Source: Basidiobolus meristosporus CBS 931.73 (lineage: Eukaryota > Fungi > Basidiobolomycota). From it: 64,000 bases of DNA. Positions 1-64,000 of the stretch are shown piece after piece. The stretch's first letter is position 1. The number at the start of each line of letters is the position of its first letter. The stretch covers positions 39,821-103,820 of the forward strand of contig MCFE01000280.1 of the NCBI GenBank assembly GCA_002104905.1. The letters are read 5' to 3'. The notes below the pieces were generated by a model, which was not told the DNA's origin, made no database searches, and saw only the letters and a program-made list of their open reading frames with translations. A program made the translations under genes and the position numbers.

Positions 1-1
1 G

Positions 2-718
2 CCGGTCGCGACCTTCGTGTGGGTGAAGACGTTCAAGCTGGGGATCTACACGCCAGCGATCATCCCAATGCTGGTGATTTACATGTTGATCGCGGTCGAG
101 TCCATCGGAACGATCACGGCTTGCTGTGATGTGTCAGGAGTGGAGGTGTCCGGGCCAGTGTTCGAGACCCGTATCCAGGGGGGAGTGCTCGCCGACGGGC
201 TGAACAGCCTCCTGGCCGGTCTCCTCACCAACCCGCCCATGTCCACATTTGCGCAGAACAACGGAATCGTGGCGTTGACGAGATGCGCGAACCTGACCAC
301 CGGGTACGCATGCTGCCTGTTCCTCGTCATCCTGGGGGTGTTCTCCAAGCTGGCCTCCGTTTTCCTGGCCATCCCGGAGTCGGTGCTCGGAGGGATGACG
401 ACATTCCTCTTTGCGAACGTCCTTGTCTCGGGCATCCGCATCCTCAGCTACCTCAAGTGGACCCGTCGGGATCGATTCATCGCCTCCGCGGCCATGACCC
501 TTGGCATGGGCACCACCATCAAGGATGACTGGTTCTCGTATGCACTGTCGTCATACAAAGGGACCAACACCACGGTGAATGGGCTGATCATCTCGGCGGA
601 GATGATTGTGAACTCTGGCTTCACCATTGCCGCGTTGATTGCCATCATTCTCAACCTCGTGATGCCCAAGGAGGAGGAGGACCTCGAGCATGAGGAGAAC
701 GACCAACATGCGGTCTGA
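2..718 (+). CDS. NCS2/NAT-family nucleobase (xanthine/uric acid-type) permease, 3' part; 5' end lies upstream of the window
   Basis: Frame is open from base 2 (PVATFVWVKTF...). It carries the NAT signature FAQNNGIVALTRCAN, plus AVESIGTITA, RIQGGVLADG and SVLGGMTTFLF typical of fungal UapA-like permeases. Several hydrophobic helices; GC- and CpG-rich codons. Confidence 0.92.
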   Translation, partial: PVATFVWVKTFKLGIYTPAIIPMLVIYMLIAVESIGTITACCDVSGVEVSGPVFETRIQGGVLADGLNSLLAGLLTNPPMSTFAQNNGIVALTRCANLTTGYACCLFLVILGVFSKLASVFLAIPESVLGGMTTFLFANVLVSGIRILSYLKWTRRDRFIASAAMTLGMGTTIKDDWFSYALSSYKGTNTTVNGLIISAEMIVNSGFTIAALIAIILNLVMPKEEEDLEHEENDQHAV

Positions 719-2580
719 ATTCCATCCTTGCTCGCCAGATGCTGACGAGGATTTCCTATGGCCCATCCTATTCCCCATCCACCCTTTCTGAGCGGATGAA
801 TAATATTGTAATATAACGTATATCATTAAAGTTGGATTTTTTAACTACGACCCAACTGTTGTACCTCAAACCATGGCCATTGTCTTTCCATCGGTGACCA
901 TGTGTAATCACTCAATCGGCGTTGATTGGTCCCAGGGACGCGCGGTCGACGGATCCGAGCATATAGAATGGGTGGAGCTATACAAGGTGTCAAGACTCTG
1001 GGGGTGGGACCCTTCGACACCCTCGTTTCATTGGTGTACCACCTCGACCGAATCCCAGATCCCACTTAAATCAATTTAGCAAAGGATATATTTGGGAATT
1101 CAACCAACATGCCTGATTCATGTACCTCATCAATGCCGTAGCGCATTTCTTGGGGAATATAGAGCGCTGTGTCGTGAAGTTGGCTTCGAACAAGTCGTCC
1201 ATAGGCGGAAGCCAACTCAGCCGGTCAGATTGGCGGTCGTTTCCGTTCGTGGAATCCGGTTGACGCTACGCTCTGCGCCGGTTCAACCAAGGTTCCAAGT
1301 TAATTTAGATGATTAAGCATCGAGCCTAATCATCCCGTGGTTTATTGGCGACTTTCTTGCCGAGTCATCTGATCCTATCGAGGTCGGATCGATCTTATCT
1401 TAGGATAAGCCCTCGGCGTTGTCACCAAGGACAGGTCCCAACCGCTTCTCCAACCGATCAACGGTCCGGTTCACTAATTGGTCAAGGAATACTCTAACCG
1501 TTGAATGCCACCCGGCAGGTTCATGGTTGATGGGTGGTTCTAGGAACCCGGAATTTCGCCAACTTGACTACTGCTTTCCCCGCACCATGGATATACTGGA
1601 TTATCATCCGAAATCATTGGTCGCTTGTCTATTCTTATGCCGGTGAGTTTATTAGAGGATTTCAGGTGTTAGTACCGTCACCCGGATATTCCAGTACAGG
1701 GTAGACTGGCTGCAGCTTTCCCTTACCATAAGGATGTCTCAACTAGGTTCAGCGGGTCGTAAGGACGATTGAAGGCTATCTGAGAAGGCCTCGACCGAAG
1801 ATGGCAGCCACTGATTGGATGCATACTAACCACCGAGCAAAATATTGGATGACTTGGTGGCGCCGAATTCCACTTCAGCTATGTTGCATTGCAGGAGACT
1901 TGGGCCAGTGACGTAAATCGAATGAATCTGCTTATACTTGTCGCTCAGCGGAGACCCACGGGGCCAATCTTCTTCCTACTATGCCCCCAACAATCCCTTC
2001 ATTGAGTCAATCTGTAAATAGTCCCAATGTTTGCGGATTTCCGTGTAGTGTTCTTATGTAGGGTATAGTTTCAGACCCCAAGAATCTGTATGCGAAGGTC
2101 CTAACCTTTTGAGCAATACGGAGTAATATCCTTAGTAATTCTCAACACTGTATTTGGCCAAAGAATGTCAGCGGTTGTAGTACAGGATCTAAGAGACCGC
2201 ATTCATTTAGCTATTTAGATGCAAATGCAAAATTTGCAATGGTTGTTGCTTACTTGTTTATTCACTAATATATATAGATATTTATCCACCTTTTCAAAGG
2301 TCCTGGTGAAGTAGGAATACTACAAAGCTCAAGAAGGTCCTAGGAGCAAGTATGCAGATGCTGAGGGGCTTACGAGTAACTCCGACTACCACCTTATTTG
2401 GTTTATATTGCTACAAATGGATAACTATATTGTGGCTGGCAAAATTTGACATGGTGAATATATACCAATAATACTCTTTCCAAAGAAGCTCACAAAGTCC
2501 AATATGTACTTGGATGCTACAAATACAATGCTCCCTATCAATCAACCACAGGTATATCTGATATATCTCATGACAAACAT

Positions 2581-2990
2581 TGTTGCAAGAGTTTTGGAGA
2601 TATTGGAGGTGATTGGAAGAACAAGTGGATTATGTGATTTTCACTCAATGATATAATGAACATAAAAGTAGTATATATGCTTCTGCATGGATTGGCCAGA
2701 AAAACACATAAAATTTGTTTAGGAAGCTCCTAAAAACATGTGTGCAGAGCTTAGGGTGATTTGGACAGCTTTGAGAAATGTTATGCTCTTGGTGCCTTAT
2801 AGTTTGGTGAAAATATTCCTTGTAAGGCCTGAGAAGGAATTTGGTCTGAATTCTCCAAGATTAGTAGGCAATGATCCAAGTGACTAAGTCAAGAGAATAT
2901 CTAGGTGTGATGAAAAAACCTACATCACTCCACACAACTAAATATTTACATGAACCAGTCCCAATTGTGATCTGGGATACTGTCAATCCT
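2581..2990 (-). mobile_element. Degenerate 3' LTR (2581-2927) and RNase H tail of Copia family A
   Basis: TGTTGCAAGAG...TACATCA is collinear with the LTRs at 4067-4412 and 11570-11918. It is followed by a decayed PPT and RNase H end similar to 4413-4460. Confidence 0.7.
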
Positions 2991-2994
2991 CAAT

Positions 2995-3180
2995 GTCATT
3001 TGATATGTAAGGTTTAATATATAAAGCAAAGTATTGCCTTTTATTGCTTTGAAAGGTTGCTCTGTGGGTCTTATCTTTGGGCACAGCTGTAGTGCTTCAA
3101 AGACTGTACAGTGCTCCTTTGCTGTTACATTAGGAAATGGCTCTATCCTGGTCCCCAAGAAAAATAACATGGTCCAACAG
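2995..3180 (-). pseudogene. Fragment of the CACTA-element accessory ORF
   Basis: RIEPFPNVTAKEHCTVFEA matches RIEPFPNVTAEKHCIVFEV in ORF 57251-57868. Confidence 0.7.
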
Positions 3181-3399
3181 GTGAAGCCAATTTGAATCAG
3201 TTATCAGGATCCTGCAGTGAGGCCATTATAGTGCCTGCAGCTTGGAATTCTTAACCCTTTTTACCCTCTTTTGGCAGAATTGTGACCATGTTTGCTGATT
3301 TTACTGCAAAATAATGTAATAAACTTGGCAGCATTTTGACAGTCTTTTTGCAGAGCTTACATGGTATTCAGGCAGTCTTAATGCAGTCTACATTAATCT

Positions 3400-4066
3400 G
3401 AACAGACCTAACCAGTCAATACATTTAACTGCCTTCTATGGTCAAAAACATGATATTGCTTAGACAGCCTTGATGTGCATCTCTTTTGACATTATAACAG
3501 CTTTATAATTGCCTACAGCTAGTCCTGCATATTGCTGTCATACCAATTTACCAGTAAGTATTTCATTTTCTACCTCCACTGGTGCCTTTGATATATTCCA
3601 CTGTGGAATCACACCTCTTTATTTGCTTGCCCACTACTATCATGGGTATTCCACACAGAGATTGAATTAAACAAAACTATGGCCTCCTGCTTACTAACCT
3701 CTTTATATGCACACAGCTGCAGGAACTGAAACACTTCTATCACCCCTACTTTATGGCTTTTCAGTGTGATACTTGAAAAGCTGCCATAGACCTTCCCTAT
3801 GAAAAATAACTTGGTCCTGCAGGTGGATCCCATCTGTATCAGCCATCATGATCCCATCAGGAGACCACTATAATACCAGCAGCTTGGAATTAATGACCAT
3901 CTACATAATCTTATGACAGGATCACCACAGTGTTTGGCTAATTTTACAGCCAAATATAGTTGAAAAACATAATAGTATTTGTACAGTGTTTTGCCAAGGG
4001 TAGGATGGTATTGTGGCAGTCTTAGTGCATTCTACAACTACTTCAGTGGATCTAACTGGCCAGTAC
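3400..4066 (-). repeat. Unclassified decayed coding repeat, copy 1
   Basis: Blocks homologous to 12465-13050; reads YWPVRSTEVVVECTKTATIP and WNTHDSSGQA. Confidence 0.7.
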
Positions 4067-6345
4067 AGTTGTAAGAGTCTTGGAGATATTGGAAGTGATT
4101 GGGAGGACATGTAGATTATGTAGTTTTCACTTAATGGTTTGTTGAATGTAAAAGTAGTATTTATATTTTTACATGGTTTTGACATAAAAGACATGTAGAA
4201 TAGGTTAAGGAGGATTCAAGAGCATGTGTGCAAAGTTTTGGGCTGTTTGGACAACTTCAAGAATTTTATGTTCTGGATACCTGGTATTTTGGTGAAAATA
4301 TTCTACATAAATCTTGAGAAGAAATTTAGTCAGTATTCTCTAGGATTTGAAGGTAATGATCTAGTGACTAAGTGAGGTGAATATTTAGGTGGAATTCCAA
4401 ATTTTTACAACACTCCCACTCAGCTATATGCTCATACTGACTAGTCCTAATTTTGACCTAAGATATGCAAGCTTGTCTCTAGCTAATGGTTTAGTAGATA
4501 TGTCTGCAATCATTTCATCTGAAGGACAGTAAACTAAGCTAACTAAGTTATTATCTATAGCTTTGCATATGTAATGATGTCTAATATATATGTGCTTAGT
4601 TCTAGCATGAAAAGTTGGATTTCTACCTAATTGTATACATCCTTGATTATCTTGAAATAAAGTATTAGGCATTTTCTGACATAGGCCTAAATCTGTAAAA
4701 AGCTTTCTTAGCCACTTTACTTCTTTTGTAGCTTTGCAGGCTGCCATATACTCTGCCTCTGTGGTAGAAAGTACTATGGTTGGTTGCTTTCTGGAATTTC
4801 ATGAAATTGCTCCTTTACAGTACAGAAAGGTGTATCCTGTGGTGGAACTTCTGCCTTCCAAATTTTGTCCCCAATCAGCATCAGAATATCCCACAAGATC
4901 TTTTTCTGAATTCTTATAAGTGTATCTTAAGCAGATATCAGCAGTTCTTTTTAGGTTTCCAAAAATCCGCTTAACTGCTGAAATATGATCAGATCCATAG
5001 TTCTGATTATATTGGCTGACTACTCCCACTGAGTATGAGATATCTTGACATGTTCCAAGCATGATATACATCAGACTGCCAACCATAGACTGATAAGGAA
5101 AGTCAGGGCTTTCAGATGGCACCAAGCTCTCTTGATTTGGTTGAGTTTTGACCAAGTTAAGGTTTGTCTCCATTGGGGTAGTTGCAAGTAAGCAGTCTTC
5201 CATTTGATACTCCTTTAGCATATCTTGAATATACTTGGATTGGCTTAGGGTGATGGTCTGGGTACTTCTGTCTATGGAGAACTTTATCTGTAAGTAGTAA
5301 CTGAGTCCTTGTAGATCAGATATCTTGAACTCTCTAGATAGGCTGGATTCAGTCTCCTCCAATGTTGCTAGATTTTTGGTGGCTATAATAAGATCATCCA
5401 CATATAGAGCTAATACAACTGAATTTGCTCTATCTGGCTTATGGTATTTACTCTAGTCAGCATTACTCCTTTTGAAACTCACAGATATCAAACAAGAATC
5501 TCTCTTGCAATTCCAGGCTCTTGGTGATTGTTTGAGACCATATAGAGACTGTTAAAGCTTGCAGACCAAATGGGGGTTATCTTAGTCAGCAAACCCATCA
5601 GGCTGGTCCATATGCATGTCCTCAGCAAGTTCTCCAATCAAAAATCCAGCTGTGACATCCATCTGATGAGTAAAAAACTTATATTTGGCTGCAATAGCCA
5701 ATATTAATCTGATGGAATTGAACTTGGCTACCAGTGCAAAGGTCTCAGTATAGTCAAGTCCTTTTGTTTGAGAGTATCCTTTGGCCACAAGTCTTGCTTT
5801 GTATCTTTCAGTTGTACCATCAGCCTTGTATTTTGTCTTGAATACCCACCTGTATCCAATTGATACTTGGTAGATTGGTAATTTGACCAAGTCCCAAGTA
5901 TGATTTTCTGTCATGGCCTGATATTCCGCAGCCATTGCAGATCTCCAAAACTTTGTCTGAGGGCTATCTAGGGCCTCATTCACAGTCTGGGGCACATCAA
6001 TATGGACTGAATAGGCATAGGCTAAGTTTGTACCCTCATTGATACAGTAATTTGGGTTATGTCTTGTCTGATTGAATCTCTGGGCATTTGATACTGGAAT
6101 GATTGCTTCTGGGATATTCCTGGGCACTGATTCAGGCTGAATCACAGTTGTTGAGTCCTCTGGAGTGAAAAAATTTTCATTGCTTTGCTCTGTATCAATC
6201 CTGACCATTGGTGGACTTGAGATCAGATTTTTGTCATCATCGGATGTCATTTTTTGTGAAAATTTTGAATTTCATAAAACAACACATCCCTGAACTTGAT
6301 CAGCTTCTTTGCTTTGGTATTGTAGAGTCTAAGACTCTTACAACA
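4067..6345 (-). mobile_element. Ty1/Copia family A, 3' half (3' LTR 4067-4412, PPT 4413-4422, RNase H, RT, end of integrase)
   Basis: LTR ends TTACAACA and is adjoined by CTCCCACTCA (PPT). Motifs YVDDLII, GYSDADW, KHIYIRHHYI, ADISTKPL, WVFKTK, RYKARLVAKGY. Several stops and frameshifts. Confidence 0.92.
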
Positions 6346-7732
6346 TAAAAGGCTTTCTTAACTGCATTGCTTCTTTTGTAGCTTCACAGGCTCCCATATA
6401 CTCTGCCTCTGTGGTAGAGAGTGCTACAGTTGGTGGCTTTCTTGAATTCCATGAAACTGCTCCTTCACAGCAAAGAAAGGTGTATTCTGTGGTGTATCTT
6501 CTGTCTTCCAAGTATTGTCCCCAATCAGCATCAGAATATCCCACAAGATCATGTTCTGAATCAATTTAAGTATATCTTAGGCAGATATCAGCCGCTCCTA
6601 TTAGGTATCTAAAAATCTGCTCAACTGCTGCAACATGATAAGATCCATATTTCTGAATATGTTGGCTAACAGCTCCAACTGAATATGAGATATCTGGACA
6701 TGTTCCAGCATGATATACATCAGACTGCTAGCCATATATTGATCAGGAAAGTCAGGGCTTTCAGATGGCACCAAGCACTCTTGACTTGATTGAGTTTGGA
6801 CCAAGTTAAGGTTAGTAAAGCTGGATTTGCTTTATCTGGCTTATAGTATATACTATAGTCAGGATTACTACTTTTGAAACTCAAGAATTCCAAACAAGAA
6901 TCTCTCTTGTAATTCCAGGATCTTTGTGGTTGTCTGAGACCATAGAGAGATTTTTAAGCTTGCAGACCAAACAGGGGTTATCTTGGTCAACAAACCCATC
7001 TGGCTGGTCCATATAAACATCCTCATCAAGTTGTCCACTCAGATATGCAGTTTTTACATCCATTTAGTGTATAAAAAACTTATATTGGGCCACAATAGCC
7101 AATTTCAATCTAATGGAATTAAACTTGGCTACCGGGGCAAAGGTCTCAGTATAGTCAAATCCTTTTGCTTAAGAGTATCCTTTGGCCACAAGTCTTGCTT
7201 TGTATCTTTCAATTGTACCAGCAGCCTTGTATTTTGTCTTGAAGATCCATCTGCATCCAGTTGATTTTTGGTTGATTGGTTATTTGACTAAGTCCCAAGT
7301 TTGCCTTTGCATTAGGGCCTGATATTCCTCAGTCATTGCAGATCTCCACAACTTTGTCTGAAGGCTATTGAGGGCCTCATTCACAGTCTGGGGCTCATCA
7401 ATATGGACTGAATAGGCATAGGCTACGTTTGTACCCTCCTTGATAGGGTAATGTGGACTTTTTATTGTCTGGTTAGATCTCCTGGCATGTGACTCTGGAA
7501 TGCTCACTTCTAGTATATTCCTAGGCACTAATTCAGGCTGAGCCACAACTATAGAGTCCTCTGAAGTGAAAAAATTTCATTGTTTTGCTCTGATTAAATT
7601 CTACTATTAGTGGACTTGGGATCAGGTTTTTGTCATCATCTAAAGTCATTTCTTGTGAAAATTTTGAATTTTCATAAAACTGCACATCCCTGGACTTGAT
7701 TAGCTTCTTTGCTTTGGTATTGTAGAGTCCAT

Positions 7733-8803
7733 TGTGGTGGTGTATAAGTCCAAGGGAGAGATACGTCCAACACTTCTCAAGTGTTTTGTGTGTGGGGTGT
7801 TCACTGGGTGCAATAACCTCTGGCAAAAGCTTGCTAGGAATACTTGGGTTCTGTCTCTAATCTAATGTGAAGGGGAATAAAGCCACAAGCTTGTCAAGGG
7901 AAAACTATTGAGCTACAATCCCCAACTTAGTTGGCGTCTTAACAAAAGTATGTGCTGGGTTCAGCGTCCTTTGAGATGACAATGTACTAAAGCTTCCAAA
8001 GTCAAAACAACTGTAAACTCCACCAGCAGGGACTTGATAAGAATGCAGCTTTGGTCAATAGTTACAAAGACAGAAAAGTATCTTTGCCTGTACAAGAACA
8101 AACTTGGGAAAGAATCAAATATAATAAAAGATACCTACTCTGAGTATTCCTCACAAGTAGTGCCTCCAAGGTCAGTTGGCTTTCAGTGCAGTTTCCTGGG
8201 AGTGTCCTGTGGTCTAGGGTTGGAAGTTCAGGTAGTAGCAGGTAGCAGTGATCACACTAATCAACAAGTCGGTATATTGATAAAAGGGATGATGATTTAT
8301 TGTTGAGGGATAGCCTCCCTTATATACTTTTCTCACTGGCTAAGTGATTACTAATCATGGTGTTCCAGAAGGTTCCGGAGATCAATAGAAATCTTAATGA
8401 CATCAGAATGACCTAAGAATGTTCCAAGTAGGTGCCGGAAGGTTCTAAGAGGCACAACACATCCAACCAATCAGGAATCAGTATTCTGAAACCTGTGTAA
8501 CATGGGGATACCATATATGGTATGGAAATGGTAGGGATGGTGACACGGGCTGATCAAGTGTCACGGGTACTGGCGCGGGTACTTGCCTAATATAGAAGTA
8601 CTTATAGCTAGTAATCTTACATAAAGTGAGAGGTAACTTATGCAATAAGGTAAGCAGGTGTGATAGTCAACCGGCTTATGGGATAGTACTGATTGGGTAA
8701 GACAAATGGGATAAAACTAAAATAAGTGTAGTAGAGATATAGTGAAGTAGAAAATAAGGGAATGAGCACATCTGTCAGTGGGTGTCACTGTCACCCCACT
8801 ACA
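7733..8803 (-). mobile_element. Solo LTR of Gypsy family B (1071 bp) with 4-bp TSD CCAT
   Basis: TGTGGTGG...CCACTACA; CCAT at 7729-7732 and 8804-8807. Removing it restores the Copia integrase sequence. About 17 substitutions (by eye) versus LTR 59378-60448. Confidence 0.95.
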
Positions 8804-10339
8804 CCATATGCTTGATTCTCTTGGCAGTAGCTCAAAAATATGCATTTACACTTCTTAGCTCAAGTTTTGATTGATTCCCAGGGGGTTTCTTGGCATAGGC
8901 TGTACACCCAAATATTGTTAGATGTTCTGCACTTGGTGTGTACTCATACCATGCTTCAAATGGAGTAGAACCACATGGTATTTTGCTATAACTCCTATTT
9001 TAAGGTGTACGGCTGTGGCAACTGATTCCACCCAAAAATCTTAGAATATTTTTGATCATGGATCATAGATCTTGCCATATTAGTTATTGATCTGTTTGCA
9101 CAATCTGCTGCTCCATTTTGCTGTGTGGAGTATGGTACAGTAGTCTCTTGCTTTAACCCCTGTATTTGCAGAAATGGATGAAGAGTTTTGAGGTATACTC
9201 TCCACCATTGTCAGAGCATATTTTCTTGCTTTTTTCACCAGTTTCTCTCTCCACCATGGCTTTAAACTCCCTGAGCTCAGACAGAGCCTCTTCCTTTCTC
9301 TCCACAAAGTATACCCATGTGTATCTTGTATAATTATCAATCAAAGTGATTGAATACTCCATCCCACCTAAGGATAAATTTTGCATAGGTTCACCCAAAT
9401 GTGTGTGAATTAACTCTAATTTGTTCTTAGTTCTGATTAACCTGGAGATGTTGAACAGTGGTCTGGTTTGTTTCCCATATATGCAGGCTTTACAGTACTC
9501 CAAACTAGCTGGAGGATCAACTTTTACTCCAGAAATTAGCTGATCTTTGATCATTTTGCATAAGTAATCACAATTGATGTGCCCAAATCTCCTGTGCCAA
9601 AGCATTGGTATTTCTTCATTTGAGTTACTTATACTGGTTTCCAAATATGATGGAATATAGGTCAACCTGTATAGATTCTGATCTCTGATACCCAAAGCAA
9701 TACAGGAACCATTTTGATCAGTGATCCTGAATCCAGAAATGTCAAAGATGAAACTGAGTCCTTCTGCTGTGGCCTTGCTTACAGATAGCAGGTTCCTGGC
9801 TACTTCTTGTGCATAGAGTACTTCTCTAAAAGTCAGTGTATGGCTTCCTTCACTGCTTCTAAGGTTTACTTATATAGTTCCTTCCCCTACTGCATCAAGT
9901 GTTGTATTTTCACCCATGAGAACCTTCTTAATTGGAATTTCTTGGTACTGGGTAAAAGTTCTTTTTGGTGTGTAAAGTGCTGAGATGCTCCAGGATCAAT
10001 AAACCATGTCTGAGAATCCTGGTTTGTGGTCAACTTTAGTGCAGAGATGAATAGTCTATCTTCAGTTGTTGTAGCATTTGCATATTCAGGTTTTTTCTGA
10101 TAACTATCTCTCTTTTCAAAGCACCAGTCTGATGCATGTCCTTTCCTTTTGCAGTAGTTACAAAACAGATTGCAATAGCCTTTTAATGGTCTTGGGTATC
10201 TCCTTTATTGGTTATCATTGCTTATTAAGGCATTTTCTTCTTCTTTCTTATTGGCGCTTTATTTCCTTAATTTTCATCCATGGGCCTTCTATATATGTAA
10301 TCTAAGGTCAAATCTTCAGATCTGGACACTAGGGCTGAT

Positions 10340-11037
10340 TGTTGTGCATCAACATTTAAAACTTAGCCAATTTTACTCCGTTTGAAAATCTAGTACCCTA
10401 ACTGATTTTCCCTAACCCAAACATAACAAATCCCAGTTACAGTTTATTTTATCCCACCTCTGAATCTATTTTTAGCTATCACACCTGATCTATTTTCAAA
10501 TGGTCATTACGTTATCAACCTATTTGCCAAGCCTTCCCAGGTGATTAGTCATCTGAGATCTATCCAACCACTGTGCAGTTGCCAAGACATCAGTTGATTA
10601 ATGATGTAATTTTCATTTATCTTATGCACCTATGAACACCCAAATTGATTTCAATCAATCCAGTCCCTTGGCGCTTTCTAATTCAACTTGATCAGAAAAG
10701 TATAAATAAAGTTTACTGAACCTTTTGGTTTAGTGTGTGTCTCAACAAAATTAAGATTCTGTCTCAGCAAAAATTAGAATCCAACAATTCTGTTCTAGTT
10801 TCTATCCAAGCCTAGTATATCTAGCACTCCAAAGAACACCAAGCCTAGCCTGCCTAGCAAACAAAATATCATTGTCTTTATAGCCAACCCAGTTATATCC
10901 AAGACCAATATTAGATCAGAATCTTTCTGCTAATATTTCTGCCATTCTCTGACAATTCTAAGATTCTGCACTTAATTGTCCCTTTGGTTCAGTTAAACCA
11001 TTCAAGAGTTTTATTACACTTTCTCTTTGATACAACA
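10340..11037. mobile_element. Solo LTR (698 bp, family not otherwise represented as a full element) with 5-bp TSD CTGAT
   Basis: TGTTG...TACAACA flanked by CTGAT (10335-10339, 11038-11042). Removing it restores the gag sequence seen intact at about 16440-16470. Its right end recurs at about 53858-53957. Confidence 0.9.
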
Positions 11038-12159
11038 CTGATACAAGGCCCCAAAACTTGTCTGTCAGGCTATTCAGGATGGTAACTATCACATCCTCAT
11101 CAGTAGTTGGTATGCCCACAGATTCCATTTCATTTACCAGCAGGATAATTCTGTAAATTAGATTTTTCATTTCTTCTCCTGGCTGCATCTTTGTAGTAAG
11201 ATATTTTTGTCTCAGATACATTTTCTTAGCAGCTGAACATGACTGGCAGATGTCTTCTAATGCCTTCCAGGTATTTTTTATTGTTTTTGCTATCAAGCAT
11301 TGAATAAGCAGTGTATTTCTAACCATAAGATAATTACAGTCAATGGCACTTTGTTGTTTCTTCTGCTACCTTAAGGCGTCCTCTCCCATGTTTTTAGGAG
11401 GGCACTCTTCTCCCATGACAATATCCCAAAGGCCTCTTTGTTGTAGCAGCATCTTCATCTTCACCTTCCTCACTTGGTAGTTGGATCCATCCAACTTTTC
11501 AGCAGAGGGAAAATTTCAATAATAACAGTGGTAGACATTGCAGAGAGTGACAGCTTGGGGCTCATAACCTGCGGTAAGAGTCTTGGAGATATTTGAAGCA
11601 ATTTGAGAGGACAAGTAGATTATGTGTTTTTCACCCAATGAAATATTGAATGTACAGGTAGCGTTTATACTTTTACATGGTCATGGCATTACAAACATGT
11701 AAAATAGGTTGAAAAAGGTCTCAAGAGCATGTGTGCAAGTCTGGGGCTGTTTGGACAACTTTGAAAATTTTCATGTTATGGGTGCCTGGTATTTTAATCA
11801 GAATATACTAAGTAAATCCCAACCAGGAGTTTGGTTAGTATACTCTAGGATCTAAAGGTAATGATCTAAGAGACTAAGTTACATGAACTTTTAGGTGTAA
11901 TTACAAATTTTTACAACATAGGTGTCTCCATGCACATATCTGCTCTCAGTATTTGCTAACTCTCCCTGGCTGTCCCTCATGTGTCAACTCATCACATCCA
12001 TCATGGACTTGAATGTTATACTCTTAATGAGATTGGGATATGGCAGTACATGCAACTTGACCTGTCTTCCTATCTTGCCACACATATGCTCCATAGGAAA
12101 CTCCTAAAAGGTGAAGTAAGGTCCAATATTTTCATCATACCAAGCAGGATGGAGTAGAA

Positions 12160-14090
12160 AATGGATACAGTAGCAGCAGAGATCTATATGCTCAGCTTTA
12201 TGTTTGTAGTATAAATGCTCAATGCCGGTCACAAACTCTTTGCACAAAAGCTGTAAATGAGCAGGTTAGTATTGGTGATCCACTTCTGGATAAATATTCC
12301 TACAATGTCCATATTTGACTCCCAATGCTTCCAATGTACTCTTGGCAGAAATGGCTTCAATAGGCCACTTGAATAAATATAAATCCAGTTCATCAAGTCC
12401 TTGCACTTGTATTGTTTCATATGTATATCAGTGTTGACTGGAGCTTGTGACCCTATGCAAAATAGTTTGGTCATGCAGGTGGATCCAATCCAGATCCACC
12501 ATCAAGATCCCATCAGAAGACTGCTATAATACAAGCAGCTTGGAGTTAATGGCCATCTGCAGAATCTGGTAATAGTAGCACAACAGTGTTTTGCTAATTT
12601 TATAGCCAAATAAAGTCAATAAAATGGAATGGTGTTTGTACAGTGTTTTGCCAAGGGTAGAATGGTATTGTAGCAGTCTTAGTGCATTCTACAGCTATTT
12701 GAGTGGATTTAACTGGCCAGTACATCCAATTGTCTTATAAGGCAAAACACTTGATGGTGTTTTGACAGCCTCATTACAAGCTATTGATGGCATTATATGG
12801 GCAGTATGGTGGCCTACAGCTAGTTTTGTATAATGCTACTGTACCAATTTACCAAATGGTATTTCCTTTTTCTACATCCCCATGCACATTTGTATTTTCA
12901 CTGTAGAATAACCGCACTTTTTTTGCTTACCCACTACTACCTTGGGTATTCCACATATAGTTCAGATCAAAGAATACTATGGCCTACTGCTTATTAGCCT
13001 CTACAAACACACACACCTGCCACAATTAACATACTTATATTACCTCTACTAGCAAATGGATAGTGTAACAGCAGAAATCTATGTGTTCAGCTTTATGTTT
13101 GTAGTATTGCCACTCAAATTCTGTGACAAGATCTTTGTACAAAAGCTGTAAATGCGCCAAGTTGGCTTTGGTGATTCACTTCTGGATAAATATTCCTACA
13201 ATGTCCATGTTTGATTCCCAATGCTTCCAATGTACTCTTGGCAGAAATGGCTTCCAAAGGCCACTTGAATAAATAGACTTGTTCTGTTGGATAGTGCCAC
13301 ATTGAGCCAGGAGTGCCAATTGATGCCATAGCATGCCAGGGAGGCCAAGCAAGCCTATACTAGGCCACAGAGTATGAAACATAGCTCAGCATCTTCATGC
13401 AAAGCAGCCCCTGTGCTTCACCCATTTTGTTGGAGAAAATCCATTTTTTGACCTTTTTTGGATCAATGTTGTGCAGAATGTGTAAGAGTACAGAAGGACT
13501 GAAGACATGCATCTGGTACTCAATACCCATGGCACTCTGAATCTATCTTCTGTAGCTAGTATCATGTCACAAAAATGAATGACACTATCTTTGTCCACTG
13601 GTACTATCAGGCACTATATGTAACTATTAGCCCTAGAGTAAGACCTATACAAAGCACATACAGTTCCTGATAGTACCAGTGGACCAAGATAGTGCCATTC
13701 ATTTTTGTGACATGATACTAGCTACAGGAGATAGATTCAGAGTGCCATGGGTATTGAGTACCAGATGAATGTCTTCAGTCCTTTGTGCTCTTACACATCC
13801 TGCACAACATTGATGCAGAAAAAAAGGTCAAAAAATGGATTTTTTCCAACACAATGGGTGAAACACAGGGGCTGCTTTGCATGAGCATGCAGAGCTATGT
13901 TTCACACTCTGTGGCCAAGTATAGGCTAGCTTGGCCTCCCTGGCACACTATGACATCATTTGGCACTCATGGCTCAATGTGGCACTATCCAACAGAACAA
14001 CTCTAATATATATCCAGCTCATCCAGCCCCTGCACTTGTAATGTTGCCTCTGCACATGAATGTTAATTGGAGCCTGTGAGAAGTACTTAG
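12160..14090 (-). repeat. Unclassified decayed coding repeat, about 0.9-kb unit in head-to-tail arrangement, interrupted by a MITE
   Basis: 12158-12455 recurs at 13053-13274 plus 14008-14085; 12465-13050 recurs at 3400-4066. Confidence 0.7.
13275..14004. mobile_element. Fold-back MITE (730 bp; about 337-bp inverted arms, 54-bp spacer), AAT TSD, termini shared with the element at 22484-25901
   Basis: Arms 13275-13611 and 13666-14004 are reverse complements. Ends are AGACTTGTTCTGTTGGATAGTGCCACAT and its complement. AAT at 13272-13274 and 14005-14007; the empty-site equivalent at about 12366-12385 fits. Confidence 0.92.
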
Positions 14091-14184
14091 GGTGGCACAT
14101 ACTCCAAGATATCTGGCCAATTCTTTCAAATTTTACTGGTATCTCAAAGGGCTCATTCAGCTAGAAATGCCTCATGTACAACTT

Positions 14185-17070
14185 CATCCCATCAGCCTGG
14201 CTCATATACACATCCTCATAAAGTTCTCCATACAAAAATGCAGTTTTTGCATCCATTTGATGAATAAAAAACTTATTTTTGGCTGCAATAGCCAAAATTA
14301 ATCTGATGGAATTAAACTTGGCTACCAGTGCAAAGGTCTCAGTATAGTTAAGTCCTTTGCTTGAGAGTATCCTTTGGCAACAAGTCTTGCTTTGTATCTT
14401 TCAACTGTACCATCAGCCTTGTATTTTGTCTTGAAGACCCATCTGCATCCAATTGGTTTTTGGTTGATTGGTAATTTGACAAAGTCCCAAGTTTGATATT
14501 CCATTGGGACCTGATATTCCTCAGTCAATGCAGATCTCCAAAACTTTGTCTGAGGGTTATTTAGGGCCTCTTTTACAGTCTGGGGCTCATCAACATGGAC
14601 TGAATAGGCATAGGCCAAGTTTGTACCCTCATTGATATAGTAATTTGGGCTATTTCTTGTCCAATTGGATCTCCTGGCATTTGACACCGGAATGATCAAT
14701 TCTGGGATACTCTTGGGCACTGATTCTGGCTGAACCACAGTTGTAGAATCCTCTGGAGTGAATAAATTTCATTGTTTTGCTCTGATTCAAGGCTGACAAT
14801 TGGTGGATTTGAGATCAGATTTTTGTCATCATCTGATGTCATTTTTTGTGAAAATTTTGAATTTTCATCAAACAACATATCCCTGGACTTAATTATCTTC
14901 TTTGCTTTGTTACTTTAGAGTCTCTATGCCTTACTCTCATTGCAGTGGCCCAAAAATATGCATTTTACACTTTTTGGCTCAAATTTTGACTGATTTCCAG
15001 GCAGTTTCTTGGCATATGCTGTACACTCAAATATTCTTAGATGTTGTGCACTTGGTCTGTATCCATACCATGCTTCAAATGGAGTAGAATCATAAAGTAT
15101 TCTGTAATAACTCCTATTTTTAAGATTAACAATAGCGGCAACTGATTTTGCCCAAAAATCATAGGAAAATTTTTGATCATGGATCATAGATCTTGCCATA
15201 TCATTTATTGATCTGTTAGCGCATTTTGCTACTTCATTTTGCTGTGGGGAGTATGGCACAGTAGTCTCTTGCTTTATCCCATGAATTTTGCAGAACCGGA
15301 TGAAGAATTTTGAGGTATTTTCTCCACCATTGTCAGAGCATATTTTCTTGATTTTTCACCAGTTTCTCTCTCCACCATGGCATTAAACTCCTTGAACTTA
15401 GAAAGAGCTTCTTCCTTTTGCTCCATTAAGTAGACCCATGTGTATCTTGTATAATCATCAATAAAAGCAATCAAATACTTCATCCTGCCTAAAGATAAAT
15501 TTTGCATAAGTTCACACATATCTGAGTGAATTAAATCTAATTTTTTCTTAGTTTTGATTAACCCAGAGCTCTTGAACAGTTGTCTGGCTAGTTTCCCATA
15601 TATGTAGACTTCATAGTGCTCCAATTTAGCTGGGGGATCAATTATTACTCCGGAAATTAGCTGATCTTTGATCATTTTGCGCAAATAATCAAAATTGATG
15701 TGCCCAAATCTCCTGTGCCAAAGCATTGGTGTTTCTTCATTTAAGTTACGTATATTAGCTTCCAAATATGATGGAATATAAGTCAACTTGTATAGGTTCT
15801 AATCTCTGATGCCCAAAGCAATATGGGCACCATTTTGATCAGTGATCTTGCATCTAGAATTGTCAAAGCTGAATCTGAGTCCTTCTGCAGTGGCCTTGCT
15901 TACAGATAGTAGGTTCTTGGCTATTTCTGGTACATAGAGTACTTCTTTGAAAGTCAGTGTAGGGCTTCCTTCACTGCTTCTTAGGTTGACTTCGATAGTG
16001 CCTTCTCCCTCTGCATCAAGTGTTCTATTGTCACCCATGAAAACCTTCTTAATTGGAATTTCTTGATATTGCGTAAAAAGTTCTTTTTGGTGTGTAAAGT
16101 GCTAAGATGCTCCAGAGTCAATATACCACGTCTGAGAATCCCTGTTTGTGGTCATATTTAGTGCAGATATGAATAGTCTATCTTCAGTTGTTACAGCATT
16201 TCCATATTCAGGCTTCTTTTGCTGATTATCTTTCTTTTTGAGTCACCGGTCTGATGTGTGCCCTTTGCTTTTGCAGTAGTTACAAAGCAGGTTGCTGTTG
16301 CATTTGTAGGGTTTTGGGTACCTCCTTTGTTGGTTATCATTGCTTATTAAAGCATTTTCTTCCTCCTTCTAATTTGCACTTGATTTTCTTAATTATTCAT
16401 CCAGGAGCCTTCCATATACATAATTTAAGGTCAAGTCTTCAGCTCTGGACTCTAGGGCTGATACAAGGCCCAAAAACCTCTCTGTCAGGCTATTCAGGAT
16501 GGTAACTATCTCATCCTCATCAGTAGTTGGTACACCCACAGATTCCATCCCATCTACCAGCAGGGTAATTCTGTTAATTAGATTTTTCATTTCTTCTCCT
16601 GGCTGCATCTTTGTATTGAAGAGTTTTTGTCTCAGATACATTTTCTTAGCAGCTGAACATGAATGGTAGGTGTCTTCTAATGCCTTCCAGGCATTCTTTG
16701 TGGTTTTTGCTCTTGAGCATTGAATTAGCAATTTGTCTTTAACATTAAGGCAAATGCAGTTGAAGACACTTCATTCTTTCTTTGGGTACTTCAAGGCTTC
16801 CTCTCCCATGTATTTAGGAGGGCATTCTTCTCCCATGACAATATCCCAAAGGCCTCTTTCTTGCAGCAGCATCTTCATCTTCACCTTCCACACTTGGTAG
16901 TTGGATCCATCCAACTTTTCAGCAGAGGGAAAATTCCAGTAATAGCAGTAGTAGACATTGCAGAGAGTGAGAGCTTGGGGCTCATAACCTGTTGTAAGAG
17001 TCTTGGAGAAATTGGAAGTGATTAGCAGAACAAGTAGATTATGTGGTTTTCACTTAATGATTTATTCAAT
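14185..17070 (-). mobile_element. Ty1/Copia family A element, 3'-truncated (partial 5' LTR from 16990, PBS 16978-16989, gag, PR, IN, start of RT)
   Basis: PBS GGTTATGAGCCC, WYIDSGAS, LWHRRFGHIN, FIDDYTRYTW, RWVFKTK/RYKARLVAKGY; collinear with 6346-11918. Confidence 0.92.
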
Positions 17071-17169
17071 GGCCCACCTTAATGTGGGGGGCTGGCGTGG
17101 GGGGGATGGGGTTCACATGATGGGAGACCACCCTACCCTTCCCAACCTGGGTTGGGAGGGGGGGTCTTA

Positions 17170-18868
17170 GGGGCCCCTTTGATGGTCTCTCTTCTGCTTG
17201 TTTGTAACAATGCGTTTGGGATACTACCCCATCTCTTTAAAGCAGATTACATCCTTGTAATCATCACTTTCATTTATTTGGCAAACAGGACAGCAACTCA
17301 GGAAGTCTGTGTCCTGGTGTTTCTTGCCAGTATGGTGGATTATTTCAAAGTTGTATCCCTGTAGTCAGAAGGCCCAATATGCTAGTTGGCTGGTCAAGTC
17401 TTTAGTTCTTATCAGCCAGACCAATGTGTTGTGGTCCATTACTATTGTGAATTGGCAACCATTTATGTAGGTATGGAATTGCTAAATTGAATAAACAACA
17501 GCCAGACATTCTATCTTGTTAACAGGGTAGTTATGTTTGTGTTTGTTCAGCAGACAGCTCACATAACCAATTGGGTGGAATTTGCCAGGTTGGTGGTATT
17601 GTCCCAATACAGACACTGTAGAGTGTCTGTAGGGGTAAGGCTTCCATCACAGTTGATAAAAGTTGCACATCCCAGTTGGAAAAATGTAACACTGGGGGTG
17701 ACATCAGGAGGTGTCTCAGCTGATCAAATGCTTCCTTTTGGGGCTCCAGCTACATAAACTACTGGCCTTTCTGTGTTGATTTGTACAAGGGGGCTGCTAT
17801 TGTCTTGAACCATTGGACAAAGTGGCAATTGTAGCTGGCTTATGCTAGGAGCCCAGGCACTGCATTGATATCCTTTGGTGTGGGTGTATCCATTATACCA
17901 AGTTCTTGTGGCTCAGGAGCAACAATTTTGTATTCAAGAAGTGACACTTCTAGGATATAATTTGAGCTGGTGCTTGAGCAGGGCTGTCAGGATACATTGC
18001 AAATCCTGTATATGTTCCTCTACATCAGAGGCATATATAAGATGTTGTCAAGATACATAAGTGTTCATTTCCATTGTAAATTCTCTGGTACCTTATTGAT
18101 CATCCTTTGAAACATAGCAGGGGCATTGCACAAGCCAAAGGGCAGTTGTTCCTATTGGTACTATATAAACAATGTAATGAAAGCAGTGTTGGGTTAGTCT
18201 TCTGGAGCTACTTCTATTTGCCGATACACAGAGATTAATTCAAGGGAGCCAAAATATATAGCTCAAACTACTCTGTCAAAGATATTGTCTGTTTGTGGTA
18301 GTAGATGCATGTCCTTCCTGATGATGGAGTTCAGTTTTTAGTAGTCAATGCAAAAATGTTACTTTCTATCCTTCTATGGGGCTATCACTACAGGGGAGGC
18401 CCACCAACAGTGCCTCTGTGCAATGATATTGTCCTTTAACAAGATTTCATTAGTCTATTTGATATATTCTGAGTCAATTCTTCAGTTCCTATAGGCTTTT
18501 TGCTTGATGAGGTATTTGTTGACAAGGTAGATTTGGTGATATACCCCAGGTATATGGCCAATTGCCTGGTCCTTAGAAAATACTCAAGCAAGAGAGTGCA
18601 TTCTTTCTAGTAACTTGTCTCATAGTGTAGGTGGTAGACCAGAGTCCACATCCAGCTTGGAGAGCTCCTCTTCTGGTTCCTTGCTTTCAATGTGTTATAA
18701 AATAGGGGTGTGAACACCTTCCTGTTATGGTAAGCATTCTTATTAGGTAAGCACAGGAATAGGAGGAACAATGTATGAGGGACTCATAGGGAGGATACTG
18801 GGGATACTTTGGTCAGGACTCAGGGGGAACTCTTGGCCAAAGAGTGAGCGTTACACTTAGTACCCACA
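17170..18868 (-). mobile_element. Degenerate Gypsy family F fragment (RNase H, RT, half LTR 18690-18868)
   Basis: Collinear with 32330-33790; the LTR end TAGTACCCACA matches TAGTACTCACA at 29931 and 36146. Confidence 0.85.
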
Positions 18869-18879
18869 CAATGGAGATA

Positions 18880-21390
18880 AAATACACACTTTGACATGAT
18901 GGCCATTGACTGTTATCCTGCTGGCAAGCATACAATATTCATGCAGAAATGAATACAGGTAGCTATCCAGGTTGGATAGTCATTGAGGTGCAGATATCTG
19001 GGAGAATACCGTCAGATTTTGGCTCTGGTATCTTAAGATAGATGGCAGTTTCAAGTTGATGAGAATTGATCACCAGCAGAACTTTTAGGTAAAGTACTTA
19101 TTTAACAAGTGTCAATCAAGTGGCAAGGCAAAGGCATGATCATACATATCTTCAAAGTAGCCGTTGCTTCTAAGCTGTCTATAATGCTTGCCATCAAATG
19201 TATGGGATATGTTTGTGCTTGATTGATATTGAGTGCAGTACTTCATAACTTTGCAATATTTGTTGGACTGCCCAATATTCTTTAAACTGATAATACTGGA
19301 ATATATCTGGAGCATGAAAAGTGCTTAGCCCAATGGTGGTTGATACCTGACAAATGGAACTCCTTGCTATGGTAGCATTTCCTGATGTTAATGTCATGCA
19401 ACTGTTAATACATGCGGTTATCAAGACAGTCTCTGGGTCATATGTTGTCAGCTGCATGACAGTTATCCATTTATACTATGTACATGTTAAGTTACATCCC
19501 AGGATGATATTGGCAAGAACTAGTAGTAAATCAGCAAAGCCCCCATTACTGATATTAGTAGAACAACACCACTTCTCTAGCCATAACAGCACATTATTCA
19601 CAAGTATATGGATTACTGGGCTCACTTGACTCAATAAAGAACCTTCAACATTCTTTTACATGAGTGTTGTCTCATTGCATATTCAGATTTTGCCAGGCAC
19701 ATGCAGAGTACTGCTGTCAGTGGAGATAGGCTCACAAACTATCAGTAAGCCTGCTTCTTCAGAGCTATTACTCTGCATAGCATATTCAGAAGGCTGGGGT
19801 GAGCCTATAGATGTCATAAACTGACCTAACTCAGTTTGCCTAAGGTGACAAGTACAGCAAGGTGCTGTTACAGAGGTATCAACTGACTGGCACAATATTG
19901 CTGGTACAGTAGTGACCAAAGAATGATCTAATGAGACTTTTGTGACAAAACACTGCTGTAACTCTTGTAACACATCCTATGCTGTCTACATGCTTCATGG
20001 ATGAGAGGCTTGCTACAATAGCCACAATTGTCATTTCTCTCTTCTCTTAAAGTATTGAGTGAAAGAAGTCTGTGGTAATCAAATACTTTCCATTACCACA
20101 ATATCTCAAAACCAATATGGCGCTCATTTCTTTGTTTTGCTTTTGCTATTGTAACACACAAGTGAAAGATCAAGAAATGCCTACTTTGAAGGACAAAGCT
20201 CAAGACCCTGACAAGATATCCACCCAAAACATTATGTCATGCTGAACACTCCATAGCCAACACATGTTTCAAATTAAAGCTCATCTGAAGCAGCAATTAA
20301 GAAGTTATGATCAAAAGAGTCCAATTACAAAGTATATTAGGCCTCTATTGCTTGAATTACTATGGTGCCTTTGATCACATGTAGCAACTGAGCCAGCCAA
20401 TCATATCACGTGATACTCTAGGGGAGCTCAGAATTACAATATTAGAAAATGTTTTCTCTGCAAGGAAAGTGACTTCCAAATAAGAAAAAGTTACTACAAC
20501 AGTAAATAAGCCCAATAGCCAACAGAAGGTCAGAAAACTGCTGCACAAGTGAGAAACACTGCCTACAGTATATTTTGTGCCTAAGACTGAGGTTATTAGT
20601 GAAAGTTATATCTTCTATCAATATATCAACCTCCTAATAAACTAGTTCAGTACTAGCATACTGAAAGTTGTTGTATAATGTTGGTCAGCATCTGCATTAT
20701 AGAACAAGCCCCAAACTAATTATGATACAACACAACAAGTCTTGTCCACGGGGCAAACAGCTTAACACTCAACACTGTAACTCCATTATATGATTTTCTT
20801 GTTGATACTCATGTGAACTTAAGAAAGTCCTGTATTTGAGACAATGCATTTACATGAGTGAAAGATTCAATGATGACCTGCCATAGTTCACATTACAAAT
20901 AAAGCTGTGGCACCACATACACATGTATATGTATCACCGTTTCCCCTTTGGTCTAACTCACTTGTATATTTGTGCTGCCAAAAATAAAGCAAAGTCATCT
21001 TGTTCCCAATAAAACACCACTACTGACAGCAGCAGAAAAATGGTTTGACAACAGCTTGCTTTGACATTCAGTGCAACAGGTGAGGGTAAAGCCAAAAAAG
21101 GCCTGGTGAACAGTATGCCTGCTGCAAGTAGTAATGCAGACACCTCAGGCTCTCCATCAAGTAGGCAATTGAGAATCTCTGTTGAGCTGCAAGCTGACCA
21201 CAATGCTCAGGCAGATGAGAATATAGCAAAAGCAATACCTTCAGTTGAAAACCATTAAATGGTTGTTGTAACATCACCACCCACATTAGCAGGTAGTTTG
21301 TCAGCTCATACTAAAGCATTATCAAGGCAATTAGGTGCAGTGGCTGATAGGATATATGCAACAGCCTAGAGAAATCAGAATATAGTCCAG
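18880..21390. mobile_element. CACTA/EnSpm-like DNA transposon relic: transposase on - (about 18880-20050), accessory ORF on + (from about 21040), truncated
   Basis: The minus strand reads FDGKHYRQLRSNGYFEDMYDHAFALPLD...ILINLKLP...RY...LDSYLYSFLHE, matching the Transposase_21 pattern (FDG..Y..L...G.F...D.A...DG; INLNLPP..R; LDSFL.P..E). 19560-21390 is an inverted copy of 57530-58671 with about 690 extra bases. No TIR found. Confidence 0.65.
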
Positions 21391-22057
21391 GGGAAGTATT
21401 TAGATTCAGGAATGCATAGTTCATCAGGGTAGATGGTATTTTCAGATTTGGCCATAGAAACTAAAAGGATAGTAGAGACAGTATTAACGTGAGATCTGTT
21501 GGCAACAAGTAGGGCAAGGATCTTGTAAATTTTACCAAAGTTGAAACCGTATTATTTATGACCCAATAAACAGAAAGACATTTGAGGTCATTAAGATCTT
21601 TGTGGGAGGAGGAGACATCAAGATAGAGATTGACAGAATTTTTGACACAGACATGTAAAGGAAGGATGGAACCTCTGAGGTGAGTTTTGGGAGAGACAAG
21701 ATTATCAGCAACAGCAACGTAAGGGATGAAGATGTTGCGTAATTCTTAAATAAGAGGGATGTGTTTGATGCCACCAATGATGTAATAACCTTTGTTGTTG
21801 ATGAGGGGAGTTTTGCAGACAAGTTTGCTGTTATGGTGGATGTAATGTCCTTTGTAAGTAAGTCTTTGAATGATAGCATCATCAGAAGATATTTTTGGGG
21901 GGATGAATTTTATGTCAAAACCAAATTTATCATTAAGTTTGAATTCAAGTTTTTGTAAGACCTAAGTATAGGAGTGGGATATGTTAGCATCAAAACCATA
22001 TTCAAAGAAGAATCTTTGTAAAAGGTTGGAACAAAGATTCAAGAGGGAGGGAGGCAT
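21390..22057 (-). pseudogene. RNA polymerase second-largest subunit (RPB2/beta-like) N-terminal relic, probably viral
   Basis: From ATG 22057: MPPSLLNLCSNLLQRFFFEYGFDANISHSYT*VLQKL...DIKFIPPKISSDDAIIQRLTYKG...VCKTPLINNKGYYIIGGIKHIPLI*ELRNIFIPYV. Aligns in order with Rpb2 blocks FFREKG..S, PQEARLRNLTY, GRLPIM, GYFIINGSEKVLIAQE. No introns; stops at 21962-21964 and 21746-21748. Confidence 0.72.
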
Positions 22058-23226
22058 AATAGGGTGCTATATATTAGTGGTAGAGCAAGGAGGAAGAGCT
22101 GCAAAATAATTCAAAGTAATAAGTTTAAATGTAATGAGTCAGAACAAATAAATTTAAACTGGGACTAATTGTGGTTTTGTAAATTGAAGGCAAACTCCCA
22201 TGTTACCAAAGATACAATCTATCAATTGGGTTAAGTCAGAATTGTTTGAAGAATTAAAGGTATTTTTGTTGGAGCCAGTAGTGACAGGAGGGCCATACAT
22301 GAGAAGATTGGTAATGTATACATACAATGGGCAGACAGATCCAAAGGATTTGTGCATCAAACAGTAAGAAATCCAGAAGGGTTAATATTTTGTAAGGGAG
22401 TAGCAAAGGAGAAGTTTGCCCAGGGAGATAAAAAGGTAGAGACAAACTATACTACGGCAATGTTTACCTTGAAGGGCAATAATAGACTTGTTCCATTGTA
22501 CCATGCCAGGGTGTGCGGCACAATCCACAGTTGTAAAGAACAATCAGGCACAATATTATAGCTACCAGAAGGAAGGATTGTTCTTGGACAATTTTGCACT
22601 ATGCGGGACAATCTCGCACACTATGGCGCAATCTGACACAATGAGGTTGGCATGGATGATTGCGCCAACTTGTAATGTTTGCATCACATGCGCAATTGGA
22701 TACTGTTATTATGGCAGGTAAAATCCAGTATTTGGATATGTTTCTTTAATGTAAATGGAAATGAATGTGTATCATACTATAAACTACACAGATACTTACC
22801 ATTTTGATTACCCTCACTCTAATTGGATGGTATCTCAGTGGTTAATTGGTCCAAAAGTATCCTGAAGCTGGCAGCCCCCAATTGGCTCATTGACTACTAG
22901 AAAAGCTACCTGATTTGCCATCAAATATCCCATTTTGCTCATTGAGCAAGTAAATCCCTGATTGTAGTGATTGGCCAAGGTGTCATAGCCAGCACGCAAG
23001 CAATTGTGTAGGTGCAAAACAGATCCAATAGCTGCACTAGTATTACAGATGACATATATATATGCAGGGTGTTTATTTATAGGGGTTCTGTCTCAAATGT
23101 GAGATGACCTAGATATTACTTATATCAAGAATTTGATGATCACTGATTTGCAATGGCTTGATTTGGATTGCAAAAAAAATGGGTTGTCAGGATCATTACA
23201 AATTTGAGCAATTCCAAGCAATTGCA

Positions 23227-24474
23227 TTATCTTCTCCTGGGTTTTTTTCTCACAGGGATTACTACTGAAGCATCTGGTAGTGACTCACTTTGCACACCTA
23301 TACTACTTCCTGGCTGACTATCATCTTGGCTACTTGTGCATTTGTAGTCAGTATTTTGCCTCCTAGTTGATGAGTGTGATGCTACAGCTTGGCCACACTG
23401 AATTGCTCCAACTGAACCAACTGAACCGGCCTGTAGGGCCACACGCTGACGTGTTCTTTTACTTGCCAAGGGCTCTGGTGGTTGAGGCACTTCATGTTGG
23501 TCATCATCAGTCAGTTCACCAGAAGTAACTTGCTGATGGTCAGGCAAAACGGCACGTGCAGGCGCGCCTTGATGCATTGAGATGGCCCTTGGCTGAGTTC
23601 AATGTGATGCTGCAAGTTGATGCAACTTGGTCCGCTCCAATGGACTGGTGTCTAAATTAGCAGTTTGGCGAGTTCTTGTAGTTTTGCTCTGAAGCGCGCA
23701 TGTTGACCCAACGCGTGTTGACTCAATGCGGGGCGTTCTGGTAAAGGGTGTTGGCGTACTCTGGACTGACGTGCACTGGTGCGCTGTGGTTGCAAGAGAT
23801 GGTAGGGAATCCAGCAAGGCATGCTGGCGTGATCTGGACAATGTTGCTTGCAGTCTGTATTCTTCCTCCTGAAGCTCACCATCTGATTCCTCAAGGTATT
23901 CACTTACCCTCTGTCTGATACTTTGGAGCTGTTGCCTGGATGAGTCCTATGTATATTGCTCTTAGAAGCCACTGCGCTCTACTAATATATCACATAGTAC
24001 ATTAGTCATTTGAGGCAAAAACTCATTCAAAATCTCTTTGGTTCCCAAAGTTGAGGCACAAACGGACGCGTCCGGCCCATACTGTGCAAATTGCGCGCAA
24101 AATTGCTCCCGTGCGGCTTCTTTGTCAAATCCCCTCACTCTCAGCTGATTCTTGATTTCAATACTTGTCTTGTTATATATCTTTTTACATACATTGGCTG
24201 GCATCTTGATGTAGAACTCATGCCACAGCTTTCTACTCAAATTCTTCCATCTTTGTCGACTCCCTGAGGTATCTAGTTCTGCTAGATTAATTAGTAGTGC
24301 CCTAATATCTGTATGAAGGCTCATCGTAGACACTTGGGCCATACTAAAATCATTTGGCAAGAACTCAAACGGATCTGACATCGACTTTTCCGGTCCGGAC
24401 TGTGCTAGTGAGCTGGGGGATGGGTTTTGTCTGGGTTGTACTAAAGATGAGTTGAGGCTTGGTATGGGGACCAT
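23227..24474 (-). pseudogene. Accessory ORF2 of the PHIS element (415 codons, 3 internal stops)
   Basis: ORFs 23962-24474, 23599-23841 and 23227-23577 share one frame, separated by TAA, TAG and TGA. Helical N-terminal half, low-complexity C-terminal half, ends in the basic NLS-like PVRKKPRRR. Confidence 0.75.
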
Positions 24475-24833
24475 AGCAATGGATTTGGATACTTATACAG
24501 CAGTATATTGGCATCAACCTGGTCTTATATGAAATATATATGAAAACTAATGTGATTGTTGAATTTTCCATATATTATGCATGATGCATCTTGGATTGCG
24601 TTGACACGGATCAGATCACATCAATTGCAGATTTCCTATTTGATTATAGACCTATGATTAAAGCATCAATAAAAGTACCAAGGCATTGTTTGCGGATGAT
24701 TTTTGCGACATAATGACAGGATACATGGCAATTGATGGAGATTTAACCATAATGTATTAAAAATCAGATAAATAATGCGTATCGCGCCAAAGCAATTCAA
24801 ACCGCCTCAATACAATCATCCACCAATTTTAAT

Positions 24834-25718
24834 ATGACTTACTCATCTAAATGGTCTTTTCTCATCAATCCCATCACTACCACTGGATTTCCTTTTGACA
24901 CACTAGAGGAGATTGATTCCAAGTACTGTGGACCATCAACCCCAATCTACTCAAGGAGATCCCTTGTCAAGCTTCTCTGCTATTACAAGAACTATTGCCC
25001 TACAAGGTTTCATCCCACCATCCATGGCAACAAAAGTCCTAGAAGCTTTCATTCCCAGCTGACAGCAATGGAGAACCACCTTGCAGAGGGTATGAATGAC
25101 TTAGAGCAAGCTTGGAATACTAGGTTCAGAAGCTCCAATAGACTTCCATATCCCAGAGTGTTCAGCAACAGGTTCCATATCAGGAGTATTTTGGATACCT
25201 TCCCAGTGAGGATTAACAGACCTTTTAGAGGGCAGAGGCACTTTTATTCTGGCAAGTACAAGGCACACTGCGTGAAGTTTCAAGCACTGTCTGACATTGA
25301 GGGTAACATCATCTGGTTTAGTGGGCCATTTGCTGGAAGTAGGCATGACAAAGCACTCTGGGTAGAGAATCATCCTGAATTCAGTAGAGGGGAGAAATGT
25401 ATGGCAGACTTAGCTTATATAGGGGAGGATTGTCAGAGATTAGGATGTATTACTGCTTATAGGAATCCAAGGAATGGTGTGCTTAGCAGGAAGCAGAAGC
25501 TCTACAATGAGATATTTAATCATTTCAGAGTGAGGGTAGAGCACACATTTGGATATCGGAAGAGATTCAGCATATTGGCAGGTATATACAGAGGAAAGTC
25601 ATATATAGGAGAAAACAGCAGAATAGGTAAAATAGTTAAGATACTTATTAATGCACAGTATGTTCATACAAGAAGACATCCACTGAGAGAAATGTGTCTG
25701 GAGCATTATGAAGAGTAA
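24834..25718 (+). CDS. DDE_Tnp_4-type (IS5/Harbinger-like) transposase, 294 aa, apparently intact
   Basis: ILDTFPVRINRP, FYSGKYKAHCVKFQ, GSRHD, MADLAYIG, RVRVEHTFG: the catalytic acidic residues are present and there are no stops. Confidence 0.9.
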   Translation: MTYSSKWSFLINPITTTGFPFDTLEEIDSKYCGPSTPIYSRRSLVKLLCYYKNYCPTRFHPTIHGNKSPRSFHSQLTAMENHLAEGMNDLEQAWNTRFRSSNRLPYPRVFSNRFHIRSILDTFPVRINRPFRGQRHFYSGKYKAHCVKFQALSDIEGNIIWFSGPFAGSRHDKALWVENHPEFSRGEKCMADLAYIGEDCQRLGCITAYRNPRNGVLSRKQKLYNEIFNHFRVRVEHTFGYRKRFSILAGIYRGKSYIGENSRIGKIVKILINAQYVHTRRHPLREMCLEHYEE

Positions 25719-26773
25719 ATAAAGCAAGGAAAGTACTATTCTGAGCAACATAAGTAAGATTGAGTAAAATTACCAGTAACTGTATCATACCACTGGCATC
25801 ATGGTAGAAATTATAGTGCCAGATAGTGCCGTAGAGTGCCAGATTGATCCGGCACCATAAACAGGCTGGCACTATGTGGCACTATCCAACGGAACAAGTC
25901 TAATATGTATTATGTAGATTTTTGTAACTTATTGGGTAAGATATTAACCAGGGTATCAGAGGAGTTGGGGATAAGTGTATCAAACATTAAGGTACAGATT
26001 TTGGATTTGGATGATAAGTTGTTGTTGTATACAAGATTAATTCAGTCAAATGATGGGACAATTTATAGTGCAGCATATACAAATTAGAAGCAGGTAGATG
26101 TGAGTGAGGTAGGGAATGCAATGACAAGACCAGCAGTTAAATTTATGTTAACAAATAAGGACAAGAGTCAAGGAAGGCTTAGAATACAATGAAGCCAGAT
26201 GTATGTGGATAGGATTATAGAGTCTTTTCTGTTGGCAATTAGAGAGTAGAGGGGGAGAGAGATAGCACAACTATGGGAGAAATAAGATTTAAATAAATAT
26301 TATAGGAGAGAACAATTTGTGCAAGAAAGAAGAAGTATTTTCAAAAAGGAAAGAGAGCTAGGATTAAGATGTTAAGAAAGATTTGTGCAAGAAAGAGAGG
26401 TATTTTTAAAAAGGAACATGGCAGGAGGATGAGTTAAAATTTGAGAGTGGGTATAGAGGAGAAGGAAGTTATTAGAAGAGGGTATATACTTAAGAGAGTC
26501 AAGTGTGATATGAAATTATAAATTTGGGTTAAAACTAATATCTAATATAAGTTTGGTATTTAATTTTGGCTTTTAAAAAATAAATATAATCTTTTAATTT
26601 CAAACTCAAGTTGGCAACTTAATATTAATACTTATGTAAATACAACTACAAAATTTCTGCCATAAATTATTGTCATATATTATTGCCCCAAATTATTACC
26701 AGATAGTATTGCCAAAAATTAGTACCACAAATTATTTATTTGAGTTTGTGTAATATAGCCACATCCTATAACT

Positions 26774-27837
26774 CTATACCGTTTGTTTATTTGGTAAATA
26801 CACTATCTTGTCACCAGAACTTCTCCAAAGCTTTTCTTTTAAACCTAACAGTTTCCTAATGTTATTCATCAAACTAAGATGTTCCTTAAGCGGATTCCCA
26901 GGCTGCTCATTCAATATTGGAACCTTCCACAATGGCTTTGAAAAACATCTCTGAAATGTATCATCATCCCATTGTACAGCTACACAAATACCATCCTTGC
27001 TCACATATTGTGCCTTAACTCTCTTGGTTCCCAACTCTACAGGATAATCAAGATCTTGCGGTAAAAAAGCATCCTTGCCTGGAACTATTGTTGGTTTTAA
27101 CATTAAAGATACTTTTACGTCTATTAGTAATGATTACAACTTGTCATCATTTGTAAACATTGTTTTTCCCTTTGACAATATTACAGGCTCATATGTTGTT
27201 TTTGTTTTGAGAGACAACTTAGTATGATTCCTAAATATTATTATACCACAATTAAACTTCTGTTTCCAGAGATACCTACCATCATTGGGTGCATAAATGT
27301 TATATCCTTTGTTTTTTGTAACATATACTAAAATAATATCTATACCAAACATTTCCTCAAAATACCTATAACAGTATTTACTGTCCAAATTCTTTTTAGA
27401 ATTATTAAATGTCTCCACTACCATATCAAAAGGAATGTTACATGTTTCCTGTTTTGTTACCTCTAACCCTTCTGTACTAAAACCCTCTCTTATAACATCT
27501 ATCTGTTGGCTGAAATTCTTAAACAAAGTTGGATTTAAAGCATACAATATAGCTGCCAAAAAAGACAATGGACCTTGTTTGACTCCAACTGTAAAATAAG
27601 TATTCTTGATACATAAGTTTCCTATTGATGAACTTGGCAAAGGTCCCATTTTTCTTCCTCCAAATGTCTTAATAACCCAATTATTTTTGGTTTGTTCTCC
27701 CCTTTTGCTTTTTTTTCATTGTTTTGCCCAAAATAATATTTATAAGTTTTGCTACCAGGATGATTCATATGATCTGTTGTATAACAAGTTACCAAATGCA
27801 AAAATGTATCTCTATTAGATAACCTGTTTTTCTTCAA
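26774..27837 (-). pseudogene. Nucleocytovirus early transcription factor large subunit (VETF-L, poxvirus A7-like) central relic
   Basis: KKNRLSNRDTFLHLVTCY..DH, G-x-LP, YFTVGVKQGPLSFLAAILYAL, YRYFEEMFGIDIILV and KAQYVSKDG occur in the order I recall for pitho-/irido-/marseillevirus-type VETF-L. Intronless and AT-rich; one frameshift near 27650 and one stop at 27134-27136. Confidence 0.62.
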
Positions 27838-30029
27838 ACAACAAAAAATTTCTCAGGTAAAGTATAATATCTAGAATAAGTTGTAGGAGGATAAGGATAG
27901 CATATAACTCACCCACCCATATTTTGCTCCAGAAAGCAAGTTACAGTGTGCAGTCTTTTATCTGTTAGATGCAGCTCTACTGTGGTACCACAAAAAGATC
28001 AGGTCAACCACCATGATGGGATGCTCTACAAGATCCACCTGGGAAACACTTGTGTTGGAGATTCAGGATACTTTCAAACCGCCACACCAGCAGACACTAC
28101 TAGGAAGAAAGTTGAAGACACTCAGACAGAATGGAATGGTTTAAGAGTACATCTATGAATATATATGTCTACTTGGACAAATTGAAAAGAATGAACCTCC
28201 TGAATCAAGTGGAATACTTTATTGATGGGCTGAAAGAAAGAACTCTCATGGCAGTGAGTTATCAAAGACCTCAGACTATTGAAGAAGCAATCAAGATTGC
28301 CACTGACTATGACTCAGCTATGATTGAAGTTGGGAAGCCCTCAATGACTAATCAGAGAGGCTGCAATCACTCAGAAAGAAGACAATCAGAAGAAGTGCCA
28401 ATGGAAATAGACACTGTGCAGAAGAATGCTACCTGAGAAGAATGTAAGATGAAAGGAATTTGCTTTAATTACCACCAGCAAGGACATATAACAAAGTACT
28501 GCCCTCAGAGAAAAAATGGACACCAGCCATCAAGAACCTTCTACCATATTGAAGCCCTTGAGTAGAGTAACATGGGGGATGAACTTGATGAAGACTCAGA
28601 ACTCACCTTCCATATGACAGAAAAATACCTATCCCAGATGACCTCCAACTCAGGAAAGCTATTATACTTGAATGCAGTAATAAATGGAGTACCTGTCATG
28701 TGCATGATTGACTCTGGAGCATTGCAAGAGTACATTTCAGAGCAACTTGCTTTGATGTCTGGATACAACTTAGAACCTACCAAATCAACTTCAGTCTTAA
28801 CATCTCAATGGAACTCTCACATAAACAACTGTATTACTCAGCCAGTAAGGACAAATATCAATAACTATGAAGAAGACCTAAAGGCCTATATATTTGGGAA
28901 CTGCAAGTTGGATGTTGTACTTGGAAAAACCTGGCTATTTTGTTGTAATCCATCAATCATCTGGTGAACCAATGGAACTAAGATCCAGAAGGACAACAAG
29001 ACCTATGAGCTATTACCTGCAAGATTGGATTGAAGCTTGGTCAATTCCAGTGTGTGTGAAACAAATGAACTTACCAAGTAACAGCTCTGTATAGCACTTA
29101 AAAAAGGTACCCAGATGATCCTTATGACAGTATTACAGGAGAATTCCTCTACTCCAGGATCCCAGAAGGTGTAGACTCTTTTGAAGGAATATTCAGATGT
29201 ATTTCCAGAGGAACTTGTAAGCCTACCACCAGTCAGAGATGTGGATTATGCCATTGACACAGGAGATAGCCCTCTTGTAAGTAAGATACCTATCACAATA
29301 AGTCCATTGGAGTTGGAAGAGATGAAGCAATAAATAGATCAGCTATTGGAGCAAGAATATATCAGACCCAGCAAGTCACCATGGGGTGCACCAGTACTTT
29401 TTGTGAAAGACAAAGATGGAACACTAGGATGTACACTGACTACAGAGCCCTCAACTCAGTTGCTGTGAAGAATAAGTACCCCATACTTTGGATTGATCAG
29501 CTTTTGGACCAACTCAATGGAGCCACTATATTCAGCAAGATTGACCTTATGTCAGGATGTGGGTTATTACTGACTGTGCTTGGTGTGTGGGAGAGCTTGT
29601 AGGTCAAGTGAGTACCACCTGGCTCAGGATACCTTCTGATAGAAGGTAGCAAGGTACTAAAGACATATGTTTATTCCATGCTAATCTTCTCCTTTCTAAC
29701 TTGGTTCAATCAGATATATATATATCTCTTGGAGGGGCCTAGATAATAGACATGGTATTATAAAATAGGGGTGTGAACACCTTCCTGTTGTGGTAAGTGT
29801 TCTAACTAGATAAGGGCAAGAATAGGAGGGAGGATGTGTGGGGAATTCATAGGGAGGATATTGGGAGACTTTGGGTAGAACTCTGGGGAGAACTCTTGGG
29901 CAAAGAGTGGGTACTACATTTAGTACTCACATATCCTGGGGGTCAAGAGGGAACTTTGTCCTTGAAGTTCTTTGACTAACTTGCTTCTCCAGGGTCAACT
30001 TTGTTTACAGAGCCTGGGGAGTCATTATA

Positions 30030-31189
30030 TTACCATTGCTGGTTGTCACTTGCAAAGGGGTCACAGGCAAGTACCTGATACCATTTGGCAGCAGAGTGGG
30101 GTGTGGCTTGCATTGCTTGAAGGATGTTTTCCACAGAGCCAAACAATTGGCAAACCATAGGGTTCTGGGTAAGTTCCTTGGGAGGGTTGGAGAACAAGAA
30201 GATATCTAATAATGCAACAAAGTCTTGCTTCTTTATCTTGCAAAAGTTGTTGGGGCTTGTCCTTGTCATGTTCAACACAACAGTGGGGGCTCTTTTGAAG
30301 TGGGCATACACTTAGTTGGCAGTCAGCTGTTGTCAATAACAAGTTTTTGCCTCTTCCAAGACATATTGTAGTTTTTCCATAGAGACTATGGCACAATCAA
30401 GGTACTTTTGCACTTACCTCATGGTTTCTACAGTGTCTGTGATGGTTTCATTGGCTTCTTGGAGTTGGACTTTGTACTGGTTCCTGAGTTGTCCTATAGT
30501 AAACCACTGTAATAGTTGTAACACAGCAACTTGGTGAGTTGTCCTATGGTAAACCACTGTAATAGTTGTAACACAGCAACTTGGTGGATTTCATGGGTTA
30601 ACTGGCTGGTGTATTTAATCTGTTTGCGTATTTTCTCTAAGATGGTTCCTTATTGGAAATGCGGTTTGAGATGTTTGCAAATTTCTCAGAGGAGTCCTTC
30701 AATTGGGAGTTCTACTTCTGGTGCTCTTGCTGCTTGTACCAGGTCTGCATATACCTTGACAACTGTGGTACCAATCAATGGCATATATGCAACAAAACAG
30801 GGGGGCTCTTGAGGTCTTGTGAGGGTGCAACAGTTGATTCCTTGTGTCTTCTGTCTGACTGTGTCCAGTATGGATACATGAATCAGTGCGGCATCCTTCT
30901 CCTTAATGATCAAGGAACCTCCTCTTAGGTGGTACACAGTCTTCTTGGGTAGTATCTCCATGCTTCATATTGGCATGGGTAACTTGTTTTGTCCCTCTCT
31001 GATTGTATCTTGTATCAATGTGACTGCTCTGGCAAACTACTCTTCCTAGGTGGCACTTGTTGCATGTAACACTCCTACCATATCTCTCAATACTTACAGG
31101 TTGGTCTTGTTTTTGATATCATCTTGATTCTTGCTGGTGGGAGGGGTATCACCGGTTTCAGGTGAACTGTTTCTTTTGGTGCTTTCCAT
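30030..31189 (-). pseudogene. Extra sense-strand ORF between integrase and 3' LTR of Gypsy F (369 codons after repair)
   Basis: One frame from ATG 31189 to stop 30030 once one copy of the 50-bp duplication is removed; 9 internal stops; coiled-coil-like centre. Confidence 0.6.
30486..30585. repeat. 50-bp direct tandem duplication (1 mismatch)
   Basis: GAGTTGTCCTATAGTAAACC...GCAACTTGGT at 30486-30535 and 30536-30585. Confidence 0.97.
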
Positions 31190-34100
31190 ATGCATTCTTT
31201 TATTCTCCCTTTTGGGCAAACTTCCTTGTGCATATCATTTATACTTATATTGACTAAAATCTTCTCTAATAAACTTCGTATTTATCCTATGTCTTCCTCT
31301 ATCCTTGTCATGATAATTGCTTAGTCACACTTTGGTTTCAGTGATGATTGGTGGATCATCAGGCCTGCAACAGTTTGGTTGTACCACACTGTATTGCCTG
31401 GTTTTCACTTTTGTCTGGTTAGTTTCTTGTTTTTGGGTGGAGGAGGAAGGTGCTTTTCAATATTCTTGAATACTTTTATGTATATGTGGGCAATATGGTG
31501 TATCAACCTTTCTACATAGCTGTTATTTGTTGTCAAGGGGACACCTTCCATTGTTAATCCACCTTCTTCATGCCACTTGCACCTTTGTCCATACAGAACT
31601 TTGTATGGGGAGAATCCTGTCATTTTATTTAGTATTGTATGCATGGCTAGGAGTATCAGTGGGAGCAGCTTGGCCCATGACTGAGGGAGTTCCCAGTGAA
31701 GCTTCTCTAGTATGCAGCAACATGTCTGGTTCTTCCTCTTAGTTAATCTGTTAGTCTGGGGGTGATAGACAGCCATGAAGACTTGTTTCATGCCAATCAT
31801 TTTGTACAGATGGGCCACAGTGTTGTTCAGGAAGGAACCACCATTGTTGGACAGGAGTATCTGAGGATATCCATGTCAGCATATGAGTTGTTCTAGAATG
31901 AATTGGGCAGTTATTTTCTGATCTTTATTTTGGATGGCTTGGGCGTTGACCCACTTCGAGAAATAATTGGTAGCAATTATATGTATTGTTCTCCTTTCTT
32001 TGTTTTCATAAACTGGTCAACAAAGTCAATGCCTACCCAGTGGAAGGGTAGGTCAGCTGGTATTAGGGCAGTTGTCCCTATATTCTGACTCTGGTTAAAT
32101 CTTTTGCAGTTGGAGTATCTTTGTAATGTATTTGTGACCTTGGTCATCATTTTTTTCCAATAAAACATCTTTCTTAACATCTTATATGTTGTTAGGGGTT
32201 AGCATGTCCTAATGATATATGTCTTTCTTGTATGATTTCTTCACAGGCAGCTACTGGGGGTACCTTGACTCTGAACTGTCCTTTGAGGAACCATAATTGA
32301 TTTTTGTGTACTTTGTACTGAGATCATTTCCTTTCAAGGTCTCTCCTCTGCTTGTTTGTAACAATATGTTTGGGGTACTTCCCCCTTCTTTTAAAGCAGA
32401 TTGCATCCTTGTAGTCCTTGCTGACTTGTACTTGGCAAATGGGATAACAACTGAGGGAGTCTGTGTCCTGGTGTTTCTTGCCTGCACAATGAATTATTTT
32501 CAAGTTGTATTCTTGTAGTTGGAGGGCCCAACATGCTAGTCAACTGGTTAAGTCTTTAGTTTTCATCAGCCAGACCTGTGCACTGTGGCCTGTTACTATC
32601 ATGAATTAGCAACCATATATGTATGCATGGAATTATTGAATTGAATAAAGAACAGCCAGACATTCTATCATAGTAATGGGGTAGTGACGTTTGTGTTTGT
32701 TTAGCAAATGACTCACATATCTGATTGGGTGAAATTCTTTGGGTTGGTGGTATTGTCTCAGTACAGCGCCAATACCAGTGAGACTTCCATCACAGTTAAT
32801 GAAAAATCTCACATTACAACTACCACACAAAACACTGGCCATTTTGCATCAATTTGTACAGGGGCACTGCTATTGTTGCAAGGTTTTTGACAAAGCAGCA
32901 ATAGTAGCCGGCTAATCCTAGGGATCCCAACACTGCATTGTTATCCTTTGGTGCAGGTGTATCTTGAACGGCTTTCAGAAGAGAAGTAGATGGGTATATC
33001 CCATCTGCCAAGATCTTGTGGCCCAGGAACAGCAAGTTTGTATACAGGAAATGGCACTTCTTGGGATGTAGTTTGAGTTGGTTCTCAAGGAGGGCTGTCA
33101 GGATACATTGCACATTATGTACATGTTCTTTTACATTGGGGGAATACATTGTGATTTTGTCCAGATACACAAGAGTACATTCTTAGTGTAAATTTCCTAG
33201 CACCCTGTCAATATTTTTTTGGAACATAGCAGGAGCATTGCACAAGCCAAAGGGTAGTTGGTTCCATATGTATCATCCAAACAATGCTATAAAATCAGTT
33301 TTGGATTCATCTTCCAGGGCTACTTCAACTTGCCACTACCTAGAGATTAAGTCAAGAGAGCTAAAATATTTAGCTCTGATTAATCTGTCCAAGAGGTTGT
33401 CTATTTGCAGTAGTGGATACATGCCCTTCCAGGTGATGGCATTCAATTTTTGATGGTTGATGCAAAAACATTTCTTTCTGTCTTTCTCTGGGACTGTCAC
33501 TATTGGGGAGGCCCACAGTAAATGGCTCTCTGTAATGATGTTGTCTTTTAATAAAGTTTCAATTGACTCTTTGATATAATCTGTGTTAATTTTTGAGTTT
33601 CTACAGGCTTTTTGCTTGACTGGGTATTTGTTGGCAAGGTGGATTTGGTGATATACCCCAGGTATATGGCCAATTACTTGGTTCTTAGAGAATACTTTGG
33701 CAGGCAGGTGTACTCTTTCCAGGAACTTGTCTTTCAATGTAGGCAGTAGACCAGGGTCCACATCTAGTTTGGCAAGTTCATCTTCTGGTTCCTTGCTTGT
33801 AGGCAGTCCTGGGTTGTTTCAATCAACTTCCTCTAAGTTCAACAATGGCTCTCCTCTAGGCAATGTCACCACATGTTGCCAGTTGTTAACCACTAAGCAC
33901 CTCAGACTTTGCATTTCAAATTTTGGCGGTATCAGTACTTTAGTGATCAAGATTCCTTCCAGTTGCTTGAATACCTTTGTTGCAGTTATCATTCTTCCAC
34001 TTGTCAGATAAGCTATTGGTGTCTCTAATGAGATCACCGTCTCACTGGCTAGTGGTATTATTATCAGCTTTTGTGTGATGATCAGAGACTGCACCAGTTT

Positions 34101-37100
34101 CACCTCTTTGATTGTCACACTGCTGCTAGGTGTGTTGCTTTTGTTGGTGATATGAATTAGTGGGATAATCTTGGTATCTCACCTGAATTCAGATGCACTG
34201 TAGAGTATGTCCATCTTATGTTGGATAAACCAACTCTTACCAATGAGTAAGTCATTGGCTGCAACAGGTAGGACTACAACATCTTGGTGTATAATAAAAT
34301 TGCCTCACTGGATGGGGCAATTAAGCACCACTCCTACTGTTGTGTCCAGTTGGTCATTTGCTAGCCATTCTCAAATGGTGCTGTTGGGGACTATGTCTAT
34401 CTTTAGATGTTTTGCTGATAACTCTGACATGATCAATGTAGAGGATCCTGTGTCAGTAAGGGCAACAATCTCCTTATTCTCTATACATACCATTACATAT
34501 GTTCCCTTATTTGGAATTTGTAGGACCATCTGGTTGATGTGCAGGGTTGTTATCTCCTTCAATCCCTCTATCAGCTCTTTGACTAGAGCCAGGGCAAGTC
34601 CCTGTAAACTGGTTATTGGGAGGCTTGCCTTGGTTTGCTCTAGTACCTTAATTGTGGGGAATAGGCCATGGGAAGACACACTAGTGCTCTTTGCTTTAAC
34701 ACTCTTCCCAAGGCTCATTCTGTACTTCTTCACCTAATTCCACGTTCTTTCCTTTTGACAGAACCTCTACTACAGGTTCCTTTACCTCCACTGTAGAAGC
34801 ATCATGTTGACGCTTCTTCTTCTGCACTTCAACTGTTCTGACCAGAGGGCTTAGATTGATTGAATCCTGTTTGCCTCCTGGCAAGGGACTCTGTCTTTTG
34901 ATGCCTTCTTCTCTTTTGTGTCCTGTACAGGTTCTTGTCCGTACCATTTTTCATATTTGTGGGCCCAGTGGCCTACTTCTCAACAAACATAACATGGATA
35001 CTGTTGTTGCAGTTGTGCCATCTATTGGGTGAGGGCTTGCACCTGGGCCTTTAGATCTACAACAGCTTCCCAGAGTTTATCATCATCTTTGGGGACTTCT
35101 AGGACATTGTTGATTGAGAGTTCTTGTACCTTTTGCCATAATTCCAGTGACTGATGGTTTTTTGAGGAGGCAAATTTTCCTTTCTTACAGGGGAGACCTG
35201 TCCTTCAATCACTTGTATCACTATAGGGTAGCTCCCATTGCAGGATTACCTTTGTACTTGTTTGACCAACTCTTGCAACATTTTACATCCCTGTTGCACT
35301 TTAGATGCCCTATGTCTAACTTCAATGTTTAAGCCCATGATGTAACACCTCATGAGCTGTTGTTTGGCAATATTGTCCCTTGGGAGACATTGAACTTGTT
35401 GGAGAAACAGTTCAGTGTAGGCTTCATAGTGCCCACTGCTTTTTTTTTGTGAGGACAGTAGAAGGGATTTGTAGTTGTATCCTTCAGCATATAAAAGGCA
35501 TGTCTTGTAGGCTTCTTCTAGTGCATCCCAGTTGTCTTTAACTGCATTTTCCAACCCATAATGCCATTGCCATGCTGACCCTTTCATATGTCTTGCAAAC
35601 TCCACTACTTTCTTAACATTGTCCCATCCTGAATCAACCGCAACTTTCTCAAGCTTATTGAACCACTCAAGGGCTTTTGCTCTCTTTCTCTTGTATGTTT
35701 TTAGTTTGATTGCAGTAGTCATTACCTCACTTGTGCTTATTATTATTTCTGCAGAGCCAGCACCAAATATGTGGGTTATTTACAACTGTATATGGTGAAT
35801 AGGAGAGCTTGTAGGTCAAGTCAGCACCACTTGGGTCAAAATAGCTTCCAACAGAAGGTAGCAAGGTAATAAAGACTTATGTTTATTCCATCCTAACCTT
35901 CTCCTTCTCTTACTTGGTTCAAATAGATATATATATATATCACTTGGAGTGGCTTAGATAACAGTATATGTGTTGTAAAATAGGGGTGTTAACACCTTCC
36001 AGTTATGGTTAGTGTTCTAACTAAATAAGGGCAGGAATAGGAGTGAGAATTTGTGGGGGAATCATAGGGAGGATACAGGGGGACTATGGGTAGAGCTCTG
36101 GAGAGAACTCTTGGGCAAAGAGTGGGTACTACATTTAGTACTCACAAAGGATTCAGCCAGATTAGAGTCAAGCCAGAAGACATCCCTAAGACAGCATTCA
36201 GGACTAGATATGGACATTGCAAGTACTTAGTCATGAGTTTTAGCCTCACCAATGCCCCTGCAACATTCATGACCCTGATGCAAACAGTCTTCCAGAAATA
36301 CTTAGTCAAGTCTTTGGTAATCTACCTAGATGACATATTGATATACAGCAAGAACAAAGAGGAATACTTGGTGCACATTGAAAAGTTCTTGAAGATCCTG
36401 AGAGGGAACAAGTTGTACAGCAAGCTAGCAAAGTGTGAATTCTTGAAGGAACATTTTGAATACCAGAGACACATAGTGACTAGCATAGGAGTGACTTTAG
36501 ACCCCATGAAGGTTCAAGTTGTCAAGAATCTGCAGCAGCCCCATAGCATATTGGAACTCATATCATTCCTTGGAATGGTTCCTACTATTGGAGATTTGTC
36601 AAGTCCTTTGCAATTATTTCAGTTGATTTAACTGATATTCTCAAGAAAGACAACACCATGAAGTGGGACATAACCTGGGAGACTGCCTATCAGATGCTGA
36701 AGAATGAACTTGCTAAGCTGCCAAGCCTAAGAATCCCAGACTTCAGAAAAGAGTTTACTCTGTGCTCAAATGCTTCAGACTATGCAGTTGGTAGACTACT
36801 GAGCCAAGAACATCACAAGAAGGACTATCCAGTTGCCTTTGAATCTGAGAAACTGAACTTAGCAGAACAGAAGTATCCAGTGCATGAGGAGATGCTTGCC
36901 ATAGCACTCTGCTTGAAGACCTGGAGCTCTAACATTGAAGGAGTCAAGTGCAATGTGAACACAGATCACACCTCACTTGAGAAGATATTTAAGCTGAAGG
37001 TTCTCTCCAGAAGAATGACAAGACAGAGTGAATGCATTCAGCAATCAGACATGGATATTGTATACTGCCCTAGGCAAAACAATATGGTTGCTGATGCCTT

Positions 37101-38626
37101 GTCAAGATTAGAACAAGTTGACAGCTCAACTTGGTGCATGAGTCAGATTGGCCTAGCTTATAACCAACATACTTGGGGGACCAAGACATTCCTAATGAGG
37201 TGGATAAATAGATCAAGAAGATAATCCAGGACAAAGCCAACAAATTTGTGGTACAAGATCAATCACTCTACTAAATTATTGATGGAAGCCCTACTGCCTA
37301 TTGCTCTTATGTTGCTGGTCAGGATTTAGTACATATGCTACTTGATGGATATGAACATCTTGGAATTAAAGGAACCTATAGCCATGTGAAAGCCACTGCA
37401 TGGTGGCCCAGAATGAAACAAGACATTGAGAAGCTAGTGAAAACATGCCCAAATTGCCAAGTCAACCAAGGCCAACCACAGAGAATTGCCAAACTCTTTC
37501 CCTTTGAGCTTGTAAGACCATTTGAAAAATGGGGAATTGACTTTATTGAAAGACTGCCAACTACACTGAAATGCAATTATTGGATCCTAGTAGCAATTAA
37601 CCATAGCACCAAATGGCCAGTGGCTAATGCAGTACCTGTAGACAGTGAACAAGAAGTTGCAAGTTTCATCTACCATGAGGTCCTTATGAAATTTGGATGC
37701 CCTTTAGAGATTTTATTTAGTAGAGAAGCAAACTTTATGGCAAAGACATTTAAAGCTTACCTGGAAATGCAGCAGATCAAACACCTCAAAACCGTGGCAA
37801 GTCACCCTAGAACTAATGGATTCACTGAGCAGTTTAATGGATTATTTAGAAAAATGCTGACCAAGTATGCAAATGGAGTTGTCAGCAGATGGGATGATTA
37901 TATAGACTAAACACTTTTTCATGCAGAGTTAGAGTACACAACACCACCCAACAATTGCCTTTTTACTCAGTGTATGGGTGTGAACCAAGGATTCCCAGAG
38001 ATCTCACATGACCAAAGCTTACAAATGCCTTAGAAGATGAGCTCAGTCAGCTAAGTAGACACCAGCAGCTGGAACAAACAGATCAAGAGGCATAGGCCAA
38101 ATTATCTCAAATTGCAGAAAAGATGAGGTGAGATCTTATAAGCCTATATCACCAGAACTGTTGACATTTGGGAAGTTTGTATTGCTAAGAAACAACACTT
38201 GGAAGAAGTTTGGGCCACAATAGATGGGACATTTTAAGATCATCAGCAAAAGTCCATTTGTGGCTTACCAACTTGTGGGCAAACCAGTGATTAGCTGGAA
38301 AGATTTAGTTCATAGAGACAGACTCAAGCTTGCAAGGCTTGCCAACAATACTAAACCATCAAGATATTGATACTACAAGAAATGAGATTCAGGAGAGCCC
38401 TTTCAGCTTTAGTGGGGAGAATGTTATAATCTACCACTTGAATGATTAAGTTAGATCAGTTTTTAGTCAAATTAATTAGTTATATGCTTAGCCTATCAGT
38501 ACATCAGTGTTATCTGTCAAATCAAGAGTAAAGTCAGCAAATGAATCAACAGATCTTTATCAGGCAGGATTAGCTATATAGAGTAGAATCTTATTGGGTG
38601 ATAATGATGCAATCTAATGAGTTATC

Positions 38627-41600
38627 TGTTGAAATATTGGACTATTGGGTATCATTCAGCAGCTAAAAATTTACTTAACAATTTTAGACTAGTCTTAGTC
38701 ACTGTAGGACTTGTTTACTGCCTTAACTTTGCCACTTTTGCCAGATATATGATCTTATAATTATTCCCCTATAGTCAGCATCAAATTAGCACTATTACCA
38801 AACATTATGTACTAACCCTGAAACTGTTACAGAATGCTCCTCAATACTGAAAAACCCTCCCTACTTAGTGTTGCAGCTGTATTACTTCTACTAAGGTATA
38901 AATACTGAGCTTCTTTATGAATAAGCAACAGTTCAACTATTATCACTATTTCTTGATAAGTTCCTTATATCCAAATTACTTCTTAAATTGCTACAGGTTA
39001 TGAGCCCCAATTGCCTTAATCTATCCTACAGATGACTTCTACCAGCAAACAAAGCAATACCAACATCTTCCCTGTAAAGGAGAGGTTTGATGGGAAGAAC
39101 TACAGACTTTGGAGAATCAAGATGCAGATCCACCTTGAGGAAAGAAAGCCTTGGAACATAGTAACAGGAAAGGAAGTTGAGCCCAAAGGAACAGCAGAAG
39201 ATGTGGAGAAGTTTCAAGAGAAGGAGAGAAAGGCCTTCAATGCCATATGCATCAATGTGCAAGACTCCTTCATTGGACAAATCCATACCTCAAATACTGC
39301 CAAAGCAGCATGGGAATTCTTAGAGAAGATCTTTAGAGCAAAGTCAGTATCAAGCAAGCTTTATTTGAAACAAAAGTTCTTCAAGATGAGGAAAAAGCCA
39401 GATGATGACATGCTACAACTCATTACCAGAATGGAGACACTTGCAGAAGAACTTTACAGTATTAATGCCGGTGTAGATGATGAAGAAAAGATACTCTGTC
39501 TGCTTTGCAGCCTACCAGACAAGTATGAGCTACTCATACTTTCTTTTGAAGGCAGAGAAGACAACTTGACTTTAGACTATGTCAAAGGAAGACTTCTCCA
39601 TGAGGAACTCAGACGTAATGATCAAGCAGAGAAAATTGAAGATAATGCTTTATTCAGTTCAGAAAGGCATAGAGAAAAGAAGGGAAAGCAACAAACCAGA
39701 GAAAACCTGGCTGTTGTAACTACTGTAAGAAGCCAGGACACTGGGCAAGAGAATGCAAGAAGAAACAAGCAGACAAAAAACAGAAACCAGAGCAGGCAAA
39801 CCATATAACTACTGATGAACAGTTATTTGTAGCTGTACAAGAGAGTGCAAGTAACCAAAGTAATGAATGGTATATTGACTCAGGAGCATCACAGCATATA
39901 TGTAGTATAAAGGATTGGTTCAGCAACTTAAAGACTATTCCCGTAAGAAAGGTTTATCTGGGAGATAACTCTGCATTGGAAGCTACCACCAGTGGGTCTA
40001 TACAACTAAATATGAGTGGTAACTCAGGGGCAACAACAGCAAAACTGACTGACGTACTCTATGTACTTGGAATAGCTAAGAACCTACTCTCAGTCAGTAA
40101 AGTAACTACTCAGGGACTGAAATTTGTTTATACTAAGCTGAGCTGCTCAATATTGAGTGAAAATGGACAAAAATTAGCTTTGAGAATCAGAGATCACAAT
40201 ATATACAAGTTACAATGCAAGATCATTGTACCTGAGTATGTTAACATTGCATAAACTGATGAAACCAACTGGGAGACGTGGTATAGCAGGCTAGGACACA
40301 TAGGGGAACAGAAAATGAGCCAATTGGTGAAATATCAGCTTGTTTTGGGCCTAAAATACTCAATTCCAATCAAATTGAATGTTTGTAAGGGATGTTCATA
40401 TGGCAAACAAGCTAGGCAATGTTTCAAGAGCTCAGAAGGCATCAATACCACCAAACTATTGGATATTGTACACTCAGACATATGTGGCCCCATGAGCACA
40501 CTTTCCTTTGGAGCCAAGAGATACTTTATGACATTTATTGATGACAAGATAAGACATACATGGGTGTACTTCCTCAAAACAAAGGATGAAGGTTTAGAGA
40601 CGTTTAAGCACTTCAAGAACATGGCTGAAACACAAACTGGGTGTAAATTGAAGGTACTACAAAGTGACAATGGAGGAGAATACTGCTCAAAGGAGTTTGC
40701 AGAATACTGCTTGTCTACTGGTATACTTCAACAGACCACAGTTCCTCATACTCCACAGCAAAATGGAGTAGCAGAACGTGCAAATAGAACAATAGTAGAG
40801 ATGGGAAGATCTATGCTACATGATAAGGGAATGGACTACAAATTTTGGGCTGAATCTGCTGCTACCGCTGTATACATCAAGAACAGATGCCCAACAACAG
40901 CACTACATGATTCTACACCCTTTGAAGCATATACAGGCAAAAAAACCAGATCTCCAGCACCTCAGGATCTTTGGTAGTGATGTTTTTTATCACATCCCTG
41001 ACAAAAAACGCTCAAAGTTGGAACCAAAGAGTAGGAAAGGGATCTCTCTTGGGTATTGTGAAGATACTAAAGGGTATTGAGTGTATGACGGCAGAATTTA
41101 GAAGCTGATCAAGAGCAGGGACATTGTATTTGAGGAGAATTTAGATCAGAAAGCCATGGAAATCATTGGCCAGCTGCCTGATGATGCAATCAGCACTAAT
41201 GAAGAAGATACGTACCAAATCCAGCCAGAGATGGAAGATATTTCTACCAGTTCCAGATCAAAACAGATTATCCCAGTTAGGAGATCTACCGGAATAAGAA
41301 ATGCCCCTGGATCCTGGTGGCAGACATCCAATGATCATGAAGAAGCGTATCTTGCCTTATGTGCCAAACCTCAGAATCTGGAACAGGCAATGCAAGGTCC
41401 AGATGCTACTAAGTGGCAACAAGCCATGCAGGAGGAGTACCAATCACCAATCAAGGCAAAAACGTGGGAACTGGTAGATTTACCAAATGGGAAAAGCCAA
41501 TAGGATGTAGATGGGTCTACAAGATCAAGATAACCTCAAATGGTGTTGTTGATAAGAACAAGGCTAGATTGGTAGCTAAAGGCTATTCCCAGATCCAGGG

Positions 41601-43309
41601 ACTAGACTTTAAGGAAACATTTGCTCTGGTTGCCAAGTTTAACTCCATTAGGACAGTTCTAGCCCTGGCAGCTGTACAGAGTCTAGATCTACACCAAATG
41701 GATGTCAAAACTGCCTTTCTAAATGGGGATTTGCAAGAAACTATATATATGGAGCAACCAGAAGGTTTTACCGATCCAAAAGGCCCCCATAAGGTGTACA
41801 AACTTAGAAAATTGTTGTATGGGCTTAAGCAGGCACCCAGAGCATGGTATTACAAGATTGACACATATCTAGAGGAAACTGGGTTCTCTTGTAGCACTGC
41901 AGATCACAGTATATATGTGAAACAGCTCAAAAAGGGTGTGATCATCCTAGTTCTTAATGTGGACAACCTAATTATAGCTACAAGTGATCAAGAGGCACTT
42001 AAACAGACAAAATCAGATCTCTTCAGCAAGTTTGAGATGAAAGATCTTGGAAAATTGAGCTATTTTCTTGGAATTGAGGTCAAATTTGACATAACTACGC
42101 AGAAAATTGTGCTGAATCAGTCTAAGTACATCAGGGACATTCTTAGACGCTTCAAAATGGAAAATTGCAAACCTGCAGCAACCCCTATGGACAATAACCT
42201 GAAATTAAGCAAATCTCAGCCAGTTATAGATGAAAATGGCTCAAATATGGACCAAAACCTTCCCTATCAATCAATGGTTGGTAGCCTAATATACTTGATG
42301 GTGTCTACACGTCCAGATATTACAGTAGCAGTTGGAATAGTCAGTCAATTCATGCAGAATTATGGATCAGATCAAATTGCAGCAGTTATGCGGATTTTCA
42401 AATCTCTACAAGGTACCATCAATATGGTACTGGAATACTCTGTAGCAGCTAATAGGCAAAACTTGATGGTTATAGTGATTCAGATTGGGGTGGGGATCTG
42501 ATTGACAGATGCTCTACCACAGGCTATGTATTTCTTTATGCTGGTGCAGCTATTACTTAGAATTGCCAGAAACAATCAACTGTGGCACTATCTACAACTG
42601 AAGCCAAATATATGGCTGCATGTCAAGCAACTAAGGAGGCTATAAGGCTACAAAAGTTATTCAAAGACTTAGGTTTAATTCAGATGAACCAACATGTATT
42701 TAGAAGGATAATCAAAGTTGTATTTCATTAGCTAGAAATCCTACTAATCATGCCAGAACTAAGCACATTGATATAAAGCATCACTTTGTGAGGGAAGCTG
42801 TAGAAAATAACTTAGCGGATCTAGTTTACTGCCCAACTGACAAAATGGTGTCAGACATATTGACAAAACCACTAGCTAGGCCACAGTTGGAGATCCATAG
42901 AGAGAAATTGGGATTAAGAAATCATTGAGTTGAGGGGGAGTGTTGAAATATTGGACTATTTGGTATCATTCAGCAGCTAAAAATTTACTTAACAATTTTA
43001 GACTAGTCTTAGTCACTGTAGGACTCATTTACTGCCTTAACTTTGCCACTTTCTTCAGATATATGATCTTATGATTATTCCCCTATAGTCAGGATCAAAT
43101 TAGCACTATTACCAAACATTATGTACTAGCCCAGAAACTGTTACAGAATGCTTCTGAATATTGAGAAACCCTCCCTACTTAGTGTTGCAGCTGTATTACT
43201 TCTACTAAGGTATAAATACTGAGCTTCTTTATGAATAAGCAATAGCTCAACTATTATCACTATTTCTTGATAAGTTCCTTATATCCAAATTACTTCTTAA
43301 ATTGCTACA
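38627..43309 (+). mobile_element. Ty1/Copia family C, full length (369-bp LTRs 38627-38995 and 42941-43309, PBS 38996-39007, PPT 42931-42940)
   Basis: LTRs differ at about 16 of 369 sites (by eye). Gag 39032-39808, CNYCKKPGHWAREC knuckle, WYIDSGASQH, SDNGGEY, QMDVKTAFL, RNase H; several frameshifts. No TSD found. Confidence 0.96.
39032..39808 (+). CDS. Copia gag (frameshifted before the zinc knuckle)
   Basis: FDGKNYRLWRIKMQIHL, SKLYLKQKFF, LLCSLPDKYE, LTLDYVKGRLLHEE. Confidence 0.85.
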   Translation: MTSTSKQSNTNIFPVKERFDGKNYRLWRIKMQIHLEERKPWNIVTGKEVEPKGTAEDVEKFQEKERKAFNAICINVQDSFIGQIHTSNTAKAAWEFLEKIFRAKSVSSKLYLKQKFFKMRKKPDDDMLQLITRMETLAEELYSINAGVDDEEKILCLLCSLPDKYELLILSFEGREDNLTLDYVKGRLLHEELRRNDQAEKIEDNALFSSERHREKKGKQQTRENLAVVTTVRSQDTGQENARRNKQTKNRNQSRQTI

Positions 43310-43321
43310 GGTTATGAGCCC

Positions 43322-44030
43322 GTGTTAGCAATCAAGCAGACATATTACACAACAAGTGAATCAGTAGAACCTTAGCAGGTATAAGTGGGTGTTTTTAGCA
43401 GGAACTAACTGGGTGATGATGATTCAATCAAATGAGTAATTAGGCACAACCTACTTTAGGGATTACAATTTGTCAGCAATTGATCTGGCAAAATGTTGTA
43501 AGCATCTGTGGGAACTACAACAAATGTAGGTTCAAATTTTAGTGCACACTTTACTAGCTCAACTCTCTATTCTTCCTAATCTTTCATATCAAGATGTGTA
43601 GAAACAGTACACCAAGAATGATCCATATCTACAGGAGATTGGGTTCATTTGTGGTACTGATGATACTACTTGAATACCAAAGTTAGATGAGTTATTTAGT
43701 CAATTCAACTAGTTTTATGATTAGCCTATCAGTACATCAGTGTTATCTGTCAAATCAAGAGTATAGTCAGCAGATAAATAAGGCAGTCCTTATCAGACTG
43801 AAGCAGATGTATTAAGCAAGATCTTGTTGGGTGATAATGATGCAATCAAATGAGTCATTAGCCACAAGCTACATTAGGAAAAATAATGAGTCAGCAATTA
43901 ATCTGGCAAAACATATATAATGAGCTGCTGAAACCTCAATAATAATCAGTTCAAGCTTTAGTGAATACAATACTAGTAAACTCTTTGCTCCTTTGCAACT
44001 CTGATATCAAGACTTGTAAAAGTACAACAG
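43322..44030 (+). repeat. Two degenerate tandem copies of the Gypsy D LTR
   Basis: 43680-43860 aligns with 38445-38626; 43340-43612 aligns with 43780-44030. Confidence 0.6.
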
Positions 44031-44789
44031 ATTGTTGAAATAATTTTATGGCTTCTAATGTTATATATACCCTAATTGTTTATGTAGACAATCAAACAAG
44101 TGAAAGGAGTGACCAGAGGAACTTGAGTAGACATAATCAAGTTTCTTAAATATTAACAGAGTATTGTGCCAATATGGTGTAAAAACATTTAGGACACTCT
44201 TCGTTGCTTGAAGATGCAATTGTGCAAGTGAGCAGCAATTCTCATCAAAAATATCCTTAGATTTGGCAAAGCATGGCAATTTTTGCTCAGATTTCTTCAA
44301 TCTGGAGCTGTACTTTCCCTATCAACAATAAGATGGTTGCCAGATGTACTTGATTGGATCTGCACATAGAGATTTTCCAAAATCAGTGAGAGTAGTTAGT
44401 CCATCCCTGTCAAATTTCAAATTGCTGCTGTAACATTTTGCTTGCATGTTTAAGTAAGACTTGTTCCAGTCAAATCAGGTAATGTTATTTTTAGTCTATT
44501 TGTATATCAGCATTATCTGATACAAAAGGAGTATGCAGTCACCTTAAAAATACACAAAAGTAAACACAGCAGTCCAAAACTACCCAATGCATGAAAAATT
44601 GTTACTTACTACATATGCTGATTAAAGACATGAAGATGCTACATTGATGGAGTTAAGTGCACTTTGAGTGCTGAATTTGTCTTACCCTGATACATTCTAT
44701 CCATAATGTACCTACATAAGACTGACTATATGGAGTGAAACACTGTGCCAAATTGTTGCAAAAAGTCCTATTTCCTATTGCTCTAAATG

Positions 44790-45060
44790 CATAAGCCACA
44801 CAGTGGATATTAACATCTTAAATTTGGAGGAATATAAAGCACTAAGAAAGCCACTGCATAGTGGTCCAGAATCATCCAAGAAGCTGAGAAGTCAGTGAAA
44901 CATGAACCAGCTGTCATACCAAGCAAGGCCAACAACAGAAAGTTGCCAAATTCTTTTCCTTGGAACCCAAACAGCAATTTGAGAGATAGGGAATTTACTT
45001 TTTAGAAGACTGCCCACCATTAGGAGCTACAAATAGTGGGTCCAGGTAGCAATCAACAAT
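44790..45060 (+). pseudogene. Degenerate Gypsy D integrase fragment
   Basis: Collinear with about 37345-37605. Confidence 0.7.
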
Positions 45061-46512
45061 GTTGGGTTGCACATTGGCATCTTGAACCACAGCATTCATG
45101 GGCCAGTTGGACACAGTGATTGTCTGGAAAGACAGTATGGCCTATAAAAGTAGCAAAAAGTCCAGTGATAGGATGAGATGAAAACATATGTATATCCCAG
45201 ATAGAGAATGCAGCATCTTTGCTACAATGAAGCCTACAGAATAAACCAATTAACTCATGGAAGGGATAGATTGTGATGTTGGTGCCAATGCCCTAAGTCA
45301 AATTAAATTAAAGAGTTGGGAAGCCATTGAGTGTGGTTTTGAAGAGTGGGACTATTTTTAAAATGCTCTGAGAAGTGTATTGTGCCATCCTTAGCGGGCC
45401 AGCATGCCATGGGAATACCAAGAACATAAGACTCAGATAGAGAGCTTGACCTGCTCCTTGACTGATATCCTGCATTCCAACAAACATTCTATTTTTGAGC
45501 CAATATTTGAATGGACAATGGATATCTCAAGAACGGTAGCAGCCATCAAATGCAGAATAATAAGTATGCTACAGTTCATAGCTGATCACCCTCAAGAGCC
45601 TTTCATAAGCAGAGCTGGAGGCTTCTAGCAAGAAATAAGGTAATATAAGGTAGCAGAAGTTCACTGTTAAGGGTCAAGTATGCATAAATAGATATACAAG
45701 TGAAGCACTCAGCCATAATTACAGAGTTCAATATAGGTCTCACTCATTCAGAGCAAGAGAGAAGGACCCAGCAGTGATATATGCAAAGACAAAGTGGAGG
45801 GGAGAGGGCAAGAAAGTTAGGCTAATCCAACCTAGAGGCAAAGAAGCTTGAGACAACAGATACTGCCCTCACCAAGTAATACTCTCAATCTAGAACAGTC
45901 TGAGCTCCATAATAACAAAAGAGATATACCAACATGATAACATCTGCTTTCACAAGAGCCCAAACCATAGGCAGTTAAGCTCCTCTCCAAATGAGTATAT
46001 GAGCATGCAGCAAAAGTCATTATGTCTACTAACCTCAAACTCAATAAATAGCTACTTTAGAACCCACCATTCACATATGTTTCTGCCATAGCACCCTTGG
46101 CACATTACTTTAGCTGAAATCCTACAGCTCTGTTTCATTGATTGCTGACTGATTCACATAGGTTCAGTCCTCATTCCACATTGTATACCTAGTACCTCAT
46201 CTTCAAGTTGTGATAATACATGCTTGCAAAATATAAGTATGTTTTTTTGAGAACATTTCTTGAAGTTGTGCTCCAAGCTCTTAGTGTGCCAATTATCAGT
46301 CTAAGTTCTACTGTAGGGATGCACCTATACTGAACATGGGGACTGATGCTTCAAAGTTTGGAAGGCAAAGTTGAACATATTGCTAGGGGAAGCAGTAATT
46401 GTTGAAATATTGAGCTATTTAGTATCATTCAGTAGCTAAAGATTTACTTAGCAGTTTTAGACTGGTTTTGGTCACTGTAGGACTAGTCTATAGCCCTAAG
46501 TTTGCAAGTTTC

Positions 46513-46881
46513 TGTTGATATATTGGACTATTTTGTATCATTCTGCAGCTAAATATTTACTTAACAATTCTTGACTAGTCTTGGTCACTGTGGGACTAGT
46601 CTACAGCTCTAACATTGCCACTTGCTACAGATTTATGATCTTATGATTATTCCCCTATAGTCAGGATCAAATTAGCACTAATACTAACTGTTATGTACTA
46701 ACCATGAAACTGTTACAGAATGCTCCTGAATATTGAGAAACCCTCCTTACTTAGTGTTACCGCTGTATCACTTCTACTAAGGTATAAATACTGAGCTTCT
46801 TTACTAACAAACAACAGTTCAACTATTATCACTATTTCTTGATAAGTACCTTGTATCCAAATCACTTCTTAAATTGCAACA
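46513..46881 (+). mobile_element. Solo LTR of Copia C (369 bp) inserted in the 5' LTR of Copia C, TSD GTTTC
   Basis: GTTTC at 46508-46512 and 46882-46886; the flanking pieces join into one LTR. Confidence 0.92.
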
Positions 46882-47227
46882 GTTTCTTCATATCTATGAT
46901 CCTATGATTATTCACCTGTAGTACATATCAAATCAACACATTTTACCAAACACTATGTAGTAACCCTGAAACTGTTACAGAATGCTCCTCAATGTTAAGA
47001 AGCTATCCTTATTAGTGTTACTGCTGTATTACTTCTGCAAAGGTATTAATACTGAGCCTCTTTATGAGTAAACAGCAGTTCAACTTTCATCACTATTTCT
47101 AGATTAGTTCTAATATTCAAATCACTTCTTAAATTGCAGCATGTTTTGAGCCCTGATTGACTTTCTCTACGCTAAAGTTGATCTCTATTAGCAAACAAAA
47201 CAATACAAACATCTTTCCTGCAAAGGA

Positions 47228-47565
47228 TGTTGAAATAATTAGGAATCCACCTAATTATTAATATATTATGAACTAGCACCAAGTTAAGTGATGTATTTCA
47301 GATGATTAACTTAGAAATTAGTTTGTAAGATATTTGCTAATTATTAGAAATTAGTGAAGTACAGAATTTTGAGAAAATCAGAAACTTATCCAAATAAACT
47401 GAAACTTGGCACAGACTCCCCTAATAATGACCAAATAGTTGTATGTACAAAGCTCTGCAATAAATATAAGTATTGTGTTGCAACTCAATAAAATAACAAG
47501 TGAATATCATGTAAGTCTTCTAATTCTCCAATTCACTTCCAATATATCTCTCTAATATTTCAACA
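47228..47565. mobile_element. Solo LTR (338 bp, another family) in Copia C gag, TSD AAGGA
   Basis: TGTTGAAATA...TATTTCAACA 10-bp terminal inverted repeat; AAGGA at 47223-47227 and 47566-47570. Confidence 0.93.
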
Positions 47566-50500
47566 AAGGAGTGGTCTAATAGGAAGAACTACAAACTTTG
47601 GAGAATCAAGATGCACATCCACTTTGAGAAAAGAAAACTTTGGAATATAGTAACAGGAAAAGATTTTGAGCACAGAGGAACATCAGAAGAAGTGGAAAAG
47701 ATTCAACAGCAGGAGATAAAGGCCATTAATGCCATATGTGTCAATGTGCAAGATTCCTTTGTTGGACAAATCCATGCATCAAATACTGCCAAATCATCAT
47801 GTGAGTCCCTAGAGAAGATCTTTAGTGCAAAGTAGTATCCAACAAGCTTTATTTCAATCACAAGTTTGTCAACATGAGAAAGAAGCCAGAAGATTACATG
47901 CCACAACTCATTACCAGAATAGAGACACTTGCAGAAGAACTTAGCAGTATCAGTGCCGGTTTAGATGATAAATAAAAGAAACTATGTCTGCTTTGCAGCC
48001 TACCACACAAGTATGAGCCACTCATACATTCTGTTGAAAGCAGAGAAGACAATTTGACATTAGACTATGTCAAAGGAAGACTTCTCCTTGCAGAAGTCAG
48101 ACAAAATGATCAAGCAGTGAAAATTGATGACAATGCTTTATTCAGTTCAGAAAGGCACTGAGAAAAGAAGGGAAAGCAACTAAACCAAAGAAAACATGGT
48201 TGCAGTGACTACTGTAGGAAGCCAGGACACTGAGCAAGAGAAGGCAAGAAGCAATAAGCAGACAAAAGACAGAAACTGGAGAAGGCAAACCATGTAACTA
48301 GTTATGAACTGTTATTTGTAGCCGTACAAGAGAGTGTAAGTAACCAAAGTGCTGAATGGTATATTGTCTCTGGAGCATCACTGTATATTTGTGATATAAA
48401 GGAGTGGCTCAGCAACTCAAAGATTATGCCTGTAATAAAGGTTAATCATAGAGATAACTCTGCACTAGAAGCTACTGCTGGTGGGTCTATACACTTAATA
48501 TGAGAAATATCTCAGGGGCTGCAACATCAAAACTGACTAATGTACTCAATGTACCTGGAATAGCTTAGAATCTACTCTCAGTCAGCAAAGCAACAACTCA
48601 GGGACTTAAATTCGTTTCACTAAGCTGAGCTGCTCAATATCAAGTGAATATGGACACATATTAGCTTTGGGAACAAGAGATTACAATGTATGTAACTTGC
48701 AATGCACAATCACAGTAGCTGAGTCTGTCAAAATTGCTGAGACTAATGAAACTAGCTAGCAGACATGATATGGGAGGCCAGCACACATTGGGGAGCAGTA
48801 AATGAGCCAATTGATGAAAATTCAGCTTGTTTTGGGCCTAAATTACTCAATTCTGGTCAAATGGAGTGCTTGTAAGGGGTGTTTATTTGGCAAACAAGCT
48901 TGGAAAAATTACAGAAGCTCAGGAGGCAATGACGCTACCAAAATATTGGCTATGGTATACTCAGATATATGTGGGCCCATTATAACCCTGTACTTTGGAG
49001 CCAAGAGATACTTTATGGCATTTATTGATGACAACAAAAGATATATATGGGTGTACTTTTGCAAAACTAAGGATGAGGCTTTAGAGATTTTTATTCACTT
49101 TAAGAACATGGCAGAGGCACCCATTGGGTGTAGATTGAAGGTACTATGAATTGATCAATGAGAAGCATACTGCTCAAAGGGGCTTGCAATGTAACTTTAA
49201 TCTACTGATATACTTCAGCAGACCACTGTTCCACATACTCCACAGTAAAATGGAGTAGCAAAACATGCAAATAGAGCTATTGCAGAGATAGGAAGATCTA
49301 TGCTACATGATAAGGGATTGGACTACAAGTCCTAAGCCAAATCTGTTGCTACCACAGTATACACAAGAATAGATGCCCAACAACAGCACTATGCTCTTCT
49401 ACACCCTTTGAAGCATACACAGGCAAAAAATTGGATCTCCAGCAATTCAGGATCTTTGGCAGTGGTGTCTTTTATAACATCCCTGACAAAAAACACTCAG
49501 ATCTGGAAGCAAAGAGTAGAAAAGGGATCTTTCTTGGGTATTGTGGCAATACTAAAGGGTATAGAGTGTATGATGGCAAAATTCAGAAGCTGATCAAGAG
49601 CAGGGATGTTGTATTTGAGGAGAATTTAGATCAGAAAGCCATTGATATCAGTGACCAGCTGCCTGATGATGCAATCACCACCAATGAAGTAGATACGTAG
49701 CTACTTCAGCCAGATATGAAAAATAACTCTACCAGTTTCAGATCAGAGAAGATTCTCCCTGTTAGGAGATTCATCAGAACAAGAAATGCCCATGGATCCT
49801 GGTGGCAGATAAGTTCATGAAGAAGCTTATCTTGTCCAATGTGCCAATCCTCAGAATCTGGAGTAGGCAATGCAAGTTCCAGATGCTATTATGTGGCAAC
49901 AAGGCATGCAGGAGGAGTACCAAACACTCATCAAGGCAAAAATGTGGGAGTTGGTAGACTTTCCAAGTTTGAGAAAGGTAATAGGATATAGATGGGTCAT
50001 AAGATCAGGATAACCTCAGATGGCACCATTGATTAGTACAAGGCTAGATTGGTGGCAAAAGGCTATTCCCAGATCTAGGAGCTAGACTTTGAAGAAACAC
50101 TTGCTCTGGTAGCCAAGTTAAACTCCATTGGGACAATTCTAGCCCTTGCTGCTGTACACAGGTAAGATCTACACCAAATGGACATCAATACAGCCTTTCT
50201 AAATGGGAATTTGCAAAAAACTGCATATATGGAGCAACCAGACAGCTTTATAGATGCAAAAGGACCCCATAAGGTTTGCAGACTTAGAAAATTGTTGCAT
50301 GGGCTTAAGCAGACACCTAGAGCATGGGATGCCTAGATTAACACTTTGTTAGAGGAGAATGGGTTCACTTGTAGTACTGCAGATCACAGTATACATGTGA
50401 AGCAGCTCAAAAGGGTGTAATCATTGTATTTCTTTATATGTACAACCTAATAACAGCTACAAGTGACCAGGAGGCACTTAAACATACAAAATTAGATCTC

Positions 50501-52089
50501 TTCAGCAAGCTTATGCTGAAAGATCTTGGAGAATGAGCTATTTTCTTAGAATTAAAGTCAAATTTGACATTCCTATGCAGAAATTGTGCTGAATCAGTCT
50601 AAGAACATCAGGGACACTGTTTGATGCTTCAAGATGAAAATTTGCAATCTAGCAACTACCCCTATAAGTGATAATCTAAACTGAGCAAATTTCAACTAGT
50701 TTTAGGTGCAAATGGGTCAAATATGGACCAAGACATCCCTATCAATCAATGGTTGGTAGTCTGATGTACTTAATGGTGTCTACATGCTCATATATTAAAG
50801 TAGCAGTTGGAGTAGTCTGCCAATTCATGCAGAATTATGGATCAGATTGTATTACAGCTGTTAAGCAGATTTTCAGATATCTTCAAGATACTATAAATAT
50901 AGTACTGAAATACTCCGGAGCAGCTAATGGACAAAAGCTTGATGGTTATACTGATTCAAATTGAGGTAGGAATCTGACTGACTGATGCTCTGCCACTGGG
51001 TATATATTTCTTTATGCTAGTGAAGCTAATACTTGGAATTATTAGAAATAAACAACTGTGGCCTTATTTACAACTGAAGCTGATTATATGGCTGCTTATC
51101 AAGCAACTGAGGAGGCTATACAGCTACAAGAATTATTCAAAGACTTAGGCTTTTGTTTGGACAAACCAACATGAATAGACAAAGATAATCAAAGTTGTAT
51201 TGCATTGGCTAGGAATCCTACTAATCATGCCAGAACTAAGCACATAAATACACAACTTCACTCTGTGAGGGAAGCTGTAGAAAATAACTTGGTAGCATTA
51301 GTGAAGTGTCTGCTGACAAAATGGTGGCAGATATACTTACAAAACCACTGGCTAGACCACAATTTGAGAATATCACAGAGGAATTAGGATCAAGATATCC
51401 CTTAGTTGAGGGGGGGTGTTGAGATATTGTACTATTAGGTATCATTCAGCAGCTAGAGATTTACTAACATTTTAGGCTAGTCTTGGTCACTGTTGAACTA
51501 ATTTGCAACCTTAACTTGGCCATTTTCATTACATATATGATCCCATGATTATTCCCCTATAGTCAAGATCAAGTTAACACACTTTACCAAACACTTTGTA
51601 CTAACCCTGATACTGTTACAGAATGCTCCTGAATGCTGAGAAACTCTCCTTGCTTAATGTTAGAGCTTTGTTATCTCTATAAAGGTATATATACTGAGCC
51701 TCTTTATTAAAAACAACAGTTCAACTATTTTCACTATTTCTTGATAAGTGTCTTATATCCAAATCACTTCATAAATTGCAACAGTAGATTGGATAATGCT
51801 TTAGGAGGAAAATGACCCCCCAAAGATATAGCAGTTGAAGTCTTAAAGTACCAGAAGAAAGGATAAAGAATCTCAAACAACATTTGGCTCACTGTTGAAG
51901 AAGCATTGCTGATTTGGTTCTCATGGATGAAAAAAAATTGTCTCAGCCCTGAAGTCCACAACAGATGATTCAATCAAACCATCTATATGGAAGTCTACTG
52001 CAACACAAATAAAGAAAGTCTAGTACCAATGGGAAGGAATAAGCATTACCTTAATATGTAATTATAACTACCAAAGGAGATACTAGGAC

Positions 52090-52480
52090 CCTATGGAAAT
52101 AACAGTGACCATATTTGCAGCTACTGCAAAAGCAAAGGACATACATCAGACCAGTACTTGAAAAGAAGAGCTACTCTATGTAACAGACATTGCCAAGAAC
52201 CTACTATCACCCAGCAAGGCCACAGCAGAAAAACTTAGTTTCAGTTATGACCAGCCTGAAGGTGGAATTGCTGATCAAAATGGTGCTCATTTTACTTTAG
52301 GTATCAGAGATCAAAGTCTTTCCAAGCTGACCTACATTCAATCATACCTGGAAGCCAATATAAGTAACCTAACAAAGAAGCTCCAGTGCATAGGCACAGG
52401 AGACTTGGACTCATCAGTTTGCTTATTTGGGCAAAATGTTTGAAAATCAGCTAATATCTGGTGCAGAAATTATTCCCACC
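52090..52480 (+). pseudogene. Scrambled retroelement fragments (zinc knuckle; Copia A GAG-pre-integrase)
   Basis: CSYCKSKGH knuckle; 52270-52480 resembles the reverse complement of 15660-15850. Confidence 0.6.
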
Positions 52481-52759
52481 CATGATTAGGAGGGCAGTGA
52501 AAGCTGCATATATAAGAAATAAACCCAACCATCATTCAAAGCTCTTTAGATGCCACAAAGCTCTTCATCCACTTCTACAAAACCTGTAGGATATAGCCAG
52601 GGAATACTCTCCCACACCCTCCACAGCTACATGTGTTACAAGTCTTGTTATAAAAGTTAAATAGGAATATGGAGTTTAGCTAGTATTGTACTTACTAAAG
52701 CTTGAACTGATTTTAATTAAGGTTCTAGCAGCTCCTTGTTTCAGATCCATACACTACGT

Positions 52760-53810
52760 AAAATGACAATTGCTGGGTGGTGTTGTGTACTCTGATTTTG
52801 CATGCAAAATTCACTTGGTCTATATACTATCCCATCTACTGACAGCTCTATTTGCATACTTGGTCAGCATTTTTCCAAATAATCCATTAAACTGCTCAGT
52901 GACTCTTTTAGTTCCAGGGTGATATGCAGAGGTTTTCAAGTTTTTGATCTGCTGTATTTCCCGGTAGGCTTCTAATGTCTTTGCCATAAAGTTTGCTCCT
53001 CTATCAAATAAAATTTCTACAGGGCATCCAAACTTCATAATGATCCTATTGTAGTTGAATCTTGTAGCTTCTTGTTCACTGGCTACAAGTACTGCTTTAG
53101 CCACTGGCCATTTAGTTGCATGGTCAATTGCTACTAGGATCCAATGGTTGCATATCCTGGTAGTTGCCAGTCTTCCAATAAAGTTGCTTCCCCATCTTTC
53201 TAATGGTCTTCCATGCTCCAAGGGATAAAGTCCAGCAAATCTCTATGGTTGGCCATAGTGGATTTGTCAATTTGGGCATTTTTTCACTAGCTTCTCAATA
53301 ACTTGCTTCATTCTGGGCCACCATGCTTTGGCTTTCACAAGGCTTTGGATTCCTTTGATTCCAAAATGTCTACATCTATTGTATAGCATATGTACTATAT
53401 CCAGGCAAGCAACATAAGGGCAATAGGCAATAGGGCTTCCATTAATAATTTGGTAGAGTGTTTCATCTTGTACCACATATTTGCTGGCTTCATCCTGAAT
53501 TATATTCTTGATCTCTTCATCCACCTCATTAGCAATGGCTTGGTCCTCCAGGTACTTTAGTAATAAGCTAGGCCAATCTGACCAATGCACCAAGTTTGGT
53601 TGTGCAGCTTGCTCTAATCTTGATGAGGTATCAGGAACCGTGTCATTTTTCCCAGGGCAGTAGAAATTCCTAAGTCAGATTGCTGAATGTATTTACTTCA
53701 TCTTGTCATTCTTCTGGAGAGTACCTTCTGAGTAAATATTTACTTGTGCAAAGCATGATCTGTCTTCACAGTGCACTTGACTCCTTCAATGTAGCATCTC
53801 CAAACCCAGC
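52760..53810 (-). pseudogene. Gypsy D RNase H-integrase fragment
   Basis: ORFs 52820-53221 and 53267-53593 match 37200-37910 (WWPRMKQ, IDHATKWPVA, FGCPVEI). Confidence 0.88.
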
Positions 53811-54049
53811 TATATAAAAGACCATTATTAGTCCAGAACCTCTCTGCTACTATTTCTGCCACTCTCTGACAACTCTAAGATTCTGCACTTGGTTGTCACT
53901 TTGGTTCAGTTAAGTCATTCTGGAGTTTTATTACACTTTTCTCTTGTATGCAACACAGAGCTGCTTACTGACCTCAATGCTCAGGCAGATAAGAATGTAG
54001 CAAATGCAGTAACTCCAGTGGAAGACCAGTAAGTGAATGCATAATATCA

Positions 54050-54520
54050 CCACCACTAACACTGGCAAGTGTGTTGTCAGGTCATACAAAAGTACTGATG
54101 CAACAATTAGGTCTGATAGCTAATAAGATAGATGCAACAACCTACAGAAATCAGCAAAAGCTTCAGAAACAGGATGAGCTGATAGCACATTTAGAGCAAT
54201 TGGTATCCCAGGTAGAGAATGCAGTATCTTTGCTGCAAAGAAGGGACTGAGGTAGCTCCATGTAGCAGCTAAGAACTGAGCCATTTCCTGATGTAACAGT
54301 AAGAGAATACTGTAAAGTCTTTAAAGCACAACTACAGTGCCCAAAGAAAAGGCCCACTGAAAAATCTACCACAGCATGGAAGGAAGCAAATGTGATATTT
54401 TTACCAAAGCCTAAAAATTAAATATAGTGAAATTATGTGAAGCCTTTGAGTACAGTGATGAAAATTGAGCTAATATCCATGAGGTTATACAAAGTCTGCA
54501 GCCTTGATGTCTTCTGTTGC
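54050..54520 (+). pseudogene. Fragment of the CACTA accessory ORF
   Basis: Reverse-complement similarity to 57250-57520. Confidence 0.6.
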
Positions 54521-55289
54521 TGACAGAGTGAAGATCCCTCAAACTGGTAAAGTAATAACATTAAGAAATTTGAGGTTTATTATTAATCCTACAGTGAATT
54601 TTGGAGTATGATGAAGCACACAAAGAGTTTGCTGCACTTCTTTCAGAGCATTACTCAAGAGAACATACAGCAATATTGCAAGGATAAGTGGCAAAAACAA
54701 GCGGATGCAACCCTAGACCTTTAAGTGCTGGCTAAAGAACAGGATATATGAGAATCAGTGAATGAGCCATTGCATAATATTGTAGAACTCTGCCAAAGGC
54801 TTGGAAAAAGGGTGGTACTGTGGAAAGCTTGTAGTATAGTGGATCTTAATGGAGTCATTTGCAGAGTGTGAGGTTAACAGTGATGTTATTATGGTATATA
54901 GGGACTTGTGTAGGTCAGCACAATTGGTAGCTAAGTTATAATTGAAGATCCAATGGAAATGGATTCATTTGTGTGCATTTAAAGTTAGAGCATTGGTTGA
55001 GTCCAGGAGTAGGAAGTATGCAAAAGAGGTAATACCCAACCAATGTAATAAATGTAGGAGGTGATTGAGTTTCCTGGATCAGAATGCGACAGAACTGCCA
55101 GAAAGACAATCAAGAGATATTTAGATATTGTGGTGATGATAATTTTGACCAAGTCTTTTATGAGATTTGAGGTGCCTTTTTTATAAGTCTTGGCATGGCA
55201 TCCTAGCAGCATCAATACTGCTTAGTTACAGGATTTTGATTTTTGGGATAGCCTTTGACAGAATCATCATAATCATTGATCATAGGACA

Positions 55290-55540
55290 TCATTTGAAGT
55301 ACATTTTATTTTCATTGCACTGTGTTAGGTGGTTCCCCATTAATGTCAGCTGGGAATGAAAGCCTCTGGGACTTTTGTTGCTATGAATAGTGTGATGAAG
55401 CCTTGTAGGGTAATAGTTCTTGCAGTCATAGAGATGCTCAACAAGGGATTTCCTTGAGTATATTGTGGTAGATGGTCCAAAGTGCTTGGTGTCAATCTCC
55501 TCTAATATGTCCAAAGGAGTTATGGTGGTCCCTATGAAAA
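55290..55540 (-). pseudogene. 5' fragment of a second copy of the PHIS transposase
   Basis: LEEIDTKHFGPSTTIYSRKSL...HSNKSPRGFHSQLT matches the N-terminus of 24834-25718. Confidence 0.88.
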
Positions 55541-55959
55541 GTTATTGAGACAATCTTGTCAAAAGGCCATCACAAAGTTAAGGTCCCATGACTAAGAGGT
55601 AATGATCTTGTTGGGACACCATTCAGAGACTGTTGAAAAATAATCACACCCCAGATTTCACAAAAAACTTGGTCAAAATTTTTCATCACAACAATGTATA
55701 AATGGCTTTTGATTGGTTCCCTGCCAATTTGCACACTTTCATATCCCAGACACTCTATTGCCTCCTTTGTTTGTGTGAATTGATTGGCTATTGCCTCTTT
55801 TTCACACTCCTTACTTCCTGACTCAACCATTTCTCTTACTTTTCATGTGTACAAATTGATTTATTTCCATTGAAACTTTGGTTGTGCCTCAATTGCCAAT
55901 TGTATTGGCCTATACAAGTCTCTATACCATACACTAACATTAAGCCCAACCTCACACTC

Positions 55960-58671
55960 AACAAGTAACTCCATTAAAATTCACCACTCAATAAGTATTT
56001 CTGCTGTAATGCTCTGGTCTCACAACTCTGGTGGGAACCCAACAGCTTTATGCCACAGTTCATTCACTGGTTCCCACACATCCTGGTCTTCAGCTGGCAC
56101 TGCAAGGTCTAGCTTTGCATCTGCCAGTCTTTGCTATAAATCCTTGCAATATTCCAGTGCGTTTTCTTTAGCACTGCTCTTGAAGAAGTGCTGCAACCTC
56201 TTGATGTGCATATTAATGTTCTAAAACTCCACTGAAGGCATTGTGATAGTATTTGAAGCTCTGGACATTGTAGCCTTGTATGTCAGTGGGATCTCCACTC
56301 TGTCAACAATGGAGACTGTCAAGGCTGTGGAGGCTGTGGTAGACAAATTACCTTTTTCAGCAAACTCATCTACCTTGCTGGAGTGTAGCTCAACTGGCTG
56401 CACTTCCAACTCTTGTGAAAACAGCTATTTTCTTGTTGGTAATTCTTCTTGGCTGCAATGAGATTCAGTCTGTTCCTGGCTTGCAGTATTAGTTGGCAAG
56501 AACTGCAGTTTCTTTTGCATTCCTCCCTGTCTCAGGCTTGGGTCGACATTTTTCCCTTTACCTTTTCTTTTATCACTACCAGGTCTTTCACTGCTACTTT
56601 GTCTGAGTGCTTCTTGTAAAGAACTACATTTTCTGCTGGATAAATTCTGCTCTGACAGGTCTGTTTTGGCCTGCTTATCTCTTGCTGGCACTCTTCTGGA
56701 ACCTGATGTTTCTTTTCTGCTTGTTTTGAGCTCTCAACTGTAGTTGTGACAGGCTGCTATAAAAGCAGCTTATTTTCATCACTGCCAGGTCCTTCACTGC
56801 TACTTTAACTGGGTGCTTCTTGAGTGGTAATATGCTTTTTCCTTGATAAATGCTGTGCTGGTGCATCTGTGTCTGCCTACTTGTCCCTAATTGGCACTCT
56901 TCCAGCTACCTGACATATCTTTGATGCTTGTCTGGAGCTTTTGGCCCTGCTTATAACTGGCTCTTGAGGAAGCTGCTGGTGTTTAGCCATGGCTCCCTTG
57001 TTCTTCTGCCTTTGATAGTTTCTGCTATTCTTAAGATACTTTCTTAGCATACTAATGCTGGCCCAAAATCTATTTGCCCATTTGAATCCAGGATAATGCT
57101 GATGGAACAAGTCAAGTGCATTCTGCTTGGCCTTGAGTTCCTGATGGTACCATGGTATGCCGGCCTTAAGGTGATGGCATGCTAGACTTTTGATGGCCTC
57201 TTGTATATTAGCCCACTCTTCATTATTGCACTCAACAGCTTCACGGATCTTCAATGTCTTTGATTTTTAGGCTTTGGTATAATCACCACATTGTCTCCCT
57301 CCCATGCTGTGATAGGTTTTTCTGTGAGCTTTATCTTTGGGCACTGTTGTTGTACTTCAAAGACTATACAGTGTTTTTCTGCTGTTACATTGGGAAATGG
57401 CTCAATTCTTGGCTGTGTCATTAAGCTACTTGAGTTCCTTCTTTGCAGCCAAGATACTGCTTTCTTTACCTGGGATATTGATAGCTCTACACGTATTATC
57501 TGCTCATCCTGTTTCTGGACTATTTCCTGATTTCTCTGGGCCATTGCATCTATCCTATCAGCCACTGCACCTAATTGCTTCATTAATGCTTTTGTATAAG
57601 CTGACAACATACTTGCTAATATTGGTGGTGGTGATGTTATCATGGCCTCTTGCTGATCTTCAACTAAGGGTACTGCGTTTGCTACATTCTCATCTGCCAG
57701 AACATACCAGTCAGCTTGTGGCTCCGCAGAGGTTTTCAATTGCCTACTTGACTGAGAGCCTGAGGAGTCCACATTATTACCTTCAATGGGCACACTGTCC
57801 ACAGGGCCTTTTTTGGATGTAGTGCTGCTTGTTGCACTGAATGTCAAAGCAAGCTGTTGTCCAACCATTCTCTGTAGCCATCAGTGGTGGGGTTTGATTG
57901 AGAACCAGACAACTTTGCTTTATTTTTTGGCAGCATATATATGGAAGTGAGTCAAACCAAAGGGGAAATAGTGTTACATATACATGTGTATGTGGTGCCA
58001 CAACTTTATTTTTCATGCTTACAATGGCAGATCATCATTGAATCTTACATTCATGTAGGTGCAATGTCTCAAATACAAGACTGTCTTAAGTTCACATGAG
58101 TATTGACCAAAAAGTGATATAATAATGTTATGTTGTTGAAGGTCAAGCTGTTTGCCCCATGGACAAGACTACTTTAACTCAATGCTATAAGAGAAGAGAA
58201 AAAAGACCATGTGGCTATTGTGGCAAGCCTCTCAGCCATGAAGCACACAGATAGCATAGGAAGTGTTACAAGGATCATGGCCAGTGTTTTCCCACCCAAG
58301 TCATATTTGATCATTCATCAGTCACTACTGTGCCAACATTATCTTGCCAGCCAGTTGATACTTCTATATCTGCACCTGGCTGTCTTTGTCACCTTGTGCA
58401 AACTGAGTCAGGTGAGTTTGTGACACCTTTAGGCTCACCTCAGCCTTCTGAATATGGCACACAGAGTGGTAGCTCTGACAAAGAAGGTTCACTGATGGAT
58501 TTTGAGCCTATCTCCCCTGACAACAGTACCACATATGAGCCCAGTCAAATCCCTATATGCAATGAGACAACACCCATTGAAACAAATGCCAAGGATACTT
58601 TATGGAGCCAAGTGAGCCCAGTAATCCATATACGGGTGAATGATGTAATGTTGTGGCTAGAGAAGTGGCGT
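55960..58671. mobile_element. CACTA/EnSpm-like relic: accessory ORF on - (57868 to about 55960), 5' part of transposase on + (about 58170-58671), cut by an LTR
   Basis: Inverted homology to 19560-21390, whose continuation is Transposase_21-like; CGYCG motif near 58210; long minus-strand ORFs 57251-57868 and 56877-57254. Confidence 0.62.
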
Positions 58672-59377
58672 TGTGGTGGTGTATAAGTCCAAGGGAGAGA
58701 TACGTCCAACACTTCTCAAGTATTTTGTGTGTGGGGTGTTCACTGGGTGCAATAACCTCTGGCAAAAGCTTGCTAGGAATACTTGGGTTCTGTCTCTAAT
58801 CTAATGTGAAGGGGAATAAAGCCACAAGCTTGTCAAGGGAAAACTATTGAGCTACAATCCCCAACTTAGTTGGCATCTTAACAAAAGTATGTGCTGGGTT
58901 CAGCATCCCTTGAGATGACAATGTACCAAAGCTTCCACAGTCAAAACAACTGTAAACTCCACCAGCAGGGACTTGATAAGAATGCAGCTGTGGTCAATAG
59001 TTACAAAGACAGAAAAGTATCTTTGCCTGTACAAGAACAAACTTGGGAAAGAATCAAATATAATAAAAGATACCTACTCTGAGTATTCCTCACAAGTAGT
59101 GCCTCCAAGGTCAGTTGGCTGTTGGCACGGTTTCCTGGGAGTGTCCTGTGGTCTAGGGTTGGAAGTTCAGGTAGCAGCAGGTAGCAGTGATCACACTAAT
59201 CAACAAGTTGGTATATTGATAAAAGGGATGATGATTAATTGTTGGGGATAGCCTCCCTTATATACTTTTCTTACTGGCTAAGTGATTACTAATCATGGTG
59301 TTCCAGAAGGTTCTGGATATCAAATAGAAGTCTTAATGACATCAGAATGACCTAAGAATGTTCTAAGTAGGTGCCGG
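58672..59377 (-). mobile_element. Gypsy B LTR, interrupted after 706 bp by another Gypsy B element
   Basis: Matches the first 706 bp of 7733-8803 and stops at GTGCCGG. Confidence 0.95.
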
Positions 59378-62300
59378 TGTGGTGGTGTATAAGTCCAAGG
59401 GAGAGATACGTCCAACACTTCTCAAGTGTTTTGTGTGTGGGGTGTTCACTGGGTGCGATAACCTCTGGCAAAAGCTTGCTAGGAATACTTGGGTTCTGTC
59501 TCTAATCTAATGTGAAGGGGAATAAAGCCACAAGCTTGTCAAGGGAAAACTATTGAGCTACAATCCCCAACTTAGTTGGCGTCTTAACAAAAGTATGTGC
59601 TGGGTTCAGCGTCCTTTGAGATGACAATGTACTAAAGCTTCCAAAGTCAAAACAACTGTAAACTCCACCAGCAGGGACTTGATAAGAATGCAGCTTTGGT
59701 CAATAGTTACAAAGACAGAAAAGTATCTTTGCCTGTACAAGAACAAACTTGGGAAAGAATCAAATATAATAAAAGATACCTACTCTGAGTATTCCTCACA
59801 AGTAGTGCCTCCAAGGTCAGTTGGCTGTCAGCGCGGTTTCCTGGGAGTGTCCTGTGGTCTAGGGTTGGAAGTTCAGGTAGCAGCAGGTAGCAGTGATCAC
59901 ACTAATCAACAAGTTGGTATATTGATAAAAGGGATGATCATTTATTGTTGAGGGATAGCCTCCCTTATATACTTTTCTCACTGGCCAAGTGATTACTAAT
60001 CATGGTGTTCCAGAAGGTTCCAGAGATCAATAGAAATCTTAATGACATTAGAATGACCTAAGAATGTTCTAAGTAGGTGCCGGAAGGTTCTAAGAGGCAC
60101 AGCACATCCAACCAATCAGGAATCAGTATTCTGAAACCTGTGTAACATGGGGATACCATATATGGTATGGAAATGGTAGGGATGGTGACACGGGCTGATC
60201 ATGTGTCACGGGTACTGGCGCAGGTACTTGCCTAATATAGAAGTACTTATAGCTAGTAATCTTACATAAAGTGAGGGTTAACTTATGCAATAAGGTAAGC
60301 AGGTGTGATAGTCAACCGGCTTATGGGATAGTACTGATTGGGTAAGACAAATGGGATAAAACTAAAATAAGTGTAGTAGAGATATAGGGAAGTAGAAAAT
60401 AAGGGAATGAGCACATCTGTCAGTGGGTGTCACTGTCACCCCACTACATCCACCCCCCTCTCAGCTTTGAACTTGGGTCAAAGCAAACTAATCTTGATGT
60501 GCAAAATTCCTATGCTTGAATAACTTAAGTCGATTTCCAGCAACTGGTGCTCTCAACTGGGTGTTGTCAAGCTCAGATATGTAATAACTTCCATTTCCAA
60601 TCACTTTGGAAATGAGGTAGGGGCCAGTCCATTTGTTGTCAAACTTCCGACTCCATTGCTTGTCCAAGGTAGAATTGTAGAGTAATACTGGGTCTCCTAG
60701 TGATAGTGGTTTTGGTCTTGTTGGGCGTGATTTGTCAAAGGGCACCTTGTTCTTTAGTCGTGTATCCTTAAGTTGTTCAGCAGCTCTGCTGATATTCAAG
60801 TCATGGTGATCAAGTTGCTGTATGCGTGTTGCAAGGAGGTCTTCAGTCTGCATCTTGGATCTCCAATTCAATGAGTTCCAAGTGACTGTGTTTAACTCAA
60901 CTGGTAGTATGCAGTCATGTCCATAGAGTAGCTTGAATGGCAATAATCCAGTTGTCCTCTTAGTAGTAATTCTATCTGCCCAGAGTGCTAGATGTAATTG
61001 CTGTGGCCACAGTGTTGTGTTATTCTCACAGGTCTTGACGAGAGAGTTCACCAATGGTCCATGTCCTCTCTCTATCATTCCATTGGCTTGAGGGTGGTAA
61101 GCTGTTGTAAAAGCAATGTGTATCTTGTACTTTGAGCACAACTCCTGGATCATTTGGGATGTCATCTCTCCTCTGTCAGCAACAAACTGTCAGATGCAGC
61201 CAAATCTGCAGATGATGTCTTCAAGTATAAATCTCCATATGGTATGGCTCTTGTTGTTGGGCAAGGCTCAAGCCTCTGCCCATCCACTAAGGTCATCTCT
61301 AGCAACAATCAGGTACTTTTTTGATCCAGCTGTTGGCATGTGGACAAGGTCAATACCAACCTTTTGCCATAGACAGACTGTGTAAGTAGGATGCAGTGGT
61401 TCTTCATAACGCTTGGAGGATCTCTTCTGGCAGGCTACACATGACTCAACAAAGTGTTGGATATCATAGTACATGTTTTCCCAGTAGTACCTCTGAGCTG
61501 TAGTATTGTATGTGGCTTCTCGTCCTCTATGTCCTCCTGGTTCTCCTTGGTGGATACTTGTCATGATGTTCAGCTGCTCTTGAGGGGTAGTGACTACTCT
61601 TCTTGGCATAAGTCCAGGTTTCACTCGCTTAAAGAGAAGATCATCTTTAAGATAGTAGTGGTGTGCCTTCTTCCTGAGTTTTCTAAACTCCTGAATATCC
61701 ATCCAACTAGGTTTCTTAAGTGTCCTTAGATATTCCTTGATCAGACTCCAGGTAGTTCTCTCTTGGTCTTTGATGGCAATCTGTTGGATCTCTGCATCAA
61801 TAATATCATCAAAGTGAGGGTCCAAGTCTTCAAATAATTGTGGTCCCTTCCTGGAGAGTGCATCAGCCACAACATTTGTCTTGCCAGGGATATGTCTGAC
61901 CTCAAAGTCAAACATTTTCAGCCATGCCATCCATTGGTTTGTGGCATCATCAGATAGGTCAGGCTTGTTGATCATTCCTATAAGTGGCTTGGCATCTGTC
62001 TCCAGGATAAAATGTGTCATATAGAGTTGTGACTTCAGTTTCCTCAGCATCTTCACAACTCCTAGTAGTTCTCTCTTAATCTGTGAGTATCTTTGTTCTC
62101 TAGGAGAGAATAGGCAGCTCTCATATCTGCAGGCATAGCGGTTGCCATCTTCATCATCTTGTCCAAGTAGTGCTCCAGCTCCTATAGGGCTTGCATCCAC
62201 TGTCAAAATAGGTGGGCATTTTGTGTTTTGATAGTCAAGAGGTCTTAGAACTGGTGGAGATACTAAGGCCTCTTTCAGTAATTGCATGGCTTCTTCTTGC

Positions 62301-64000
62301 TCTTCTCCCCAGATAAATGGGGTATTCTTTCTCTGTAGTCGGTAGATTGGTTCTGCTATCTCAGAAAATCTTGGGATCCAGATCCTAAAGAACCCACAAG
62401 CTGCCACAAAGCCACGAGCTTGTGTTAGATTTGTGGGGGTAGGCCAGTTGCATATCTTTTGTGTCTTGGAATCTCCAGGTGAGCAACCAAAGGTGTTGCA
62501 TTTTTGTCCAACAATGGATATCTCTGATACACCAAAGCTGCTTTTCTCACCACTGATGGTGAGTCCAGCTTCTTCAATGGCTCCTAATATGGCATCATTG
62601 TCTGCAATATGGTCATAGACAAACTTTCTTACTCCAGGCATAACTTCAGTGGTGTCCTGGAATTTTGATCCTTTGATGCCTATGTTGTCCACAAAGACAG
62701 CAAGTTTCTCAGGTATAAACTGATACAGCACATTTACCATGCATCTCTGGAACTGAGCCACGGAGTTTGTAGCCCCTTGACTGAGTCTTGTCATCCTTAA
62801 CAGTCCAAATGGTGTCTGTAGTGCAAACATATCTCTTGATGTCTCATCAAGGGGGATCTGGTCATATCCTGAGTAGAGATCATATGTTGAGTAGATGGAG
62901 TGGCCACTAAAGCTTTCTGCAAAGTCATCAATAGATGGAGGTATAGAAGCATCTCTGATAGTGACAGCATTTGCAGGTTGCATGTCTTGAATGAATCGGA
63001 GCTTTCCATTCTTCTTTTTGGTCACAAACCATCTGTTAGCATAGGGCCCATGGCATGGTTCTAGGATACCAGCTTCTATCTTCTTCTTAAGTAGGTCATG
63101 CACATCAGCTTGGAGTCCTCTGGGCAGTGGGTAAGGCTTATATGACCAGGGTGTGTGGGGCACTGTATGAATCTTGATGGGTTTTTCAACCAATGTCTTT
63201 AAGAGTCCCATCTCCTTGTCATTATATGAGAAGACCTTATCATGCCTTTTCAAGGTCTCCTTAAATAATAGTATCTCCTCTGGTGTTAGGTTTCCATCAC
63301 CAATGATAAGTTGCTTAAGTCTCTCAGGTGTAAGTCGTATATCTTCTGGTGTTTCTTCTGGTGGTCTAATGTAATCAGCAGGTCAAGATCCATCAGTCAA
63401 TGGGGTAAGTGATGGTCTAATCTTCTGTTCTACTGTCTTGTATTTTGTTTGAACCATAGCTGTTTGCTCCTGTATACCTAATGAGCAGCTCCAAATGTTG
63501 GGGTGTATATTGTCCGGCTCTTCATCTTCTTCCATAACAAGATGTGCCTTCTGGCAAGCAGTATGTGTCCTCTTATTGTTGGGTGTTACACCACAGAAGG
63601 TTGACTGTAGTCCTGGATTGGATCCTTGTATGGTGTACCATACTGACCCATCGGAATAGTTGGTAGTTGTAGCCTTAGTACTGGTTTCCCATGGTCTACC
63701 TAGCAGAAGGTCAAAGTTTGCCTTCTGGCAGATGAAGAGGGGAAGCCAGACCTTGATTCCTTGTACCCTCAATAGGGAACTTGTGCACTACACCGTAGAG
63801 TGGACTAGATCCTGAGTTTGCATCAGTCCATGTTCCATCCCAATATCTCTATCAACAGGCAGTAAGCTCTTGCTTCTAAGTGTCTTCCAGAAGTCTAGTG
63901 GCATAACACAAATCTCTGAGCCACTGTCAATATGGCAGTCCAACAGGGTCATCATATATATACCCTTTCACCACAGCAGTTGCAACTGAGTAAAAGGTCT
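59378..64000 (-). mobile_element. Ty3/Gypsy family B (fungal non-chromovirus type): 3' LTR 59378-60448, PPT 60449-60463, IN, RH, RT, PR; continues past the window
   Basis: PPT GAGAGGGGGGTGGA. Protease IDSGSEICVM/FDLLLGRPW; RT PYANRWF, DLYSGYDQ, LRMTRLSQGATNS; RNase H TVDAS; integrase HxxxGHRG, CVACQ, GIDLV, YHPQANG. Few lesions. Confidence 0.96.
61268..63253 (-). CDS. Gypsy pol segment (RT, RNase H, integrase zinc finger), bounded by premature TGA stops
   Basis: 661-aa open segment of the pol frame. Confidence 0.9.
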   Translation of the reverse strand: MKRHDKVFSYNDKEMGLLKTLVEKPIKIHTVPHTPWSYKPYPLPRGLQADVHDLLKKKIEAGILEPCHGPYANRWFVTKKKNGKLRFIQDMQPANAVTIRDASIPPSIDDFAESFSGHSIYSTYDLYSGYDQIPLDETSRDMFALQTPFGLLRMTRLSQGATNSVAQFQRCMVNVLYQFIPEKLAVFVDNIGIKGSKFQDTTEVMPGVRKFVYDHIADNDAILGAIEEAGLTISGEKSSFGVSEISIVGQKCNTFGCSPGDSKTQKICNWPTPTNLTQARGFVAACGFFRIWIPRFSEIAEPIYRLQRKNTPFIWGEEQEEAMQLLKEALVSPPVLRPLDYQNTKCPPILTVDASPIGAGALLGQDDEDGNRYACRYESCLFSPREQRYSQIKRELLGVVKMLRKLKSQLYMTHFILETDAKPLIGMINKPDLSDDATNQWMAWLKMFDFEVRHIPGKTNVVADALSRKGPQLFEDLDPHFDDIIDAEIQQIAIKDQERTTWSLIKEYLRTLKKPSWMDIQEFRKLRKKAHHYYLKDDLLFKRVKPGLMPRRVVTTPQEQLNIMTSIHQGEPGGHRGREATYNTTAQRYYWENMYYDIQHFVESCVACQKRSSKRYEEPLHPTYTVCLWQKVGIDLVHMPTAGSKKYLIVARDDLSGWAEA

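Follow-up and report, generated by a model that had tools for sequence, protein, structure and literature searches.

Previously described systems

The closest described counterparts of the locus presented here are the fundsalphaviruses of Gong, Zhang and Han (2020; PMC7017919), endogenous fossils that were found by way of their DNA polymerase (DNAP), which was placed beside Pithovirus. Their hosts include Mortierellaceae and Basidiobolus (B. meristosporus and B. heterosporus) and, as at the present locus, their copies are broken and lie among retrotransposons. In Neocallimastix, 26 DNAP copies were reported, and some fungal MCP and A32 matches were described that the available text does not tie to these loci. 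The available parts of the paper contain no claim of an intact genome, of capsid loss or of a high-copy form, and the searched portion of its supplement contains no mention of VETF. In the literature, the term fundsalphavirus occurs in the 2020 paper only.

A second counterpart is provided by the NCLDV-like regions of the moss Physcomitrella patens (Maumus et al. 2014; PMC4083422). According to the sections available, these are silent, methylated fossils of up to 13 kb, also without capsid or packaging ATPase; at the time, neither an intact element nor any cargo was known for them. A mitochondrial plasmid and a transposable element (TE) were both dismissed as the source in that study, which left as explanations a "helper-dependent" element or a piece of some larger virus.

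Cytoplasmic VLEs, or killer plasmids, resemble the relatives described below in being capsid-less, in carrying a two-part RNA polymerase, a capping enzyme and a helicase, and in their secreted cargo, high coverage and occurrence in the same fungal phyla (yeast and non-Dikarya; Heneghan et al. 2026, PMC13348850, available text). They differ in having a protein-primed PolB with terminal protein and TIRs, whereas the relatives encode a PF00136-type PolB, D5, FEN1, UDG and VETF-L. The Mycodnaviridae (Myers et al. 2026; PMC13533422) are likewise nucleocytovirus DNA of early-diverging fungi, in both integrated and high-coverage states; as presented in the accessible part of that report, they differ in size (~200-350 kb), in a core that includes MCP and VLTF3, in their zoosporic hosts and in a position basal to Imitervirales. 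The segment described here is not one of them. The corresponding screen detected none in 40 non-zoosporic genomes; since it rested on MCP, it would miss the capsid-less elements considered here.

Two further candidate identities were rejected on the available parts of the sources: Ariadnavirales, because that group has lost the genes retained here, and the MAGs of a Sphagnum study, which are capsid-bearing and fall outside the moss clade. Literature searches found nothing on capsid-less linear plasmids of Nucleocytoviricota or on endogenous Pimascovirales in Mortierella. Judged by title and start of abstract, none of the matches listed dealt with this lineage, in a search that was thin in subscription papers.

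A decayed nucleocytovirus segment in Basidiobolus

The window, that is the whole stretch of DNA analysed, comprises 64,000 nucleotides of Basidiobolus meristosporus CBS 931.73 and begins with a host gene that matches fungal UapA (positions 2-718, E 4e-70). Its nucleocytovirus-type DNA amounts to 3.1 kb, in two stretches of 1,093 and 2,019 bp, and holds three pseudogenes: an RPB2 N-terminus, an SSB-family middle gene and the C-terminal half of VETF-L. An initial annotation, made from the letters alone, had proposed three decayed frames of nucleocytovirus origin in an early-diverging fungal host. All three are present, as established by alignment to an intact protein, a compact-RPB2 profile and an SSB-family profile, and the proposed origin and type of host are supported. 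Profiles for RPB1-N, RPB1-C, PolB, D5, capping enzyme, VETF-S and A18 matched nothing else in the window.

The pseudogene for VETF-L (early transcription factor large subunit, DUF5757; 26732..27923, minus strand) was assigned by homology and by tree, and consists of the C-terminal 395 codons with two frameshifts and in-frame stops. In three frames, positions 27923-26744 align with residues 447-840 of an intact 841-aa protein, P0005, at E 3e-169 (75, 80 and 71% identity per frame), and the piece at 27716-27900 matches PF19061/DUF5757 (E 3.9e-7). Its closest named copies are in Basidiobolus genomes. In the VETF-L tree, the window piece forms a group (support 99-100) with P0005, B. ranarum P0014 and B. 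meristosporus P0016, to the last of which it is 92% identical over 185 columns, and the VETF-L of a 35-kb related contig clusters with Podila and Linnemannia proteins (support 100). At 16,401 bp, the Linnemannia VETF-L contig has the length of scaffold KV442190.1 in the accessible Fig. S2 of Gong et al., a link made by length and species and not by accession. For the VETF-L model, Foldseek ranked proteins of iridoviruses, marseilleviruses and pithoviruses highest, all from Pimascovirales; with a pLDDT of 52 and TM-scores of at most 0.25 for the aligned model, these matches serve for family and not for structure. Pimascovirales differ in that their VETF-L is mostly 1,000-1,500 aa, against 530-880 aa here, and in that they form virions. 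The single-sequence fold of P0005 was poor (pLDDT 33) and an atlas search gave no usable match for it. As the sole query P0005 retrieved no viral contig, and a literature search for DUF5757 returned no paper.

The pseudogene for RPB2 (RNA polymerase second subunit; 21391..22057, minus strand) retains the 5' part only, from an ATG at 22057 to a truncation at ~21391, with in-frame stops. It is of the compact fundsalphavirus type: the piece shares 27% identity over 180 aa with the compact RPB2 of relative L001 in a pairwise comparison (E 8e-12), and the compact-RPB2 profile, applied to six frames of the window, gave a single match at 21647-22030 (iE 3e-13). On its own, the piece had no match in Pfam, PDB or a word-indexed protein search. 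Head to head with RPB2 lies the plus-strand gene that had been listed as unknown; it is real and can now be identified as a member of the nucleocytovirus SSB family (DUF2738/DUF5871-like), which is virus-only. Its 5' part (22200..22483; profile residues 5-49 and 40-89) has one frameshift near 22320, and its 3' part (25905..26249, plus strand), also found by profile match, has in-frame stops. The profile matches form three colinear pieces (22203-22337, 22313-22480 and 25914-26216; best iE 3.8e-17); a PDB search with the family gave no match. The same head-to-head order recurs in relatives L020/L021 and L026. Used as a query, the RPB2 of L021 retrieved no viral contig.

The two parts of the SSB gene are separated by a DNA transposon of 3,418 bp (22484..25901), across which the reading frame is continuous, in agreement with the initial annotation of a 3.4-kb insertion. 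The element fits the PIF/Harbinger superfamily by its DDE_Tnp_4 match (E 3e-21), its short TIRs (15 bp, one mismatch) and a 3-bp target duplication (AAT at both sides). It is present in very high copy and has its transposase at 24753-25718 on the plus strand; a second ORF, on the minus strand, where a Myb/SANT domain would be expected, is decayed and had no Pfam match. Its subgroup is presumably Pangu (ANT target).

The segment was thought to be cut by TEs at both edges. This holds on the right, where a Ty3/Gypsy gag-protease remnant (27924..29600, plus strand; Retrotrans_gag E 4e-7 and aspartyl protease matches) abuts the cut VETF-L, starting within gag with no LTR seen; the edge lies at ~27923 and not at 27905. 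On the left, copy comparison revealed a high-copy repeat of unproven class (19563..21390) with an inverted counterpart at 57515-58674 that shares ~80% identity with it; the CACTA label given to it is unconfirmed, with no Pfam match in plus frames of 19000-21400 or minus frames of 53900-58700. The CpG o/e ratio is 0.16 in the 1,093-bp stretch and 0.08 in the 2,019-bp stretch, which, with the in-frame transposon, supports the proposal that the segment was eroded through methylation-type loss of CpG and through inserted TEs. The supposed AT-richness is only modest (31-36% GC, against 40% across the window).

It is very improbable that the three frames stem from the host's own genes, from TE proteins or from a chimeric assembly. 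Such a reading could draw on the RPB2 piece, which taken alone lacks a library match, and on the outer junctions (21391 and 27923), for which no bridging contig was present among those listed. It is opposed by the alignment to an intact VETF-L-family protein, the virus-only family of the middle gene, the presence within the segment of a host TE bounded by its target duplication, CpG loss resembling that of the flanks, and a sequencing contig that bridges the SSB-TE junction with 0 differences. Next to none of the window stretch is present in run X3.

Gene content and copy state of intact relatives

One related contig, of 35,106 bp, was read end to end. Its ends overlap by 116 bp within a repeat family that has another identical copy, and they carry direct and inverted copies of one repeat; the contig may be a fragment bounded by repeats. 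Its stretches without an ORF of at least 140 aa are all below 1.4 kb and consist mostly of one repeat family, with TFIIS lying in one of them. Collectively, the relatives encode PolB, D5, SSB, FEN1, UDG, split RPB1, RPB2, RPB5, TFIIS, capping enzyme and both VETF subunits. The same 12 named genes, including SSB, FLAP, UDG, TFIIS and split RP1, appear in the available account of the moss regions (PMC4083422). In addition, the 35-kb contig has the D5, SNF2 helicase, methyltransferase, RPB2, RPB5 and split RPB1 listed for fundsalphaviruses in the accessible text (PMC7017919). The lineage, which had been suspected to be undescribed, matches the fundsalphaviruses and the Physcomitrella regions, both already known as fossils.

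Judged by sequence, VETF-L, a virus-type RPB2, a DUF2738-like SSB, PolB and D5 point to descent from Nucleocytoviricota. The relatives' PolB matches PF00136 plus exonuclease, with D5 alongside, and does not appear to be the protein-primed PolB with terminal protein of pGKL-type VLEs. Like VLEs, the relatives combine the lack of a detectable capsid with a predicted RNA polymerase, capping enzyme and helicase of their own. Predicted secreted cargo is of lectin, lysozyme, nuclease and PT-TG types, with no GH18 chitinase match in the ORFs scanned. Two conserved core families had no PDB match. A search of the plasmid collection PLSDB returned no match.

Pfam matches to capsid, A32 or VLTF3 were absent from 131, 38 and 26 ORFs of relatives (overlapping sets); a known capsid was recovered at E 2e-54 as a control, and a control A32-like protein was missed among the 25 families shown. 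An A32 profile that found four controls (three being its own training rows) gave no match across the 209 kb examined from 11 related contigs, nor did a capsid probe, which was one distant sequence that divergent forms may escape. These 209 kb cover the 35-kb contig whole, a 51.7-kb contig minus 7.5 kb, and nine others within 10 kb of VETF-L. From the Mycodnaviridae core, MCP, VLTF3, YqaJ, RNR and PCNA were not seen in the relatives. The relatives appear to lack the double jelly-roll capsid, A32 ATPase and VLTF3 of virion-forming members. Given that intact relatives are compact and that neither capsid nor packaging genes were detected in them, the earlier description as a giant or large virus is doubtful, and the source of the segment was probably not giant.

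In run X4, which bears the same species label, one related contig reaches a depth of 5,994.7, whereas the others lie at 7-16; it was seen over ~260 bases, and contig depth does not equal copy number. The deep contig shares R501 and S468 with intact P0005; at these positions the window shows H and L. Bin arithmetic would also place a record of depth ~6,000 over part of SSB and ~50 bases of RPB2, but TE ends and tiny contigs can account for these bins, which carry no weight here.

A true small-to-large Pimascovirales-like fungal virus, its virion genes being on another segment, never co-assembled or too divergent, would make the window an ordinary fossil; we consider this rather unlikely. In its favor are the VETF-L fold matches, the repeats at the ends of related contigs and the packaging of VETF in poxvirus virions; the depth of ~6,000 would also fit a replicating virus. 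The DNAP position beside Pithovirus (PMC7017919, in part) also favors it, but the whole core fits within 35 kb and leaves no space there for further genes, the 209 kb yielded neither virion genes nor a VLTF3 match, and the moss copies, in the available text (PMC4083422), are without virion genes as well.

Diverged copies number two to three per genome in X1/X2, with further ones in X4. Along with interspersed repeats and the multiple DNAP copies of Neocallimastix (PMC7017919, in part), they would suit a nuclear self-synthesising transposon-like element or amplified repeats, the deep contig being a collapsed chromosomal array. This is improbable: no integrase or transposase occurs among the ORFs of the 35-kb contig, and CpG is normal in the intact contigs (o/e 0.85-1.39 in 10 of 11, versus 0.08-0.16 in the fossil). 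Capping enzyme, RNA polymerase and VETF moreover point to the cytoplasm, the argument made against a TE in the accessible part of Maumus et al. (PMC4083422).

A probable plasmid-like source

The explanation that we favor, with moderate confidence, is that the segment is a fossil of a fundsalphavirus-type element in TE-rich Basidiobolus DNA, and that its source was a capsid-less, plasmid-like replicon of ~35-55 kb that would be copied and transcribed in the cytoplasm. VETF would bind early promoters and load the element's own polymerase, so that capped mRNAs would be produced independently of the nucleus. The element could pass through hyphae and spores without particles, its upkeep perhaps paid by secreted cargo. 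Since it shows no integrase, pieces would reach the nucleus accidentally, there to undergo CpG methylation, then mutation, then cutting by TEs. Such a putatively extrachromosomal plasmid may still replicate in Basidiobolus.

A bolder proposal is held only tentatively. Fundsalphaviruses could be living capsid-less cytoplasmic plasmids of 35-55 kb from Pimascovirales-like viruses, with RNA-primed replication, a full early transcription machine, secreted antagonistic cargo and hundreds of copies in Basidiobolus. In that case, the nucleocytovirus from which yeast killer plasmids took their capping enzyme, helicase and two-part RNA polymerase would find its missing relative in the fundsalphaviruses.

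Implications

By itself, the fossil adds a further fundsalphavirus copy to a genus already known to contain them. What is new is a fully read 35,106-bp relative with the entire replication and early-transcription core and secreted cargo, in which no capsid or packaging ATPase was found, and a single related contig at a depth of ~6,000 in run X4. These bear on the question, raised in the available part of Maumus et al. (PMC4083422), of why capsid genes are always missing from the NCLDV-like fossils of moss and fungi, and on which nucleocytovirus gave killer plasmids their transcription module, as asked in that of Heneghan et al. (PMC13348850). Since there are intact relatives of 35-50 kb and a very deep copy in the public run of a culturable fungus, both questions are testable. 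If a member of the giant-virus phylum has no capsid, it would escape capsid-based screens, and it would provide a minimal system for replicating and transcribing DNA in the fungal cytoplasm.

A viral segment in the window

The three viral frames described by the initial annotation are present, and each can now be placed in a gene family. The right piece (26732..27923, minus strand) has a sole match among 1,372 candidates in a search of longer proteins, namely P0005, an intact 841-aa VETF-L-family (DUF5757) protein on a 4.6-kb contig, whose residues 447-840 are covered by the window in three frames at 71-80% identity. A structure model of P0005, predicted from a 9-row alignment and of poor quality (pLDDT 52), gave iridovirus, marseillevirus and pithovirus proteins as its best viral matches (E down to 7e-22), many of them named early transcription factor large subunit, and as its best PDB match chain K of 7amv, a poxvirus pre-initiation complex (E 2e-5), with TBP folds next. 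Together with the homology to P0005, these matches confirm the piece as VETF-L.

By itself, the left piece (21391..22057, minus strand) matched nothing in any library searched. It is borne out as an RPB2 N-terminus by its alignment, from its own start, to the compact RPB2 of L001, a related locus in which that gene adjoins VETF-L (27% over 180 aa, E 8e-12), and by a compact-RPB2 profile to which it is the only match in six frames of the window. The plus-strand gene between the two, formerly unassigned, matches a 190-230 aa family found in related loci, in three colinear pieces whose frame is unbroken across a transposon. A profile of this family matches a DUF2738 protein (E 5e-11), and DUF2738 is presumably SSB; the Atlas ties a family member to Nucleocytoviricota-only clusters at 0.93-0.96. 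RPB2 and SSB stand head to head in the window, in L020/L021 and in L026. Short purine-rich direct repeats, spaced at 65-66 bp, lie between SSB and VETF-L at 26309-26416.

Genomic setting and other copies

The window is TE-rich and nearly CpG-free, save for a GC-rich gene at 2-718 (plus strand), the 3' part of a UapA-type permease. Its match to UapA, the uric acid-xanthine permease of fungi, has an E of 4e-70 against 2e-10 for the next best family, which makes the host a fungus. This gene has 59% GC and normal CpG, and near 2 kb there is an abrupt change to CpG-free TE DNA. The viral segment is split by a 3,418-bp DDE_Tnp_4 transposon (22484-25901), which has TIRs of 15 bp and is flanked on each side by AAT; without it, 1,093 and 2,019 bp remain, at CpG o/e 0.16 and 0.08 respectively. 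At 13274-14013 lies a nested inverted-repeat element, its arms 186 and 128 nt long and complementary at 92-95%. Its ends match the transposon right end at 25866-25910, and the element is probably a MITE from that transposon's family. An inverted relative of the left-flank repeat at 53900-58700, with internal inverted arms at 54041-54497 and 57184-57640, includes a stretch of 190 bp with 84% similarity to the transposase region 24890-25081; a Pfam scan of it gave no match.

Both outer junctions of the viral segment fall inside TE sequence and not at TE termini, an arrangement more consistent with capture or deletion than with clean insertion. These edges are peculiar to the window's copy, since other copies extend past them. 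In sequencing runs X1 and X2 (one sample), a second copy about 89% alike extends beyond the left edge, and the summed depth of the viral pieces is 155-296 versus 68-106 for single contigs. In X4, a run from a separate study with the same species label and a different organism code, copies 87-93% alike extend beyond both edges. One X4 contig, on the most conserved VETF-L stretch, has a depth of 5,994.7, which is not a copy number, and the other related contigs 7-16. The deep contig and a depth-7 contig carry R501 and S468, as in intact P0005, and are free of the frameshift near 27840. By our reading of the contig table, a loose end at 27910 runs on with VETF-L-like codons that differ from those of P0005 and thus represent another variant.

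A lineage known from fossils

A representative search with VETF-L returned 361 proteins with E no higher than 0.001. In the 150 matches listed, proteins of 530-880 aa outrank the canonical ones of 1,000-1,500 aa, and they form one side both of a FastTree tree (163 rows of at least 430 aa) and of an IQ-TREE quick tree (39 hand-picked rows, long branches flagged; support 99-100). For four of the 30 relatives checked, the record names a eukaryote, in each case a non-zoosporic fungus of an early-diverging group: Basidiobolus ranarum, B. meristosporus, Podila clonocystis and Linnemannia elongata. The window piece has its closest relative in that of B. meristosporus, at 92% across 185 columns. Another clade member, P0030, is assigned in NCBI to a Phenylobacterium MAG; its contig, of 35,213 bp, is probably an element of comparable size that was binned wrongly. 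A deeper-branching relative on a 40-kb IMG/VR contig, L003, encodes a 742-aa VETF-L, a 780-aa RPB1 N-part and DUF2738, and may reflect reduction at an earlier stage.

The accessible text of Gong et al. (2020, PMC7017919) reports fundsalphaviruses from the same fungal genera, placed next to Pithovirus and with a split RPB1, and includes moss NCLDV-like regions in their clade. Its Mortierella elongata scaffold measures 16,401 bp, the size of the contig bearing the Linnemannia VETF-L. The moss regions, as far as the available portion of Maumus et al. (2014, PMC4083422) describes them, have the same gene set as these relatives, SSB included. The lineage is therefore known, as fossils, and the window holds a new member of it. 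Of the proposal that the segment is an eroded remnant of an integrated large DNA virus, the viral ancestry, gene content, decay and CpG loss stand, while its assignment to an undescribed fungal lineage does not.

Intact relatives

Scans of IMG/VR and JGI metagenomes yielded related loci, among them a 35,106-bp contig read end to end (L046, L044, L026) whose VETF-L falls together with those of Podila and Linnemannia (support 100). It encodes FEN1, RPB1-C, RPB5, VETF-L, TFIIS, UDG, RPB1-N, a VETF-S-like helicase, a capping enzyme (a weak match, E 0.02), PolB, RPB2, SSB and D5, with two further conserved ORFs. One ORF has motifs that we take to be primase-like and no Pfam match. Every gap without a long ORF is under 1.4 kb and consists mostly of one 126-bp repeat family. 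Tandem and inverted, these repeats occupy most intergenic gaps and both ends (for example L026:1-1400), and are candidate origins or telomere-like ends. The contig ends overlap by 116 bases within this family, so closure is suggestive only. A 51,666-bp contig, of which 44.1 kb was read, has there the same core minus helicase and RPB5, and adds MutS-HNH, a peptidoglycan-binding lysozyme and a lectin-domain protein.

The cargo is varied. In the 35,106-bp contig it has apparent signal peptides and includes a product with bulb-type lectin domains, and further loci carry a NucA/NucB nuclease and a PT-TG protein. Lectin-domain proteins, PT-TG, lysozyme, NucA/NucB and a Cys-rich secreted protein are found at L044:6944-10714, L001:15427-17781, L018:3101-8010, L047:532-3468 and L021:748-5508. 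The lectin-domain proteins with Ser/Thr-rich stretches look like pore-formers, with no database match to any. In 10 of 11 related contigs the CpG o/e lies between 0.85 and 1.39 (L024 has 0.46), so these do not look like methylated fossils.

Capsid, A32 and VLTF3 had no Pfam match in any scan of the ORFs of related loci, within a sensitivity at which a control capsid was found and a control A32 was not named. In 209 kb of the 11 contigs, an A32 profile found none and recovered four control proteins, three of them its own training rows; a single capsid query recovered only itself.

Nature of the element

The new part of our reading is that the source was rather probably a capsid-less, still-replicating plasmid, a view not found in the literature searched, whose coverage of subscription journals was thin. 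The accessible part of Maumus et al. (PMC4083422) remarks on the absent capsid and ATPase of the moss regions, with no intact element to hand. With a polymerase, VETF and capping enzyme of its own, such a replicon would work in the cytoplasm. Lacking a virion module, it would have to pass vertically or by hyphal contact, like killer plasmids, and its secreted cargo could be payment for its upkeep. Since it has no integrase, nuclear copies would be accidents, afterwards silenced and cut.

Cytoplasmic virus-like elements (VLEs) occur in the same phyla, with transcription genes attributed to Nucleocytoviricota, according to the available text of Heneghan et al. (PMC13348850). VLEs have a protein-primed polymerase, and on this gene our elements fall outside them; by analogy, they would work like VLEs. 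The Podila clonocystis VETF-L (P0031) lies on a 10,544-bp contig. The same text of Heneghan et al. (PMC13348850) describes a VLE-like contig from Podila, 10 kb long and at 60x, that has two unidentified ORFs; if the two contigs are the same, the clade would be tied to VLEs.
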